Source: Hyphomicrobiales bacterium (GTDB lineage Bacteria > Pseudomonadota > Alphaproteobacteria > Rhizobiales > JANPGK01). From it: a stretch of DNA of 64,000 nucleotides. The position numbers and the translations under genes are program-made. The stretch's first letter is position 1. The number at the start of each line of letters is the position of its first letter. The stretch spans positions 73 through 64,072 of the forward strand of contig JANPGK010000012.1 in NCBI GenBank assembly GCA_031423895.1, written 5' to 3'. Positions 1-64,000 of the stretch are shown here, piece by piece. The notes beneath the pieces were generated by a model. That model did not search any database, was not told where the DNA came from, and worked only from the letters and a program-made list of their open reading frames with translations.

Positions 1-734
1 CACGTTATAAGTTAATCATCGAATATGACGGCACGCCCTTCTTCGGCTGGCAAGTGCAAGATGAAGGCCTCACCGTGCAAGGAGAGCTTTCGGTCGCATT
101 GTTCCGCATTACAGGTGAGCGCACCTTGCCCCGCGCCGCTGGCCGCACCGATACAGGCGTACATGCGAAAGCCCAAGTGGTGCATATTGATAGTGCGCGT
201 GAATTTGTGCCCTATCGCCTGCTCACCGCACTCAATGCCCATTTGCGCCCACACCCCATTAGCGTGCTCAGCGTTGAGATTGTGCCCGAAACATTTGATG
301 CCCGCATGTCGTGCACCGCGCGGCATTATGAATATCGCATTTTAAACCGCCGCGCGCCTGCGGTGCTTGAAAAAAACCGCGTATGGCTGATGGGGGCCCC
401 ACTCAATGCCAATGCCATGAAAGAGGGTGCGCAATTTCTGCTGGGCAAGCATGATTTTACCACCTTCCGCGCCAGCCAATGCCAAGCAAAATCCCCGATT
501 CGCACGCTCGATAGCCTGAATGTGCACCGCGATGGCGAGCATATTCACATCACCACACATGCCCGCGCCTTTTTGCATGCACAAGTGCGCTCCATGGTGG
601 GCAGCTTGGTGCAGGTGGGGCTTGGTAAATGGGAACCGATTGACATACAGCGGATATTAGCCGCGCGCGACCGCACACAATGCGGCCAACTCGCCCCACC
701 CTTCGGGCTGTATTTTGTGAAGGCGGAGTATTAG
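1..734 (+). CDS. truA: tRNA pseudouridine(38-40) synthase TruA, 5'-truncated by the window edge
   Basis: The frame stays open from base 3 (..[26 protein letters not shown]..). It carries the catalytic [10 protein letters not shown] motif. The GTG at 54 in the ORF track is internal. Confidence 0.93.
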
Positions 735-738
735 CTTC

Positions 739-775
739 CATCATCCTCAGGCTTGGGCGAGGATCTACTTTTTTC
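739..775 (+). terminator. Hairpin plus T-run after truA; a degenerate single-hairpin copy of the 'GATCCTCGGG' repeat family
   Basis: catcATCCTCaggcttgggcGAGGATctac is followed by tttttt, 5 nt after the truA stop. Its tail (gaggatctactt) matches the repeats at 48152 and 50349. Confidence 0.5.
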
Positions 776-868
776 TATCTCCCCCCTTGCAATCGCACCA
801 ATCAGCGCACATATACCTGTCAAAGCCGCTCGCTAGAGCCAGCAACCCCGAAATTAAAGGAGTATATC

Positions 869-2779
869 ATGGGACGCGTAATTGGAATTGATTTGGGCAC
901 CACAAACTCGTGCGTGGCCATTATGGATGGAAGCACACCAAAAGTGATCGAAAATGCGGAAGGTGCGCGCACCACGCCGTCGATCGTAGCATTTGCCGAT
1001 GGTGGCGAGCGTTTGGTGGGGCAATCAGCCAAGCGCCAAGCTGTCACCAACCCTGAAGGCACATTATTTGCGATCAAACGCTTGATTGGCCGCAGCTATG
1101 ATGACCCATTGACACAAAAAGACAAAGGCCTTGTGCCCTACAAAATCATCAAAGCCAAAAATGGCGATGCATGGGTGGAAGCTGACGGCAAAGATTATTC
1201 GCCATCGCAAGTTTCCGCCTTCACGCTGATGAAAATGAAGGAAACGGCCGAAGCCTATTTGGGGCAAGCCGTGACCCAAGCTGTGATCACCGTGCCGGCC
1301 TATTTCAACGACGCACAGCGCCAAGCCACCAAGGATGCGGGTAAAATCGCAGGGCTGGAAGTGCTGCGCATCATCAACGAGCCAACAGCGGCGGCACTGG
1401 CCTACGGCCTCGACAAAAAACAATCGGGCATCATCGCGGTGTATGATCTTGGCGGTGGTACGTTCGACGTCTCTATTTTAGAAATCGGCGATGGCGTGTT
1501 TGAGGTTAAATCGACCAATGGCGACACCTTCTTGGGCGGTGAAGATTTCGACATGCGCCTTGTGGAATATTTGGCCGATGAGTTCAAAAAAGAGCAAGGC
1601 ATCGACCTGAAAAAGGACAAGCTTGCCCTGCAACGTTTGAAAGAAGCCGCAGAAAAAGCAAAAATTGAGCTGTCATCCGCAGTGCAAACCGACATCAACC
1701 TGCCCTACATCACGGCGGATGCTTCGGGCCCAAAACATTTGGCGCTGAAACTCACACGCGCCAAGTTTGAATCGATTGTGGAAGACTTCATCGCTCGCAC
1801 CATTGAGCCTTGTAAAGCGGCCCTCAAAGATGCGGGCCTTAAAGCCAGCGATATCGACGAAGTGGTGCTGGTGGGCGGCATGACCCGCATGCCCAAAGTG
1901 CAAGAAGCTGTGAAAAACTTCTTTGGCAAAGAGCCCCACAAAGGCGTGAACCCTGATGAAGTGGTGGCTATTGGTGCGGCCATTCAGGCAGGAGTGCTGC
2001 AAGGCGACGTGAAAGACGTATTGCTACTCGATGTCACACCGCTTTCATTGGGAATCGAAACACTCGGTGGCGTGTTCACACGGCTGATCGACCGCAACAC
2101 CACCATCCCCACCAAAAAATCGCAGGTGTTCTCTACAGCGGAAGACAACCAAACTGCTGTCACCATTCGCGTCTTCCAAGGCGAGCGGGAAATGGCGGCC
2201 GATAACAAATCACTCGGCCAGTTCGACCTTGTGGGTGTTGCCCCTGCGCCGCGCGGTATGCCACAAATTGAGGTGACCTTCGACATCGACGCCAATGGCA
2301 TTGTGAATGTTTCGGCCAAAGACAAAGCCACCAACAAAGAGCAAGCCATTCGCATTCAAGCCTCTGGTGGGCTGTCAGATGCCGATATTGAAAAAATGGT
2401 GCAAGAGGCCGCTGCTAACGCCGAATCGGATAAAAAACGCCGCGAATTGGTGGATGCCCGTAACCAAGCGGATGGCATGATTCACGCCACTGAAAAATCG
2501 ATCAGAGACCTTGGCGATAAATGCCCAGAAGCGGAAAAAACTACTGCTGAAGCCGCGATTGAAGACGTGCGCAAAGCCATGGAAGGCGAAGATGTGCAAG
2601 CTATCACCGATGCCTCAAATGCATTGGCACAAGCCAGCATGAAAATTGGTGAGATCCTTTATCAGCAACAGCAATCGGCTGAAACCGCAGCGCCTCAAGA
2701 CGCATCGACACACAAACCAGATGAGAATGTTGTTGACGCCGAGTTTGAAGAAGTGAAAGACGACAAGAAGAAGCATTAA
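869..2779 (+). CDS. dnaK: Chaperone DnaK (Hsp70)
   Basis: [17 protein letters not shown] starts at the ATG at 869 with aaaggag upstream. Hsp70 signatures are present throughout. The ORF-track start at 680 is a spurious extension. Confidence 0.98.
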
Positions 2780-2801
2780 AATATGTGTTTTGCGCCATTT
2801 T

Positions 2802-2920
2802 CCCCTCTCCCCTTGCGGGAGAGGGTGATTTGCGTGGCAAATCGGGTGAGGGGTTTTCTTCTATTCACCCTCATCCGCCCCTAGCGGGGCACCTTCTCCC
2901 ATCAAGGGAAAAGGGAAGTG
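2802..2920 (+). repeat. Triple-hairpin intergenic repeat, family A, copy 1 (dnaK-dnaJ spacer)
   Basis: It contains ccctctcc-ccttgcg-ggagaggg, then gggtgaggg..ccctcatcc, then ccttctccc-atcaa-gggaaaagg, and ends in ggaagtg. The copies at 48785 and 50945 have the same architecture and orientation. Confidence 0.85.
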
Positions 2921-2935
2921 CAGGAAGCAGTATCC

Positions 2936-4090
2936 ATGTCGAAACGCGATTATTATGAAGTGCTTGGTGTCACCAAATCTGCGACCGAGGCAGAATTAAA
3001 GGCGGCATTTCGTAAATTGGCCATGAAATATCACCCCGATAAAAATCAGGGTGACGACACCGCTGAAGCAAAATTTAAAGAAATCAACGAAGCCTATGAA
3101 GTGCTGCGTGATGCCCAAAAACGTGCAGCCTATGACCGTATGGGGCACGCGGCATTTGAAGGTGGCCAAGGTGGTGGCGGCGGTTTTAACCCAGGTGATT
3201 TTGGCTCGATGGCCGATATTTTCGAGGATATTTTCGGCGATGTGTTTGGCGGTGGGCGCGGACGTGCCGGTGGCGGGCAGCGCAGTAATGGGCGCGAACG
3301 CGGTGCAGATTTGCGCTATAATATGGAAATATCGCTCGATGAAGCCTTCAAAGGTAAAGCTGCACAAGTGCGTGTGCCCAAAGCAGTTTCATGCGGCACA
3401 TGTTCAGGCAGCGGCGCAACCCCTGGTACAGGCGTAAAAAAATGCGGCACCTGCGGCGGGGCAGGGCAAATTCGCGCGCAGCAAGGCTTTTTCACCATTC
3501 AACGAACCTGCCACACATGCCAAGGCCGTGGCGAAATCATTGAAAACCCATGCAAAACCTGCTCTGGCCAAGGCCGTGTGATGCAAGAGCGCACACTTAG
3601 CGTCAATGTGCCTGCTGGCGTTGAAGACGGCACCCGCATTCGTTTGGGCGGCGAGGGCGAGGCAGGCACGCGCGGTGGCCCATCGGGCGATCTGTATATT
3701 TTCATCTCTGTGGCGCCACATGAATTTTATCAACGCGATGGCGCAGATATTTATTGCCGAGTGCCCATATCGATGACAACCGCAGCGCTTGGCGGCCATT
3801 TTGAAGTCCCCACGCTGGATGGCAGCACAGCGCGCGTGCCCATTCCAGAAGGCACACAAACTGGCAAGCAATTCCGCCTGCGTGGCAAGGGCATGCCCCA
3901 TATGCGCGGCAATCAATTCGGCGATTTATATGTACAAACCGTGGTGGAAACGCCGCGCAATTTGAATAAAAAACAAAAGGAATTGCTCGAAGAATTCCAA
4001 AAATCCTATCACCCCGCCACTGAAAATGCGCGAGCAGATGAACCTGGATTTTTTAAGAAGATGAAAGAGTTTTTTGATGGGATGGGGTAA
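2936..4090 (+). CDS. dnaJ: Co-chaperone DnaJ
   Basis: [18 protein letters not shown] is the J domain, followed by a G/F-rich region and four CxxCxGxG zinc motifs. An aggaag Shine-Dalgarno sequence lies 8 nt upstream of the ATG at 2936. Confidence 0.97.
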
Positions 4091-4231
4091 TATACCCTTA
4101 GATATTCAAAACTTTGCAAGCTCACGCACCAAGCTTTGGGTATACACCCCACCACATTAACCCTATTCGCGCGTTTGACTTGAACTTGGTTAAAATTTCG
4201 TCAATAGTCGTTTCATTCATGAGGTTGCCCC

Positions 4232-4834
4232 ATGCCGCACACCAGCTCTGCAATTAAACGCCCTGCTCGCGCGATAATTCAAGATCAAATTCAATTTTTA
4301 AAATCATGGGCTAGCAATCCTTTGCGTACGGGTGCCATTGCGCCATCTGGCCGCGCTTTGGCAGCGGCGCTTGCAGCAGCGGTGGATGTAGAAATGGAGG
4401 GCCCAATTGTGGAATTGGGGCCCGGCACAGGTGTTGTGACAGCAGCACTTTTGGCACGCGGCATTGCACCCGAGCGGATTTATGCCATTGAATATAACCC
4501 TGAATTTTGCGCCATGCTACGCAAACGCTTTCCGCTCGTGAATATCATTCAGGGCGATGCTTATGATATTGAAAACACGCTGGCGCCGCATATTCAGCAA
4601 CCGCTAGCCGCTGTGATCTCCAGCCTGCCATTGTTCACGCAAGCCGTGCCATTGCGTGTGGGTTTGCTCAAAACCGCATTCGCCATGATGCAAAAAGGTG
4701 CGCCTTTCATTCAATTCTCATATGCTGCCGTGCCTGCATTCCCTGCATCCGAAGTGAACTATGTGGCCAGCACCAGCCCATGGATTTTGCGCAATCTCCC
4801 GCCAGCACGGGTGTGGTCATATCGAGCGGGATAA
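4232..4834 (+). CDS. Class I SAM-dependent methyltransferase (small phospholipid/rRNA N-methyltransferase-like family)
   Basis: VELGPGTGVVTAALLARG is a glycine-rich SAM motif I. The N-terminal ..NPLRTGAIAPSGRALAAAL is typical of this roughly 200-aa family. The substrate is unknown. Confidence 0.75.
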   Translation: MPHTSSAIKRPARAIIQDQIQFLKSWASNPLRTGAIAPSGRALAAALAAAVDVEMEGPIVELGPGTGVVTAALLARGIAPERIYAIEYNPEFCAMLRKRFPLVNIIQGDAYDIENTLAPHIQQPLAAVISSLPLFTQAVPLRVGLLKTAFAMMQKGAPFIQFSYAAVPAFPASEVNYVASTSPWILRNLPPARVWSYRAG

Positions 4835-4839
4835 GAAAT

Positions 4840-6198
4840 TCACTTCACGTAATCATACAGATCCAGCAGCTCGATCTCTTTTTTACCTTTTGCCAATTTA
4901 TCGAAATAGGCGGCGCCATTGGCATTCAGTCGATCCACTAAACCCCAAGATAATAAATTCTTAGACGACCGATACCCTTCTGAGTCTTTTGCAAGCCTGT
5001 TCAGTTTTCTGTCCTTAAAAACGCTGGCTTTATAAAGCGCAATAAATTCTGCTTTATCAATCGTGCCGCCGATATCACGATCTAATGCATTGTATTGTAA
5101 AGTCTCCAATCGCAGAATTTTATTCGCTTTCAAATCGAAAAATGTCGATTTAATGTCAGCAATTTTCTGCTGCACAAATCCTGTTGCAATATTGGCATTC
5201 GCAAATTTTTGAATGTTCACATTACCATTAGAATCTTTTGCTGGCCCAAACGTCCGCTGCAAAATTTGCTCCTTAATCGTCCCACTGGGGATAAAGGCGC
5301 CAATCTCAGTTGATGGCGTATATTTAGCCCCTTTAATAGATCCAAAATCATACGCATTTCTTTGCTCTAGTAGGTTTAATACGCCATCCCCATCATCAAA
5401 ATCTTTAAATACACGTTTTTCTTTGCCACTCAGCGCGCTTAAATCTAATTCTACAAGCGACGATAAGAATGATTTTTTAGCTTTTATTTCGCCTGTGTCG
5501 TTATCAAAGGAAAACGCAACGCCCATTTCTTGCGGGGTAATACCCTTTTCGCCATCAATTGCTGCTAATTTTCGCACAAATGAAGCAATTTTGCGATATG
5601 GAACGCCAAGCGCTTTCGCATCATTGAGGGTTAAATCGGGCGTTAACTTGCCATTTTTAAATTTGATATGGTCATCCAGATCCGCTTTTTGCAGGCCAAT
5701 TGTCATTTGCGTTTCAAGGGGTAACGACTGCCCTTTTTTAAGTTTTGGTCGGTGTGCACTCTTCAAAATCTCATTCGCATTTGCATCCGCATTTTTGAGT
5801 TCTTCGCACTTTACAGGCGTGAGAATATTAGCAATTTGCGGGGCGTTCATATCTAAATATGACACCATCTCACCTTCGCTATTTTTAGCGTTGACCCATT
5901 TCACAGTGCTTTTCAATTTATCCATGACTTTATTATAGCCATCAATCATACTCGCGCGTTTGGCATCATATTGTTCACGATCATATGCACGTGAGGATAA
6001 CAAATCTTTTGGGTACATTTTTAAGTAGGTATAAACTATTTTGCGGTCAGATTCAGTACCAACTGTAATCAGCCCTTGATTGATAGCATTCTCAAATTCA
6101 GATTCATCAATTTTGTTATCTGCAACACGAGAATTGGCAATTTGGTTATAAAGTTTTTTTTGCTCTTCTGTAAGGTTTGGAACGTTATTAAATGACAT
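4840..6198 (-). CDS. AT-rich orphan protein, 452 aa, with one canonical EF-hand loop near the C-terminus
   Basis: This is a long ORF with K/D/E/N-rich composition and ggag 9 nt upstream of the ATG. I saw no signal peptide or TM helix. The loop DRDIGGTIDKAEF fits D-x-D-x-G-G-x-I-x-x-x-E. Confidence 0.8.
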   Translation of the reverse strand: MSFNNVPNLTEEQKKLYNQIANSRVADNKIDESEFENAINQGLITVGTESDRKIVYTYLKMYPKDLLSSRAYDREQYDAKRASMIDGYNKVMDKLKSTVKWVNAKNSEGEMVSYLDMNAPQIANILTPVKCEELKNADANANEILKSAHRPKLKKGQSLPLETQMTIGLQKADLDDHIKFKNGKLTPDLTLNDAKALGVPYRKIASFVRKLAAIDGEKGITPQEMGVAFSFDNDTGEIKAKKSFLSSLVELDLSALSGKEKRVFKDFDDGDGVLNLLEQRNAYDFGSIKGAKYTPSTEIGAFIPSGTIKEQILQRTFGPAKDSNGNVNIQKFANANIATGFVQQKIADIKSTFFDLKANKILRLETLQYNALDRDIGGTIDKAEFIALYKASVFKDRKLNRLAKDSEGYRSSKNLLSWGLVDRLNANGAAYFDKLAKGKKEIELLDLYDYVK

Positions 6199-6414
6199 TT
6201 TTCATACTCCACATATTTATAATGTCGCGTTTATACCATATACTCACACACATCACAAACTAAAATCACATTATACTTTAGTTTCACCATCATGGGAGGG
6301 GCACTATATGCACGATAAAAAATCATCATTCCTTGTAATTAACACGTGACAAACACTCGGAAATCGCTTATAGCCAGCGCTTCATAGTAAAGAATAGCGA
6401 GAATAGAGGCTAAA

Positions 6415-6810
6415 ATGAACCTCCTACGTCAATTAGAAATCGAACAAGAAGACGCTTTGTTGGCAAAGCGCGCCATCCCTGAATTTGGCCCTGGCGACAC
6501 TGTACGTGTCAACGTAAAAGTGATCGAAGGCGAACGCACCCGTGTGCAGGCCTATGAAGGCGTATGTATTGCGCGTTCCGGCCGTGGAATCAACGAAAGC
6601 TTCAACATCCGTAAAATCTCATATGGTGAAGGCGTTGAACGCGTATTCCCAATCTACAGCCCACTCATTGAAAGCATTGATGTGGTGCGTCGCGGTAAAG
6701 TGCGCCGTGCAAAACTTTATTATTTGCGCTCACGTCGTGGGAAAGCCGCACGTATTGTTGAAAAACAAGACTTCAACAGAGTGTCGAAAAAAGACGCTGC
6801 AAACGCGTAA
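6415..6810 (+). CDS. rplS: 50S ribosomal protein L19
   Basis: [57 protein letters not shown] is the typical L19 core. Confidence 0.96.
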
Positions 6811-6838
6811 TGAGTTTGCGCCTTGATTAAGTCTTTCG

Positions 6839-6864
6839 AAAACCGCGCATAAAGCGCGGTTTTT
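6839..6864 (+). terminator. Rho-independent terminator of rplS
   Basis: aaaaCCGCGCataaaGCGCGGttttt has a 6-bp GC stem extended by A/T pairs, followed by a T-run. Confidence 0.7.
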
Positions 6865-6897
6865 ACATGAAAACCACCACAGAAAAGAAATATCAAA

Positions 6898-8718
6898 ATG
6901 AGCCTCCGCAATATCGCTATCATCGCCCACGTTGACCATGGCAAAACCACTTTGGTGGATAAACTTTTGCAAGCCTCTGGCACCTATCGTGACAATCAAC
7001 GCGTGCAAGAACGCGCCATGGATTCCAACGATTTGGAAAAAGAGCGCGGCATCACCATTTTGGCGAAAGTGACCTCGGTGCCATGGGAAGACCATCGCAT
7101 TAATATTGTGGATACTCCTGGCCACGCCGATTTTGGTGGTGAAGTTGAGCGTATTTTGAATATGGTGGATGGCGCGATTATTTTGGTGGATGCCTCTGAA
7201 GGCCCAATGCCACAAACAAAATTTGTGCTATCAAAAGCATTGCGTTTGGGCTTGAAGCCAATTGTTGCGATCAACAAAATCGACAAGCAAGATGAGCGGC
7301 ACATTGAAGTGCTCAACGAGATTTTCGACCTCTTCGTAGCGCTTGATGCCACTGAAGAACAGCTTGATTTCCCCATTCTTTATGGATCTGCCAAACAAGG
7401 CTGGATGTCCGATAAGCCAGAAGGCCCAAAAGATAGCATGAAGCCATTGTTCGATTTGGTGATGAGCCATGTGCCAGCGCCAACGGTAGAAGAAGGTCCA
7501 TTCCGCTTGCTTGCCACTACACTTGAGGCCAACCCATATCTAGGCCGCGTGCTCACTGGCCGCATCACATCTGGCAGCGTGAAGCCAAACCAAAACATTA
7601 AAGTGATTGGTGTGGACGGCAAAACAGTTGAAACTTGCCGCATTTCCAAAGTGCTTTCGTTCCGTGGCCTAGAGCGCGTGCCTGTTGAGCAAGCCGATGC
7701 AGGCGATATTGTGGCGCTTTCAGGCATTACAATTGGCACTGTGGCCGATACAATTTGTGACCCATTGGTGATGGAAGGCATTAAAGCCCAACCGATTGAC
7801 CCGCCAACATTGGCGATGAACTTCCGCGTGAATGATTCCCCATTGGCGGGCACTGAAGGCGACAAAGTAACCTCGCGCATGATCCGCGACCGCCTGTTCC
7901 GCGAAGCCGAAGGCAATGTGGCGCTGCAAATCACCGAAAGTGCGGATAAAGACAGTTTTGAAGTGGCAGGGCGCGGCGAATTGCAAATGGCTGTGTTGAT
8001 TGAAACCATGCGCCGCGAAGGCTTCGAGCTTTCTATTGCCCGCCCGCAAGTGGTGTTCAAAAAAGACGAAAACGGCACAGTAACAGAACCCATTGAAGAA
8101 TGCGTAGTCGACGTTGACGATGAATATTCAGGCGTTGTGGTGCAAAAACTTTCCGAACGCCGTGGTGATATGATCGATATGCGCCCATCTGGTGGTGGCC
8201 GCACGCGTTTATTGTTCCATGTACCAACGCGCGGTTTGCTGGGCTATCAGTCTGAATTAATGTCCGACACACGCGGCTCTGCAATTTTCAACCGCCTTTA
8301 TCATGGCTATGCGCCCTATAAAGGGGATATTGCTGGCCGCCGCAATGGTGTGTTGCTCTCAACCGATGATGGCGAAGCTGTTGCCTACGCCATTTGGAAC
8401 TTGGAAGATCGTGGGCAAATGATGATTTCGCCAGGCGACAAAGTCTATAAAGGCATGATTGTTGGTGAACATAACCGCGACAATGATTTAGAGATCAACG
8501 TGCTTAAAGGCAAGCAGCTCACTAACGTGCGCGCCTCTGGTAAGGATGAAGCCGTGCGCCTCACCACACCCATGCAAATGCCAATGGAAAAAGCATTAAC
8601 TTATGTGCAAGATGATGAATTGGTGGAAATTACGCCAAAATCTATTCGCCTTCGTAAGCGTTTTCTTGATGCTAATGAGCGCAAACGTATGGAAAAACAA
8701 CGCGTTGCAATGGGGTAA
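6898..8718 (+). CDS. typA: Translational GTPase TypA/BipA
   Basis: NIAIIAHVDHGKTTLVD, DTPGHADF and NKID are the GTPase motifs. The protein is 606 aa with EF-G-like domain order. Confidence 0.96.
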   Translation: MSLRNIAIIAHVDHGKTTLVDKLLQASGTYRDNQRVQERAMDSNDLEKERGITILAKVTSVPWEDHRINIVDTPGHADFGGEVERILNMVDGAIILVDASEGPMPQTKFVLSKALRLGLKPIVAINKIDKQDERHIEVLNEIFDLFVALDATEEQLDFPILYGSAKQGWMSDKPEGPKDSMKPLFDLVMSHVPAPTVEEGPFRLLATTLEANPYLGRVLTGRITSGSVKPNQNIKVIGVDGKTVETCRISKVLSFRGLERVPVEQADAGDIVALSGITIGTVADTICDPLVMEGIKAQPIDPPTLAMNFRVNDSPLAGTEGDKVTSRMIRDRLFREAEGNVALQITESADKDSFEVAGRGELQMAVLIETMRREGFELSIARPQVVFKKDENGTVTEPIEECVVDVDDEYSGVVVQKLSERRGDMIDMRPSGGGRTRLLFHVPTRGLLGYQSELMSDTRGSAIFNRLYHGYAPYKGDIAGRRNGVLLSTDDGEAVAYAIWNLEDRGQMMISPGDKVYKGMIVGEHNRDNDLEINVLKGKQLTNVRASGKDEAVRLTTPMQMPMEKALTYVQDDELVEITPKSIRLRKRFLDANERKRMEKQRVAMG

Positions 8719-8722
8719 ACTC

Positions 8723-8783
8723 GTGACATCATCCCGCGCACGATGCAGCACAAAGTGGTGCTTCGCTGATGCGGGATGACATG
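8723..8783. repeat. Nested hairpin downstream of typA
   Basis: gtgacaTCATCCCGC ...(inner agcac/gtgct hairpin)... GCGGGATGAcat has a 9-bp outer stem. The 'gacatcatccc' terminus resembles the GTCATCC-type repeats elsewhere in the window. Confidence 0.45.
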
Positions 8784-8909
8784 CTATTTGGCCTAAGCCC
8801 CGTGTTAGCACAGCGTCGTTACATGCCGCAGTGCACATGGGGTGCGAGCACTATAAAACCTCAATTTCCCCCCTACCCATGTGCCGCAAAATCCTCTATG
8901 CACTTGGGC

Positions 8910-9068
8910 ATGGATATTGAAACCAATTCAGCACACAAAACGCCAGCCCCTGAGCAGATTGCGCAACAGCGTAAGCGTGATCGGTTAAAGGAAGCCCTGC
9001 GCGCCAATTTGCAGCGCCGCAAAGCACAAGTGCGCGAGAAAAAAGAGATTTTGATAAAAGATGAGTAA
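8910..9068 (+). CDS. Possible small basic protein (52 aa)
   Basis: MDIETNSAHKTPAPEQIAQQRKRDRLKEALRANLQRRKAQVREKKEILIKDE is a charged helical peptide. I found no clear RBS. The longer ORF from 8769 looks non-coding upstream. Confidence 0.35.
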   Translation: MDIETNSAHKTPAPEQIAQQRKRDRLKEALRANLQRRKAQVREKKEILIKDE

Positions 9069-9179
9069 CATTCCTGTTATCAAGCGTCTTTAGGTGTTGA
9101 AATTATTTTAAGAATAATGTTTCTTCTTTTCATACAAACAATACCGTTTGTACCAAAATTTCTATTTAGGAACCTAACA

Positions 9180-9674
9180 ATGAAAAAAATCCTTGTGCTT
9201 GCAGCCTTGGCTGGTGCTGTTCTTGTTTCCCCTTCTATCGCTCAAGAAAAAAACATGGACATGGTCAAAAAATGGTATGAAGGTGTTTTCCAGAAACAAG
9301 ATACTGCAAATGAAGGCTTTATCTCAAGAGACGCCTACATGGTGATGTCTACAGCTGAATTTCTTAAAATGGATACAAACAAAGACGGAAAAATCTCAAA
9401 AACTGAGTATATGAGTTCAAAAGTATCTGGTTTTTCTGATGTACCAACTCAATCCAAAGAAAAATCCATGGGAATGGCAAAAAAATGGTATGAAGGTGTT
9501 TTCCAGAAACAAGACACTGCAAATGAAGGCTTTATCTCAAGAGACGCCTACATGGTGATGTCCACAGCTGAATTTCTTAAAATGGATAAAAATAAAGACG
9601 GAAAAATCTCAAAAGTTGAGTACATAGACACCAGCTTAGATGGCTATTCACAAATGGTAAATCAAGGCAACTAA
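9180..9674 (+). CDS. Secreted/periplasmic EF-hand calcium-binding protein (two duplicated EF-hand pairs)
   Basis: MKKILVLAALAGAVLVSPSIAQE is a signal peptide. There are two copies of ..QDTANEGFISRDAY..MDTNKDGKISKTEY (canonical D-x-N-x-D-G-x-I-x-x-x-E loop). agga lies upstream of the ATG at 9180. Confidence 0.85.
   Translation: MKKILVLAALAGAVLVSPSIAQEKNMDMVKKWYEGVFQKQDTANEGFISRDAYMVMSTAEFLKMDTNKDGKISKTEYMSSKVSGFSDVPTQSKEKSMGMAKKWYEGVFQKQDTANEGFISRDAYMVMSTAEFLKMDKNKDGKISKVEYIDTSLDGYSQMVNQGN
9261..9623 (+). repeat. Internal tandem duplication (150-nt units at 9261-9410 and 9474-9623, period 213 nt)
   Basis: By my count the two 150-nt units differ at 9 positions, giving 3 amino-acid changes. 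Confidence 0.9.
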
Positions 9675-9698
9675 GTCCTTATTTTAGAACATGAAATT

Positions 9699-9730
9699 AG
9701 CTGCTTCATTTATATGAGGCAGCTTTTTTA
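9699..9730 (+). terminator. Rho-independent terminator of the EF-hand gene
   Basis: AGCTGCTTCA-tttata-TGAGGCAGCT is a 10-bp stem with one G-U pair, followed by tttttt. Confidence 0.75.
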
Positions 9731-9804
9731 TAGAGTATAAAACTAATGTATTTTCATAATGAACAATGATATGTGTGTGCTCACATCAACAGATTGAGCT
9801 TACA

Positions 9805-18435: not shown

Positions 18436-21400
18436 TTATGGCGTTGGTTTTGGCAGTGTTTGCGAAGCTGGTGCATTATTATTTGCGGGCGCAGATGTCG
18501 AATCTATCTTTTTCTCACCCTTAATATCCGTTTCAGATTTTCCATCCGTTGATATCGCTGAAGCGGGTTGGGTTTCATTTTGTATGTCTTTGGCTTTCTC
18601 AGCACTTAATTTGAGCTTTGATTGCGCCCGGAATTCCTTCAAGAACATTCCTAATGTATCCGCGCTGGCCAAACGCCGCGCAACAGCTCGGAATTCATAA
18701 TTTTGGCTATCCGCAGAGCGAGTCACCATTTCATAGGCCTGCGCATCGGGAGAATCCCCCATTAATTTAGAAAATTTACCACGGAAACGTGCTAACCCTA
18801 AATTGTCGCCTTGCAAAGCGTACCCAACTGCAGTGCGTAAAATATCAGTGCGCTCTTGTTCATTCAACGCCTCTTCAACTTGCCAGCGTTTATCGAGTAA
18901 TAATTCCAATGTTTCTGCAGCTTGCTGCCAGCGTTGGCTTTTCCATAAAATGTCAGCCTTAATGCGCTCAATATCATCACCTTTTGGTGTTTTAAGCAAT
19001 TCAAGCGCCAAATCATGCTGCCCCAACTCTGAAAGCGCACTCACTTCAAGCAACAAGCGACGGCGTTCTAACGTATGCGCCAAAATTGCCTGACGCGAAC
19101 GACGTAATACATTTAGCGCTTCTTGTGGCTCATGATTCATCAAATGCACCATAGCAAGCGTAGACGCCACATCGGCTTTTTGCGCACCTGAAAGCCGTTT
19201 ATCAACCTGATAGGCCAGCAATTCTATGGCTTGCCCAAACAGCTCAACATCCACCAATCGGCCCGAAAGCACGCGAATTACCTCATCACCACGGCTTCCC
19301 ACGGGCACAAGATCTTTGAAATCATAGAATATTGAAAGCGCATCGAGGGCCTTCATATCCTTATCTTTGTCTTCTAAGAACAAGCCTACAAAAACCTCTT
19401 GCATATCGTCTTGCAGCAAGCGTGTGATGTCTGACCCTGCATTGGCCGCAACAGCCGTGCGCGTTGTTTCAAATGCACGGCGATAACGACCAGACTTCGC
19501 ATGTTGACGCGCCAATACACTAAGCGTGCGCAGTTCAACTTCATCGCCACGCCACGACATCGACAATGACTCGAGCTCATTTAACGCGGCATCAGGCTTT
19601 AACTCGCCAGAATTGAGCATCATTGTCACCAATCTTAAACGCGCTTCAGCTTCTGCTGCCAAATTGAGCGGAATGATGGCTTGGCCATATTGTTTTTGCG
19701 CCAAAGGAATATTGCCTAAATATTCAGAGGCCCAACCTTCAAGCAATGCCTTATCTTGAGAGGTCTTAGGTGTTAATGAGCGTGGATCGATCTGCGTTAT
19801 AAACTGCTCAGCCTGCTGCACATCGCGCACCTCAAGGCTGCTGCGGGCACCTATTAGCATGGCTTGCACCTGCAATTTTGGTGGATATGCCGCGAGGCCA
19901 GAAAGCGCCTGCACCAAATTGAGCTGTGCCGGGCGCCAATCTTTCAACCCAGCATAAGACAGCCCACGCCACATGGCCACATCTTGGCTTTTATCAAACT
20001 CTGGCAGCGCCAAATCTTCGATCGCATCCTTATAACGGCGTGCATAAAAATTTGCCACTGCGCGTAGCACGCGGAAACTTTGGTCACGCTCCACATCGGG
20101 CGCAGCTTCTTTTGTCATTGTCAGCACGCCCAAAGCTTCTTCGGCCATTTCATTGGCCAAATAAAATCGTGCAACGTTCAAACGGCGGTTTGTTTTATCT
20201 TTACCTGTCTCGCGACCCGCTTCCGCAATTAAGCTGCGAAGCCTTGGAAAATAGGAATCTGGGCCATCAATTTTCCATGCTGTAAAATCAATAAACCCTG
20301 TGCGTTGTACGCTTGCTGTCCCTCCATCATTACTGGCTGAACTCATCGCACCTTTATCTGTTGAAATATTCAGCCCTGATTCACGCGATACCAACACGTT
20401 ATCGGTTGAAACTTGAACATTCAAATCATCCGTTTTCGGGCGAATAACTGCACCATGTGCTGTTGTGATCGCCGAAAACTCAACAAATTCATGCATGCGC
20501 AACATGCCTTGTGCAGGCCCAGGTAATGTTACGACATTCAATTTATCGCCAACTATTGGGTCATCAAGCACATGAAGCTGCCCTGTTTTTTGCATGGCAA
20601 GCCGCATAAATGCACGGCCATCCGCAAAATTTGAGCGTTCAAATAACAATGGTGTAGATGGAGTCAGAATCATATCCCCCAAGGTCACCGCCCATGCTGA
20701 GCCTTCAGAAATTGCACTCAGTAACATTGGTTTCTTCAATTGAAGCCGTAATATTTGTGTGGTGTTCATGCGTTGATGATCAATATTTTCAACAAATTCC
20801 CGCATTTCAGTGCGAATAGCGCGAGTTTCAATCGGTACTGGATTATCAAATATCAGCCATACATATTGCCCACGCGCAAAAATAGCCGCACTAGTTTCTT
20901 TTGTAAATGGAAACAATAAACGCATATTTTGTCCAACTTTACGCACTTCTGTTTGCACAGTATTGGTGTCGGCAGTGCTGGATCTTGAATTTTCTTTGCC
21001 ATTTTTAATGGCCGTTTTTGCGCTCAGAGGCGCCTCTAAATCATCGCCTTCTGTCCCATCCATATTAAATGTTTGTGACGTTAATTTTGCAAACCCGCTG
21101 GTTTCTTTGGTAACAGGCACTACCATTTGAATACCGCCCTGATTGCCCTTAGCCGCAGGGTCTTCTAATCGAATGACTTTTTCATTATATTGTGTTGCCG
21201 CCTTACTCGCATCTGTAAGCTCTTGTTTCTTGGCATCATCTTTTATTTCATTCAGTTTCTCAGCCGAAACTGACCCCATTAAATCGACCACAAATGTGGC
21301 CCCCTCCTCAAATGAATATAACTCAACTCCAGGCTGAACTAAGATTTTTACACGCATCTCATATTCATCCGACGATGTTTCAATCGCCTGCATTTGTGAC

Positions 21401-22122
21401 GGCATTTCTGCCTTTAATCGTGCCAAATCTACCTTAGCAGGATAAGCAAAATGCAATATATGGGCTTCTCCATCGCGTGAAACATGCCCCGGAATGCGGC
21501 GCGACCAATCAAATGCCAATCGTGTGAATGTGGGATGCTCGCCCACACGAATATTCACTGTTGCAGGGTTGCGCTTTTGCTCATCACGCAAGGCTTTATC
21601 ACGCGCTTTTTTTGCCGCTTCTTCCAATTTTTTATTGAGTTGCGCCACCGCTTCAATCGGCAAACCAGGCATGGGCTTATTCCACGGCTCTGGCAGCAAA
21701 TCTACATATAGCGTGTCATACGCCTCGATCACGTTCATTTTAATCTTTTTGCTCATAGCCAAGCGAATGGCTTTACCATCAGGGTCTTTGCGTGCGGCCA
21801 TCACCATATCGCGCAAAATCACAGGAATTTCATTCGCGCTTAAATTGGTGGGTTTATCAAACGACATCACCACAATGCCGTTTTGGGTCGAGATTGAATG
21901 CCCTGGCAAGGAGTCGAATTTCATTATCAAACGGCCATAGGTTTTCTCGTTCTTGACCTCGAGCTCATCGGCATGAGCATCTGTTGTAATGATCAAAATA
22001 CTCATCAATATCAATGCAATATAGGGCACAGCACTCCGCGTGCTGAACCCCTTCAGCATTCGCAGAATTGCCCAAAATTGAGCCCTAATAGAGGAAAACC
22101 TCACACGCATACGCAAACTCAC
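18436..22122 (-). CDS. Large exported helical-repeat (TPR-like) protein, 1228 aa, next to flagellar genes
   Basis: It has a signal peptide (..ALILMSILIITTDAHA; a later Met at 22059 is possible). N-terminal beta-rich modules are followed by a long Ala/Leu/Arg helical-repeat region and a Ser/Thr/Pro-rich tail. The function is unknown. Confidence 0.85.
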   Translation of the reverse strand: MSLRMRVRFSSIRAQFWAILRMLKGFSTRSAVPYIALILMSILIITTDAHADELEVKNEKTYGRLIMKFDSLPGHSISTQNGIVVMSFDKPTNLSANEIPVILRDMVMAARKDPDGKAIRLAMSKKIKMNVIEAYDTLYVDLLPEPWNKPMPGLPIEAVAQLNKKLEEAAKKARDKALRDEQKRNPATVNIRVGEHPTFTRLAFDWSRRIPGHVSRDGEAHILHFAYPAKVDLARLKAEMPSQMQAIETSSDEYEMRVKILVQPGVELYSFEEGATFVVDLMGSVSAEKLNEIKDDAKKQELTDASKAATQYNEKVIRLEDPAAKGNQGGIQMVVPVTKETSGFAKLTSQTFNMDGTEGDDLEAPLSAKTAIKNGKENSRSSTADTNTVQTEVRKVGQNMRLLFPFTKETSAAIFARGQYVWLIFDNPVPIETRAIRTEMREFVENIDHQRMNTTQILRLQLKKPMLLSAISEGSAWAVTLGDMILTPSTPLLFERSNFADGRAFMRLAMQKTGQLHVLDDPIVGDKLNVVTLPGPAQGMLRMHEFVEFSAITTAHGAVIRPKTDDLNVQVSTDNVLVSRESGLNISTDKGAMSSASNDGGTASVQRTGFIDFTAWKIDGPDSYFPRLRSLIAEAGRETGKDKTNRRLNVARFYLANEMAEEALGVLTMTKEAAPDVERDQSFRVLRAVANFYARRYKDAIEDLALPEFDKSQDVAMWRGLSYAGLKDWRPAQLNLVQALSGLAAYPPKLQVQAMLIGARSSLEVRDVQQAEQFITQIDPRSLTPKTSQDKALLEGWASEYLGNIPLAQKQYGQAIIPLNLAAEAEARLRLVTMMLNSGELKPDAALNELESLSMSWRGDEVELRTLSVLARQHAKSGRYRRAFETTRTAVAANAGSDITRLLQDDMQEVFVGLFLEDKDKDMKALDALSIFYDFKDLVPVGSRGDEVIRVLSGRLVDVELFGQAIELLAYQVDKRLSGAQKADVASTLAMVHLMNHEPQEALNVLRRSRQAILAHTLERRRLLLEVSALSELGQHDLALELLKTPKGDDIERIKADILWKSQRWQQAAETLELLLDKRWQVEEALNEQERTDILRTAVGYALQGDNLGLARFRGKFSKLMGDSPDAQAYEMVTRSADSQNYEFRAVARRLASADTLGMFLKEFRAQSKLKLSAEKAKDIQNETQPASAISTDGKSETDIKGEKKIDSTSAPANNNAPASQTLPKPTP

Positions 22123-22258
22123 ACAGGAAACTTAACGCACTTCCCCAGCTCAACTTTACGAGATCGTACTTAATATCATGTTACTTTATTGATCTAATGT
22201 TGACCTTTTCAAAACGAATGCGCACATTCTTGCCTGAATCAGTGCGTATCAAGGTATT

Positions 22259-23689
22259 ATGCTTGCAATAAATCGTCGCATCACTGGAGTTTACACCGCT
22301 GCACGCACTGCAGCACATTGGTGCGGGCGCAGCCTTGTGGCGTTTGCCATCGCCATTTCGAGCATTCAAACCACCTATGCCCAATCACCCGAAACCATGA
22401 TTGTGCGTGATACAGAAATTGAGACTTTATTGCGCGACTATGCCCGTCCAATTTTCAAAGTGGCTGGGATTGATGGCGATTCCATCCAAATTATTATTGT
22501 CAATGATAACACATTTAATGCTTTTGTGGCTGATGGCCGCCGCATGTTTTTCAATCTTGGCACATTGATGGAGGCCGAGACACCGAATGAATTGATTGGT
22601 GTGATTGCCCATGAAAGTGGGCATATCGAGGGTGGGCATTTATCGCGCCTGCGCCAACAAATGGCCAATGTACAAACCATGGCTATTGTGGCGATGTTAC
22701 TAGGGGCTGGGGCACTTGCAGCAGGCGCAGCACGCGGCGGGCAAAATGGCAATAACTTAGGTGAAGCTGGTGCAGGCATCGCCATGGGCGGGCAAGAAGC
22801 TGCCCTGCGCACCCTTATGGCCTATCAACGCAGTGAGGAAAGTGCAGCCGACCACGCGGCCGTCCGCTATTTAGAGGCCACGGGGCAATCCGCCAAGGGT
22901 ATGCTAAGTGTGTTCTCACGCCTTGCCGCCACCACTGCCATTTCGAGCCGTAATGGCGACCCCTACCGCCAAAGCCATCCGCTGGCCAAGGATCGGGTGA
23001 ACGCACTGCGGCATTTGGCAGAAAAAAGTGCCCATTATAACGCGCAAGACCCTGCCGATTGGGTGCGGCGCCACAAATTGATGCGTGCCAAAGTGCGGGG
23101 CTATTTCTCACCACGCCAAAGCGTTGATAATCTCTATGGAAAATCCGGCGCATTTGGCAGAGTAACACCCGATGCGCGATATGCCCGTGCTCATGCCGCG
23201 CTCAAAGCAGGTCGGCAGGAGGAAGTGTTGCGCGAGACAGATGCTCTATTGAAACAAGAGCCCAACAACGCATTTTTTCATGAATTGCGTGGGCAGGCAC
23301 TTTTAGAACGTGGCCAGCCCGATGCAGCACTCCCATTTTTAGCACGCGCGGTGCGTGGCAACCCAAAATCTGGACTCATTCGTGGTATGTATGGGCAGGC
23401 CTTATTGGCGTCACGCAACACTGCAAACCTTAAAAAGGCAATTTTTGAACTCGAACGCGCCACACAAATCGACCCCAAATATGCGCCAAATTTTCGTTTT
23501 TTAGGCCAGGCATATGGGAAACAAGGGGATATTGCACGCGCAACGCTTGCCATCGCCAACGAAGCCATGTTAACTGGCGACATTGCGCAAGCACGCCAAC
23601 AAGCTGACCGTGCACGCGCGCTTTCACCAAAAAACAGCCTCACATGGCTAAAAGCAAACGACATACTCTACATCACACAGCAACGATAG
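22259..23689 (+). CDS. M48-family periplasmic metalloprotease with C-terminal TPR region (BepA-like)
   Basis: AHESGHIEGGH is an HExxH motif. There is an N-terminal signal-like segment and C-terminal helical repeats (..FFHELRGQALLERGQPDAALPFLARAV..). Confidence 0.88.
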   Translation: MLAINRRITGVYTAARTAAHWCGRSLVAFAIAISSIQTTYAQSPETMIVRDTEIETLLRDYARPIFKVAGIDGDSIQIIIVNDNTFNAFVADGRRMFFNLGTLMEAETPNELIGVIAHESGHIEGGHLSRLRQQMANVQTMAIVAMLLGAGALAAGAARGGQNGNNLGEAGAGIAMGGQEAALRTLMAYQRSEESAADHAAVRYLEATGQSAKGMLSVFSRLAATTAISSRNGDPYRQSHPLAKDRVNALRHLAEKSAHYNAQDPADWVRRHKLMRAKVRGYFSPRQSVDNLYGKSGAFGRVTPDARYARAHAALKAGRQEEVLRETDALLKQEPNNAFFHELRGQALLERGQPDAALPFLARAVRGNPKSGLIRGMYGQALLASRNTANLKKAIFELERATQIDPKYAPNFRFLGQAYGKQGDIARATLAIANEAMLTGDIAQARQQADRARALSPKNSLTWLKANDILYITQQR

Positions 23690-23699
23690 GACAGACACC

Positions 23700-24473
23700 A
23701 TGAAATTTATTCTAAACATTTGCAGTATCGGATTCATGTGTGCGTGTGTGGCCTTCAGCTCTATCATGCCAGTGCAGGCACAAACCACACCAGACACCGC
23801 TGCTATTGAAGCCGCTGTGCGTGATGTACTGCTCAATAAACCCGAAATTTTGGCTGAAGCGCTTGATAAAATGCAGGCGTATCAAGCCAGCAAAAAAACC
23901 GCTGGCACCCGCGCTATATTGCAAACCCGCCGCGATGAAATATTTGGCGATGCAGGCACACATGCGATTGTGGGCAATCCTGATGGCAAAATTGCGCTGG
24001 TGGCGTTTTACGACTATAATTGCGGCTATTGTCGCAAGTCGTTAGGTGACCTCAAAGCCATTCTCAGCCAAAATACAGATGTAAAACTCATTCTCAAAGA
24101 ATTGCCAATTCTTTCAAAAGAATCCAACGAAGCTGCTCTTGTGAGCCTGCAGCTGCATAAACACCCTAAATTTTGGGCCTTTCACGAAAAATTGTTCAAC
24201 AGTGGCAATGGCGAACGCATAAATGGCGATACGGCTGTTCGCGTGGCCAAAGAACTGAGTATGGGAGATGAGTCCCTCAAATCAAAAGCAAGCGACCCAG
24301 CCTTAACAGAATCAATCAAAAAAACTTATAATTTGGCCAGCGCACTAGGCATTCGTGGAACACCCGCATTTGTGATAGGCGATGAAGTGGTATATGGTGC
24401 TGTGGGGGTAGAGCCTCTAAATGCAGCCATCGCCAATATGCGCAAATGCGGCAAAGCTGTTGGCTGTCAATAA
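23700..24473 (+). CDS. DsbA-family thiol:disulfide oxidoreductase
   Basis: It has a signal peptide and FYDYNCGYCRK (CxxC), plus ..GIRGTPAFVIGDEVV typical of the DsbA/thioredoxin fold. Confidence 0.88.
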   Translation: MKFILNICSIGFMCACVAFSSIMPVQAQTTPDTAAIEAAVRDVLLNKPEILAEALDKMQAYQASKKTAGTRAILQTRRDEIFGDAGTHAIVGNPDGKIALVAFYDYNCGYCRKSLGDLKAILSQNTDVKLILKELPILSKESNEAALVSLQLHKHPKFWAFHEKLFNSGNGERINGDTAVRVAKELSMGDESLKSKASDPALTESIKKTYNLASALGIRGTPAFVIGDEVVYGAVGVEPLNAAIANMRKCGKAVGCQ

Positions 24474-24487
24474 TGTAAGGATAGGGT

Positions 24488-24925
24488 ATGAAAACGCTAT
24501 ATGTACTAAATGGGCCCAATCTTAATTTGCTAGGCCAGAGAGAACCTGAAATTTATGGCTACGACACCCTCGCAGATGTTAAAACCACCTGTGAGCGGGT
24601 CGGGAAAGATTTTGGCTTTACCATTGCATTCCATCAATCTAACCATGAAGGCGCACTCATCGATCTCATCCATGAAGCGCGCGAAAATGGTGCTGGCCTT
24701 ATAATGAATGCGGGTGCCTATACCCACACCTCGGTGGCGATACACGACGCCTTGCGCACATTGAAAATTCCCGTTATTGAGGTGCACTTGGCAAATTTGC
24801 ATAAACGGGAGGAATTTCGCCACAAATCATTTGTTGCACCTGTTGCGCAGGGAATGATTTGCGGTTTTGGAATTTTAGGCTATGAACTGGCCATCCGCGC
24901 GATTAGCGCCTATGTATCTAAATAA
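24488..24925 (+). CDS. aroQ: Type II 3-dehydroquinate dehydratase
   Basis: MKTLYVLNGPNLNLLGQREPEIYG..FHQSNHEGALID..NAGAYTHTSVAIHDA.. Confidence 0.96.
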   Translation: MKTLYVLNGPNLNLLGQREPEIYGYDTLADVKTTCERVGKDFGFTIAFHQSNHEGALIDLIHEARENGAGLIMNAGAYTHTSVAIHDALRTLKIPVIEVHLANLHKREEFRHKSFVAPVAQGMICGFGILGYELAIRAISAYVSK

Positions 24926-24936
24926 CGAGTAAATAT

Positions 24937-25446
24937 ATGGCTGAGACTCCTGAAATGGCAAAAAAAGTAAATACCGAGCAAAAATTTGATACACAGCTGA
25001 TTGAGCAGCTTGCAGCTTTGTTCAAAACCACTGATTTAACTGAAATTGAAGTGCAAAATGGCGAGATTAAAATTCGCGTGGCACGCACACCCGCTGCACA
25101 AACCGTGCATATGGTGCAAGGTGGTGGTTATGCCCCTGCTCCAGCAGCATCTGCGCCCGCTGCGGCTGCTCCCGCCCCAAGCGGTGAGGCACCCACCAAA
25201 CCAAAAACGTCTGATAAAGCACTGATTTCCCCCATGGTGGGCACAGCCTATCGCTCATCCGCGCCAGATAAACCACCCTTTGTCGAAGTGGGCACGCAAG
25301 TGAAGCAAGGGCAAGTGGTGCTGGTGATCGAGGCCATGAAAACTTTCAACGAGATCCCTGCCCCGCGCGCGGGCACCATCACTGCAATTTTTGTGGATAG
25401 TGGGCAGCCTGTTGAATATGGCGAACCATTGCTTGTGATTGAATGA
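24937..25446 (+). CDS. accB: Acetyl-CoA carboxylase biotin carboxyl carrier protein
   Basis: It has an Ala/Pro linker and the biotinyl-lysine motif VIEAMKTFNEI, and sits upstream of accC. Confidence 0.94.
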   Translation: MAETPEMAKKVNTEQKFDTQLIEQLAALFKTTDLTEIEVQNGEIKIRVARTPAAQTVHMVQGGGYAPAPAASAPAAAAPAPSGEAPTKPKTSDKALISPMVGTAYRSSAPDKPPFVEVGTQVKQGQVVLVIEAMKTFNEIPAPRAGTITAIFVDSGQPVEYGEPLLVIE

Positions 25447-25453
25447 TTAGATC

Positions 25454-25525
25454 GTCATCCTCGGGCGCGTCCCGAGGATCTTCTCGACATTAAAAGTAGA
25501 TCCTCGGCTTAAGGCCGAGGATGAC
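25454..25525. repeat. Double-hairpin palindromic repeat, family B, copy in the accB-accC spacer
   Basis: GTCATCCTCGGGcgcgtCCCGAGGATc ... gATCCTCGGCttaagGCCGAGGATGAC. The termini are inverted copies of GTCATCCTCGG. Confidence 0.85.
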
Positions 25526-25537
25526 AGGATAGAAAAA

Positions 25538-26893
25538 ATGTTCGATAAAATTCTCATTGCTAATCGTGGTGAAATTGCCCTCCGCGTGCTGCGCGCCTGC
25601 AAAGAGCTTGGCATTCAAACCGTGGCTGTGCATTCCACTGCTGATGCCAGCGCCATGCATGTAAAATTGGCCGATGAATCGGTGTGTATTGGCCCACCAG
25701 CCGCCAAAGACAGCTACCTCAACATTCCCGCTATCGTGGCCGCGTGCGAAATCACAGGTGCTGATGCTGTGCACCCTGGTTATGGATTTTTATCAGAAAA
25801 CGCCCGTTTTGCCGATGTGCTCACCGCGCATAACATCAAATTTATTGGCCCCAGCGCGGAACACATCCGCACCATGGGCGATAAAATCGAAGCCAAACGC
25901 ACCGCAAAGGCGCTTGGCATGCCGGTTGTACCAGGCTCCGATGGCGGCGTGGATGATGAGCAAGAGGCCATTAAAGTAGCCAAGGATATTGGTTTCCCTG
26001 TGATCATCAAAGCCGCAGCAGGCGGTGGTGGGCGCGGCATGAAGGTGGCACGCTCCGAGAAAGAACTGGCACATGCCGTGGCCTCAGCGCGCCAAGAGGC
26101 ACTGGCGGCCTTTGGTGATGCCGCAGTGTATATCGAAAAATATCTTGAAAAGCCACGCCATATTGAAATTCAAGTGCTGGGCGATGGCCAGGGCAATGCC
26201 GTGCATTTGGGTGAACGAGATTGCTCACTGCAACGCCGCCACCAAAAAGTATGGGAAGAGGCCGGTTCACCCGCAATTAATGCACAAGAGCGCGATAAAA
26301 TCGGCAAGGTTGTGGCTAATGCCATGGCCAAAATGAAATACGAAGGCGCGGGCACAATCGAGTTCCTTTACGAAAATGGCGAGTTTTATTTCATCGAAAT
26401 GAACACACGCCTGCAGGTGGAGCACCCAGTGACCGAAGCCATCACGGGGATTGATCTTGTGAATGAGCAAATTCGCGTGGCCTCTGGCAGTGCGCTGGGC
26501 TTCACGCAGTCGGACATAACCTTCACTGGCCACGCCATCGAGGTGCGGGTAAACGCCGAACATCCCGCCACATTCCGTCCTTCCCCAGGCAAAATCACCA
26601 ATTTCCACACCCCTGGTGGGCTTGGCGTGCGAGTTGATAGCGCCGCCTATTCGGGCTATTCTATTCCGCCCTATTACGACAGCTTGATGGGCAAACTCAT
26701 TGTGTATGGTCGCAATCGCAACGAATGCCTCATGCGCCTGCGCCGCGCACTCGATGAATTTGTGGTGGAAGGCATTGAAACCACGCTACCGCTCTATCGC
26801 GCGCTTGTGCGCAACCCCGATATTCAAAACGGGCTGTACGACATCCACTGGCTCGAGAAATATCTCAAAGCCAACGAAATGCCTGAAAGCTAA
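25538..26893 (+). CDS. accC: Acetyl-CoA carboxylase biotin carboxylase subunit
   Basis: [26 protein letters not shown].. with the ATP-grasp motifs and ..[14 protein letters not shown].. Confidence 0.97.
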
Positions 26894-26955
26894 GAATTGC
26901 ATTGCGAGGCGTGCTGCAAAACGGCAATCTGAGCCATATGATTCTGGAGCCCCCC

Positions 26956-28740
26956 ATGCGCATTTTGCTCTCCTGCCTGCTTGCTTTGAGCCTTTCCCCT
27001 GCATTTGCGGCTGATGCCACCCACGGCCTCACCCTCACCGATACGCTCAAATATCCCGCAGGCTTCGCCAAATTTGACTATGTCAACGCGGCAGCACCCA
27101 AAACGGGCACGCTCAAGCTGGCGGTTGAAGGCGCGTTTGACACGCTCAACCCTGTGTCCCCGCGCGGCGTTTCCGCCCCCGGCCTTGGTATGGTGTATGA
27201 CACGCTCATGAAGCGCGCCTATGATGAAATCTCCAGCGAATATGGCTTGATTGCTGAAAAGGTCACCATTGCGCCCAATATCACTGCCGCCACATTCACG
27301 CTGAACTCCGCCGCAAAATGGCATGATGGCACGCCAATTACGCCTGAAGATGTGGTGTTTTCTTTCAACGCGTGGAAGAAAAATAGCATGTATACCACTT
27401 ATTATGCCAGTATAAAAAAGGCTGAAAAAACAGGTGTGCGCGATGTGACCTTCACCTTCGATGCCCCCAATAACAAAGAATTGCCGCATATTCTGGGGCA
27501 AATGATTGTGCTTTCGAAAGCATTTTGGAGTGCGAAGGATAGCAAAGGCAACCCGCGTGATATTGCGGCGCCAAGTTCAGATTTGCCGCTGGGCTCAGGT
27601 CCCTATCGCGTGAAATCGATCGAAACTGGCCGTAACATCACTTATGAGCGTGTGCCAAATTATTGGGCGGAAACGCTGAATGTGAACGTTGGATATAATA
27701 ATTTTCAAGAGATCAAATACACCGTTTACCGCGATGATAGCGCCCAAATTCTTGATTTTAAGGCGGATCGCCTCGATGCACGGTTAGAAAATCGTGCCAA
27801 AAACTGGGCCACAGCCTATGATTTCCCTGCGATCAAGAACGGCCGCGCGATTAAAGCCACATTTGAGCGTCGCGCTACGGGTGAAATGCAAGGTTTTGTG
27901 CCCAATATGCGCCGCGAGAAATTCCAAGATGCCCGCGTGCGCCAAGCGCTCAATTACATGCTCGATTTTGAGCACCTCAATCGCAGCATTTTCTATAACC
28001 AATATGAACGCTGCAATTCCTATTATGCGGGCACAGAATTGGCCTCATCAGGCCTACCTGAAGGCAAGGAGCTGGAGATTTTAAAAGCGCTTAAGTACAC
28101 TATCCCGTCGCAAGTGCTCACCACGCCCTATACAAACCCTGTGGGCGGTGATGAGGCAAACGCCCGAAATAATATGCGCACCGCACTGGAGCTGTTCAAG
28201 GCTGCGGGCTGGCAGCTGCAAAACGGCAAAATGCGCAATGCAAAAGGTGAGGCCTTCACCCTCGAGATTATGATTGCATCACCCGCATTCAGCCCAATTG
28301 CCGAGATTTATGGCAAATATCTTGAGAAAATTGGCGTTGAAGCCAGTGTGCGCCAGATTGACCCAACCCAATATATCAGCCGCCTGCGCACACGTGATTA
28401 CGACATGGTGGTGGGGCATTGGGGGCAATCGCTTACACCTGGCAATGAGCAGCGCACCATGTGGAGCACGCAGGCATCCGAGGATGGCAATAGCCAGAAT
28501 TTAGCAGGCATTAAAAATCCTGCGGTTGATGCTTTGGTGGAGCAAATCATTTATGCGCCCGACCGCGCCACACAAGTAGCGGCTACAAAGGCCCTCGACC
28601 GCGTATTGCTGTGGAATCATTATGTGATCCCACAATGGAGGATCAGCTACGACCGCATCGCCCATTGGAATCGCTTTGCCTACCCCTCTCCAATACCTGC
28701 ATATGCACACGGCTTCCCCGATATTTGGTGGGCGAAGTAA
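26956..28740 (+). CDS. ABC transporter periplasmic substrate-binding protein, family 5 (peptide/YejA-like)
   Basis: MRILLSCLLALSLSPAFA is a signal peptide. The mature part is about 590 aa with family-5 character (..WHDGTPITPEDVVFSF..). No permease or ATPase genes are adjacent. Confidence 0.85.
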   Translation: MRILLSCLLALSLSPAFAADATHGLTLTDTLKYPAGFAKFDYVNAAAPKTGTLKLAVEGAFDTLNPVSPRGVSAPGLGMVYDTLMKRAYDEISSEYGLIAEKVTIAPNITAATFTLNSAAKWHDGTPITPEDVVFSFNAWKKNSMYTTYYASIKKAEKTGVRDVTFTFDAPNNKELPHILGQMIVLSKAFWSAKDSKGNPRDIAAPSSDLPLGSGPYRVKSIETGRNITYERVPNYWAETLNVNVGYNNFQEIKYTVYRDDSAQILDFKADRLDARLENRAKNWATAYDFPAIKNGRAIKATFERRATGEMQGFVPNMRREKFQDARVRQALNYMLDFEHLNRSIFYNQYERCNSYYAGTELASSGLPEGKELEILKALKYTIPSQVLTTPYTNPVGGDEANARNNMRTALELFKAAGWQLQNGKMRNAKGEAFTLEIMIASPAFSPIAEIYGKYLEKIGVEASVRQIDPTQYISRLRTRDYDMVVGHWGQSLTPGNEQRTMWSTQASEDGNSQNLAGIKNPAVDALVEQIIYAPDRATQVAATKALDRVLLWNHYVIPQWRISYDRIAHWNRFAYPSPIPAYAHGFPDIWWAK

Positions 28741-28962
28741 CATGTAAATATTGCAATGCAACATACCATGTTATGCATTAACCATATTTACTAAACTTGT
28801 ATTGGTTATGATGCACTGAATAAGAAAACCCTATCTTTTGCATTAATTTTGTGTTACACATTTTGACAAGTTGCTGTTCTTGTGGTGCCCAAGCCGTTTG
28901 TGTTGCTTGTCTTTTCGGCGCCTGAGGGGGAAACAGTCTACAATCTTTTGGAGCAAGAAAAA

Positions 28963-29562
28963 ATGACAAAAAAAACTGCTGAAAAAAATGCATTCGCTGT
29001 TGGAGAATATGTTGTTTACCCTGCGCATGGCGTGGGCCAAATTTTAAATATTGAAGTTCAAGAAATTGCGGGGATGAAGCTAGAGCTAATTGTAGTTCAT
29101 TTTGAAAAAGAAAAAATGACTCTGCGCGTTCCGACCAGCAAAATTATATCTGTTGGCATGCGTAAATTGGCTGATGAAGATATTTTATCGAAAGTGGCAT
29201 CAACACTTTCTGGCCGCGCGCGCGTGAAACGTGTGATGTGGAGCCGCCGTGCCCAAGAGTATGAAGCAAAAATCAACTCCGGAGATTTGGTGTCATTAGC
29301 TGAAGTTCTGCGTGATTTATACCGTGCGGAAAATCAACCTGAACAATCCTATTCTGAACGTCAGCTCTATGAAGCCGCCATGGACCGTATGGTGCGTGAA
29401 GTGTCGCTATCAAAAGCTATAATGGACACGGAAGCTTTGACATTCGTTGAAACTGCTCTGAAAAAAGCACCAAAACGCGCTAAAGTTGAAGAAATTGTAC
29501 CAGAAGCCGTGGAGCCAGATGAGTTTGATCTGATCGGCGAAGCTAAAACTGCTGCGGCCTAA
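28963..29562 (+). CDS. cdnL: CarD/CdnL-family RNA polymerase-binding transcription factor
   Basis: FAVGEYVVYPAHGVGQILNIEVQEIAGMKLELIVVHF..MTLRVPTSK is a CarD_TRCF domain. ggag lies upstream of the ATG at 28963. Confidence 0.9.
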   Translation: MTKKTAEKNAFAVGEYVVYPAHGVGQILNIEVQEIAGMKLELIVVHFEKEKMTLRVPTSKIISVGMRKLADEDILSKVASTLSGRARVKRVMWSRRAQEYEAKINSGDLVSLAEVLRDLYRAENQPEQSYSERQLYEAAMDRMVREVSLSKAIMDTEALTFVETALKKAPKRAKVEEIVPEAVEPDEFDLIGEAKTAAA

Positions 29563-29585
29563 ATTAATCTAGTGAGACTATAATT

Positions 29586-29619
29586 AAGCCCTACACCATG
29601 TGTGTTGGGCTTTTTTTTT
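29586..29619 (+). terminator. Rho-independent terminator after cdnL
   Basis: AAGCCCtACACccatgtGTGTtGGGCTT is followed by a run of nine T. Confidence 0.65.
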
Positions 29620-29656
29620 GCGGTAAAATTGCGCCACATGAACGCATCACAAAATG

Positions 29657-29686
29657 AAAAAAGGCACCAATCTTTCGATTGGCACC
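29657..29686 (-). terminator. Probable terminator of acnA
   Basis: The minus strand reads aGGTGCCAATCgaaaGATTGGTGCCtttttt, with two internal mismatches in the stem. It lies 26 nt after the acnA stop. Confidence 0.5.
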
Positions 29687-29711
29687 TTTGTTATTTCTAT
29701 CGTTCAATAGT

Positions 29712-32408
29712 CTATGCAGCCTTCCGCAACACATATTGTAAAATGCCACTGTTTTTGAAGTAATCCAACTCATCGATCGTATCGATGCGGCAGATCAGCG
29801 GCACTTTTTTCACAGCACCATCAGCAAATGTGATTTCGGCGGTCATTTTCTGGCGGGGTTTGAGGCCTTTGGAAACACCTTTGATAGTGACCTTCTCATC
29901 ACCTTTGAGCCCAAGTGTTTGCCAGCTGGTGCCCTCTTCAAACACCAATGGTAACACACCCATGCCGACAAGGTTGGAACGGTGAATCCGCTCAAAGCTT
30001 TGCGCAATCACGGCGCGTACACCTAGCAAGCGTGTGCCTTTTGCGGCCCAATCACGGCTAGAACCTGTGCCATATTCCTTGCCGGCAAATACTACAAGCG
30101 GGGCTTTTTCTTGCCCATAACGCATGGCCGCATCATAAATCGCCATTTGCTCACCTGATGGGTAATGCTTGGTGATGCCACCTTCAACGCCCGCCACCAT
30201 TTGGTTTTTAATGCGCGTATTGGCAAATGTGCCGCGCATCATCACTTCATGGTTGCCGCGCCGTGCGCCATAGGAGTTGAAATCGAGCACATCTACCTTA
30301 TTCGAGGTGAGATAGAGCCCTGCTGGCGATGTTTTTTTGATCGACCCTGCTGGCGAGATGTGGTCGGTGGTGATGCTGTCCAAAAACAGCCCCAACACGC
30401 GCGCGCCTTCAATCTCTTCAATGCCTTCAGGCTTTTTGCTCATGCCCACAAAATAGGGTGGGTTTTGCACATAAGTCGATTTATTGTTCCATGTGTAGGT
30501 CATGCCGCCAGAAACGGGGATTTTCTGCCAATCTTCGTCACCTTTGAACACGTCCTTATAGCGCTTCACAAACATATTGCGTTTTACACATGAATTCATA
30601 ATACGTTTGATATCTTTAGTTTTTGGCCAAATATTGCGCAGGTAAATATTTTTGCCTGTGGCACTCACGCCAATGGGTGTTTTTTTGAAGTCGATGTTCA
30701 TGGTGCCCGCCAGCGCATAGGCCACTACCAATGGCGGCGAGGCCAAGTAGTTGGCTTTCACATCGGGGTTCACGCGGCCTTCAAAATTACGATTGCCCGA
30801 AAGCACGGCTGCGGCCACGAGGTCATTTTCATTGATGGTTTTAGAAATGGCTTCATTAAGCGGGCCCGAGTTGCCAATACATGTGGTGCAGCCATAACCC
30901 ACAAGGTTGAAGCCAAGCGCGTCGAGGTCCTTCTGCAGGCCTGATTTCATTAAATAATCTGTCACCACCTTGCTGCCAGGGGCGAGCGAGGTTTTCACCC
31001 ATGGCTTGGATTTCAACCCCAATTTGGCGGCTTTACGCGCGAGCAACCCCGCAGCGATCAACACCGAAGGGTTTGATGTGTTGGTGCAGGAGGTAATCGC
31101 TGCGATTACCACATCGCCATGGCCAAGGTCGTGTGCGCGCCCTGCAACGGGGAATCGTGCGTCCATTTCCGCCGCTTTGCCATATGAGCTGGAAAGTTCC
31201 TTGCGGAATTCCTTGCCGGCTTTGGACAGCACCACACGGTCTTGCGGGCGGCGGGGGCCAGCGAGTGAGGCCTCCACAGTGGTAAGATCAAGCTCCATCA
31301 CATCGGTGAACACTGGGTCGGCAGCGCCAGCGCTCCACCATAGGCCTTGCGCTTTGGAATAGGCTTCCACCAATGCAATCCGCTCTGGCTTGCGACCCGT
31401 TGTGGTGAGATAGCGCACAGTTTCGCCATCCACAGGGAAAAAGCCGCAGGTTGCGCCATATTCTGGCGCCATATTCGCAATTGTCGCACGGTCTTCCAAT
31501 GTAAGATGGGCAAGCCCCTCACCATAAAATTCCACAAATTTACCCACAACACCGCGCGCGCGCAGCATTTGGGTGATGGTCAACACCAAGTCGGTTGCGG
31601 TAATGCCTTCACCAATTTCGCCCGTAAGCTTGAAGCCCACAACCTCAGGAATCAGCATGGAAACAGGTTGCCCCAGCATAACTGCTTCGGCCTCAATGCC
31701 GCCCACGCCCCAGCCCAAAACAGACAGGCCATTCACCATTGTGGTGTGACTATCGGTACCCACCAATGTGTCGGGATAGGCCAATTCTGCCCGTTTTCCT
31801 GCCACACTGCCTTTGGTGGTCCACACGCCTTGCGCGAGATATTCCAAATTCACCTGGTGACAAATGCCTGTGCCTGGTGGCACAACGCGGAAATTATTAA
31901 AGGCCGACTGCCCCCACCGCAAAAACTCATAGCGCTCCAAATTACGTTTATATTCAATGTCTTTGTTTTGTTCGAACGCACCCGATGTAGCGAAATGATC
32001 CACCATCACCGAGTGGTCAATCACAAGATCCACCGGCACTAAAGGGTTCACTTTTTTGGGGTTGCCACCCAGCTTCACCGTGGCGTCGCGCATGGCCGCC
32101 AAATCAACAACCGCTGGCACACCCGTGAAATCTTGCATCAAAACGCGCGCGGGTAAAAACGCAATTTCTCGCTCGCTGGTTTTGCTCACAAGCCATGTTG
32201 CAACCGCTTCAATATCCTCTTTTGTCACCGTTTTGCCATCCTCACGGCGCAGCAGGTTTTCCAGCAGCACTTTGAGGGAGTAAGGCAATTTGGAAATGCC
32301 TTTCAGCCCGTTTTTTTCGGCCATAGGCAGCGAGAAATACGTATAGGTTTTTTTACCTACAGTTAGAGTGGTACAACATTTGAAGCTATCGAGGCCTTTG
32401 AGTTTCAT
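29712..32408 (-). CDS. acnA: Aconitate hydratase A
   Basis: The 898-aa protein contains ..[14 protein letters not shown].., ..[10 protein letters not shown].., ..[12 protein letters not shown].. and ..[16 protein letters not shown].. Confidence 0.98.
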
Positions 32409-32526
32409 GGGCAGTTTCCTTGAAAAAACGATGATTCTTAAGTGTTAGTGATTGCAGATTACGCGTTAACCATTTAACACTGTCAAGACAGACAATGGCA
32501 AAACCTCTAAATTTTGGTAAAATTTC

Positions 32527-33246
32527 GTGCACTATCCCCTATATCCACCGCAAAAACTGATTTTAAATGGTGTGAGCCTGCAGCGGGGGCATGACATAAT
32601 TTTGCGTGAGGTGAATTTCACATTCAATAGCGGCGCGTGCTATAGCATTTTGGGGCCAAACGGTATTGGCAAAACCACATTATTGCGTGCGATTTGCGGG
32701 CTGCTGCCACCACTTTCTGGCACCATCACACATACATGCGATGGCGCATTGGCGCAACATGCGCATTTTCTTGCGCATACCAATGGCGTGAAAGCCACAC
32801 TAACCGTGGCGGAGCAGCTGGCGTTTTGGCGCGGGGTGCTGGTCGAAACCGAAACTTCTTTTGAGTGTCATTCTGAGGCGCAGCCGAAGAATCTCCCTGA
32901 ACGGAGCGCAACTCAGGGAAGATCCTTCGCTTCACTCAGGATGACAGCGATTGAGGATGACGCAATTATTCAAATAATAGGCCTCACCGACTTTACCAAT
33001 ACACCCACCACAAAGCTCTCCGCAGGGCAGCGCAAACGCTTGGCATTAGGGCGTATACTCATCGCGCCGCGCCCCATTTGGTGCTTGGACGAGCCCACCA
33101 ACACGCTCGATGCACATGGCGTGCAATTATTGACCAGCATGATAGCACAACACACTCAAAATGGCGGTATTGCGCTGGTGGCAACGCATATTCAGCCACT
33201 TTTTGAGGGTGAGATCGCGCTTAACTTACAACATTTTGCGAGTTAG
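32527..33246 (+). CDS. ccmA: Heme exporter ATP-binding protein CcmA, carrying an in-frame repeat-derived insertion
   Basis: It has Walker A GPNGIGKTTLLR, signature LSAGQRKRLAL and Walker B IWCLDEP. At 239 aa it is longer than the roughly 200-210 aa usual for CcmA. The start is a GTG. Confidence 0.88.
   Translation: MHYPLYPPQKLILNGVSLQRGHDIILREVNFTFNSGACYSILGPNGIGKTTLLRAICGLLPPLSGTITHTCDGALAQHAHFLAHTNGVKATLTVAEQLAFWRGVLVETETSFECHSEAQPKNLPERSATQGRSFASLRMTAIEDDAIIQIIGLTDFTNTPTTKLSAGQRKRLALGRILIAPRPIWCLDEPTNTLDAHGVQLLTSMIAQHTQNGGIALVATHIQPLFEGEIALNLQHFAS
32867..32945. repeat. Long imperfect palindromic element (family C, GTCATyCTGAGG type) inside ccmA
   Basis: GTCATTCTGAGgcgcagCCGAAGAATCTCCCTGAacggagcgcaacTCAGGGAAGATCCTTCGcttcaCTCAGGATGAC. 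It is translated as ..CHSEAQPKNLPERSATQGRSFASLRMT.. Confidence 0.85.
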
Positions 33247-33694
33247 CGGATTGTGGCTTCATCATTGTACGTGAATATGCCCATACGCTCGCGCACGCAA
33301 CGCCTATGATAGATGATATTTGAGCGCCTTTTTTCAATTGTGCGATCCAATCTTGTAATACATGATCATACATATAAGAAATCGCACGTGCGGCATCGAT
33401 ATTGTAAACCTCATACGCAGCAAATACCTGATTACGAACAATATTATTAAATTTTTCTAGTGCATCTACGATTTCTGATTTGCGGTACTCATTTGAAAGC
33501 TGACTCCCAAGAACGAGCGCTTCATCCATGAGATTTTTATATGGACGAATCTTCCCATTACGTGCTGCTTCCATAAAAAATTTTGCTGCTTCAATATCTT
33601 CTTTATATTTTTGATCTTTTACAAACTGGCCAAGATCTCTTCCAATTTTTGGTATAGGTAAGGCTGTATTCAACATAAGTTCAAGCGCTAACAT
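33221..33694 (-). CDS. AT-rich tail-anchored orphan protein P6 (157 aa)
   Basis: The N-domain is helical. The C-terminus is ISSIIGVACASVWAYSRTMMKPQSANSQNVVS. The 3' end overlaps the ccmA 3' end by 26 nt (convergent). Confidence 0.7.
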   Translation of the reverse strand: MLALELMLNTALPIPKIGRDLGQFVKDQKYKEDIEAAKFFMEAARNGKIRPYKNLMDEALVLGSQLSNEYRKSEIVDALEKFNNIVRNQVFAAYEVYNIDAARAISYMYDHVLQDWIAQLKKGAQISSIIGVACASVWAYSRTMMKPQSANSQNVVS

Positions 33695-33891
33695 ATTATT
33701 ATCTCACTCAGTTTAATCAAAAAACAATTTCTGTATATTTTACAAAACACAAAAATATGGTGTCTACAATTGAAATATGGCCATTCGCGAGCGTTTGGCT
33801 AAAATTTAGGCATAAATTCATACATTATTTGCACCTTTGCACGCAGCATTTGTAATTCCGTGTGTGATTTGCCACACTGAGTGCACATATC

Positions 33892-36800
33892 ATGATTCAT
33901 GAGGCCGCAATGTTTGCTCAACCTGCTCCACGCACCGCGTTTTTCGCACAATTAGACGCAATTCTCGCCAAAACGGGCCAAAAATTCCTCGGTGCATTCG
34001 CGCAAGACATGTTCGCCCGTGTGGCGTGGGAGGATATCGCCCCTTATAGCGCGGAAGACATTGCTCTATTGGTGCAAAATGCGTGGGCGCACATGGCGGC
34101 CAATCGCAATAATGCCCCATCCATCCGCATTTATGCGCCAGAATTGCCCGCGCACCACGTGCATGTGCTGGAATTGGTGAACACCAATCGCCCGTTTATT
34201 TTCGATTCTGTAATGGGCGAGCTGGCCAGCCGCAACCTCACCGTGCATTTGGTGGCGCACCCTGTGTTGCCACTGCTGCGCAATGGCACAGGTGAATGCG
34301 AAGCATTTGAAAACGCACCGCAAGATGAAGCCGCCACGCGTGAAAGCTTCATTCACATTCATATCGACCCAATTGAGGATGATGCCGCAAAAAAAGCCCT
34401 TATTACCGCTCTGGAACTGGTGCTGCGCGATGTGGAATTTGCGGTGGATGATTGGAAATTGATGTTGGCGCGGCTCGATGCGCAAATTGCCAGCTTCAAA
34501 ACTATGCCTCCGCCTGTAGAACCCGCCGAGGCCGAAGAAGCTTTGGCCTTTATGGAATGGCTGCGCGACAATAACTTCACCCTGCTGGGCCTGCGGGAAT
34601 ATGCCTATGTGGGAGATGCAGGCCAAGGCCGACTTGAACCGATTGACACCACAGGGCTGGGCATTTTGCGCGACCCCGCAGTGGGCATTTTGCGTCGTGG
34701 CACACAAGCGGTCACCATGACAGATGAGCTGCAAGCCTTCATCAATGCCCCGCAGCCGTTGATTGTGAGCAAAGCCAACAGCCGCGCGCGCGTGCACCGC
34801 CATGTGCATATGGATTATGTGGGCATTAAAATTTTTGATAGCAAAGGTGCCCTCAGCGGAGAATTGCGACTCACAGGGTTGTTCACCTCCACCGCCTATA
34901 CACGCTCAGTGCGCAGCATTCCGTTTATTCGCGCCAAAGCCCAGTTTGTGCTGGATGAAGCGGGGTTCGCGCCCGATAGCCACTCGGGCAAATCGCTGCT
35001 CACGGTACTAGAAAACTTCCCGCGTGATGAGCTATTTCAGCTAAGCAATCTGCAGCTGTATGAATTTGCCATTGCGGTGCTGCAGCTGGAAGAACGCCCC
35101 CGTATTCGTGTACTGGCGCGGCGCGATAAGTTTGAGCGGTTTATATCCGTATTGGCCTATGTACCGCGTGAGCGTATAACAACCGAAATTCGCCTAAAAA
35201 TTGGCGAGATATTGGCCGAAGCCTTTGGCGGTCGCGTGTCTATTTTTACCCCTTCTTATACGGAAGGGGCGCTGGCAAGACTGCAATTTGTGATCGGCAA
35301 ACCCACGGATGTAGTGCTGTACCCCGAGCAAGCCGCACTGGAACTGGCCATTTCAAACTGTGTGCGCAGCTGGCACGAGCATTTACTGGAAGTGATCAGC
35401 CATGATACGGGCGCCGATCTTCACACCGCCAGAGGGTTGCACACCACTTGGGGGCACGCGTTCGATGCCGCCTATCAGCAAGATTTCAGCGTGTTTACCG
35501 CACAAAACGACATCAAAACGCTAGAGAAAATGCGCGGTGAGCAAGCCATTGCGCTCGATTTTTTTTCATTATCAGAAGAACCGTCCACCGCGCTGCACCT
35601 GCGCCTCTTCCATAAAAATAGCCCCATCGCACTGTCTGAACGCGTGCCGATGCTGGAAAATATGGGCTTCCGCGTGATCAGCGAGCGCACCTATACACTA
35701 CGCCCCGTATATGATGGGGTCACACACGCCACAGCATTTTTGCATGATATGCTGCTCACGCGCGCTGATGGCACAGAGTCCCCGCAAGATGACGCATTAT
35801 TTGCGCGGCTGGAGCGCATGTTCAATGCCGTGTGGGATGGCGTAGCCGAAAATGATTTATTCAACGCATTGTGCCTCAAAACGGGGCTGGAATGGCGCGA
35901 AATTGCGGTGTTGCGTGCCATTGCCCGCTATTTGCGGCAAATTCAAAGTACATACACCCTCACCTATATGGCGCACACCATGTGCAAGCATCATGTGATC
36001 GCACGGGACATTGTGGCGCTGTTCACAAGCAAATTTAACCCCGATTTGGGCGCCGATATGGCCCAACGCACTCCCATTGTGGAGGGCTGGCGCACCGCAA
36101 TTGTGCAAGCGCTCACCAGTGTGAGCAGCCTTGATGAAGACCGAATTTTGCGCCGTTTTCTGAATGTAATTGAGGCAATGCTGCGGACGAATTATTATCA
36201 AGAAACTGCGGCCGATACGATTAGCTTCAAACTCAATTCATCTCAACTCGACCATCTGCCCAAGCCTGTGCCCATGGCCGAAATTTGGGTGTATAGCCCG
36301 CGCGTAGAGGGCGTACATTTGCGCTTTGGCCGCATTGCCCGTGGCGGCTTACGCTGGAGCGACCGCCCGCAGGATTTCCGCACCGAAGTGCTGGGGTTGG
36401 TGAAGGCGCAACAGGTGAAAAATGCCGTGATCGTGCCAGTAGGCGCAAAAGGTGGCTTTTTCCCGAAAAAAATGCCAGAAAACCCACCGCGCGATGTGAT
36501 GATGGCAGAGGGCACCGCCAGCTATATTCAATTTGTGTCGTCGCTTTTGGCCATCACCGATAATCGTGCGCCATCGGGGGAAATTCTGCCACCAGCCAAT
36601 GTCATTCGCTATGATGGCGACGATCCATACCTCGTTGTTGCCGCCGATAAAGGTACCGCCACATTTTCCGACACCGCAAATGGCATTTCAGCTACCCACG
36701 AATTTTGGCTGGGAGATGCGTTCGCATCAGGTGGCTCGGTGGGGTATGATCACAAAAAAATGGGCATCACCGCACGCGGCGGTTGGGAGGCAGTAAAACG

Positions 36801-38619
36801 CCACTTCCGCGAAATAAACATTGATATTCAAATCACACCCTTCACTGTGGCGGGTGTGGGGGATATGTCCGGCGATGTGTTTGGCAATGCCATGCTGCTC
36901 TCGCGCGCCATAAAGCTTGTGGCCGCGTTCGACCACCGCGATATTTTCCTTGACCCTAACCCTGATATTGAGACCAGCTTCAATGAACGCGACCGCATGT
37001 TCAAGCTGCCGCGCTCGTCTTGGGCGGATTATAATGCGGAGCTAATTTCCACAGGCGGCGGTGTATTCTCACGCACGCTCAAATCTATTCCCATATCTGA
37101 TGAGGTTGCCGCTGCTTTGGGCGTCACCGCCAAAGAGATGACACCCGATGAGCTGATGAATGCGATTTTAAAAGCACCGGTAGATTTGATGTGGTTCGGC
37201 GGCATTGGCACCTATATTCGCAGCACCGATGAAACCGATGCCCAAGTGGGCGACCGCGCCAATGATTCTGTACGCATCACCGCGCCCGAATTGCGGGCAA
37301 AAGTGGTGGGTGAAGGCGCTAATTTGGGGCTTACCCAGCGCAGCCGTATCGAGCTGGCACAGCATGGCGTGCGCTTGAACACCGACGCCATCGACAATTC
37401 CGCAGGAGTCAACTCATCAGATGTGGAAGTGAACATTAAAATTGCGTTGGAAGGCGTAGTGCGCTCTGGCCGCCTATCCGTGGAAGACCGCAACATATTG
37501 CTGGCCTCAATGACCACCGAGGTGGCGCATTTGGTGCTCTCCAATAATTATCGGCAAACGCTAGCGGTTTCAATCGCCCAACACGATGCAGTGGAAGACC
37601 TCGCCTTTGCTGAACGCTTGATGCTGCAACTAGAAGCCACAGGCCAGCTCGACCGCGTTGTAGAATACCTCCCCAGTAGCGCGGACATAACGCGCCGTGC
37701 ATCGATTGGAACAGGCCTTACTCGCCCCGAAATTGCGGTGCTACTGGCCTATTCCAAACTATCGCTTAAGGCGCAATTGCTCACATCGGACTGTTTAGAC
37801 GATCCCGCCCTCACGCCCATGTTGCTCGACTATTTCCCTCATGCATTGCAAGAGGCATATCCGCAAGAAGTGTTGGCGCATGGCTTGCGCCGCGAGATTA
37901 TTGCCACAAAATTAGTGAATTTGGTGATCGATCGCGGCGGATTCACCATTGTGCCGCGCATGATGGACCAAACAGGCACCACACCTATACATTTGGCATT
38001 GGCATTTGCGCTTGCATGGCAGGTGTTTGAAGGCGATGCCCGTGTGGCCATTATCGACTCGCTTGATAATACCGATGGCATAGCACAATTGGCTGCCTAT
38101 GCCCGCTTACAAAATTTTATGCGCAACCAAACCCTATGGTTTATTCGAAATGAACGCTTCGATGCACCGCTGGAAACCCTCATCGCCACCTACACACAAG
38201 GGTTGCACCGCATTCACATGGGCGAAATGCTGCCGCTGAGCGGGCTCGACAATGCACCCGAACTCATTCGCATTCAACAGGCCACCACCGCCCCCATGGC
38301 GCAAGTGATCAATACATGGACCGCAGTTTCTCAAGCATTTTTAGTGCCAGAACTGTTGCAAAAAACCAAAACGATTGCGAGTGAAACCTATCACGATACA
38401 CTGGCGCAAGCCCGCATGATGCACGACATCACTCGCGCGCAGCATAATATCACACGTGCGGCGCTGCAAGCAGGCGGCTTTTCGGCATGGCAACAACCCA
38501 TGCAGGAGGACATGCTGCGCATTCGCCAACGCATTGCTGATGAATTAAAGGTGGAGCGCATGACATTGGCACGACTTGCTGTTATAAGTGGCTTTATCAC
38601 CGATATCGCCCCACAATAA
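33892..38619 (+). CDS. gdhZ: NAD-specific glutamate dehydrogenase, large (about 180 kDa) type
   Basis: The 1575-aa protein contains ..RGGLRWSDRPQDFRTEVLGLVKAQQVKNAVIVPVGAKGGF.. and ..GDMSGDVFGN.., characteristic of the giant bacterial GDH family. Confidence 0.95.
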   Translation: MIHEAAMFAQPAPRTAFFAQLDAILAKTGQKFLGAFAQDMFARVAWEDIAPYSAEDIALLVQNAWAHMAANRNNAPSIRIYAPELPAHHVHVLELVNTNRPFIFDSVMGELASRNLTVHLVAHPVLPLLRNGTGECEAFENAPQDEAATRESFIHIHIDPIEDDAAKKALITALELVLRDVEFAVDDWKLMLARLDAQIASFKTMPPPVEPAEAEEALAFMEWLRDNNFTLLGLREYAYVGDAGQGRLEPIDTTGLGILRDPAVGILRRGTQAVTMTDELQAFINAPQPLIVSKANSRARVHRHVHMDYVGIKIFDSKGALSGELRLTGLFTSTAYTRSVRSIPFIRAKAQFVLDEAGFAPDSHSGKSLLTVLENFPRDELFQLSNLQLYEFAIAVLQLEERPRIRVLARRDKFERFISVLAYVPRERITTEIRLKIGEILAEAFGGRVSIFTPSYTEGALARLQFVIGKPTDVVLYPEQAALELAISNCVRSWHEHLLEVISHDTGADLHTARGLHTTWGHAFDAAYQQDFSVFTAQNDIKTLEKMRGEQAIALDFFSLSEEPSTALHLRLFHKNSPIALSERVPMLENMGFRVISERTYTLRPVYDGVTHATAFLHDMLLTRADGTESPQDDALFARLERMFNAVWDGVAENDLFNALCLKTGLEWREIAVLRAIARYLRQIQSTYTLTYMAHTMCKHHVIARDIVALFTSKFNPDLGADMAQRTPIVEGWRTAIVQALTSVSSLDEDRILRRFLNVIEAMLRTNYYQETAADTISFKLNSSQLDHLPKPVPMAEIWVYSPRVEGVHLRFGRIARGGLRWSDRPQDFRTEVLGLVKAQQVKNAVIVPVGAKGGFFPKKMPENPPRDVMMAEGTASYIQFVSSLLAITDNRAPSGEILPPANVIRYDGDDPYLVVAADKGTATFSDTANGISATHEFWLGDAFASGGSVGYDHKKMGITARGGWEAVKRHFREINIDIQITPFTVAGVGDMSGDVFGNAMLLSRAIKLVAAFDHRDIFLDPNPDIETSFNERDRMFKLPRSSWADYNAELISTGGGVFSRTLKSIPISDEVAAALGVTAKEMTPDELMNAILKAPVDLMWFGGIGTYIRSTDETDAQVGDRANDSVRITAPELRAKVVGEGANLGLTQRSRIELAQHGVRLNTDAIDNSAGVNSSDVEVNIKIALEGVVRSGRLSVEDRNILLASMTTEVAHLVLSNNYRQTLAVSIAQHDAVEDLAFAERLMLQLEATGQLDRVVEYLPSSADITRRASIGTGLTRPEIAVLLAYSKLSLKAQLLTSDCLDDPALTPMLLDYFPHALQEAYPQEVLAHGLRREIIATKLVNLVIDRGGFTIVPRMMDQTGTTPIHLALAFALAWQVFEGDARVAIIDSLDNTDGIAQLAAYARLQNFMRNQTLWFIRNERFDAPLETLIATYTQGLHRIHMGEMLPLSGLDNAPELIRIQQATTAPMAQVINTWTAVSQAFLVPELLQKTKTIASETYHDTLAQARMMHDITRAQHNITRAALQAGGFSAWQQPMQEDMLRIRQRIADELKVERMTLARLAVISGFITDIAPQ

Positions 38620-38633
38620 CACCCGATCCAAAC

Positions 38634-39296
38634 ATGTCTTCACCGCTTCTCACTTGGTTTTCCGTTGAAACACGCACCGCAGCGCGCGGGGGCATGGCGT
38701 GGGCGCACACCACAGCGATGTTTGCAACATTAGTGCTGCTGTTGCCCTTTGCATTTGGCAATGAGCTGGCGCAATTGCGCGAAATTGCTCTGCGCGCCAT
38801 GTGGTTCAACGCCATGCTCGTTCAAGTGCTGGCCATGAACACGCTATTCCACGATGATTTAGATGACGGCACGCTGGAGCTGATCCCCGCCTCGCACCTG
38901 CCATTATGGCACTATAGTGCGGGGAAAATCGCCATCGCATGGATGCTCTATGGTGTGCCATTGGCCGCTATCACCCCCATTTTGGCGGTGGCGTTCGATG
39001 TGCATATGGCGCAAGTGCTGGCGCTGCTGGCCAGCTTAATGGTTGGCACCCTCGCCATTTCAGCCCTGTGCAGCCTTGGCGCTGCCGTAAATTTGGCTCT
39101 GCCGCGTGGTAGCGTTCTCTCGAGCCTTTTGGTGCTGCCATTGTGCGTGCCGGTGCTGATTTTTGGCATTTCCGCCGCCAGCGACCCTGCAATTTTCACA
39201 GCGGCAATGTCGGGCCTGTTTGGACTTGCTTTGCTCTATGGGCTTATTGCAATTTTCGCCACGCCTGCAATTGTGCGCATAGTGCTAGCGCGCTAA
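38634..39296 (+). CDS. ccmB: Heme exporter membrane protein CcmB
   Basis: The 220-aa polytopic membrane protein contains ..FHDDLDDGTLELI.., typical of CcmB. Confidence 0.92.
   Translation: MSSPLLTWFSVETRTAARGGMAWAHTTAMFATLVLLLPFAFGNELAQLREIALRAMWFNAMLVQVLAMNTLFHDDLDDGTLELIPASHLPLWHYSAGKIAIAWMLYGVPLAAITPILAVAFDVHMAQVLALLASLMVGTLAISALCSLGAAVNLALPRGSVLSSLLVLPLCVPVLIFGISAASDPAIFTAAMSGLFGLALLYGLIAIFATPAIVRIVLAR
39247..39283 (+). repeat. Direct repeat, copy A (authentic ccmB 3' end)
   Basis: ttgcaattttcgccacgcctgcaattgtgcgcatagt encodes IAIFATPAIVRIV. It matches 39778-39814 at 31 of 37 positions by my count. Confidence 0.8.
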
Positions 39297-39297
39297 A

Positions 39298-39705
39298 TTA
39301 TGCAGCTGCATCAGGCTTGCGAACCGCCCGTTCAACGCCAAATAATGCCAAAGCACCAATCAATAATCTTAATGGCATATTTGTAACATTATGTAGCCCA
39401 ACACGATAATGCCAGATTGAATTCTTTAAAAGCCCATCGCATGATTTTTGTTTTGAATACAAATCTTTCAGTTTTGAAACAAACAAATCATACCCAGATT
39501 GAAGAATTGGCATATCAATATCTTTAAATTTATGGGTATTTGCAGTATGTTCTGAAAGAACTTTCATAATTTCACCAGAAGACCTAGAAATGCTATTTCT
39601 TTTATGAACATTATGTTCATAATCCATAAATTTAATTTCTAATTCTAATTTTACTTTACTAAATTCAGCATACATGCTGTTGCATACATCAAACGCAGAT
39701 GTCAT
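39298..39705 (-). CDS. AT-rich tail-anchored orphan protein P7 (135 aa)
   Basis: aaggat lies upstream of the ATG. The C-terminus is MPLRLLIGALALFGVERAVRKPDAAA. Its stop codon begins 1 nt after the ccmB stop. Confidence 0.7.
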   Translation of the reverse strand: MTSAFDVCNSMYAEFSKVKLELEIKFMDYEHNVHKRNSISRSSGEIMKVLSEHTANTHKFKDIDMPILQSGYDLFVSKLKDLYSKQKSCDGLLKNSIWHYRVGLHNVTNMPLRLLIGALALFGVERAVRKPDAAA

Positions 39706-39777
39706 TTCATTATCCTTTTAATTACTAATATGGGAAAAAGCACACGCTTATGCACCTCGTCAAGCCTTATGTTGATG

Positions 39778-39814
39778 TTGCAATTTTCGTAACACTCGCT
39801 ATTGTGCGCATAGT
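39778..39814 (+). repeat. Direct repeat, copy B (relic of the ccmB 3' end immediately upstream of ccmC)
   Basis: ttgcaattttcgtaacactcgctattgtgcgcatagt would encode VAIFVTLAIVRIV. It lies 16 nt upstream of the ccmC ATG. Confidence 0.8.
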
Positions 39815-39829
39815 TTTGGCACGGTCATC

Positions 39830-40558
39830 ATGCTTACATTCCCCGCTCCTTCTGCGCTTCTCAGTTTCATCAATCGCTGGTGTATGCCCATGTTTGTGCT
39901 GTCATTGGTGCTCATCGCCGCTGGCCTGTGGTGGATTTTCACCAAAACCCCACCCGATTACCAACAAGGCAATTCAGCAAAGATCATGTTTGTGCATGTG
40001 CCCACCGCATGGGGTAGTATGGGTATTTATGTGCTGATGACTCTCATGAGTGTTCTGTCTCTAATATATCGCAACCCGCTAACTGATGTGGTGGCCAAAG
40101 CCTGCGCGCCCGTTGGCATGTGTGTATGTGGGATTTGCCTCATCACAGGCTCATTGTGGGGCAAACCCATGTGGGGCGCCTGGTGGGTGTGGGATGCGCG
40201 CCTCACTTCCATGCTCGTGCTATTTTTGCTTTATGTAGCACTCGTGCTGCTGTGGCGTAGCTTTGCAGGCATGGCCTCGGCTACACGCATTATGGCGGTG
40301 GTTACACTGGTGGGGTTCATCAATATCCCGATCATCAAATTCTCGGTGGAATGGTGGAATACATTGCATCAACCCGCCAGCGTGCTGCGTAGTGGCGGCG
40401 CCGCGCTTGCGCCCGAATTTCTTTATCCTCTGCTTTACATGGCGGCATGCGGCACATTACTCGCCACAAGTTTCATTCTATTTGGCCTGCGCAATGAATT
40501 GCTCGCACTCAAACTCCACGCTAGCCAGCGCCGTGGTTACACACATGGGGGGAATTAA
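39830..40558 (+). CDS. ccmC: Heme exporter protein CcmC
   Basis: ..GSLWGKPMWGAWWVWDARLTS.. is the WGxxWxWD tryptophan-rich heme-handling motif. Confidence 0.95.
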   Translation: MLTFPAPSALLSFINRWCMPMFVLSLVLIAAGLWWIFTKTPPDYQQGNSAKIMFVHVPTAWGSMGIYVLMTLMSVLSLIYRNPLTDVVAKACAPVGMCVCGICLITGSLWGKPMWGAWWVWDARLTSMLVLFLLYVALVLLWRSFAGMASATRIMAVVTLVGFINIPIIKFSVEWWNTLHQPASVLRSGGAALAPEFLYPLLYMAACGTLLATSFILFGLRNELLALKLHASQRRGYTHGGN

Positions 40559-40701
40559 TGGCGGATTATAGCGCTTTCATTATTGCATCCTATGCCAGTG
40601 CCGCTATGGTTTTGGCCATTTTAGGTGTAGCGCAATGGCTGCGCTTTCGCCACCTGAACCAACACTTGAATATGGTGAAACATGAACACCCCAGTGCATA
40701 A
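40558..40701 (+). CDS. ccmD: Heme exporter protein CcmD (47 aa; below the ORF-track length cutoff)
   Basis: MADYSAFIIASYASAAMVLAILGVAQWLRFRHLNQHLNMVKHEHPSA. The ATG overlaps the ccmC TAA (TAATG). It has a single TM helix with a basic tail, and its 3' end overlaps the ccmG start by 20 nt. Confidence 0.8.
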   Translation: MADYSAFIIASYASAAMVLAILGVAQWLRFRHLNQHLNMVKHEHPSA

Positions 40702-41248
40702 AAAATCTGTAGTGATTCTCGTGTTGGTGGCCGCCACCGCTATGGCGCTGCTGTCTTTGTTTTATTTTATGCTCAAAAAAGGTGACCCAAGCCTGCTACC
40801 TTCAGCACTTATCAACAAATTGGCCCCTGCATTTGAAGTTGTGGCGTTGCCAGCGGAAGCTGGCGCTCCGCCATTCCCCACATTCACTGCGGATGATTTG
40901 AAAAATGACCACATTAAGCTGGTGAATTTTTGGGCGTCTTGGTGTGGCCCTTGCCGTGAGGAACACCCGGTTTTGGTAAGCATCGCTGCATCTGGCGTGC
41001 CAATTTATGGCATTAATCGCAAGGATAGTGCGCAAAATGCCCGCACATTTTTAAAAACACATGGCAACCCATACACTGGCATTATAACCGATCTCACGGG
41101 CCGCACAGGAATCGATTGGGGCGTGTATGGCATGCCCGAAACCTATGTGATTGGTGCTGATGGCAAGATTCTTAAACGTATTGTAGGACCTATTACAATA
41201 AAACATGTGTTAGAAATTGAACAGTTGTCAAAGCGCACCATTAAATAA
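40682..41248 (+). CDS. ccmG: Thiol:disulfide interchange protein CcmG/DsbE
   Basis: It has an N-terminal TM anchor, then ..VNFWASWCGPCREEHP.. and ..GVYGMPETYVIG.. Confidence 0.94.
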   Translation: MNTPVHKKSVVILVLVAATAMALLSLFYFMLKKGDPSLLPSALINKLAPAFEVVALPAEAGAPPFPTFTADDLKNDHIKLVNFWASWCGPCREEHPVLVSIAASGVPIYGINRKDSAQNARTFLKTHGNPYTGIITDLTGRTGIDWGVYGMPETYVIGADGKILKRIVGPITIKHVLEIEQLSKRTIK

Positions 41249-41297
41249 GAATATTTAAAACTTTAAGTATTAATATTAATCTTAAATTATAATTTAC

Positions 41298-41335
41298 AAT
41301 AAAGAGTTATTATAACATAATCCAAACTCTTTATT
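41298..41335 (+). terminator. AT-rich perfect 11-bp hairpin after ccmG (possible terminator)
   Basis: AATAAAGAGTT-15 nt-AACTCTTTATT is followed by atttg. There is no strong T-run. Confidence 0.35.
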
Positions 41336-41352
41336 ATTTGCGAGTGCCTGCC

Positions 41353-42423
41353 ATGAACAAAGATCGCATAAATTGGATTGATTGCGCCAAAGGAATCAGC
41401 ATCATTCTGGTAGTGATTATGCATTCAGGCTTAGGGATTGAACTCGTAGGCGGCACGCCAGATTGGATGAACCGTGTCATCCTCATGCTACAACCTGTGC
41501 GCATGCCGTTGTTTTTCACACTTTCTGGCTTATTTTTTGCAAAAGCGCTTACATCTTCCTGGCGAGATATTATCAATTCAAAATTGCTGCATTTTACTTA
41601 TTTTTACGCCATATGGCTAGTCATCCAGTCGGCACTTCGTTCCTCTGGTAATATTGGCTCATTTACAGAATATTTTCTTTCAAACATAATTGAGCCCACC
41701 ACAACCTTGTGGTTTATCTATATGTTGGGCCTATTTTTTGCAATCACACGGCTAATGGCGTGGTTTAATGCTGTTACGATTATTATACTCGCAGCGACTT
41801 TAAATCTAGCCTCCATATCTGTTGGCGCTCTTCTTATCGATAAATTTGCCCTATATTGGGTATATTTTGTAGTAGGTGTGTATGCAGCACCGTTTATATT
41901 AATTGGTGCAAAACGCTACGCCACGCGCCCAGCATCCAGCATAATTTGGCTCTGCATCTTCATTGTACTTGCCAATGTCGCCATCGAATTGGGCATGATA
42001 CGCACTGGCAAACATATTGATAGCACATTCTTGCTGCAGTATGTGAATTCAACATCACGTATGTTGCTCTCTTGGGTTGGCGTAGGCGCGTTTATCGCTG
42101 TGATTTCAGCCTATTCACATCGATATGCCAACACATTCCTGCACTATTGCGGCCAGAACTCATTACAAATTTTTCTTGCATTCTTTTTGTTCAAAACACC
42201 CTTTCAGCATATTTTAAAAGCCATAGGTTTAGTGCAATTTGCACCGAATATTAGCCTGATCCTGTTGGCATGCATCAGCATTTTGGGGCCATTATATATG
42301 AATCATATCATCATGAATTGGCGGCCCGCGCGCTACATACAATTTTTGTTTGTGCGCCCAAAATGGGTGCGGTTACCGATGCGCAAACCTGATGGAAGCA
42401 CCACTTACGCCCCTGCCAAATGA
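41353..42423 (+). CDS. Integral-membrane acyltransferase (acyltransferase-3/OafA-like family)
   Basis: MNKDRINWIDCAKGISIILVVIMH.. is the typical family N-terminus. The protein has about 10 hydrophobic segments and GC content lower than the backbone. Confidence 0.8.
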   Translation: MNKDRINWIDCAKGISIILVVIMHSGLGIELVGGTPDWMNRVILMLQPVRMPLFFTLSGLFFAKALTSSWRDIINSKLLHFTYFYAIWLVIQSALRSSGNIGSFTEYFLSNIIEPTTTLWFIYMLGLFFAITRLMAWFNAVTIIILAATLNLASISVGALLIDKFALYWVYFVVGVYAAPFILIGAKRYATRPASSIIWLCIFIVLANVAIELGMIRTGKHIDSTFLLQYVNSTSRMLLSWVGVGAFIAVISAYSHRYANTFLHYCGQNSLQIFLAFFLFKTPFQHILKAIGLVQFAPNISLILLACISILGPLYMNHIIMNWRPARYIQFLFVRPKWVRLPMRKPDGSTTYAPAK

Positions 42424-43163
42424 CCCACAAAGCGCAATAGCACCGCAATATCCTCTGGGCGACTTAGGCGATGGTCGCCATCATGGATCAATGTCAACTG
42501 AACGTTGGCGGTGCCCAAATGCGCCATTAATTTCATAGCATGAGCTGGCGGCACGTCGGTATCGGCACTGCCTTGCAATATGTGTACAGGGCAGGGCGCT
42601 GTATAGGGGCGATTGAGCACGCATTGCGTGCGGCCATCTTCAATAAATGTCATGGTGAAACGGTTCGGCTGAGCGGAATAGTCGGATTGTTCTTCAAAAT
42701 AACCAACGCGCGCCGCATGTGCCTGCTGCTGAGGTGTGAGTCGTTGCCAAATTAAATCTTCAGTAAAATCAGGTGCGGGGGCCAGTAACACCATCGCCTG
42801 CAATTGATTTGCAATCTCAGGCATTTCTGCCAAACGCAACGCAAGCCAGCCACCCATTGATGAACCCACAATGATACACGCGCCTTGCAAATGCTGGGCG
42901 ATCATGGCCTGCGCCTGCGCCAACCACAGCGAAATTGTGCCATCTTCAAACCGCCCACCTGAAGCGCCATGTCCAGAATAATCAAAGCAGAAAAACCCCA
43001 CGCCTTGCGCCTGTGCCCAAGCTTTAAGCGCCTGCACCTTATTACCGCCCATATCGGAACGATAGCCGCACAACCACACGATGGTGGGCGCACGGCCTAC
43101 AATATGTTCAAAGATAAGGTGTGATGTTTGTGTCACAGCACGCTCACCCCTTAGGCGCTTCAT
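42405..43163 (-). CDS. Alpha/beta-fold hydrolase
   Basis: ..GHGASGG.. is present, with the nucleophile elbow GSSMGG and a C-terminal ..GDHRL.. His. The ATG at 43163 overlaps the ftsH 3' end by 20 nt. An alternative GTG at 43136 removes that overlap. Confidence 0.82.
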
Positions 43164-45075
43164 CCTCTGGCGGGGCGGCTTTTTTGGCGCGTGGTTTTTT
43201 GGCCGTGGTGGGGACAGATGAAGACTTGCGGCTTTTCAGTGTCACATTCACATCATCTGCATTGCGTACGGGCGGAATGCCCTTGATCAAATTATTGATT
43301 TCCTCACCCGAAAGCGTTTCATACTCCAACAAGCCTTGCGCCAATATTTCCAAATCTTTAGATTGCGCTGTCAAAATTTTCTTGGCGGCTTGATAGCCTT
43401 CATCAATTAACTTGCGCACTTCCTCGTCAATTTTCTGTGCGGTATTTTCGGAAACCGTGTTGTTTTTGCCCATAGAATAACCCAGAAACACTTCTTCCTG
43501 ATTATCGCCATACATCACCGTGCCCAGCACCTTAGAATAACCCCAGCGTGTCACCATAGCGCGCGCCAATTTTGTGGCCTGTTCAATATCGCTAGAGGCC
43601 CCCGAGGTGATTTTATCCACGCCAAAAATCAACTCCTCTGCAACGCGGCCGCCCATTAAAACAGCCAAACGCGAGGTCATTTGCACGTAGGACATCGACA
43701 TTTTATCGCGTTCTGGCAACTGCATCACCATACCCAATGCACGCCCACGCGGAATGATTGTGGCTTTATGCACAGGGTCGCTGGAGGGCACGTTCATTGC
43801 CACAATCGCATGACCACCTTCATGATAGGCCGTCAGCGCTTTTTCATCCTCGCTCATCACCAAGGTGCGGCGTTCAGCACCCATCATCACCTTATCTTTA
43901 GCGTCTTCAAATTCTTTCATGCTCACAATATTCCGATTGCGACGCGCGGCCAACAATGCGGCTTCATTCACCAAATTCATCAAATCGGCGCCTGAAAAGC
44001 CCGGTGTGCCGCGTGAAAGCACTTTCAAATCCACATCGGGTGCGAGTGGCACTTTGCGCACATGCACCTTGAGAATTTGTTCACGCCCCACCAAATCGGG
44101 GTTTGGCACCATAATTTGGCGGTCAAAACGGCCTGGGCGCAGCAATGCTGGGTCGAGCACGTCGGGGCGATTGGTAGCCGCAATCAAAATAATGCTTTCA
44201 TTGGGCTCAAAGCCATCCATCTCCACCAGCAACTGGTTGAGGGTTTGCTCGCGCTCGTCATTGCCGCCGCCAAGGCCTGCGCCGCGGTGGCGCCCAACAG
44301 CGTCGATCTCGTCGATAAATATGATACATGGCGCGTTTTTCTTGGCTTGCTCAAACATATCCCGCACGCGCGACGCACCCACACCAACAAACATCTCGAC
44401 AAAATCGGAGCCTGAAATGGTGAAAAATGGCACACCAGCTTCACCAGCAATTGCTTTGGCCAGCAAGGTTTTCCCGGTTCCGGGAGGGCCAATCAGCAGC
44501 ACGCCACGTGGAATTTTGCCGCCCAATTTCTGGAATTTTTGTGGTTCTTTCAAAAAGTCCACAATTTCTTCCAAATCTTCTTTGGCTTCGTTCACGCCCG
44601 CCACATCATCGAATGTTACCTTGGTGTTTTGCTCGGTCAGCATTTTGGCTTTAGAACGGCCAAAGCCCATGGCTTTGCCACCGCCACCATTCATTTGGCG
44701 CATCAGATAAATCCATACACCAATGAGCAATATCATGGGGAACCACGAAATCAGCACGCTGATAAACGATACATTATCGCCAATTGGGCGCGCTGAAATC
44801 ACCACGCCTTTGGCATTCAAGCGCGAAATCAGGCTGGAATCTTCTGGTGCATATACATTAAAGCCACGCCCTTCCATGGTGTGCCCCACAATATCGCGCC
44901 CAACAATGGTCACATCGCGCACACGACCCGAATCCACATCCGACAAAAACTGTGAATAGCTCACCTCAGCGGTGTTCACGCCCTTCTGGTTAGCGCCTTG
45001 AAACACAGTGGCCAACGCCACAAGCAACAGGGCAACAATCACCCAAAGTGCGAAATTCCGTAAATTCTGTGGCAT
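43144..45075 (-). CDS. ftsH: ATP-dependent zinc metalloprotease FtsH
   Basis: It has Walker [14 protein letters not shown], the SRH region, the zinc site HEGGHA and two N-terminal TM helices. Confidence 0.98.
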
Positions 45076-45242
45076 ATGCTGGCCTTGTATGAGCGTGTGA
45101 AAGCGTCCTGTAGCCTATATAGGGCATAATTGCAATTTTGCCAGTGGGTTTAGAAAGAATTTTTGAATATAAGGGCTGTCATTGACAGGGCACTTACCGT
45201 TTGCTATCTGAAGCAAGTGATAGTTATTTTGGATATAATGTG

Positions 45243-45728
45243 ATGTATGATGCAGTTCGTGCTAATATAAAACTCTCACCGCTCGCACAAGAAATATTTA
45301 ATAATCAGCATTTTCAAAAAGGAATTGGGTTTATAAATAATACAGCTCCACTTTACACGAACATTAAAGAAGTTGATAGACAGGTATTACATTTTCATAA
45401 AATTACAGACAAAGGAATGCGGGCCGCTATTAATTTGCGTGGTTTGATTTTTCATCAAGAGTATACTATCGGTGGGTTGCTAACTACAAAGGGTATTTAC
45501 AACAAACAAGAGATGACAACGGCCTTAAATGAGGTGATGACTCACCTAAGAGCAAATTTATCACCGAATGTAGTTACGGCTAGATTTCAGAGCATTGCTT
45601 TCAATATGATCGCAAGCGCCTTTAAAACTTCCGCTGGCTTATGCACTGTAGCCCTTTTAGTAAGCGCGGCTTTATCATCAAAATTCATATCAGCATTGAA
45701 TCATCCGAAGCCTTCAGCAGAATCATAA
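45243..45728 (+). CDS. AT-rich tail-anchored orphan protein P8 (161 aa; ORF track starts at TTG 45201)
   Basis: The C-terminus is TSAGLCTVALLVSAALSSKFISALNHPKPSAES. The gene lies antisense between tilS and ftsH, and its 3' end overlaps the tilS stop region by 6 nt. Confidence 0.6.
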   Translation: MYDAVRANIKLSPLAQEIFNNQHFQKGIGFINNTAPLYTNIKEVDRQVLHFHKITDKGMRAAINLRGLIFHQEYTIGGLLTTKGIYNKQEMTTALNEVMTHLRANLSPNVVTARFQSIAFNMIASAFKTSAGLCTVALLVSAALSSKFISALNHPKPSAES

Positions 45729-46730
45729 TTTAGAGAGTTTCTGTCTACTGCCCTCACGCGCCACCTTCAACCACTTGGACGAGAGGCTCACCACATAGCC
45801 ACCCAATGTGCGGCGGATGGTTGTGCCTTCATCATACAACAGCTCATGGTGGAGGCGCTCTAGCGCGGCGAGAGAAAGCGGATATTCCGTTGCATTATCA
45901 TGCAACAGCTGCGCAAGTATGCGAATTTGCACATCTTCTGGCGCGTAGTCGAACAGGGCACGTTGCAGCTTCACCGCATCGCCTTCATGCACACAATGCG
46001 CCATAAAACTCGCTGTTACGTCTTGCAACGCATGTTCGGCCCGCTGCAACCGCTGCAATGCCAGCGACAAATGAGACTCTCCAAATGCCATCGATTTGAT
46101 CGCATCGCGCACCCGCACCCGCTCAAAATTGGTGTCATCGTTTGAAGGATCTTCCACATACGGAATATTCTGTTCTAAAGCAATTGCCCGCAATTGCTTC
46201 TTGGCTACGCTCAAAAATGGCCGCGCTAGCAGCACATCCCCCGATAAATGCCGCAGACTATGCATTGCAGAAAGCCCCGTGAGGCCAGAGCCACGCAGCA
46301 ATCGCATAACAAATGTTTCGGCTTGGTCGTCTGCATGATGGGCAGACACAACTATATCTGCACCGCATTCATGTGCATGTTGTGCTAACAATGCATAACG
46401 CGCAGCACGCGCCTGCTCCATCAGCCGTGCGGTGGGTTTTTCCTCATGGTGCCAGTGCAAAATTGTGTGCGGCACACCCAGCTGCACGCAATAAGCTGCC
46501 ACCATTTTCGCTTCCGCCTGCGCCCCTTCTCGCAAATGATGATTCACCGTTGCTGCATAGAGTGGCGGTGCATTTGGTGTTGCCATGCACCACGCCTGCA
46601 GCGCGTATAGCAGCACCATGCTATCCAGCCCGCCCGAAACCGCGACAAGCAGCCCCGTGTGACCGTGCAAAATCTTAAAATGTCCAAACAGAGTGTTCAT
46701 CATATCAATCGATTGCCTTATATGTGCCAA
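45723..46730 (-). CDS. tilS: tRNA(Ile)-lysidine synthase
   Basis: ..LLVAVSGGLDSMVLL.. is the PP-loop SGGxDS motif. The gene has the usual position upstream of ftsH. Confidence 0.9.
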   Translation of the reverse strand: MAHIRQSIDMMNTLFGHFKILHGHTGLLVAVSGGLDSMVLLYALQAWCMATPNAPPLYAATVNHHLREGAQAEAKMVAAYCVQLGVPHTILHWHHEEKPTARLMEQARAARYALLAQHAHECGADIVVSAHHADDQAETFVMRLLRGSGLTGLSAMHSLRHLSGDVLLARPFLSVAKKQLRAIALEQNIPYVEDPSNDDTNFERVRVRDAIKSMAFGESHLSLALQRLQRAEHALQDVTASFMAHCVHEGDAVKLQRALFDYAPEDVQIRILAQLLHDNATEYPLSLAALERLHHELLYDEGTTIRRTLGGYVVSLSSKWLKVAREGSRQKLSKL

Positions 46731-46823
46731 AGCCTACCACAATTTTTGGCACATGGCCATTGCCAGTGACGCGGCGTTCTGCTAACACCTGCGCATCACT
46801 TTACACATACGCAGGGGCACATC

Positions 46824-48146
46824 ATGCAAGCAGTACAAAAAACACTTAACGACAATGGCGACTTCAAAGTGGCCGATATGTCCCTTGCCGATTGGGGTCG
46901 TAAAGAAATCACAATTGCCGAAACTGAAATGCCTGGTTTGATGGCGTTGCGCACTGAATTTGGTGCTTCCAAACCGCTTAAAGGCGCGCGCATTGCAGGC
47001 TGTTTGCACATGACCATTCAAACCGCTGTGCTGATTGAAACACTCATTGCTTTGGGTGCTGAAGTGCGGTGGAGTTCTTGCAACATCTTCTCAACACAAG
47101 ATCAAGCCGCCGCCGCAATTGCCGCCGCTGGTATTCCTGTGTTTGCGTGGAAAGGTGAAACCGAAGACGAATATATGTGGTGCATTGAGCAAACCATTAA
47201 AGGCCCAAATGGCTGGTTGCCAAATATTATTCTCGATGATGGTGCCGATTTAACCCTGCACATGCACGAAAAATATCCTGAATTGCTGAAAAACGTGGTT
47301 GGCGTTTCGGAAGAAACCACTACAGGCGTACATCGCATGATCGAAATGGCGAAAAACGGTAAATTGCTGATCCCTGTCATCAACGTGAATGACTCTGTAA
47401 CAAAATCAAAATTCGACAACCTTTATGGCTGCCGTGAATCACTGGTCGATGGCATTAAACGCGCCACCGACGTGATGATGGCCGGCAAAATCGCTGTTGT
47501 GTGCGGCTATGGTGATGTGGGCAAAGGCTCTGCTGAATCGCTCCGTAGCCAAGGCGCCCGCGTGATTGTGACAGAAATCGACCCAATTTGCGCATTGCAA
47601 GCAGCAATGAGCGGCTATCAAGTGCTCACCATGGAAGAAATTGCACCAGTGGCCGATATTTTTGTGACTGCAACTGGCAATAAAGACGTGATCACCGTTG
47701 ACCACATGCGTGCAATGAAAGACCGCGCGATTGTGTGCAACATTGGCCACTTCGACTCTGAAATTCAAGTGGCTGGCTTGCGCAATATGAAATGGCACAA
47801 TGTGAAGCCACAAGTAGACGAAATTGAATTTGCTGATGGCAAACGCTTAATTTTGTTGGCAGAAGGCCGCTTGGTAAACTTGGGCTGCGGCACTGGCCAC
47901 CCCAGCTTTGTGATGTCTGCCTCTTTCACCAACCAAGTGTTGGCGCAAATTGAATTGTGGACCAACAAAGACAACGGCAAATATGGCGTGCAAGTCTATG
48001 TGTTGCCAAAGCATTTGGATGAAAAAGTGGCCGCATTGCATTTGGATAAATTGGGCGTGAAACTGACAACGCTCACCAAAGATCAAGCTGAATATATTAC
48101 AGTTCCAGCCGCCGGCCCATTCAAGCCAGATCATTACCGGTATTGA
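46824..48146 (+). CDS. ahcY: Adenosylhomocysteinase
   Basis: ..[29 protein letters not shown].., ..[10 protein letters not shown].. and ..NIGHFDSEI.. are present. Confidence 0.97.
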
Positions 48147-48151
48147 TAAAC

Positions 48152-48223
48152 AACCGTTATCCTCGGGCTAGACCCGAGGATCTACTTAAGTTGATGGTCG
48201 GGTCTAGCCCGACCATGACGGTT
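48152..48223. repeat. Double-hairpin palindromic repeat, family B, filling the ahcY/ubiG convergent spacer
   Basis: aaccgtt-ATCCTCGGGctagaCCCGAGGATctacttaagttg-ATGGTCGGGtctagCCCGACCAT-gacggtt. The outer inverted pair is aaccgt/acggtt. The right end overlaps the ubiG stop codon. Confidence 0.88.
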
Positions 48224-49043
48224 ATGATTTGATCCCCACCACTATATAATTCACGCTGGTGTCGGCACCTGTTTTCCATGTGCCCATCAGCGGGTTATAC
48301 TGCATGCCGAGAGTGGTTGTGGGCATGATGCCTGCATCGCTCATCCAACCTTTCAACGTGTGTGGCGCTACGAATAATGAATGGTCATGCGTGCCGATGG
48401 GCAGCAAGCGCAGCACATATTCTGCCCCCAAAATTGCCAATAAATACGACCAAATGGTTTTATTGAGCGTGGAGAAAAACACCAAGCCGCCTGGGCGCGT
48501 TAAATCAGCGCACATCTTCACAAAGCCGGCTTGGTCGCCCACATGCTCGATCACTTCCAACGCGCACACTACATCAAACTGCTGGCCTTTGGCGATCAAT
48601 TCACTGGCATCATAGCTGCCATAGGTGATGCCTAGCCCTTGTTCGGCATTACGTTTTTTGGCAATTTCAATGTTCGGCGCCGATAAATCCAACCCCGTGG
48701 TGGCAAACCCCATGCGCGCCAGCGGCTCGGTGAGCAACCCCGCACCACAGCCAACGTCTAGGGCGGTGAGGTGGGAAAATAAACCCCTCTCCCTTGACGG
48801 GAGAGGGATGAGGGGTAATACCCCGAATGAAGGGGTGGGTGAGGGTGGTGTGCGTGTTTCACCCTCATCCGATTTGCTGCGCAAATCACCTTCTCCCGTC
48901 AAGGGAGAAGGAAGTGACGCCATCACCGCATCGCGAATAAACTTCAACCGCACGGGGTTCATTTGGTGCAATGGGCGCATGGGGCCGTTTTCGTCCCACC
49001 ATTCATTGGCCAGTTTATCAAAATTTTCTGTGTGTAGCGACAT
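48222..49043 (-). CDS. ubiG: Ubiquinone biosynthesis O-methyltransferase UbiG, carrying an in-frame repeat-derived insertion
   Basis: MSLHTENFDKLANEWWDENGPMRPLHQMNPVRLKFI.. is followed by ..LDVGCGAGLLTEPLAR.. and ..VVCALEVIEHV... The ORF-track start at 49547 is a spurious extension antisense to lysC. Confidence 0.9.
   Translation of the reverse strand: MSLHTENFDKLANEWWDENGPMRPLHQMNPVRLKFIRDAVMASLPSPLTGEGDLRSKSDEGETRTPPSPTPSFGVLPLIPLPSRERGLFSHLTALDVGCGAGLLTEPLARMGFATTGLDLSAPNIEIAKKRNAEQGLGITYGSYDASELIAKGQQFDVVCALEVIEHVGDQAGFVKMCADLTRPGGLVFFSTLNKTIWSYLLAILGAEYVLRLLPIGTHDHSLFVAPHTLKGWMSDAGIMPTTTLGMQYNPLMGTWKTGADTSVNYIVVGIKS
48785..48917 (+). repeat. Triple-hairpin repeat, family A, copy 2, located inside the ubiG coding sequence
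   Basis: It contains ccctctccc-ttgac-gggagaggg, then ..gggtgaggg..ccctcatcc.., then ccttctccc-gtcaa-gggagaagg, and ends in aagtg. It is read on the minus strand as SLPSPLTGEGDLRSKSDEGETRTPPSPTPSFGVLPLIPLPSRERG. Confidence 0.88.
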
Positions 49044-49110
49044 GGCTTGCCTTTTGTGTGCAAATGGAATAACGCATTGCACCATAATACACATAGCATG
49101 AGAATAAAAC

Positions 49111-50346
49111 ATGTATCTGGTTCTAAAATTTGGTGGCACCTCGGTGGCGAATGTGGAGCGCATTAAAAATGCCGCGTTACATGTGAAGCGCGAAATGGAA
49201 GCTGGCCACAAGGTGGCTGTGGTGGTTTCGGCAATGTCGGGCGCCACCAACCAGTTGGTTTCATGGGTGAAGGAAGCCTCGGAGCTGTATGACCCCAAAG
49301 AATATGACGCCGTTGTGGCCTCAGGCGAACAAGTGACCGCAGGGCTTATGGCCATTGTGTTGCAATCGCTGGGGCTCAAGGCGCGCAGCTGGCAAGGCTG
49401 GCAAGTGCCGCTGCAAACCGATTCCGCCCATGGGGCAGCCAGCATCACCAATATTGATGGCAGCGCCTTACGTGCGGCGCTCGATACAGGCGAAGTGGCG
49501 GTGATTACGGGCTTCCAAGGCGTGGCAGCGGGCAACCGCATCGCCACATTGGGGCGTGGTGGCTCGGATACCTCCGCCGTGGCGCTGGCCGCCGCTGTGA
49601 AGGCCGATCGCTGCGATATTTACACCGATGTGGACGGCATTTACACAACCGACCCGCGCGTGGCACCAAAAGCCAAGCGGCTCGATAAAATCTCCTATGA
49701 AGAAATGCTGGAAATGGCCAGCCTTGGCGCCAAAGTGCTGCAAGTGCGTAGCGTGGAAATGGCCATGGTGCACCGCGTGCCCGTGCTGGTGCGCTCCAGC
49801 TTCGATGACGCATCACAAACAACATTCAATGGCACATTAATGTGCGATGAGGAGGATATTATGGAAAACAACACCGTGAGCGGCATTGCCTTCTCAAAAG
49901 ACGAAGCCAAAATCACCTTGCTGGGCGTGCAAGATAAGCCTGGCGTGGCTGCGGGCGTATTTGGCCCACTGGCTGAGGGGAATGTGAATGTCGATATGAT
50001 CGTGCAGAATATTTCAGCCGATGGCAAAACCACCGACATGACTTTCACCGTACCGCGTGCGGAATATGCCCGCGCGCGTGCCGTGATTGAGGCGGAACAA
50101 GCCAATATCAATTATGCAGAATTACGCGGCGATGTAGATGTGGTGAAAGTGTCGATTATCGGCGTGGGGATGCGCACCCATGCAGGGGTGGCCGCCAGCA
50201 TGTTCAAGGCAATGGCCGAAAAAGGCATCAATATTCAAGCAATCACCACCTCCGAAATCAAAGTATCGATTTTGATTGAAGAAGCCTACACCGAGCTGGC
50301 CGTGCGCACGTTACACACGCTCTATGGGCTGGATAAAGTGGCTTAA
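49111..50346 (+). CDS. lysC: Aspartate kinase
   Basis: MYLVLKFGGTSVANVERI.. and ..LGRGGSDTSAVALAA.. are present, with two C-terminal ACT domains. Confidence 0.96.
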   Translation: MYLVLKFGGTSVANVERIKNAALHVKREMEAGHKVAVVVSAMSGATNQLVSWVKEASELYDPKEYDAVVASGEQVTAGLMAIVLQSLGLKARSWQGWQVPLQTDSAHGAASITNIDGSALRAALDTGEVAVITGFQGVAAGNRIATLGRGGSDTSAVALAAAVKADRCDIYTDVDGIYTTDPRVAPKAKRLDKISYEEMLEMASLGAKVLQVRSVEMAMVHRVPVLVRSSFDDASQTTFNGTLMCDEEDIMENNTVSGIAFSKDEAKITLLGVQDKPGVAAGVFGPLAEGNVNVDMIVQNISADGKTTDMTFTVPRAEYARARAVIEAEQANINYAELRGDVDVVKVSIIGVGMRTHAGVAASMFKAMAEKGINIQAITTSEIKVSILIEEAYTELAVRTLHTLYGLDKVA

Positions 50347-50348
50347 AT

Positions 50349-50418
50349 TTAAGTAGATCCTCGGGCGAAGACCCGAGGATCTACTTAAGAAGATGGTCGG
50401 GTCAAGCCCGACCATGAC
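50349..50418. repeat. Double-hairpin palindromic repeat, family B, in the lysC/peroxiredoxin convergent spacer
   Basis: TTAAGTAGATCCTCGGGcgaagaCCCGAGGATCTACTTAAgaag-ATGGTCGGGtcaagCCCGACCAT-gac. It is nearly identical to the copy at 48152. Confidence 0.9.
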
Positions 50419-50427
50419 GTGCGGGCC

Positions 50428-50916
50428 TCACAACACTTCTAGCATTTTCTCCGCGCCAGAAATATCGGCATTGGAAGGCACATCTTCCACAAACAGCTGA
50501 TTCACAACCAAATTATCGATTACCATTGAAAAGCGCTGCGAGCGAGTGCCAAGGCCAAAGCCGCTACCATCCAGCGCAAGGCCAAGCGCTTTTGCCAAAT
50601 CGGCGTTTCCATCAGACAAAAACTGGATTTTATCGCCCGCGCCAGATGCTTTTTCCCATGCGTCCATCACAAACACATCATTCACCGCCACTACTGCTAG
50701 CAAATCCACGCCTTTGGCCTTGATGGCGGCCGCAGCCTTGGCATAACCTGGCAAATGGTTGCGATGGCAAGTGGGCGTAAACGCGCCCGGCACACCAAAC
50801 AACACCACTTTTTTGCCTGCGAACAGCTCGCCAGTGGTTTTGGCCACAGGGCCTTCATCGGTGTTAATGCGCAGAGTAATATCGTTAGGGAATGCGTGGC
50901 CAATTGCGATTGTCAT
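50428..50916 (-). CDS. Peroxiredoxin, Prx5 (PrxD/AhpC-TSA) type
   Basis: MTIAIGHAFPN..VVLFGVPGAFTPTCH.. is the peroxidatic Cys motif. The ORF-track start at 51081 reads through repeat A3 and is spurious. Confidence 0.92.
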   Translation of the reverse strand: MTIAIGHAFPNDITLRINTDEGPVAKTTGELFAGKKVVLFGVPGAFTPTCHRNHLPGYAKAAAAIKAKGVDLLAVVAVNDVFVMDAWEKASGAGDKIQFLSDGNADLAKALGLALDGSGFGLGTRSQRFSMVIDNLVVNQLFVEDVPSNADISGAEKMLEVL

Positions 50917-50944
50917 GTGTGTGTTCCTTGGGTTGTAGTAGAAA

Positions 50945-51067
50945 CCCTTCTCCCCTTGCGGGAGAAGGTGGCAGCGAAGCTGACGGATGAGGGGTTTTCT
51001 CATAAAACAGTCAAGTAACCCCTCACCCGCCCTTTCAGGGCACCCTCTCCCGCAAGGGGAGAGGGGA
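50945..51067 (+). repeat. Triple-hairpin repeat, family A, copy 3 (peroxiredoxin/gltB divergent spacer)
   Basis: It contains ccttctcc-ccttgcg-ggagaagg, then ggatgaggggtt..aacccctcaccc, then ccctctccc-gcaa-ggggagaggg. Confidence 0.88.
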
Positions 51068-51186
51068 AATAACGAAGCCACCCTATGCTAAAATTCTGCG
51101 CCTGTCAGCAGCAAAAAATCCTTTGTCAAATGTGCATATCCGTAGTAAGAGCGTGCGGTTATGCTGCATAGCAATGTGGCAGAACA

Positions 51187-54100
51187 ATGGCTTTACCAGC
51201 AACATATGGCGTCACAATGCTTACTCATGAGAATGCGTCTTCACTCCCAGTAATAAACGGCCGTGCCCATGGTATGCCCGCCGCACAGGGGCTTTATACC
51301 CCTGCAAACGAGCATGACTCGTGTGGTGTCGGCTTTGTTGCGCATATTAAGGGCAAGAAGTCGAATGAGATTGTGAAAAATGCGCTCAAAATGTTGTGCA
51401 ATTTAGAGCATCGCGGTGCTGTGGGCGCAGACCCTCACGCGGGGGATGGTGCAGGCATACTTGTGCAGATTCCGCATAGCTTCTTTGCTAAATCAGCCAA
51501 ATCATTAGGGTTCTCTCTGCCAGAAGCGGGGCATTATGGCGTTGGCCATATTTTCATGCCGCATGATGATGCCGTGGAAGCCAAGATCAAAACCGAAATT
51601 GAAGCCGTTGCCATTGAACGTGGCCATAAAGTGCTGGGTTGGCGCAAAGTGCCCACCTCGGCTGAGGGCTTGGGCGAAACCGTAAAAACCACTGAACCAC
51701 GCCATTGGCAGGTGTTTATTGGTCGTGGCGCCGCTGCTGCCGATGAGGCGGATTTTGAACGCGCGCTCTATTTCATGCGCAAAATGCTCACCAATGCGGT
51801 GTATAATTGGCAAAATGAGGCCAGTAAGGGCTTTTATGTGGTGTCGCTTTCCTGCCGCACCATTGTGTATAAAGGCATGTTCCTTTCGGGTCAATTGGGC
51901 CAATATTATGCCGATTTGCGTGATGAAAGCTTTGAAAGCGCCATCGGCCTTGTGCATCAACGCTTTTCAACCAACACATTCCCGGCGTGGTCGCTCGCCC
52001 ACCCTTACCGCATGGTGGCGCATAATGGCGAAATCAACACCCTGCGCGGCAATGTGAACTGGATGGCGGCGCGGCAATCGAACTGCGCATCCGAGCTATT
52101 TGGCGATGATATTGAAAAGCTATGGCCCATTTCATGGGAAGGTCAGTCTGACACTGCATGTTTTGATAATGCGCTGGAATTTCTTGTGCAGGGCGGTTAT
52201 TCGCTCCCTCATGCGGTGATGATGATGATCCCCGAAGCGTGGGCGGGCAATCCGCTGATGAGTGATGAGCAGCGCGCATTTTATGAATATCATGCGGCGT
52301 TGATGGAACCATGGGACGGCCCTGCCGCTGTGGCGTTCACAAATGGCATCCAAATTGGTGCCACGCTCGATCGTAACGGTTTGCGCCCTGCCCGCTATTT
52401 GGTGACAGATGACGATATGGTGATCCTCGCCTCTGAAATGGGCGCGCTGGAAGTGCCTGAGGAGAAGATCGTTAAAAAATGGCGTTTACAGCCCGGCAAA
52501 ATGCTGTTGATCGACACTCAGCAAGGCCGCATAGTGAGTGATGAAGAGCTCAAAGACACGCTTGCCGCCATTAATCCCTATCAAAAATGGCTCGACAACA
52601 CCCAAATGGTGTTGGAAGACCTACCTGAAATGGCGGGTACAAGCTGGAAAACCCCCACATCGCTGCTCGACCGCCAGCAGGCGTTTGGCTACAGCCAAGA
52701 AGATATCAAACTGATCATGGCGCCGATGGCCGCCACTGGCCAAGAAGCTATTGGCTCGATGGGCAATGATTCCCCAATTGCGGCGATGTCGGATCGCTCA
52801 AAATTGCTGTATAATTACTTCAAGCAAAAATTTGCGCAGGTGACAAACCCGCCCATCGACCCGATCCGTGAAGAGCATGTGATGTCGCTGGTGTCGTTTA
52901 TTGGCCCGCGCCCGAACTTATTTGACCTCAAAGGCTATTCCAAACAAAAACGCTTGGAAGTGCGCCAGCCCATTCTCACCAACATCGATCTTGAGAAAAT
53001 TCAGGGTATTTCCGCCATTGCGGAGAATTACTTTCTCACCATCACGCTCGACCTCACCTACCCCATAGAGCGCGGCGCTGAAAACATGCGCGCTGCATTA
53101 GCGCGTGTGTGCCAAAAAGCCGAGGATGCTGTGCGCGCTGGCCACAACATCATTGTGCTGTCCGACCGTTTAGTGGGCGAGGCGCGTGTGGCGATTCCCG
53201 CGCTTTTGGCCACATCTGGCGTGCATAATCACCTGATCCGCAAGGGTTTGCGCACATCTGTTGGCCTTGTGGTGGAAACGGGCGAGGCGCGTGAGGTGCA
53301 TCATTTTGCGTGTTTGGCAGGCTTTGGCGCCGAGGCGATCAACCCCTATTTGGCGTTTGAAACTGTGTTGAGCATGAAAAAAGACATGCCCGCCAATATT
53401 TCTGAACAAGAGTTGGTGTATCGCTACATCAAAGCCATCGACAAAGGCCTACTGAAGGTGATGTCGAAAATGGGCATTTCCACCTATCAATCCTATTGCG
53501 GGGCGCAAATTTTTGACGCCATCGGCTTAGGACAAAGCTTTGTGGATGAATTCTTCTTCGGCACTGCCACATCGATTGAAGGCGTGGGGCTGGATGAAGT
53601 GGCAATCGAAACCTTTGAACGCCATAAGCGCGCATTTGGTAACATACCCGAGCTTGAAGGTGCACTGGATGTTGGTGGCGAATATGGCCTGCGCATGCGC
53701 GGCGAGCAACATGTGTGGGCACCCGATAGCGTGGCCAATTTACAACATGCTGTGCGCGCCAATCTGCCTGAAAAATACCGCGCATTTGCGGCACAGGTGA
53801 ATGAGGAAGACGCAAAACGCGCCACCATACGTGGGCTATTCAAAATCAAATCCGCTGCCGATTTTGGTCGCAAACCTATCCCGCTTGATGAGGTGGAACC
53901 CGCATCTGAAATCGTCAAACGCTTCGCCACAGGCGCGATGTCCTTCGGCTCGATCAGCCGCGAGGCGCACACCACCTTGGCCAAAGCGATGAACGCAATC
54001 GGCGGCAAATCCAACACCGGCGAAGGTGGGGAAGAGCCAGAACGGCTGTATCCGCTGCCTGGCCAACCCAATATGCGTAGCGCCATCAAACAGGTGGCAT

Positions 54101-55872
54101 CTGGTCGTTTTGGGGTCACCACCGAATATTTGGTGTGTGCCGACCAAATACAAATTAAAGTGGCGCAAGGGGCAAAACCAGGCGAAGGCGGGCAATTGCC
54201 AGGCCACAAAGTGAATGCCGTGATTGCGCGCGTGCGATTCTCCACGCAAGGTGTTGGGCTGATTTCACCACCACCACACCACGATATTTACTCGATTGAA
54301 GACCTTGCTCAGCTGATCTTCGACCTCAAAAACGTGAACCCAAAAGCCGATATTTCGGTGAAACTCGTTTCATCGGTTGGGGTGGGCACAGTGGCCGCAG
54401 GTGTGGCCAAAGCGCGTGCAGACCACATCGTAATTGCGGGCTATGAAGGCGGCACAGGTGCATCGCCGCTCACCGCGATTAAACATGCTGGCTTGCCGTG
54501 GGAAATTGGCCTTGCCGAAACCCAGCAAACTTTGGTGATGAACAAGCTGCGCTCCCGCGTTGCGGTGCAAGTTGATGGTGGCTTGCGCACAGGGCGCGAT
54601 GTGGTTGTGGGCGCGCTACTCGGCGCCGATGAATATGGCTTTGCCACCGCCCCGCTCATTGCGGCGGGTTGCATTATGATGCGCAAATGCCACCTTAATA
54701 CCTGCCCCGTGGGTGTGGCCACGCAAGACCCAGAACTGCGCCGCCGCTTTAAAGGCACGCCCGAGCACGTGATTAACTATTTCTTCTTCGTTGCGGAAGA
54801 AGTGCGTGAATTGCTGGCACAAATGGGTGTGAAATCGCTGCGCGAGATCATTGGCGCTACCGAGTTCCTCGATCAAGACAAAAGCAAATTGGCCGCAAAA
54901 AGTCATGGACTCGATGTCACCAAGCTGTTTTACAAACCTGAAGTGAAATCGGCTGATGAGCTGCGCCACAGCGCTGTGCAGGAGCATCCCATCAGTAATG
55001 TGCTGGATGTCAAGATGATTGCGCAGGCGCAAGCTGCACTTGAAACAGGCAAAAAAGTGAAAATTGCTCTGCCAATTCACAATGTGGATCGCTCCACTGG
55101 CGCCATGATTTCAGGCCAAGTGGCCATGCGCTATGGCCATAAAGGCCTGCCCGATGGCACAATTGATGTGACCCTCACCGGCACGGCTGGCCAAGCGTTT
55201 GGCGCATGGGTGGCAAAAGGCGTGAGCCTCACATTGGTGGGCGAAGGCAATGATTATATCGGCAAAGGCCTTTCAGGCGGGCGCCTCATCATCAAACCAC
55301 ATGCACACACCCGCATTGTGCCGCACCAATCCATCATTGCAGGCAACACCGCGCTCTATGGCGCCATTGCGGGCGAATGCTACATAGCAGGGGTTGCGGG
55401 CGAGCGTTTCGCAGTGCGCAATTCAGGCGCAATCGCGGTGGTTGAAGGCACGGGTGACAACGCCTGCGAATATATGACAGGTGGCTTGGTGTTGATTTTG
55501 GGGCAAACTGGCCGCAATTTCGCAGCGGGCATGTCGGGCGGTGTCGCCTATGTGTTGGATGAAGCGGGTGATTTTGCCCAGCGCTGCAACATGGCGATGG
55601 TGGATCTCGAGCCTGTTTTGGCCGAGGCAGAACTGCTCAAAGGCGAAGTGGAATTTAAGGGTAAAGTGGACGTGCAAGGCCATATTGGGTCTGACGATGA
55701 GAAGCAAGTCAAAGCGCTCATCACTGCGCATGTCAAACGCACAGGTTCAGCGCGCGGCCAAGACATTCTGCACAATTGGGCGGAATATCGCGGTAAATTT
55801 GTGAAAGTCATGCCAATTGAATATGCCCGCGCCTTGCGGGAAGGGTTAGCGATTCCAGTGGCAGCAGAGTAA
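51187..55872 (+). CDS. gltB: Glutamate synthase large subunit
   Basis: ..EHDSCGVGFVAHIKG.. is the amidotransferase Cys, followed by the FMN/Fe-S central and GXGXG C-terminal domains. The protein is 1561 aa. An alternative start exists at the Met 10 codons downstream. Confidence 0.97.
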   Translation: MALPATYGVTMLTHENASSLPVINGRAHGMPAAQGLYTPANEHDSCGVGFVAHIKGKKSNEIVKNALKMLCNLEHRGAVGADPHAGDGAGILVQIPHSFFAKSAKSLGFSLPEAGHYGVGHIFMPHDDAVEAKIKTEIEAVAIERGHKVLGWRKVPTSAEGLGETVKTTEPRHWQVFIGRGAAAADEADFERALYFMRKMLTNAVYNWQNEASKGFYVVSLSCRTIVYKGMFLSGQLGQYYADLRDESFESAIGLVHQRFSTNTFPAWSLAHPYRMVAHNGEINTLRGNVNWMAARQSNCASELFGDDIEKLWPISWEGQSDTACFDNALEFLVQGGYSLPHAVMMMIPEAWAGNPLMSDEQRAFYEYHAALMEPWDGPAAVAFTNGIQIGATLDRNGLRPARYLVTDDDMVILASEMGALEVPEEKIVKKWRLQPGKMLLIDTQQGRIVSDEELKDTLAAINPYQKWLDNTQMVLEDLPEMAGTSWKTPTSLLDRQQAFGYSQEDIKLIMAPMAATGQEAIGSMGNDSPIAAMSDRSKLLYNYFKQKFAQVTNPPIDPIREEHVMSLVSFIGPRPNLFDLKGYSKQKRLEVRQPILTNIDLEKIQGISAIAENYFLTITLDLTYPIERGAENMRAALARVCQKAEDAVRAGHNIIVLSDRLVGEARVAIPALLATSGVHNHLIRKGLRTSVGLVVETGEAREVHHFACLAGFGAEAINPYLAFETVLSMKKDMPANISEQELVYRYIKAIDKGLLKVMSKMGISTYQSYCGAQIFDAIGLGQSFVDEFFFGTATSIEGVGLDEVAIETFERHKRAFGNIPELEGALDVGGEYGLRMRGEQHVWAPDSVANLQHAVRANLPEKYRAFAAQVNEEDAKRATIRGLFKIKSAADFGRKPIPLDEVEPASEIVKRFATGAMSFGSISREAHTTLAKAMNAIGGKSNTGEGGEEPERLYPLPGQPNMRSAIKQVASGRFGVTTEYLVCADQIQIKVAQGAKPGEGGQLPGHKVNAVIARVRFSTQGVGLISPPPHHDIYSIEDLAQLIFDLKNVNPKADISVKLVSSVGVGTVAAGVAKARADHIVIAGYEGGTGASPLTAIKHAGLPWEIGLAETQQTLVMNKLRSRVAVQVDGGLRTGRDVVVGALLGADEYGFATAPLIAAGCIMMRKCHLNTCPVGVATQDPELRRRFKGTPEHVINYFFFVAEEVRELLAQMGVKSLREIIGATEFLDQDKSKLAAKSHGLDVTKLFYKPEVKSADELRHSAVQEHPISNVLDVKMIAQAQAALETGKKVKIALPIHNVDRSTGAMISGQVAMRYGHKGLPDGTIDVTLTGTAGQAFGAWVAKGVSLTLVGEGNDYIGKGLSGGRLIIKPHAHTRIVPHQSIIAGNTALYGAIAGECYIAGVAGERFAVRNSGAIAVVEGTGDNACEYMTGGLVLILGQTGRNFAAGMSGGVAYVLDEAGDFAQRCNMAMVDLEPVLAEAELLKGEVEFKGKVDVQGHIGSDDEKQVKALITAHVKRTGSARGQDILHNWAEYRGKFVKVMPIEYARALREGLAIPVAAE

Positions 55873-55884
55873 AGGACGCGTATC

Positions 55885-57291
55885 ATGGGTAAAGTGACAG
55901 GATTTTTAGAAATCGATCGGTTGGAGCAAAAATATGAGCCAACTGGGGATCGTATCCGCCATTACCGCGAGTTCACCTTGCCGATGGAAGCGCGCGATGT
56001 GGAAAAGCAAGCCTCTCGCTGCATGGATTGCGGCATTCCTTATTGCCACACAGGCTGCCCTGTGAATAACCAAATCCCCGATTGGAACGATTTGGTCTAT
56101 CAATCCGACTGGCAAAATGCGGCCCATAATTTGCATTCCACCAATAACTTCCCTGAATTTACAGGTCGTACCTGCCCCGCACCATGCGAGGATGCTTGCA
56201 CATTATATTTAGAAGGCGCACCGGTTACCATTAAATCGATCGAGAATTCTATCGTTGAGCGCGCATGGAAAGAAGGTTGGGTGCAGCCAAAACCTGCGAA
56301 AGTAAAAACAGGCAAATCTGTGGCCATCATCGGATCAGGCCCTGCAGGCTTGGCTGCCGCACAACAATTGGCGCGCGCCGGCCATAATGTGCATGTGTAT
56401 GAGCGTGAAGCCAAAGCGGGCGGTTTATTGCGATATGGCATCCCCGATTTTAAAATGGAAAAATGGACGATCGACCGCCGCCTTGCGCAGCTCGAAGCCG
56501 AAGGTGTGATTTTTTACTATAATATGAATGTTGGCACCAGTGTATCGGCGCAAAAGCTAGTGGATAATCATGATGCGGTGATTTTGGCCATTGGTGCGGA
56601 AGCCCCGCGAGACCCGCAATTGCCAGGGCAACAACTGCAAGGCGTAGAATATGCAATGCCCTATCTCACGCAATCCAACAAAAAAGTATCAGGCCAAGGC
56701 ATTGGCGATGAGACACAAATTTTCGCGACTGGCAAACATGTGGTGGTGATCGGCGGCGGCGATACAGCCTCCGACTGCGTGGGCACAGCCTTCCGCCAAG
56801 GGGCGTTGGCCGTTACTCAGCTCGATATTCGCCCCGTGCCCCCCAAAAAAGAAGATGTCCTCACCGTTTGGCCCTATTACCCCACCAAAATGCGGGTATC
56901 CTCCAGCCAAGCTGAAGGCGTAGAGCGCGAATTTGCTGTTGCCACCATTGCTATTGAAGGTGAAAATGGCGTTGCCACCCAAATCAAATGTGCGCGTGTG
57001 GATGCAAAACGCCAGCCAATTGCAGGCAGTGAGTTTTATATCAAGGCCGATTTGGTGTTGCTGGCCATCGGGTTCAGCGGCGCAATGACCACTACATTTG
57101 TCGACGCGCTCGGCATTGAAGCCAACGCCAACGGCACACTCAAAGCCGACGCAAAAGCGTTTTCAACCAAACACCCTAAAGTATTTGCAACGGGCGATGC
57201 GCGCCGTGGCCAATCGCTTGTGGTATGGGCCATCCGTGAAGGGCGCGATTGCGCTGCCGCAGTGGATGTGGCGTTAAAAGCTTCAGTCTAA
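55885..57291 (+). CDS. gltD: Glutamate synthase small subunit (NADPH)
   Basis: ..RCMDCGIPYCH..GCPVNNQIPDWN.. forms the Fe-S clusters. ..VAIIGSGPAGLAAA.. is a dinucleotide-binding motif. Confidence 0.96.
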   Translation: MGKVTGFLEIDRLEQKYEPTGDRIRHYREFTLPMEARDVEKQASRCMDCGIPYCHTGCPVNNQIPDWNDLVYQSDWQNAAHNLHSTNNFPEFTGRTCPAPCEDACTLYLEGAPVTIKSIENSIVERAWKEGWVQPKPAKVKTGKSVAIIGSGPAGLAAAQQLARAGHNVHVYEREAKAGGLLRYGIPDFKMEKWTIDRRLAQLEAEGVIFYYNMNVGTSVSAQKLVDNHDAVILAIGAEAPRDPQLPGQQLQGVEYAMPYLTQSNKKVSGQGIGDETQIFATGKHVVVIGGGDTASDCVGTAFRQGALAVTQLDIRPVPPKKEDVLTVWPYYPTKMRVSSSQAEGVEREFAVATIAIEGENGVATQIKCARVDAKRQPIAGSEFYIKADLVLLAIGFSGAMTTTFVDALGIEANANGTLKADAKAFSTKHPKVFATGDARRGQSLVVWAIREGRDCAAAVDVALKASV

Positions 57292-57384
57292 GCGTGCTCG
57301 CCGCACTTAATATTTTGATTTTACTTCTGCACGCAGCTGTGCCATAGTACATCTCTATTCAATAGATATATTTTGGAGCCTATA

Positions 57385-57789
57385 ATGACAATCCTCATCA
57401 AAGAACTTAGCGAATACAATCAATACGTAACTGATATAAAGACAACAATTGCAAAATTAGACCTCGAAATTACAAATGCTAAAATTGAAGCAAAAAAGTC
57501 GCCAACAATTTTAAATAGTTTAAGTAATTTCTTCTCAGGTGCAACGACTGAGCTTACAAACGCAAAGTCAACCGCACTAGTTATGAACCCAAAAACAACA
57601 ATTAATATGAAAGAATACGAAGGTTTTATAAAAAATAAAGGTACTATTGAAAGCAGTATCCACTTCGTAAAAACCTACCTTATAACCATAAAGAAAAATT
57701 TGCCCACTTCTATCTTGGTGTTGGCAGGGCTTGTAGGTGCGAGTGCATGGTTCGCCTCGCGCAATCTATCAAAAGACCAGATTTCATAA
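57385..57789 (+). CDS. Small tail-anchored protein, family member P5 (134 aa)
   Basis: tggag lies 7 nt upstream of the ATG. MTILIKELSEYNQY.. resembles the P1/P2/P4 N-termini. The C-terminus is ILVLAGLVGASAWFASRNLSKDQIS. The gene is AT-rich. Confidence 0.75.
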   Translation: MTILIKELSEYNQYVTDIKTTIAKLDLEITNAKIEAKKSPTILNSLSNFFSGATTELTNAKSTALVMNPKTTINMKEYEGFIKNKGTIESSIHFVKTYLITIKKNLPTSILVLAGLVGASAWFASRNLSKDQIS

Positions 57790-57791
57790 TT

Positions 57792-58982
57792 TTAAACACT
57801 GTGAAAATGCGCGGCGATTTTATCCACTAATCGCTGCGCCACCTGCATTTTGAGCAACGTGCCCCAATCTTCATGCAGATTATACGCGATAAAATGCACG
57901 GCGTTGGTGTCCTGCCCAAATACTTGGTTGGCGCTCACATCATTGGCCAGCACCCAATCACAGCCTTTTTTCACCAATTTTGCGCGGGCATTTTCAAGCA
58001 TATTTTCTGTTTCCGCGGCAAAGCCAACCACTAATGCTGGCCGATTGGCGTGCTGCGCCACATGCGCAAGAATATCAGGCGTTTTGCGTAAGTTCAGCGT
58101 CAGCACATCCTGCCCATCATTCTTTTTCAGCTTTTGCGCTGCGGGGTCTGCCATGCACCAATCAGCCACGGCCGCTGCCCCAATAAACACATCGGCCGGC
58201 AAGGCCTGCTCCACCGCAGCCAACATGCTGGCGGCATCGCTCACAGCCACATAATTGGCCACTGGCGGCGGGGTTAAACCTGTGGGCGCCGATATCAACG
58301 TAACGCGCGCTCCCGCCTGTAGCGCCGCCGTAGCGATTGCATAGCCCTGTTTGCCCGAGGAATGATTGCCAATGAACCGCACAGGGTCAATCGCCTCACG
58401 CGTGCCGCCCGCTGTGATGATCATATGCTTGCCTTTGAGGGGGTGATCGGGGTTGAGCGCCGCTTGCACCGCCGCAATAATTCCCTCCACCGCTGCCAAG
58501 CGCCCCTCGCCCACTTCGCCGCACGCCATTTCACCCACTTCTGGCGCAATTACTTGCACGCCGCGCGCGCGTAAAAGCGCCATATTCGCGTATGTTGCGG
58601 GGTGCTCCCACATCCGCACATTCATGGCAGGGGCAATGAGGACAGGGTTGATATTGGCCAAAAGCGCGGTGCTGGCCAGATCATCCGCCAAGCCATGTGC
58701 CATTTTCGCGATAAAATTAGCGGTTGCGGGCACCACCACCACTACATCGGCCCAGCGCACCAGCTGAATATGACCAATTTCAGCCTCTTGCGTGGTATCC
58801 CACAGTGTGGTGTAGGCCTGCTCACCCGAGAGCGCCGCGACACTCAGCGGCGTGATAAATTCCTGAGCGCCCGCAGTGAGAATGCAGCGCACAATATGGC
58901 CATTTTTCTTGAGTTGGCGCAGCACTTCAAGTGCCTTAAACGCGGCCACACCGCCAGTGATGATGAGCAGAATTTTTTTCAT
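57792..58982 (-). CDS. coaBC: Bifunctional phosphopantothenoylcysteine decarboxylase / synthetase
   Basis: MKKILLIITGGVAAFK.. is the flavoprotein N-domain. ..ITAGGTREAIDPVRFIGNHSSGKQG.. is the CoaB domain. Confidence 0.95.
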   Translation of the reverse strand: MKKILLIITGGVAAFKALEVLRQLKKNGHIVRCILTAGAQEFITPLSVAALSGEQAYTTLWDTTQEAEIGHIQLVRWADVVVVVPATANFIAKMAHGLADDLASTALLANINPVLIAPAMNVRMWEHPATYANMALLRARGVQVIAPEVGEMACGEVGEGRLAAVEGIIAAVQAALNPDHPLKGKHMIITAGGTREAIDPVRFIGNHSSGKQGYAIATAALQAGARVTLISAPTGLTPPPVANYVAVSDAASMLAAVEQALPADVFIGAAAVADWCMADPAAQKLKKNDGQDVLTLNLRKTPDILAHVAQHANRPALVVGFAAETENMLENARAKLVKKGCDWVLANDVSANQVFGQDTNAVHFIAYNLHEDWGTLLKMQVAQRLVDKIAAHFHSV

Positions 58983-59003
58983 GGGCCACATAATACCACA
59001 AAA

Positions 59004-59645
59004 TTATGAGTTTTGCACAGCCTGAATAAACGCGCGAATTTTGGCATGGCTTTTGACGCCAAGCCCTTGCTCCACCCCACTAGATACATCCACCCCAGGC
59101 GCGCGCGTGCGCTGCAGAGCATCGCTCACATTTTCAGGGGCAAGCCCACCCGCCAGCAACCACGGAGTATTTAGCTGAATACCCGCAATCAATTGCCAGT
59201 CAAACGCCACGCCATGCCCGCCCGTTTGTTGGGCATCCTTGGGCGGTTTGGCATCGAGCAATAGCATGTCCGCCTGTGCAAAATCGGCCAGTTGCGCCAC
59301 ATCATCCTGCGTTGCAATACCAATGGCTTTGATAATTTTCAGCGACGGGAAGGCTGTTTTCATCGCAGCAATATCATGCGCCGTTTCCTGTCCATGCAGC
59401 TGAATATAATCAGGCTGAACACTATTCACCACTGTGCGCACCAGTTCCATAGTCGGGTTCACCAGCAATACAACAGTGTGAATACGCCCGCGTGCGTGCG
59501 CCACCAGTGGGGCAATTTCGGGCAATTCCAAATGGCGAGGGCTGGCGAGGCAATGCACAAAGCCTGCAAATTGAGCACCCGCTTCGATTACACACGCCAG
59601 ATCTTGCGCCGTGCGCAGGCCACAAATTTTAATGAGCGCACTCAT
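59004..59645 (-). CDS. trpF: Phosphoribosylanthranilate isomerase
   Basis: MSALIKICGLRT...AGAQFAGFV.. and ..VDVSSGVE.. are present. Confidence 0.93.
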   Translation of the reverse strand: MSALIKICGLRTAQDLACVIEAGAQFAGFVHCLASPRHLELPEIAPLVAHARGRIHTVVLLVNPTMELVRTVVNSVQPDYIQLHGQETAHDIAAMKTAFPSLKIIKAIGIATQDDVAQLADFAQADMLLLDAKPPKDAQQTGGHGVAFDWQLIAGIQLNTPWLLAGGLAPENVSDALQRTRAPGVDVSSGVEQGLGVKSHAKIRAFIQAVQNS

Positions 59646-59959
59646 GGCAAGCTCAATGGGGGCGCGGGTGGGGTATTGAGTTCAGAATTCACCCGTACTT
59701 TATGTACCGAAATTTCTTTTCTCAACCCACGCATACGCTTCATGCTGGAGAGTTTTACAATGATTCCACCCAATAGCGCGCCCAAAAATACACTCAAAAT
59801 GATAATCACCCCGAGGGGTAAGAACAGTTCTGCTGGCACTGCGCCAAACTCAAGCGGATTGATGTAAAGTGTTACACCATGCCGATTAAGAAAGACGAAG
59901 GCCAGCAGCACTAAGAACAGGGGAAATAAAACCAAATAGGTGATAATTCTGTTCAACAC
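59642..59959 (-). CDS. LapA-domain (DUF1049-like) small inner-membrane protein
   Basis: It has two TM helices. The stop overlaps the trpF start (ATGA). The ihfB / small membrane protein / trpF order is conserved in alphaproteobacteria, from memory. Confidence 0.7.
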   Translation of the reverse strand: MLNRIITYLVLFPLFLVLLAFVFLNRHGVTLYINPLEFGAVPAELFLPLGVIIILSVFLGALLGGIIVKLSSMKRMRGLRKEISVHKVRVNSELNTPPAPPLSLP

Positions 59960-59970
59960 ATTATATTCGC

Positions 59971-60282
59971 TTATGCATTCAATCGGTCGAGCATATCTTT
60001 GCCAGCGCGGAATGCAACGGCGGATTTTGCTGGTACTTTAACAGCTTCGCCTGTGCGTGGATTGCGGCCAACGCGCGCATCGCGGACTTTTACATAGAAT
60101 GTGCCAAAATTACGGAGCTCAACGCGACCGCCATCAATCAATGCGCCAGCGATTGAATCCAAAACTGTATTCACAACAGTTTCAACGTCTTTCACCAAAA
60201 GGTGGGAATTGCCTGCAGCAACTTTATGAACGAGTTCTGATTTAATAAGGGCTTGGGTTTCTTTTTTAGGTGCTTTTGCCAT
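59971..60282 (-). CDS. ihfB: Integration host factor subunit beta
   Basis: ..RVELRNFGTFYVKVRDARVGRNPRTGEAVKVPAKSAVAFRAGK.. is the HU/IHF fold with beta-type features. Confidence 0.93.
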   Translation of the reverse strand: MAKAPKKETQALIKSELVHKVAAGNSHLLVKDVETVVNTVLDSIAGALIDGGRVELRNFGTFYVKVRDARVGRNPRTGEAVKVPAKSAVAFRAGKDMLDRLNA

Positions 60283-60314
60283 TGTATGGATCCTCCTTGG
60301 TTTTTGACAGGTTT

Positions 60315-61262
60315 TTAGTGGCTTGCAGGATTCCAGACCGACACCAACCCGTCAAGCGAATATTGTGCTGAATTTACGCCAAACACACCGCTTAAACCCA
60401 TTATTTTTGAGAATTGCGTAATTTTCTTCTCAAATTTGTCTTGCCAATCCTCTTTGGCTTCCCAATTTGCAACCTTAAGCTTTGAATCTACCTGTTTTTT
60501 TTCAACCAACCATTGCTTGGCTACCGATTCTTGTCCAATCGAATCAATCAATTTGAGCGGCAAACTCTGACGCCCCGTGAAAATTCGACCATCTGTCACA
60601 AGTTTCAAACCATCAGCATCCATGCCACGACGGGTTTGTACTAACGATTTAAACCAGCCGTAAGAATCCTCGACAATCGCGCGCATCGCAGCTTTCGCTT
60701 CATCACTCGCGGGCTCAAATCCATTGGGCGCAGCTTTGAGAGGCGCACTTTTCACCTCCTCCATTTTCACGCCCAGAGTTTTCAACAAACCTGCAAATTC
60801 AGGCCATTGCACCAACACACCAATAGATCCTACAAGCGCATTTTGCTGCGCGACAATATGGTCGGCTGCCAAAATCACAATATAACCGCCTGAAGCCGCC
60901 ATATGGTCTACATAGGCCACAACAGGTTTTTCTGCAGCCAACTCACGCAATTTTTCATAGAGAATTTCCGCGCCTGATGTGGTGCCACCAGGGCTGTTCA
61001 CATGCAGAATCACTGCCTTCACCGCTTTTGATGTGCGCATCTCTTCAATCGCTTCTAGCGTTTCAGGCTGCCCCGTAATCACACCTGCAATGGTGAACCG
61101 CGCAATATAAGGCGCATCAATATTGGCCATGGTTTTTTTACCCGTGGCGCTACCGAATAAAAACACTGCAGCCACCAGCACCGCAAATGCCAAAAATCGC
61201 CACAAGCGCACTGATCGCAACAAACTGCGGCGTTCAACAATTTGATCAGCAGATTGGGTCAT
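60315..61262 (-). CDS. sppA: Signal peptide peptidase SppA (36K type)
   Basis: It has an N-terminal TM anchor, then ..VILHVNSPGGTTSGAE.. and ..MAASGGYIV.. (the Ser nucleophile region). Confidence 0.9.
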   Translation of the reverse strand: MTQSADQIVERRSLLRSVRLWRFLAFAVLVAAVFLFGSATGKKTMANIDAPYIARFTIAGVITGQPETLEAIEEMRTSKAVKAVILHVNSPGGTTSGAEILYEKLRELAAEKPVVAYVDHMAASGGYIVILAADHIVAQQNALVGSIGVLVQWPEFAGLLKTLGVKMEEVKSAPLKAAPNGFEPASDEAKAAMRAIVEDSYGWFKSLVQTRRGMDADGLKLVTDGRIFTGRQSLPLKLIDSIGQESVAKQWLVEKKQVDSKLKVANWEAKEDWQDKFEKKITQFSKIMGLSGVFGVNSAQYSLDGLVSVWNPASH

Positions 61263-61281
61263 AATTCACTTTCTATGGGGC

Positions 61282-62061
61282 TCAAACTGCCCGCTCAATC
61301 ATCATTTTTTTGATTTCAGCAATTGCCTTAGCAGGATTGAGTCCTTTGGGGCAGGTTTGCGCGCAATTCATGATGGTGTGGCAGCGATAGAGGCGGAAGG
61401 GGTCTTCCAAATAATCGAGGCGCGCGCCCGTGGCTTCATCGCGGCTGTCGATCAACCAGCGATAGGCTTGCAACAACACAGCTGGGCCGAGGTATTTATC
61501 GCCATTCCACCAATAGCTGGGGCATGAGGTGGAACAACAGGCGCAGAGGATACATTCGTACAGACCATCCAGCTTTTCGCGGTCGTTCTTCGATTGCAGC
61601 CATTCTTTTTCAGGCGTGGGAGTGGTGGTTTGCAAATAGGGCTGCACGGCGGCGTGTTGGGCATAAAAATTGGTGAGGTCTGGCACCAGATCCTTGATCA
61701 CACTCATGTGCGGCAGCGGGTAAATTTTGATGGCGCCTTTGACTTCGTCCATGCCTTTGGTGCAGGCCAGCGTGTTCATGCCATCAATATTCATGGCGCA
61801 GGAACCACAAATCCCCTCACGACACGAACGGCGGAATGTAAGCCCCGCATCTATTTTAGTTTTGATATAGACCAGACCATCCAATATCATTGGGCCGCAA
61901 TCATCGAGATTCACGAAATACACGTCGATCCGTGGGTTTTCGCCCAAATCAGGATCATAGCGATACACGCGATATTCCTTCAGCCGTGTGGCGCCAGCAG
62001 GCTTTGGCCACACTTTACCTTGGGTGATTGTGGAGTTTTTCGGCAGGGCAAGTTCAACCAT
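61282..62061 (-). CDS. sdhB: Succinate dehydrogenase iron-sulfur subunit
   Basis: ..[19 protein letters not shown].., ..[16 protein letters not shown].. and ..[17 protein letters not shown].. are present. Confidence 0.98.
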
Positions 62062-62076
62062 TGTGTGCAGCCTCTA

Positions 62077-63882
62077 TTAATACACGCGTGCTTTTGGTTT
62101 AATATATTCAATCTCGTCGCTCATTGTGTAGGTGTGCACGGGGCGGTCGCCCAGTGTCACCGTGCGCTGTGTTGTGTCGGCAAACGCAAGCGTGTGCTTC
62201 ATCCAGTTTTTATCATCGCGATCGGGAAAATCTTCCCGCGAATGCGCACCACGGCTTTCTTGCCGCCCCAATGCCGATTCCACGGTCACCACCGCTTGGC
62301 AAATGAGGTTGTCATATTCCAGCGTTTCAATCAGGTCGGAATTCCAAATCAGGGAGCGATCCGACACTTTAATATCATCATTGCCGCGCCACACATCGTG
62401 GATTTTGGTTTGACCTTCTGTCAGCACATCGCCTGTGCGGAACACCGCGCAATTGGCCTGCATGATGCGTTGCATACGGCCGCGCAATTCCGCTGTGGGT
62501 GTGCTGCCATTGGCATTGCGGAAATGATCGAACCGCGCAAGTGCCGCCTCGCCATCGCTAGCTTTCACAGAAGGCTGTTTTGCACCAGCTGTAAGAATTT
62601 CAGCGCAACGCAGCGCCGCAGCACGGCCAAACACCACCAAATCAATCAGAGAATTTGAACCCAAACGGTTGGCGCCATGCACTGAAACGCACGCCGCTTC
62701 GCCAATGGCCATCAGCCCTTGCACCACACTATCCGCATTTGTGCCCACTTTGGTGAGCACTTCGCCGTGGTAATTGGTGGGAATGCCGCCCATATTATAA
62801 TGCACGGTGGGAATCACAGGGATAGGCTGCTTGGTGACATCCACACCCGCAAAAATTTTGGCGGATTCCGAAATGCCTGGCAGGCGTTCATGCAAAATGG
62901 CGGGGTCGAGATGGTCGAGATGCAAATGGATATGGTCGGCATCCTTGCCAACGCCGCGCCCTTCACGAATTTCCACGGTCATGGCGCGTGAAACAACATC
63001 ACGCGAAGCCAAATCCTTTGCCGATGGTGCATAACGCTCCATAAAGCGCTCACCTTTGGAATTGGTGAGGTAGCCGCCTTCACCACGCGCGCCTTCGGTG
63101 ATCAAGCACCCCGAGCCATAAATACCGGTGGGGTGGAATTGCACAAACTCCATGTCCTGCAATGGCAAGCCAGCGCGCAACACCATGGCATTGCCATCGC
63201 CCGTGCAGGTGTGTGCCGATGTTGCAGAAAAATAAGCGCGGCCATAGCCACCTGTGGCCAAAATCACCATTTGCGCATTGAAGCGGTGCATGGTGCCGTC
63301 ATCCATTTTCATGGCGGTCACGCCGCGACACACACCTTGATCATCCATGATCAGGTCGAGCGCGAAATATTCAATGAAAAAGTTGGAATTATAACGCAAT
63401 GCTTGGCCATACAGCGTGTGCAAAATGGCGTGGCCAGTGCGATCCGCTGCCGCGCACGTGCGCTGCGCAGCGCCACCTTCACCAAAATTCTTTGTCATGC
63501 CGCCAAAAGGACGCTGATAAATTTTGCCTTCCTCGGTGCGCGAGAATGGCACACCCCAATGCTCCAGCTCATACACAGCGGCGGGGGCATTGCGGCACAA
63601 ATATTCAATGCTGTCTTGGTCGCCGAGCCAATCCGACCCCTTCACGGTGTCATACATATGCCAGCGCCAATTGTCCTCACCCATATTGCCAAGGCTCGCC
63701 GAAATGCCGCCCTGCGCCGCCACAGTGTGCGAGCGGGTGGGGAATACTTTGGAAATACACGCCGTTTTCAGGCCTGCTTCGGCACAGCCAACCGCTGCCC
63801 GCAAGCCAGCGCCGCCAGCGCCCACCACCACAACATCAAAGGTGTGGTCGATAAATGTATAGGCTGGAGTTGCAGTGGCCAT
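62077..63882 (-). CDS. sdhA: Succinate dehydrogenase flavoprotein subunit
   Basis: ..[15 protein letters not shown].. and ..[11 protein letters not shown].. (the FAD-linked His) are present. The protein is 601 aa, with gaggag upstream of the ATG. Confidence 0.98.
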
Positions 63883-64000
63883 CGATTAGCTCCTCATCTT
63901 TTTATTCTCAAGTGTTAAATCGCTGCGCGTCAACACTTGGTTACGCTTCGCGCTTCGCATTCGCTCGTGTTGCTGTGGTAAAATTATAAGCATCTCAACC

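Follow-up and report, generated by a model that had tools for sequence, protein, structure and literature searches.

The ccmA gene in the 64-kb stretch of DNA analysed here (hereafter the window) contains, in frame, an 81-nt palindrome which, judged by its sequence, has a more precise name than that: it is a TGTC/CGTC-tagged REP dimer. We consider it likely that this inverted dimer, REPIN-like in its build, was inserted in ccmA and is tolerated there as selfish or neutral DNA and not as an adaptation. The element is a further case of a kind described in Rickettsia and in other bacteria.

Sequence and build of the palindrome in ccmA

An initial annotation of this DNA described a 79-nt nested palindrome at 32867-32945, and the sequence there reads exactly as it claimed, GTCATTCTGAGG..CCGAAGAATC-TCCCTGA-12 nt-TCAGGGA-AGATCCTTCG..CTCAGGATGAC; it is the length that has to be revised. 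Since 79 is not a multiple of 3, and since the T and A on either side belong to the TGTC tags as their outermost bases, the element extends over 81 nt (32866..32946, forward strand), equal to codons 114-140, which read CHSEAQPKNLPERSATQGRSFASLRMT. Sequence, arms, fold and alignment all describe an inverted REP dimer with its tags outward and its tails inward. The terminal arms found in a repeat search, TGTCATTCTGAG at 32866-32877 and CTCAGGATGACA at 32935-32946, are 92% complementary, and the RNA fold of 32860-32955 has an energy of -39.7 kcal/mol compared with -27.1 +/- 3.2 for shuffled sequences (z = -3.9; 0/200 shuffles as good). The 81-nt length keeps the ccmA reading frame, and the one frame of the element's six that is free of stops is the frame actually used, as expected of the stop-free in-frame insertion first proposed. 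The peptide across the region is ...TSFECHSEAQPK...; with the insert removed, the flanks ...ACTTCTTTTGAG and GCGATTGAGGAT... would meet, and no direct repeat flanks the element in the sequence.

The left monomer (32866..32897, forward strand) is made up of the tag TGTC (32866-69), the stem arm ATTCTGAGG (32870-78), the loop CGCAG (32879-83), the second stem arm CCGAAGAAT (32884-92) and the tail CTCCC (32893-97). The right monomer (32915..32946), read on the minus strand, is TGTC-ATCCTGAG-TGAAG-CGAAGGAT-CTTCC. The stem of the left monomer carries a tandem G.A/A.G mismatch and the same tandem G.A is present in the right one; as their loops differ, the element is either a heterodimer or a decayed copy. 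The spacer between them (32898..32914) forms, with adjoining tail bases, an inner 7-bp palindrome, TCCCTGA at 32894-32900 and TCAGGGA at 32913-32919, around a 12-nt centre (32901-32912).

An intrinsic terminator or promoter inside ccmA was considered and rejected: there is no T-run after the hairpin, and consensus scans gave scores at the level of shuffled sequence. Rfam returned nothing at gathering score for the whole window; a resemblance of the element to mir-802 is sub-threshold (25 bits, cut-off 86) and was discarded as that of a generic hairpin.

Features of this kind define a REP superfamily, divided into four families, that was set out by Di Nocera, De Gregorio & Rocco 2013 (BMC Genomics 14:522; PMC3733652). 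The CGTC REPs begin with an unpaired tag, CGTC or one of the accepted variants TGTC and CCTC, and have a stem of 8-9 positions starting AT, a loop of 4-5 nt and a short unpaired 3-nt tail with the consensus CCA. They occur mainly as inverted dimers whose tags point outward, and spacers with complementary ends are known for such dimers. Five phyla are reported to carry them, and they are commonest in Alphaproteobacteria. The ccmA element agrees in its TGTC at 32866-32869 and the complement GACA at 32943-32946, and, by Table 1 of that report, in stems of 9 positions with an AT start, 5-nt loops and arrangement as an inverted dimer. It differs in that the stems published there are fully paired, unlike those with the tandem G.A mismatch, and in that the tails CTCCC and CTTCC do not fit the CCA consensus.

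Position of the insert in CcmA

The protein was compared within a set of 80 aligned CcmA sequences, itself included. The columns of residues 114-140 are filled in two of the 80, this protein and its nearest relative; the insert is absent from the other 78, and the alignment gap coincides with the palindrome's 27 codons, which fixes the bounds of the insertion that comparison with orthologues had been expected to define. The distance from W101 to LSAGQ is 62 residues, as counted in the initial annotation, against a mode of 28 and a range of 27-37 in the rest of the set, the nearest relative (67) excepted. The alignment of E. coli CcmA (7F02) is confined to residues 20-102 and 149-229. An equally long segment in an orthologue free of any palindrome would have told against an insertion; there is none in the 80, the sole other long one (P0002/L001, hereafter L001) having a palindrome of its own. 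The search for closer relatives yielded no empty site: the best CcmA is 50% identical, and a metagenome scan queried with a two-sequence clade alignment and the patterns GPNGIGKT and LIAPRPIW returned only distant CcmA (best 38%).

The AF2 model has a mean pLDDT of 90, and its sole weak stretch is residues 108-143; codons 114-140 themselves have values of 51-64. In the model the insert is a low-confidence loop of the helical subdomain, after the post-Q-loop helix (94-107) and before the short pre-LSAGQ helix (144-150), in agreement with the earlier placement between the Q-loop region and the ABC signature. Its mean hydropathy is -0.97, compared with +0.18 for the remainder of CcmA. The loop is part of a structurally diverse region of ABC ATPases, and the helical subdomain of ABC transporters couples to the membrane subunits. 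Most likely ATP binding and hydrolysis are little affected by the insert; because the loop region can face membrane subunits, that it is harmless is something we infer.

The nearest relative and other in-frame elements

The CcmA of L001, the nearest relative at 50% identity, is interrupted at this loop by another element, likewise a strong palindrome, with an insert of ~135 nt (up to 45 residues) and low model confidence. The two ccmA genes share their N-terminus and their divergent arrangement with acnA. Alignment of their DNA gave no convincing similarity between the two inserts, whose lengths differ. A reading of the L001 insert as a decayed REP was rejected in favour of family A architecture because it is built like the family A copies of the window, from terminal CTCCCCC-CTTGC-GGGGGAG hairpins and an inner hairpin followed by GAGGGGGGT/ACCCCCCTC.

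That two lineages both have 27-45 residues inserted in this loop could also mean that the loop has been exapted and is now useful to CcmA, for example in contacting CcmB or CcmC or in tuning the ATPase. Usefulness would account for both lineages keeping a long insert, and the loop lies in the helical subdomain that couples to the membrane subunits. Possible functional effects of intragenic REPs have also been raised (PMC3733652). Nevertheless we think exaptation unlikely. The two inserts are unrelated in sequence and unequal in length, both are predicted to be disordered, and 78/80 orthologues are without any insert; the near-perfect palindromic symmetry of the DNA, furthermore, points to constraint at the DNA level or to youth rather than to optimisation of the protein.

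A third palindromic element in frame is found in ubiG, in the same window as ccmA; there are 8 palindromic elements in the 64 kb, and 2/8 (ccmA, ubiG) are in frame. Further in-frame palindromes were sought by a sliding-window fold census of the window. Peaks were seen in murA, hisD, lysC and gltB, and those checked (murA and hisD) were without inverted repeats and were dismissed.

Integrity of ccmA

The gene (32527..33246, forward strand, GTG start) encodes the heme ABC exporter ATP-binding protein, with the length of 239 aa first given for it confirmed by the ORF listing. The TIGR01189 ccmA profile scores the ORF at 179.4 bits, with a cut-off of 131.6, the match being split into two stretches. 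Walker A, LSAGQ, Walker B and the H-loop are all intact, and in the 80-sequence alignment the insert-bearing protein keeps 12/12 invariant columns (G43, N45, G46, G48, K49, G167, D188, E189 and P190 among the residues present) and 31/31 near-invariant ones (with S165, Q168 and H221). The closest structures to the model by structural matching are CcmA in 8CE5, 8CE1 and 7F02. With this score and these motifs the product is, as far as sequence can tell, a CcmA in the equivalog sense of TIGR01189, and it probably still works.

Against this could be set the possibility that ccmA has been inactivated or is in decay, and that another copy in the genome performs its function or none does: ccmB is not adjacent, the 3' neighbour is a convergent ORF whose family is unknown, and the view is limited to 64 kb. 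The intact ORF, a profile score above the trusted cut-off and the retention of every invariant and near-invariant residue speak against decay, as do the confidence of the AF2 model outside the loop and the acnA synteny and N-terminus kept in L001. Nor is there a second ccmA within the 64-kb window; a pseudogene here with an intact copy elsewhere had been named in advance as a finding that would refute the first proposal. Decay appears unlikely.

Related repeats in the window and in other genomes

Four related REP loci are present in the window, all of them intergenic and all at gene 3' ends. These are a CGTC/TGTC REP dimer of a sister subfamily ('family B') between accB and accC (25453..25526), a REP heterodimer in the gap where ahcY and ubiG converge (48152..48223), a REP-type pair between the convergent lysC and peroxiredoxin genes (50348..50419) and a single degenerate REP on the forward strand (740..768), 6 nt past the truA stop codon and upstream of dnaK. 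Their family B termini, GTCATCCTCGGG.../...CCGAGGATGAC, are of the same type as those of the ccmA element, a likeness that the initial annotation had recognised. GTAG adjoins the stem in some intergenic copies (AAGTAGATCC at 25493 and 50352). No second copy of the exact ccmA subfamily (CTGAG...CGAAG stems) occurs within the 64-kb window. Intergenic CGTC REPs are likewise described in PMC3733652 as lying just past stop codons, with many copies per genome near gene 3' ends.

A pattern derived from the ccmA monomers has matches in at least 120 genomes of many phyla, while the chance expectation for the whole collection is ~22 by our own estimate, which assumes equal base frequencies. Among the matches listed are 160 monomers, 158 of them with flank enough to score, and 15 inverted dimers of 66-139 nt, two of which measure exactly 79 nt between GTC ends. 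The loops of the listed monomers include CGCAG (39), CGAAG (28), CGTAG (15) and CGGAG (10). In 156 of the 158 the Y/R stem position allows a Watson-Crick pair; a pyrimidine occupies position -1 in 92% (T 75%, C 17%), T occupies +1 in 80%, and C is the majority at +2. Both ccmA monomers show the Y/R pairing and the -1 and +1 features, none of which was in the search pattern, and the left one has the majority T at both -1 and +1. Stem positions 6-7 are G.A/A.G mismatches in both ccmA monomers and throughout the 160 listed monomers, so that the stem is not fully paired. The distribution of the ccmA-type monomer over far more phyla is a further difference from the five phyla reported for CGTC REPs.

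As an observation in its own right, REPs of this type, whose stem has the conserved tandem G.A and whose loop is a GNA triloop, are present, among the matches listed, in genomes of ~18 phylum-level groups. This broad type, with no known transposase, is perhaps the more useful lead.

For 20 of the 160 listed monomers the frame stays open for 60 codons or more to either side. Six such ORFs were scanned against Pfam: two had no match, and in three the element is upstream of the sole recognised domain. The one case of the six with the element between recognised domains, an NtrC-type regulator (L081), was set aside since a native AVILS motif confounds it. A tblastn search with E. coli RayT, a single distant query against partial genomes that a diverged enzyme may have escaped, had no match at an E-value under 0.5, either in the window or among 120 loci with REPs; a weak match in L020 falls inside an unrelated 663-aa gene and was rejected. 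A literature search with the DNA motifs of the element returned primers and vectors only.

Local alignment also revealed a possible orphan REP end on the minus strand at 32953..32962, CGTCATCCTC, which matches the tag and stem start of the intergenic copy at 25453 in 10/10 positions (0/300 shuffles reach the score). It overlaps codons E143-D145, part of the AIEDD (32947-32961) that follows the insert; these codons fall in alignment columns filled by 79-80/80 orthologues, and it may be insertion-derived or native. Lying 6 nt downstream of the element, it could mark a rearrangement or microhomology and so hint that the palindrome arose in situ in an already long loop, through local duplication/inversion or gene conversion from a REP elsewhere; de novo formation of REPs is left open in PMC3733652. 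Two results make such an origin very improbable: the family that both monomers match, tag and tail positions included, is spread over at least 120 unrelated genomes, and the element's 27 codons are exactly what the alignment gap spans. An assembly artefact is most improbable, for although fold-back in metagenome assembly can yield palindromes, as might a chimeric join, here the arms are imperfect, the loops differ, there is a T/C difference, the tract is in frame and stop-free with colinear ccmA on both sides, and an independent assembly (L001) has an analogous insert.

Discussion

The element in ccmA is best understood alongside small repeats that are known to enter genes. Palindromic elements of Rickettsia (RPEs; Ogata et al. 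2000, 2002) lie in frame in protein-coding genes and are tolerated as extra peptide, RPE-1 measuring ~100-150 bp (PMC10969869); the ccmA element likewise is a palindromic repeat inside a coding gene, in frame and most likely tolerated. The parallel with RPEs drawn in the initial annotation was apt and indeed closer than it supposed, since PMC3733652 equates RPE-4 and RPE-6 with CGTC REPs and its supplement lists intragenic dimers translated in frame as 20-33 aa, with readings such as CHSRESGNP and VIPAKAGI...EIPAFAGMT (the CHS.../...MT, or GMT, reading that the ccmA insert shows too). Even so, this is not an RPE in the strict sense. RPE families are set by a Rickettsia-specific consensus, unlike the present case, where the host is not Rickettsia and its AcnA is closest (74%) to Hyphomicrobiales. 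Compared by the readings in S3 of PMC3733652, RPE-4 and RPE-6 differ from the element in peptide and DNA past the shared TGTCATTC start; the peptide CHSRESGNP of RPE-6, against CHSEAQPKNL here, implies other stem and loop sequences. Nor does ccmA appear among the intragenic targets in that publication.

With REPINs (Bertels & Rainey 2011, PMC3116915), which are non-autonomous, multi-copy elements of two inverted REPs and a short spacer in one hairpin of ~70-110 nt, the ccmA element shares its two inverted REPs, short spacer and single long hairpin. REPINs are, however, of GTAG type, tied to a RAYT gene and described as extragenic, unlike an element with TGTC-tagged monomers. ERIC, Correia, BOX and QMITE1 are small non-autonomous inverted-repeat elements, occasionally intragenic and translated (PMC10969869); in contrast to the terminal inverted repeats and target-site duplications of such IS-derived MITEs, the ccmA element is without a flanking direct repeat.

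We suggest that the REP dimer was inserted into ccmA by transposition. By analogy with GTAG REPs and RAYT HUH transposases, this would proceed through single-stranded hairpin DNA and would leave no target duplication; for CGTC REPs no transposase was found, according to PMC3733652. The element would have come to lie in a loop of variable length in the alpha-helical subdomain, with the post-Q-loop helix on one side and the pre-LSAGQ helix on the other, where its translation would give a hydrophilic loop of 27 residues that is predicted to be disordered. Selection would filter such inserts, and the copy in ccmA would be selfish or neutral, persisting because 81 nt keeps the frame, the frame used has no stop and the loop is one that varies in length.

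The result is an insertion experiment made by nature in CcmA of CcmABCD, a small ABC ATPase of known structure, the 81-nt palindrome here and the ~135-nt element of the relative together marking a loop that tolerates 27-45 extra residues. It also adds a lineage outside Rickettsia in which palindromic repeats are translated in housekeeping proteins, which bears on the frequency with which new protein segments are seeded by selfish DNA. As REP-dimer inserts split HMM matches and lengthen proteins, their recognition prevents misannotation.

More tentatively, and somewhat short of an even chance in our judgement, the CcmA loop may be a recurrent landing site, colonised independently by two unrelated palindromic families, the TGTC REP dimer here and, in L001, the ~135-nt family A element. 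The two sister lineages would belong to an alphaproteobacterial clade of which little has been sampled, and palindromic repeats would enter its coding sequences at a Rickettsia-like rate. If this is true, either insertion would be targeted to particular features of DNA or transcription, or a small ABC ATPase would offer hardly any permissive sites besides this loop; heavy colonisation of genes in the RPE style would then extend beyond Rickettsiales.

An in-frame palindrome in ccmA

The ccmA gene (32527-33246, plus strand) is an ORF of 239 aa with a GTG start, whose product matches TIGR01189 at 179.4 bits (cut-off 131.6), the match being broken into two stretches. In the protein collection, the window CcmA itself was followed by P0002, its nearest relative (50% identity), and then by ordinary CcmA proteins of ~204-215 aa at no more than 40% identity. 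In an alignment of 80 sequences, which includes the window protein and P0002, the window CcmA keeps 12 of 12 invariant and 31 of 31 near-invariant family columns, among them Walker A, LSAGQ, Walker B and the H-loop histidine. No second ccmA was found by tblastn within the 64-kb window; ccmB is not the next gene, and the window ccmA appears to be separated from the remaining ccm genes. A convergent 157-aa ORF without a Pfam match (33221-33694, minus strand) lies 3' of ccmA and overlaps its stop region by ~25 nt. No other aconitase in the collection exceeds 74% identity to that of the window, and the named matches are from Hyphomicrobiales (Pseudorhodoplanes, Xanthobacteraceae, Kaistia); the host is therefore a divergent alphaproteobacterium and not a Rickettsia.

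The palindrome reads exactly as in the initial annotation, its outermost arms being TGTCATTCTGAG (32866-32877) and CTCAGGATGACA (32935-32946). The region folds at -39.7 kcal/mol, compared to -27.1 ± 3.2 in dinucleotide shuffles, none of 200 being equally stable. The length first assigned to it, 79 nt (GTC...GAC), needs amending: 79 is not divisible by three, and it is with the flanking T and A, as 81 nt, that the element corresponds exactly to codons 114-140, encoding the peptide CHSEAQPKNLPERSATQGRSFASLRMT. That it is read without a stop holds, the frame used by ccmA being the only stop-free frame of the six. No Rfam family matches the hairpin, nor do terminator or promoter signals accompany it.

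It is clear from the alignment that the palindrome is an insertion relative to CcmA orthologues, absent from 78 of the 80. W101 and the L of LSAGQ lie 28 residues apart in 54 sequences and 27-37 apart across 78, as against 67 in P0002 and 62 in the window CcmA, the spacing originally noted. The columns of the 27 palindrome codons are filled in these two proteins only; beside them, residues 109-113 are occupied in 4-20 of the 80 and residues 141-142 in 7-10. E. coli CcmA (7F02) aligns with residues 20-102 and 149-229 only.

Position of the insert in the protein

An AlphaFold2 model of the window CcmA, built from the 80-sequence alignment, has a mean pLDDT of 90 and a pTM of 0.86; the closest structures are the CcmA chains of the CcmABCD complexes 8CE5, 8CE1 and 7F02. 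The sole weak stretch is residues 108-143 (10-residue block means 64, 57 and 51, with residues 129-137 below 50), which lies between helix 94-107 and helix 144-150. On this model the insert therefore occupies a loop in the alpha-helical subdomain, after the Q-loop region and before the signature, as had been proposed from the sequence. The insert is hydrophilic (mean Kyte-Doolittle hydropathy -0.97 vs +0.18 for the rest of the protein), and the loop is predicted to be disordered with the remaining CcmA intact.

Resemblance to CGTC-tagged REPs

Both halves of the palindrome are themselves short stem-loops, each bearing an unpaired tag. The left monomer reads TGTC-ATTCTGAGG-CGCAG-CCGAAGAAT-CTCCC and the right, on the other strand, TGTC-ATCCTGAG-TGAAG-CGAAGGAT-CTTCC. 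Both contain a tandem G.A/A.G stem mismatch, which suggests that this is a heritable feature of a subfamily and not decay. In Di Nocera et al. 2013 (PMC3733652), CGTC-tagged REPs carry the tag CGTC, often TGTC, a stem of 8-9 positions starting AT, a loop of 4-5 nt and a short tail; they occur mostly as inverted dimers, mainly in Alphaproteobacteria, with some units intragenic. Judged by sequence, the ccmA halves broadly fit this anatomy. In the same source the intragenic dimers encode 20-30 aa, with supplementary peptides such as CHSRESGNP, VIPWLDHGIQ...CGMT and VIPAKAGI...EIPAFAGMT, and the ccmA peptide (CHS...LRMT) has the same register. The parallel drawn earlier with Rickettsia palindromic elements (RPEs) is borne out: in that account, R. 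conorii RPE-6 is a CGTC-1 REP and RPE-4 a CGTC-4 REP, and intragenic REP dimers are themselves listed.

One genome per GTDB species, a 596-Gb collection, was scanned with the monomer pattern GTCATYCTGAGN{4,8}CGAAGRATC. At least 120 genome stretches matched, where we estimate ~22 by chance for the whole collection assuming equal base frequencies. The matches listed hold 160 monomers (loops CGCAG 39, CGAAG 28, CGTAG 15, CGGAG 10) and 15 inverted pairs of 66-139 nt with outer ends GTCAT...ATGAC, two of them exactly 79 nt. Three features outside the search pattern could be scored in the 158 monomers that had sufficient flanking sequence, and all agree with the ccmA copies: T (75%) or C (17%) at position -1, so that the tag is TGTC or CGTC; T at position +1 (80%); and Watson-Crick compatibility of the Y/R stem positions (156 monomers). 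The monomer reads (T/C)GTC-ATYCT-GAG-CGNAG-CGA-AGRAT-C, its tandem G.A mismatch being conserved and its triloop core being C-GNA-G. Their hosts, cultured isolates included, span ~18 phylum-level groups (CPR, Chloroflexota, Acidobacteriota, Bacteroidota, Bacillota, Planctomycetota, Nitrospirota and Campylobacterota among them), far broader than the five phyla given for CGTC REPs in 2013. The ccmA-type monomer belongs to a genuine REP subfamily with a very wide distribution.

In an uncultured Bacteroidales MAG, one such monomer (2764-2788 of stretch L081) encodes AVILSEAKNL where the AAA+ lid of an NtrC-type sigma-54 activator ends, with a degenerate second monomer (GLRMT) 14 codons further on. 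The native AVILS motif of this family and the REP start GTCATCCTGAGC are the same bases; an in-frame dimer may thus have entered at a microhomology, or the resemblance is a coincidence.

Other repeats in the window

Four further REP-type loci, with GTCATCCTCGGG-type stems, are all intergenic and close to gene 3' ends: after truA (740-768), between accB and accC (25453-25526), between the convergent ahcY and ubiG (48152-48223) and between the convergent lysC and a peroxiredoxin gene (50348-50419). They support the initial description of the ccmA termini as being of the family B type.

Beyond the 3' end of the ccmA dimer, at a distance of 6 nt, the minus strand carries CGTCATCCTC (32953-32962, overlapping codons E143-D145), which agrees at 10/10 positions with the tag and stem start of the intergenic REP at 25453; none of 300 shuffles reached this score. 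If the 15 nt for AIEDD were also REP-derived, the insertion would be 96 nt (32 codons) and the remaining loop, at 30 residues, would return to the normal range (27-31). However, E143-D145 align to columns filled in nearly all orthologues. The 10-mer may be an orphan REP end, native codons resembling a REP, a microhomology site or chance.

A second palindrome family, family A, has a nested 128-nt copy at 48784-48911 within ubiG (49043..48222, minus strand), with terminal hairpins CCCTCTCCC-loop-GGGAGAGGG. It is in frame, forming UbiG residues 45-87 (...SPLTGEGDLRSKSDEGETRTPPSPTPSFGVLPLIPLPSRERG...); the protein scores 243.7 bits with TIGR01983, its 262 residues covering 226 profile positions. 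This is a second colonisation of a coding region in the same 64 kb, 16 kb from ccmA. Two further copies of ~120-125 nt are intergenic, in the dnaK/dnaJ spacer (2799-2918) and upstream of a peroxiredoxin gene facing gltB (50945-51069); their core sequence was not found in the literature searched. Separately, an unusually stable fold (-50.5 kcal/mol per 100 nt, over 3 sd under the mean for the window) occurs in intergenic 14941-15070, where Rfam gives no match and the only inverted repeat is a weak one of 10 nt.

A different palindrome in the nearest relative

P0002 is encoded on L001, a 998-nt metagenome contig (GCA_029981595.1, JARVMN010248972.1) on which acnA and ccmA are again divergent and the N-terminus, with its GTG start, is conserved. 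P0002 is likewise extended by a long insert at this inter-helix loop, and its model is of low confidence across the insert only, between equivalent helices. The initial annotation would have been undermined by an orthologue with an equally long segment and no palindrome; the long segment of P0002 holds a palindrome of its own (522-664, ~135-143 nt, arms 522-549 and 637-664) that folds as DNA at -53.6 kcal/mol, z = -9.1. This is a different nested palindrome, with terminal CTCCCCC-CTTGC-GGGGGAG hairpins, an inner hairpin and then GAGGGGGGT/ACCCCCCTC, an architecture matching the three family A copies of the window. The two ccmA inserts could not be aligned to one another. On the simplest reading, one permissive CcmA loop was colonised twice, independently; alternatively, one element may have been replaced by another in that loop.

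Discussion

Transposition of a hairpin-forming element probably brought the palindrome into ccmA. It may have survived there as a nearly neutral insert, given the frame in which it is read, its lack of stops and its site; in another frame, or at another place in ccmA, such insertions would have been purged. GTAG REPs and REPINs (their RAYT-linked inverted pairs) are mobilised by RAYT HUH transposases acting on single-stranded hairpins, while PMC3733652 associates no transposase with CGTC REPs. An E. coli RayT query detected no homologue in the window or among the 120 listed REP loci. No direct repeat flanks the ccmA element; IS200/IS605-like chemistry would fit this, but is not proven by it.

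The initial annotation is upheld as a whole. Descriptions of intragenic dimers of CGTC REPs, and of RPEs, already exist, and the ccmA case adds another member to this phenomenon. Its interest is raised somewhat by the parallel colonisation of the CcmA loop, the in-frame element in ubiG and the pan-bacterial spread of this type of REP.

Follow-up and report, generated by a model that had tools for sequence, protein, structure and literature searches.

Gene content of the ccm locus

The stretch of DNA that we analysed (64 kb, hereafter the window) carries a run of housekeeping genes, comprising dnaK, dnaJ, typA, aroA, hisD, ftsH, tilS, ahcY, lysC, coaBC, acnA and gdh, that is interrupted by AT-rich islets bearing orphan ORFs. 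The ccm cluster is broken twice in this window, between ccmA and ccmB and again between ccmB and ccmC. ccmA (32527-33246, plus strand; TIGR01189 CcmA, 179 bits, cut-off 131.6), which opens the ancestral ccmABCDG cluster, is now separated from ccmB by an orphan ORF and a 4.7-kb gene for NAD-glutamate dehydrogenase. ccmB itself (38634-39296, plus strand) is an intact ORF of 220 aa that ends with TAA at 39294-39296 (PF03379, E = 3.6e-38, together with a match to TIGR01190). Downstream lie P7, an orphan ORF of 135 aa on the minus strand (39298-39705), a 124-nt spacer and then, on the plus strand, an intact ccmC (39830-40558; TIGR01191, 231 bits), ccmD and ccmG. The identities of CcmB and CcmC were confirmed by Pfam and NCBIfam. 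For ccmC, tblastn matches in relatives begin at residue 1, and there is no in-frame alternative start upstream of 39830.

P7 occupies most of a non-native segment (39304-39776, about 0.48 kb) that consists of the P7 body and the 71 nt upstream of the gene, and this segment is bounded on each side by a copy of the ccmB-ccmC junction. What is seen directly is thus that DNA of foreign composition separates two junction copies and that both flanking genes are intact. The P7 stop codon (39298-39300) begins 1 nt after the ccmB stop on the opposite strand. Both this arrangement and the roughly 0.5-kb AT-rich insertion that a preliminary description of the locus had proposed are borne out here. The GC content between the copies is 0.25-0.31, as against 0.50 for the window, and P7 has a GC content of 0.32 and a GC3 of 0.22, as against a GC3 of 0.58-0.64 in gdh, ccmB and ccmC; on these values we consider the insert foreign in composition.

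P7 looks like a real gene, with 135 open codons in 32%-GC DNA and an AGGA Shine-Dalgarno-like motif 8-11 nt before its ATG. The predicted protein ends in a short C-terminal hydrophobic segment (residues 110-124), and its AlphaFold 2 model is all-helical at low confidence (pLDDT 48.7). P7 has no Pfam or NCBIfam match and no transposase domain. One marginal match aside, no homologs were found by k-mer search of 5.8e9 proteins or by exhaustive HMMER search of 1.8e9 representatives; that single match (E = 1.4e-4) is to a 1008-aa protein and is made in five separate stretches.

Features that commonly mark mobile DNA were sought at the insert and across the window. Nothing else in the window resembles the insert in sequence. 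Its ends show no hairpin or attC-like fold (DNA fold z of +0.4 to +1.9 against shuffles), no terminator hairpin and no terminal inverted repeat, and the region upstream of P7 has no motif in common with the other orphans. Scans for tRNA genes and Rfam families across all 64 kb returned no tRNA and no Rfam RNA, and no integrase, transposase or recombinase domain was found among the window ORFs scanned. A 12-nt palindrome, ATGCAGCTGCAT, lies at 39300-39311; by chance alone, a region of this size would hold about 0.13 of them.

Two copies of the ccmB-ccmC junction

The two junction copies are direct repeats on the plus strand. Copy 1 (39247-39303) spans the final 16 codons of the functional ccmB (frame from 39246), the TAA stop, a spacer and an ATGC like the one at the ccmC start. 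Copy 2 (39778-39833) is a displaced, non-functional ccmB 3′ end, in which the ccmB frame runs from 39777. The preliminary description had reported the repeat as a recurrence of the ccmB 3′ end, and we recover it as such: 31 of 37 nt are identical between 39247-39283 and 39778-39814, at a spacing of 531. Without gaps the match extends over 46 nt at 78% identity (39247-39292 and 39778-39823, again at a spacing of 531), and with a single gap it extends over 57 nt (39247-39303 and 39778-39833), running through the stop and the spacer to the ATGC of ccmC. The repeated unit accordingly holds the last 16 ccmB codons, the stop, a spacer of 2-5 nt and the ccmC ATG. A weaker similarity said to continue for about 20 nt further upstream did not hold up, being not significant on its own in an alignment test.

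Within the repeat, two blocks are identical between the copies: a 12-nt block, TTGCAATTTTCG (39247-39258 and 39778-39789), and a 14-nt block, ATTGTGCGCATAGT (39270-39283 and 39801-39814), both on the plus strand. Together they are candidate crossover or conversion tracts. Neither occurs elsewhere in the window or at the other islets, and they are not inverted-repeat binding sites. A further collinear match, of 39308-39338 to the 5′ end of ccmC, reached only p ~0.06; we set it aside as probably fortuitous, since the polar tail of P7 itself is encoded there.

The repeat could in principle be a chance match, a functional motif such as the translation-initiation region of ccmC, or a chimera assembled from two strains. 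Copy 2 does sit where the ribosome-binding region of ccmC must be, and the source is a metagenome assembly. However, a comparison with shuffled sequence, for which the preliminary description had called in advance, gave a clear result: the local alignment score of 26 was reached by none of 2000 dinucleotide shuffles (mean 8.9, sd 1.4, maximum 17; z ~12). When the spacer preceding ccmC was compared with the whole 64-kb window, the ccmB 3′ end was its best match, at 26, and the next best scored 15; BLASTN of the repeat within the window gave E = 4.9e-6. Conservation is weakest in the 20 nt beside the ATG and keeps step with the codons, not with the distance to the start, and neither identical block recurs elsewhere in the window. 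As for a chimera, an independent Logan assembly of run SRR20217181 is 100% identical over the whole structure. This assembly derives from the same sample, so that its base-for-base agreement argues against an assembler artefact but carries no information on strain variation; a divergence of 22% between the copies is, moreover, not strain-level variation. We give almost no credence to any of these three explanations.

Ancestral order of ccmB and ccmC

Comparison with other genomes indicates what the locus looked like before the insertion. Across 101 alphaproteobacterial loci the gap between ccmB and ccmC has a median of 73 nt and is at most 200 nt in 92. With CcmC, 80 alphaproteobacterial genome loci were recovered, and 60 of them show the order ccmA-ccmB-ccmC, in most cases preceded by a divergent acnA. 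The ancestral locus almost certainly had ccmB next to ccmC, as the preliminary description had supposed. Because the gaps in relatives are short and the acnA|ccmABC order is widespread, insertion into a formerly tight, once-contiguous ccmB-ccmC junction is well supported. Some relatives do have unrelated genes between ccmB and ccmC (loci L053, L060, L067 and L130 among them); no junction duplication was found in relatives of this kind.

The lineage that carries the insert is isolated in the collections searched. The nearest CcmB proteins are 40-45% identical, including those from the search of 5.8e9 proteins, and the nearest CcmC proteins, from GTDB genomes and JGI metagenomes, are about 51-61% identical. 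No close relative, that is, none above this overall range of 40-61% identity, was present in the GTDB genomes, the JGI metagenomes or the 5.8e9 proteins, and neither a donor lineage nor a second ccmB was found in the collections searched. When exact encoders of P7, CcmB, CcmC and CcmG were looked up, SRR20217181 was the sole sample.

Divergence between the two ccmB ends

In the ccmB frame, copy 1 reads IAIFATPAIVRIVLAR followed by the stop and copy 2 reads VAIFVTLAIVRIVLAR followed by S; the stop position of copy 2 is TCA, and copy 2 runs on into the real ccmC ATG at 39830. The 16 shared codons contain 12 nucleotide differences, which fall 2/2/8 at codon positions 1/2/3. Nine of the 12 are synonymous, including a two-step leucine change from CTA to TTG, and the other three are conservative (I/V, A/V and P/L). 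Between the copies, pS is 0.63, pN is 0.09 and dN/dS is ~0.07 (Fisher p = 1.8e-4), values that come from only 16 codons. The other two reading frames show no such synonymous excess.

The differences are also unevenly distributed. The identical 12- and 14-nt runs alternate with two diverged blocks of 12 nt, in which all 8 third positions differ, as against 3 of the 16 first and second positions. This clustering departs from uniform placement (p = 0.0012), and a runs test restricted to third positions gives p = 0.009. Despite near-saturated synonymous divergence, copy 2 contains no indel over its 48 coding nt, which argues for a young event.

These patterns bear on the history that the preliminary description had put forward, a duplication of the target region whose downstream copy has since decayed. 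In such a history P7 would have entered at a staggered break or through a replication slip, the junction of about 50-57 nt would have been duplicated in situ, and copy 1 would have stayed under selection while the orphaned copy 2 drifted neutrally with an AT bias. No single-step history is simpler than this one, and neither a recombinase nor a donor would be necessary. It agrees with the TCA at the stop position, with the greater AT content of copy 2 where the copies differ (7 GC-to-AT differences against 3 AT-to-GC) and with an A209V replacement in copy 2 at a highly conserved CcmB position. The synonymous excess fits it less well. If only copy 2 had changed, and neutrally, the probability that 12 hits would leave at least 13 of 16 residues unchanged and create no stop is p = 0.0014; if copy 1 was free to change at silent sites only and copy 2 neutrally, the conditional probability is ~0.03-0.06, given 10-14 differences. 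Uniform decay would, in addition, be unlike the clustering described above, and near-saturated silent sites would imply a very old relic, yet copy 2 has no indel. The claim of a decayed target duplication thus fares poorly against these data, and we regard duplication in situ as a tentative possibility that is on balance unlikely.

The length of the repeat is a further difficulty for a target duplication. Target-site duplications made by bacterial transposition are about 2-15 bp long and identical when formed. Direct repeats of the target flank the insert here too, but a target duplication of about 50 nt would be far longer than those known from bacterial transposition, and the observed repeat of 50-57 nt is 78% identical with codon-periodic differences. 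A transposon-type target duplication at ccmB/ccmC is unlikely, given the length of the repeat and given that neither terminal inverted repeats nor a transposase was found here.

A low dN/dS could also arise if copy 2 were still translated, as part of a longer ORF or as a short peptide, so that present purifying selection would maintain the silent-site pattern. An ATG-initiated ORF of 95 aa (39750-40037, plus strand) does read copy 2 in the ccmB frame, and the dN/dS between the copies is as expected for such a case. However, this ORF has no Shine-Dalgarno-like motif visible in the sequence, and after copy 2 it overlaps ccmC out of frame for 69 codons. The codons upstream of 39777 differ radically from those of ccmB (L/K, L/P, L/D), and the product has no known homolog. 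The ORF is most likely spurious, and we judge continued translation of copy 2 to be highly improbable.

Patchy silent saturation, the adjoining tracts of zero divergence and the lack of indels together give copy 2 the look of a 3′ end from another functional ccmB, not of a duplicate that has decayed. Codon usage mildly suggests which copy is which: at the sites concerned, copy 2 has codons that are rare in the host (GTT, CGG, GTA) and copy 1 has preferred ones (GTG, CGC, GCC), so that copy 1 would be native and copy 2 foreign. The 16 codons cover a conserved C-terminal CcmB motif (F208, A209 and R215 in an alignment of 120 CcmB homologs). Position 209 is alanine in 116 of the 120, and the A209V change in copy 2 would fit a foreign form of the protein as well as slight relaxation after displacement.

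Candidate routes of insertion

We lean, with moderate confidence, towards a reading of the codon pattern in which a homeologous ccmB end arrived with the insert by recombination at the junction. In a contiguous acnA|ccmA-ccmB-ccmC-ccmD-ccmG locus, an AT-rich segment of about 0.48 kb would have been inserted exactly at the ccmB/ccmC junction. With the junction present on both sides of the insert, ccmB keeps its complete 3′ end and ccmC its native upstream sequence. The two copies would then be homeologs, each having served as the end of a functional ccmB during its divergence from the other; one would have come with the insert, and recombination at the junction would have joined it to the chromosome. 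That event may also have left the identical 12- and 14-nt blocks, or these may stem from later short-patch conversion of one repeat by the other. The mosaic of silent-site divergence points to exchange with an unsampled, diverged relative.

Two routes could lead to this structure, and either would leave one copy as a displaced relic. The first is a Campbell-type or att-like integration of a small element that mimics the 3′ end of its target. The second is homology-facilitated illegitimate recombination with the DNA of a diverged relative, through the short identical blocks or through ATGC microhomology. We make no choice between them, because the scanned ORFs hold no recombinase, the insert ends have no structure, the blocks are unique and no donor was found. 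Several points weigh against the arrival of a homeologous end itself. It rests on 16 codons and 12 differences only; autonomous integrative elements are all far larger than the insert; and this reading does not specifically predict the mosaic either. Replacement of the gene end would predict that the working copy is the foreign one, and codon usage weakly suggests the opposite.

The first route has a parallel in integrative elements that insert at the 3′ ends of genes and carry a copy of that end, giving attL and attR; derivatives of such elements that lack an integrase are known as CIMEs (PMC5704250). As in an att-flanked islet or CIME, DNA of foreign composition lies here between imperfect direct repeats of the target 3′ end, the target is intact, and the displaced copy of the end is on the far side of the insert. 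Unlike those systems, the window yielded no integrase, although for a CIME an enzyme encoded elsewhere in the genome might act in trans; the insert is only about 0.48 kb long and holds one gene; and the repeats are mosaic and 78% identical, with two identical blocks where the known elements share one core. Excision and a circular form belong to the known elements; the present case is the sequence of one sample only.

The second route corresponds to homology-facilitated illegitimate recombination as treated in work cited by PMC5361080 (de Vries and Wackernagel 2002; Prudhomme et al. 2002; Meier and Wackernagel 2003) and also in PMC3240628. There, as may have happened here, a homologous or homeologous anchor combines with an illegitimate joint, in our case possibly the T.ATGC microhomology, to trap short foreign DNA beside a conserved gene. 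The documented events usually delete recipient DNA, whereas the ccmB/ccmC junction shows a duplication.

A displaced gene end is also familiar from C-terminal displacement at Rhs, CdiA and T6SS effector loci (Jackson et al. 2009; Kirchberger et al. 2017; PMC5361080). At those loci an incoming module that brings its own gene end pushes the old end downstream as an orphan fragment, and this fragment, like copy 2 as we read it, diverged under coding constraint before its displacement. The likeness has limits: ccmB encodes a housekeeping heme-exporter subunit and not a polymorphic toxin, the two ccmB ends encode nearly the same peptide so that nothing new is gained, and the gene carried in is unrelated and lies on the opposite strand. 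In size and layout the insert further resembles an integron gene cassette, having one ORF in about 0.5 kb and hardly any non-coding DNA beyond its stop; unlike a cassette, it has no attC-like fold at either end, is not part of a cassette array, and was found with neither an integron integrase nor attI.

On present evidence the structure is a single recombination scar of ordinary scale and a further example of a known process. As such it is a rare record, at the level of single bases, of an orphan gene entering a tight housekeeping operon with damage to neither neighbour, the duplicated junction having preserved both the C-terminus of ccmB and the DNA that precedes ccmC. It gains somewhat in interest because the repeat has diverged in a codon-periodic mosaic and because the host lineage stands isolated.

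P7 and the other orphan genes of the window

The preliminary description had taken the scar as a visible mechanism for the arrival of at least one member of a family of tail-anchored orphans, and had placed P7 in that family. To see how far the signature extends, we consider the 13 other low-GC segments or spans tested in the window. None has a flank duplication (z < 2, as against 11.5 at ccmB/ccmC), and the break between ccmA and ccmB has none either. The scar therefore documents one event and not a family-wide mechanism of arrival. Were the same signature to be present at other islets genome-wide, it would define how lineage-specific membrane-anchored proteins are acquired.

A broader conjecture would treat the AT-rich single-gene islets as one class of mobile cassettes. 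Such cassettes would encode small, helical, anchored proteins, their stop codons would abut the convergent stops of housekeeping genes, and they would home to gene 3′ ends and operon junctions by an undescribed recombination system that uses a recoded mimic of the target end; the ccmB/ccmC scar would then be the sole joint that is still legible. We consider this conjecture improbable.

The placement of P7 in the family could not be upheld as a statement of homology. The ORFs at 12797, 13181, 14368 and 57373 are demonstrable tail-anchored paralogs, and a profile search with the family returned members on this contig only. Compared with the family alignment, P7 gave an hhalign probability of 0.4% (E = 0.15), and its BLASTP E values were at least 1.8. 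What P7 has in common with the family is architecture, so that 'family member' describes a resemblance for which homology is not demonstrable. The architecture itself is close to that of the paralogs: a helical body is followed by a short hydrophobic segment, with 10-17 residues between its end and the C-terminus. The Kyte-Doolittle value of P7 residues 110-124 (15-residue window) is 1.94, alongside 1.65-2.53 for the other seven orphans and 1.69-2.12 for the four paralogs.

Orphan genes and convergent neighbours

The islets, AT-rich segments with orphan ORFs that interrupt the housekeeping genes of the window, include four that carry a single gene, and in all four the orphan stop codon adjoins or overlaps that of a convergent housekeeping gene. 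The stop-to-stop distance is −26 nt for the orphan at 33221-33694 and ccmA, +1 nt for P7, the orphan between ccmB and ccmC (39298-39705), and ccmB, −6 nt for the orphan at 45201-45728 and tilS, and +2 nt for the orphan at 57373-57789 and coaBC. Convergent pairs of two housekeeping genes in the window are, unlike the four orphan islets, separated by spacers of 75-81 nt. The abutting stops could reflect a shared insertion geometry or simply genome compaction.

The conserved acnA|ccmA-ccmB order is disrupted a second time, between ccmA and ccmB (32527-39296 including both genes). This break contains the minus-strand orphan at 33221-33694 (157 amino acids), which overlaps the 3′ end of ccmA by 26 nt, and gdh, a gene for an NAD-glutamate dehydrogenase of 1,575 amino acids (33892-38619) that ends 14 nt before the ccmB ATG. 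None of the 80 alphaproteobacterial relatives recovered with CcmC has gdh between ccmA and ccmB. No duplication like that flanking the P7 insert was found at the ccmA/ccmB break of the window.

Within P7, a perfect 12-nt palindrome, ATGCAGCTGCAT (39300-39311), lies in the last codons, directly after the ccmB stop, and the coding region also holds an imperfect 67-nt inverted repeat (39580-39646; 72%, E = 0.001). Neither the palindrome nor the inverted repeat clearly exceeds chance expectation or has a clear link to a function.

Other repeats and ORFs in the window

Small helical proteins of 109-138 amino acids make up a lineage-restricted paralog family with members at 12797-14715 and 57373-57789, three of which form a tandem AT-rich cluster after hisD. 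The family shares a C-terminal LIGGxxVxxSxWW motif followed by a basic tail; a search among 5.8e9 proteins placed the family on this contig only.

Two long ORFs lack a Pfam match: one of 452 amino acids, partly AT-rich, on the minus strand (4840-6198), and one of 461 amino acids on the plus strand (16153-17538). A 34-nt direct repeat (74%; 4155-4188 and 5940-5973) straddles the 3′ end of the former, with its second copy inside the ORF. The AT-rich ORF at 9117-9674, whose product has a signal peptide and tandem EF-hand calcium-binding motifs, contains a 169-nt internal direct repeat of 92% identity (9244-9412 and 9457-9625).

Finally, a 51-nt repeat with a GC-rich hairpin, GGTCGGGTCTAGCCCGACC, is present in just two copies in the window (48170-48220 and 50369-50419; 94% identical). 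One copy follows the 3′ end of ahcY and the other that of lysC, both within convergent intergenic spacers. The repeat probably acts as a bidirectional terminator or represents a small REP-like element.
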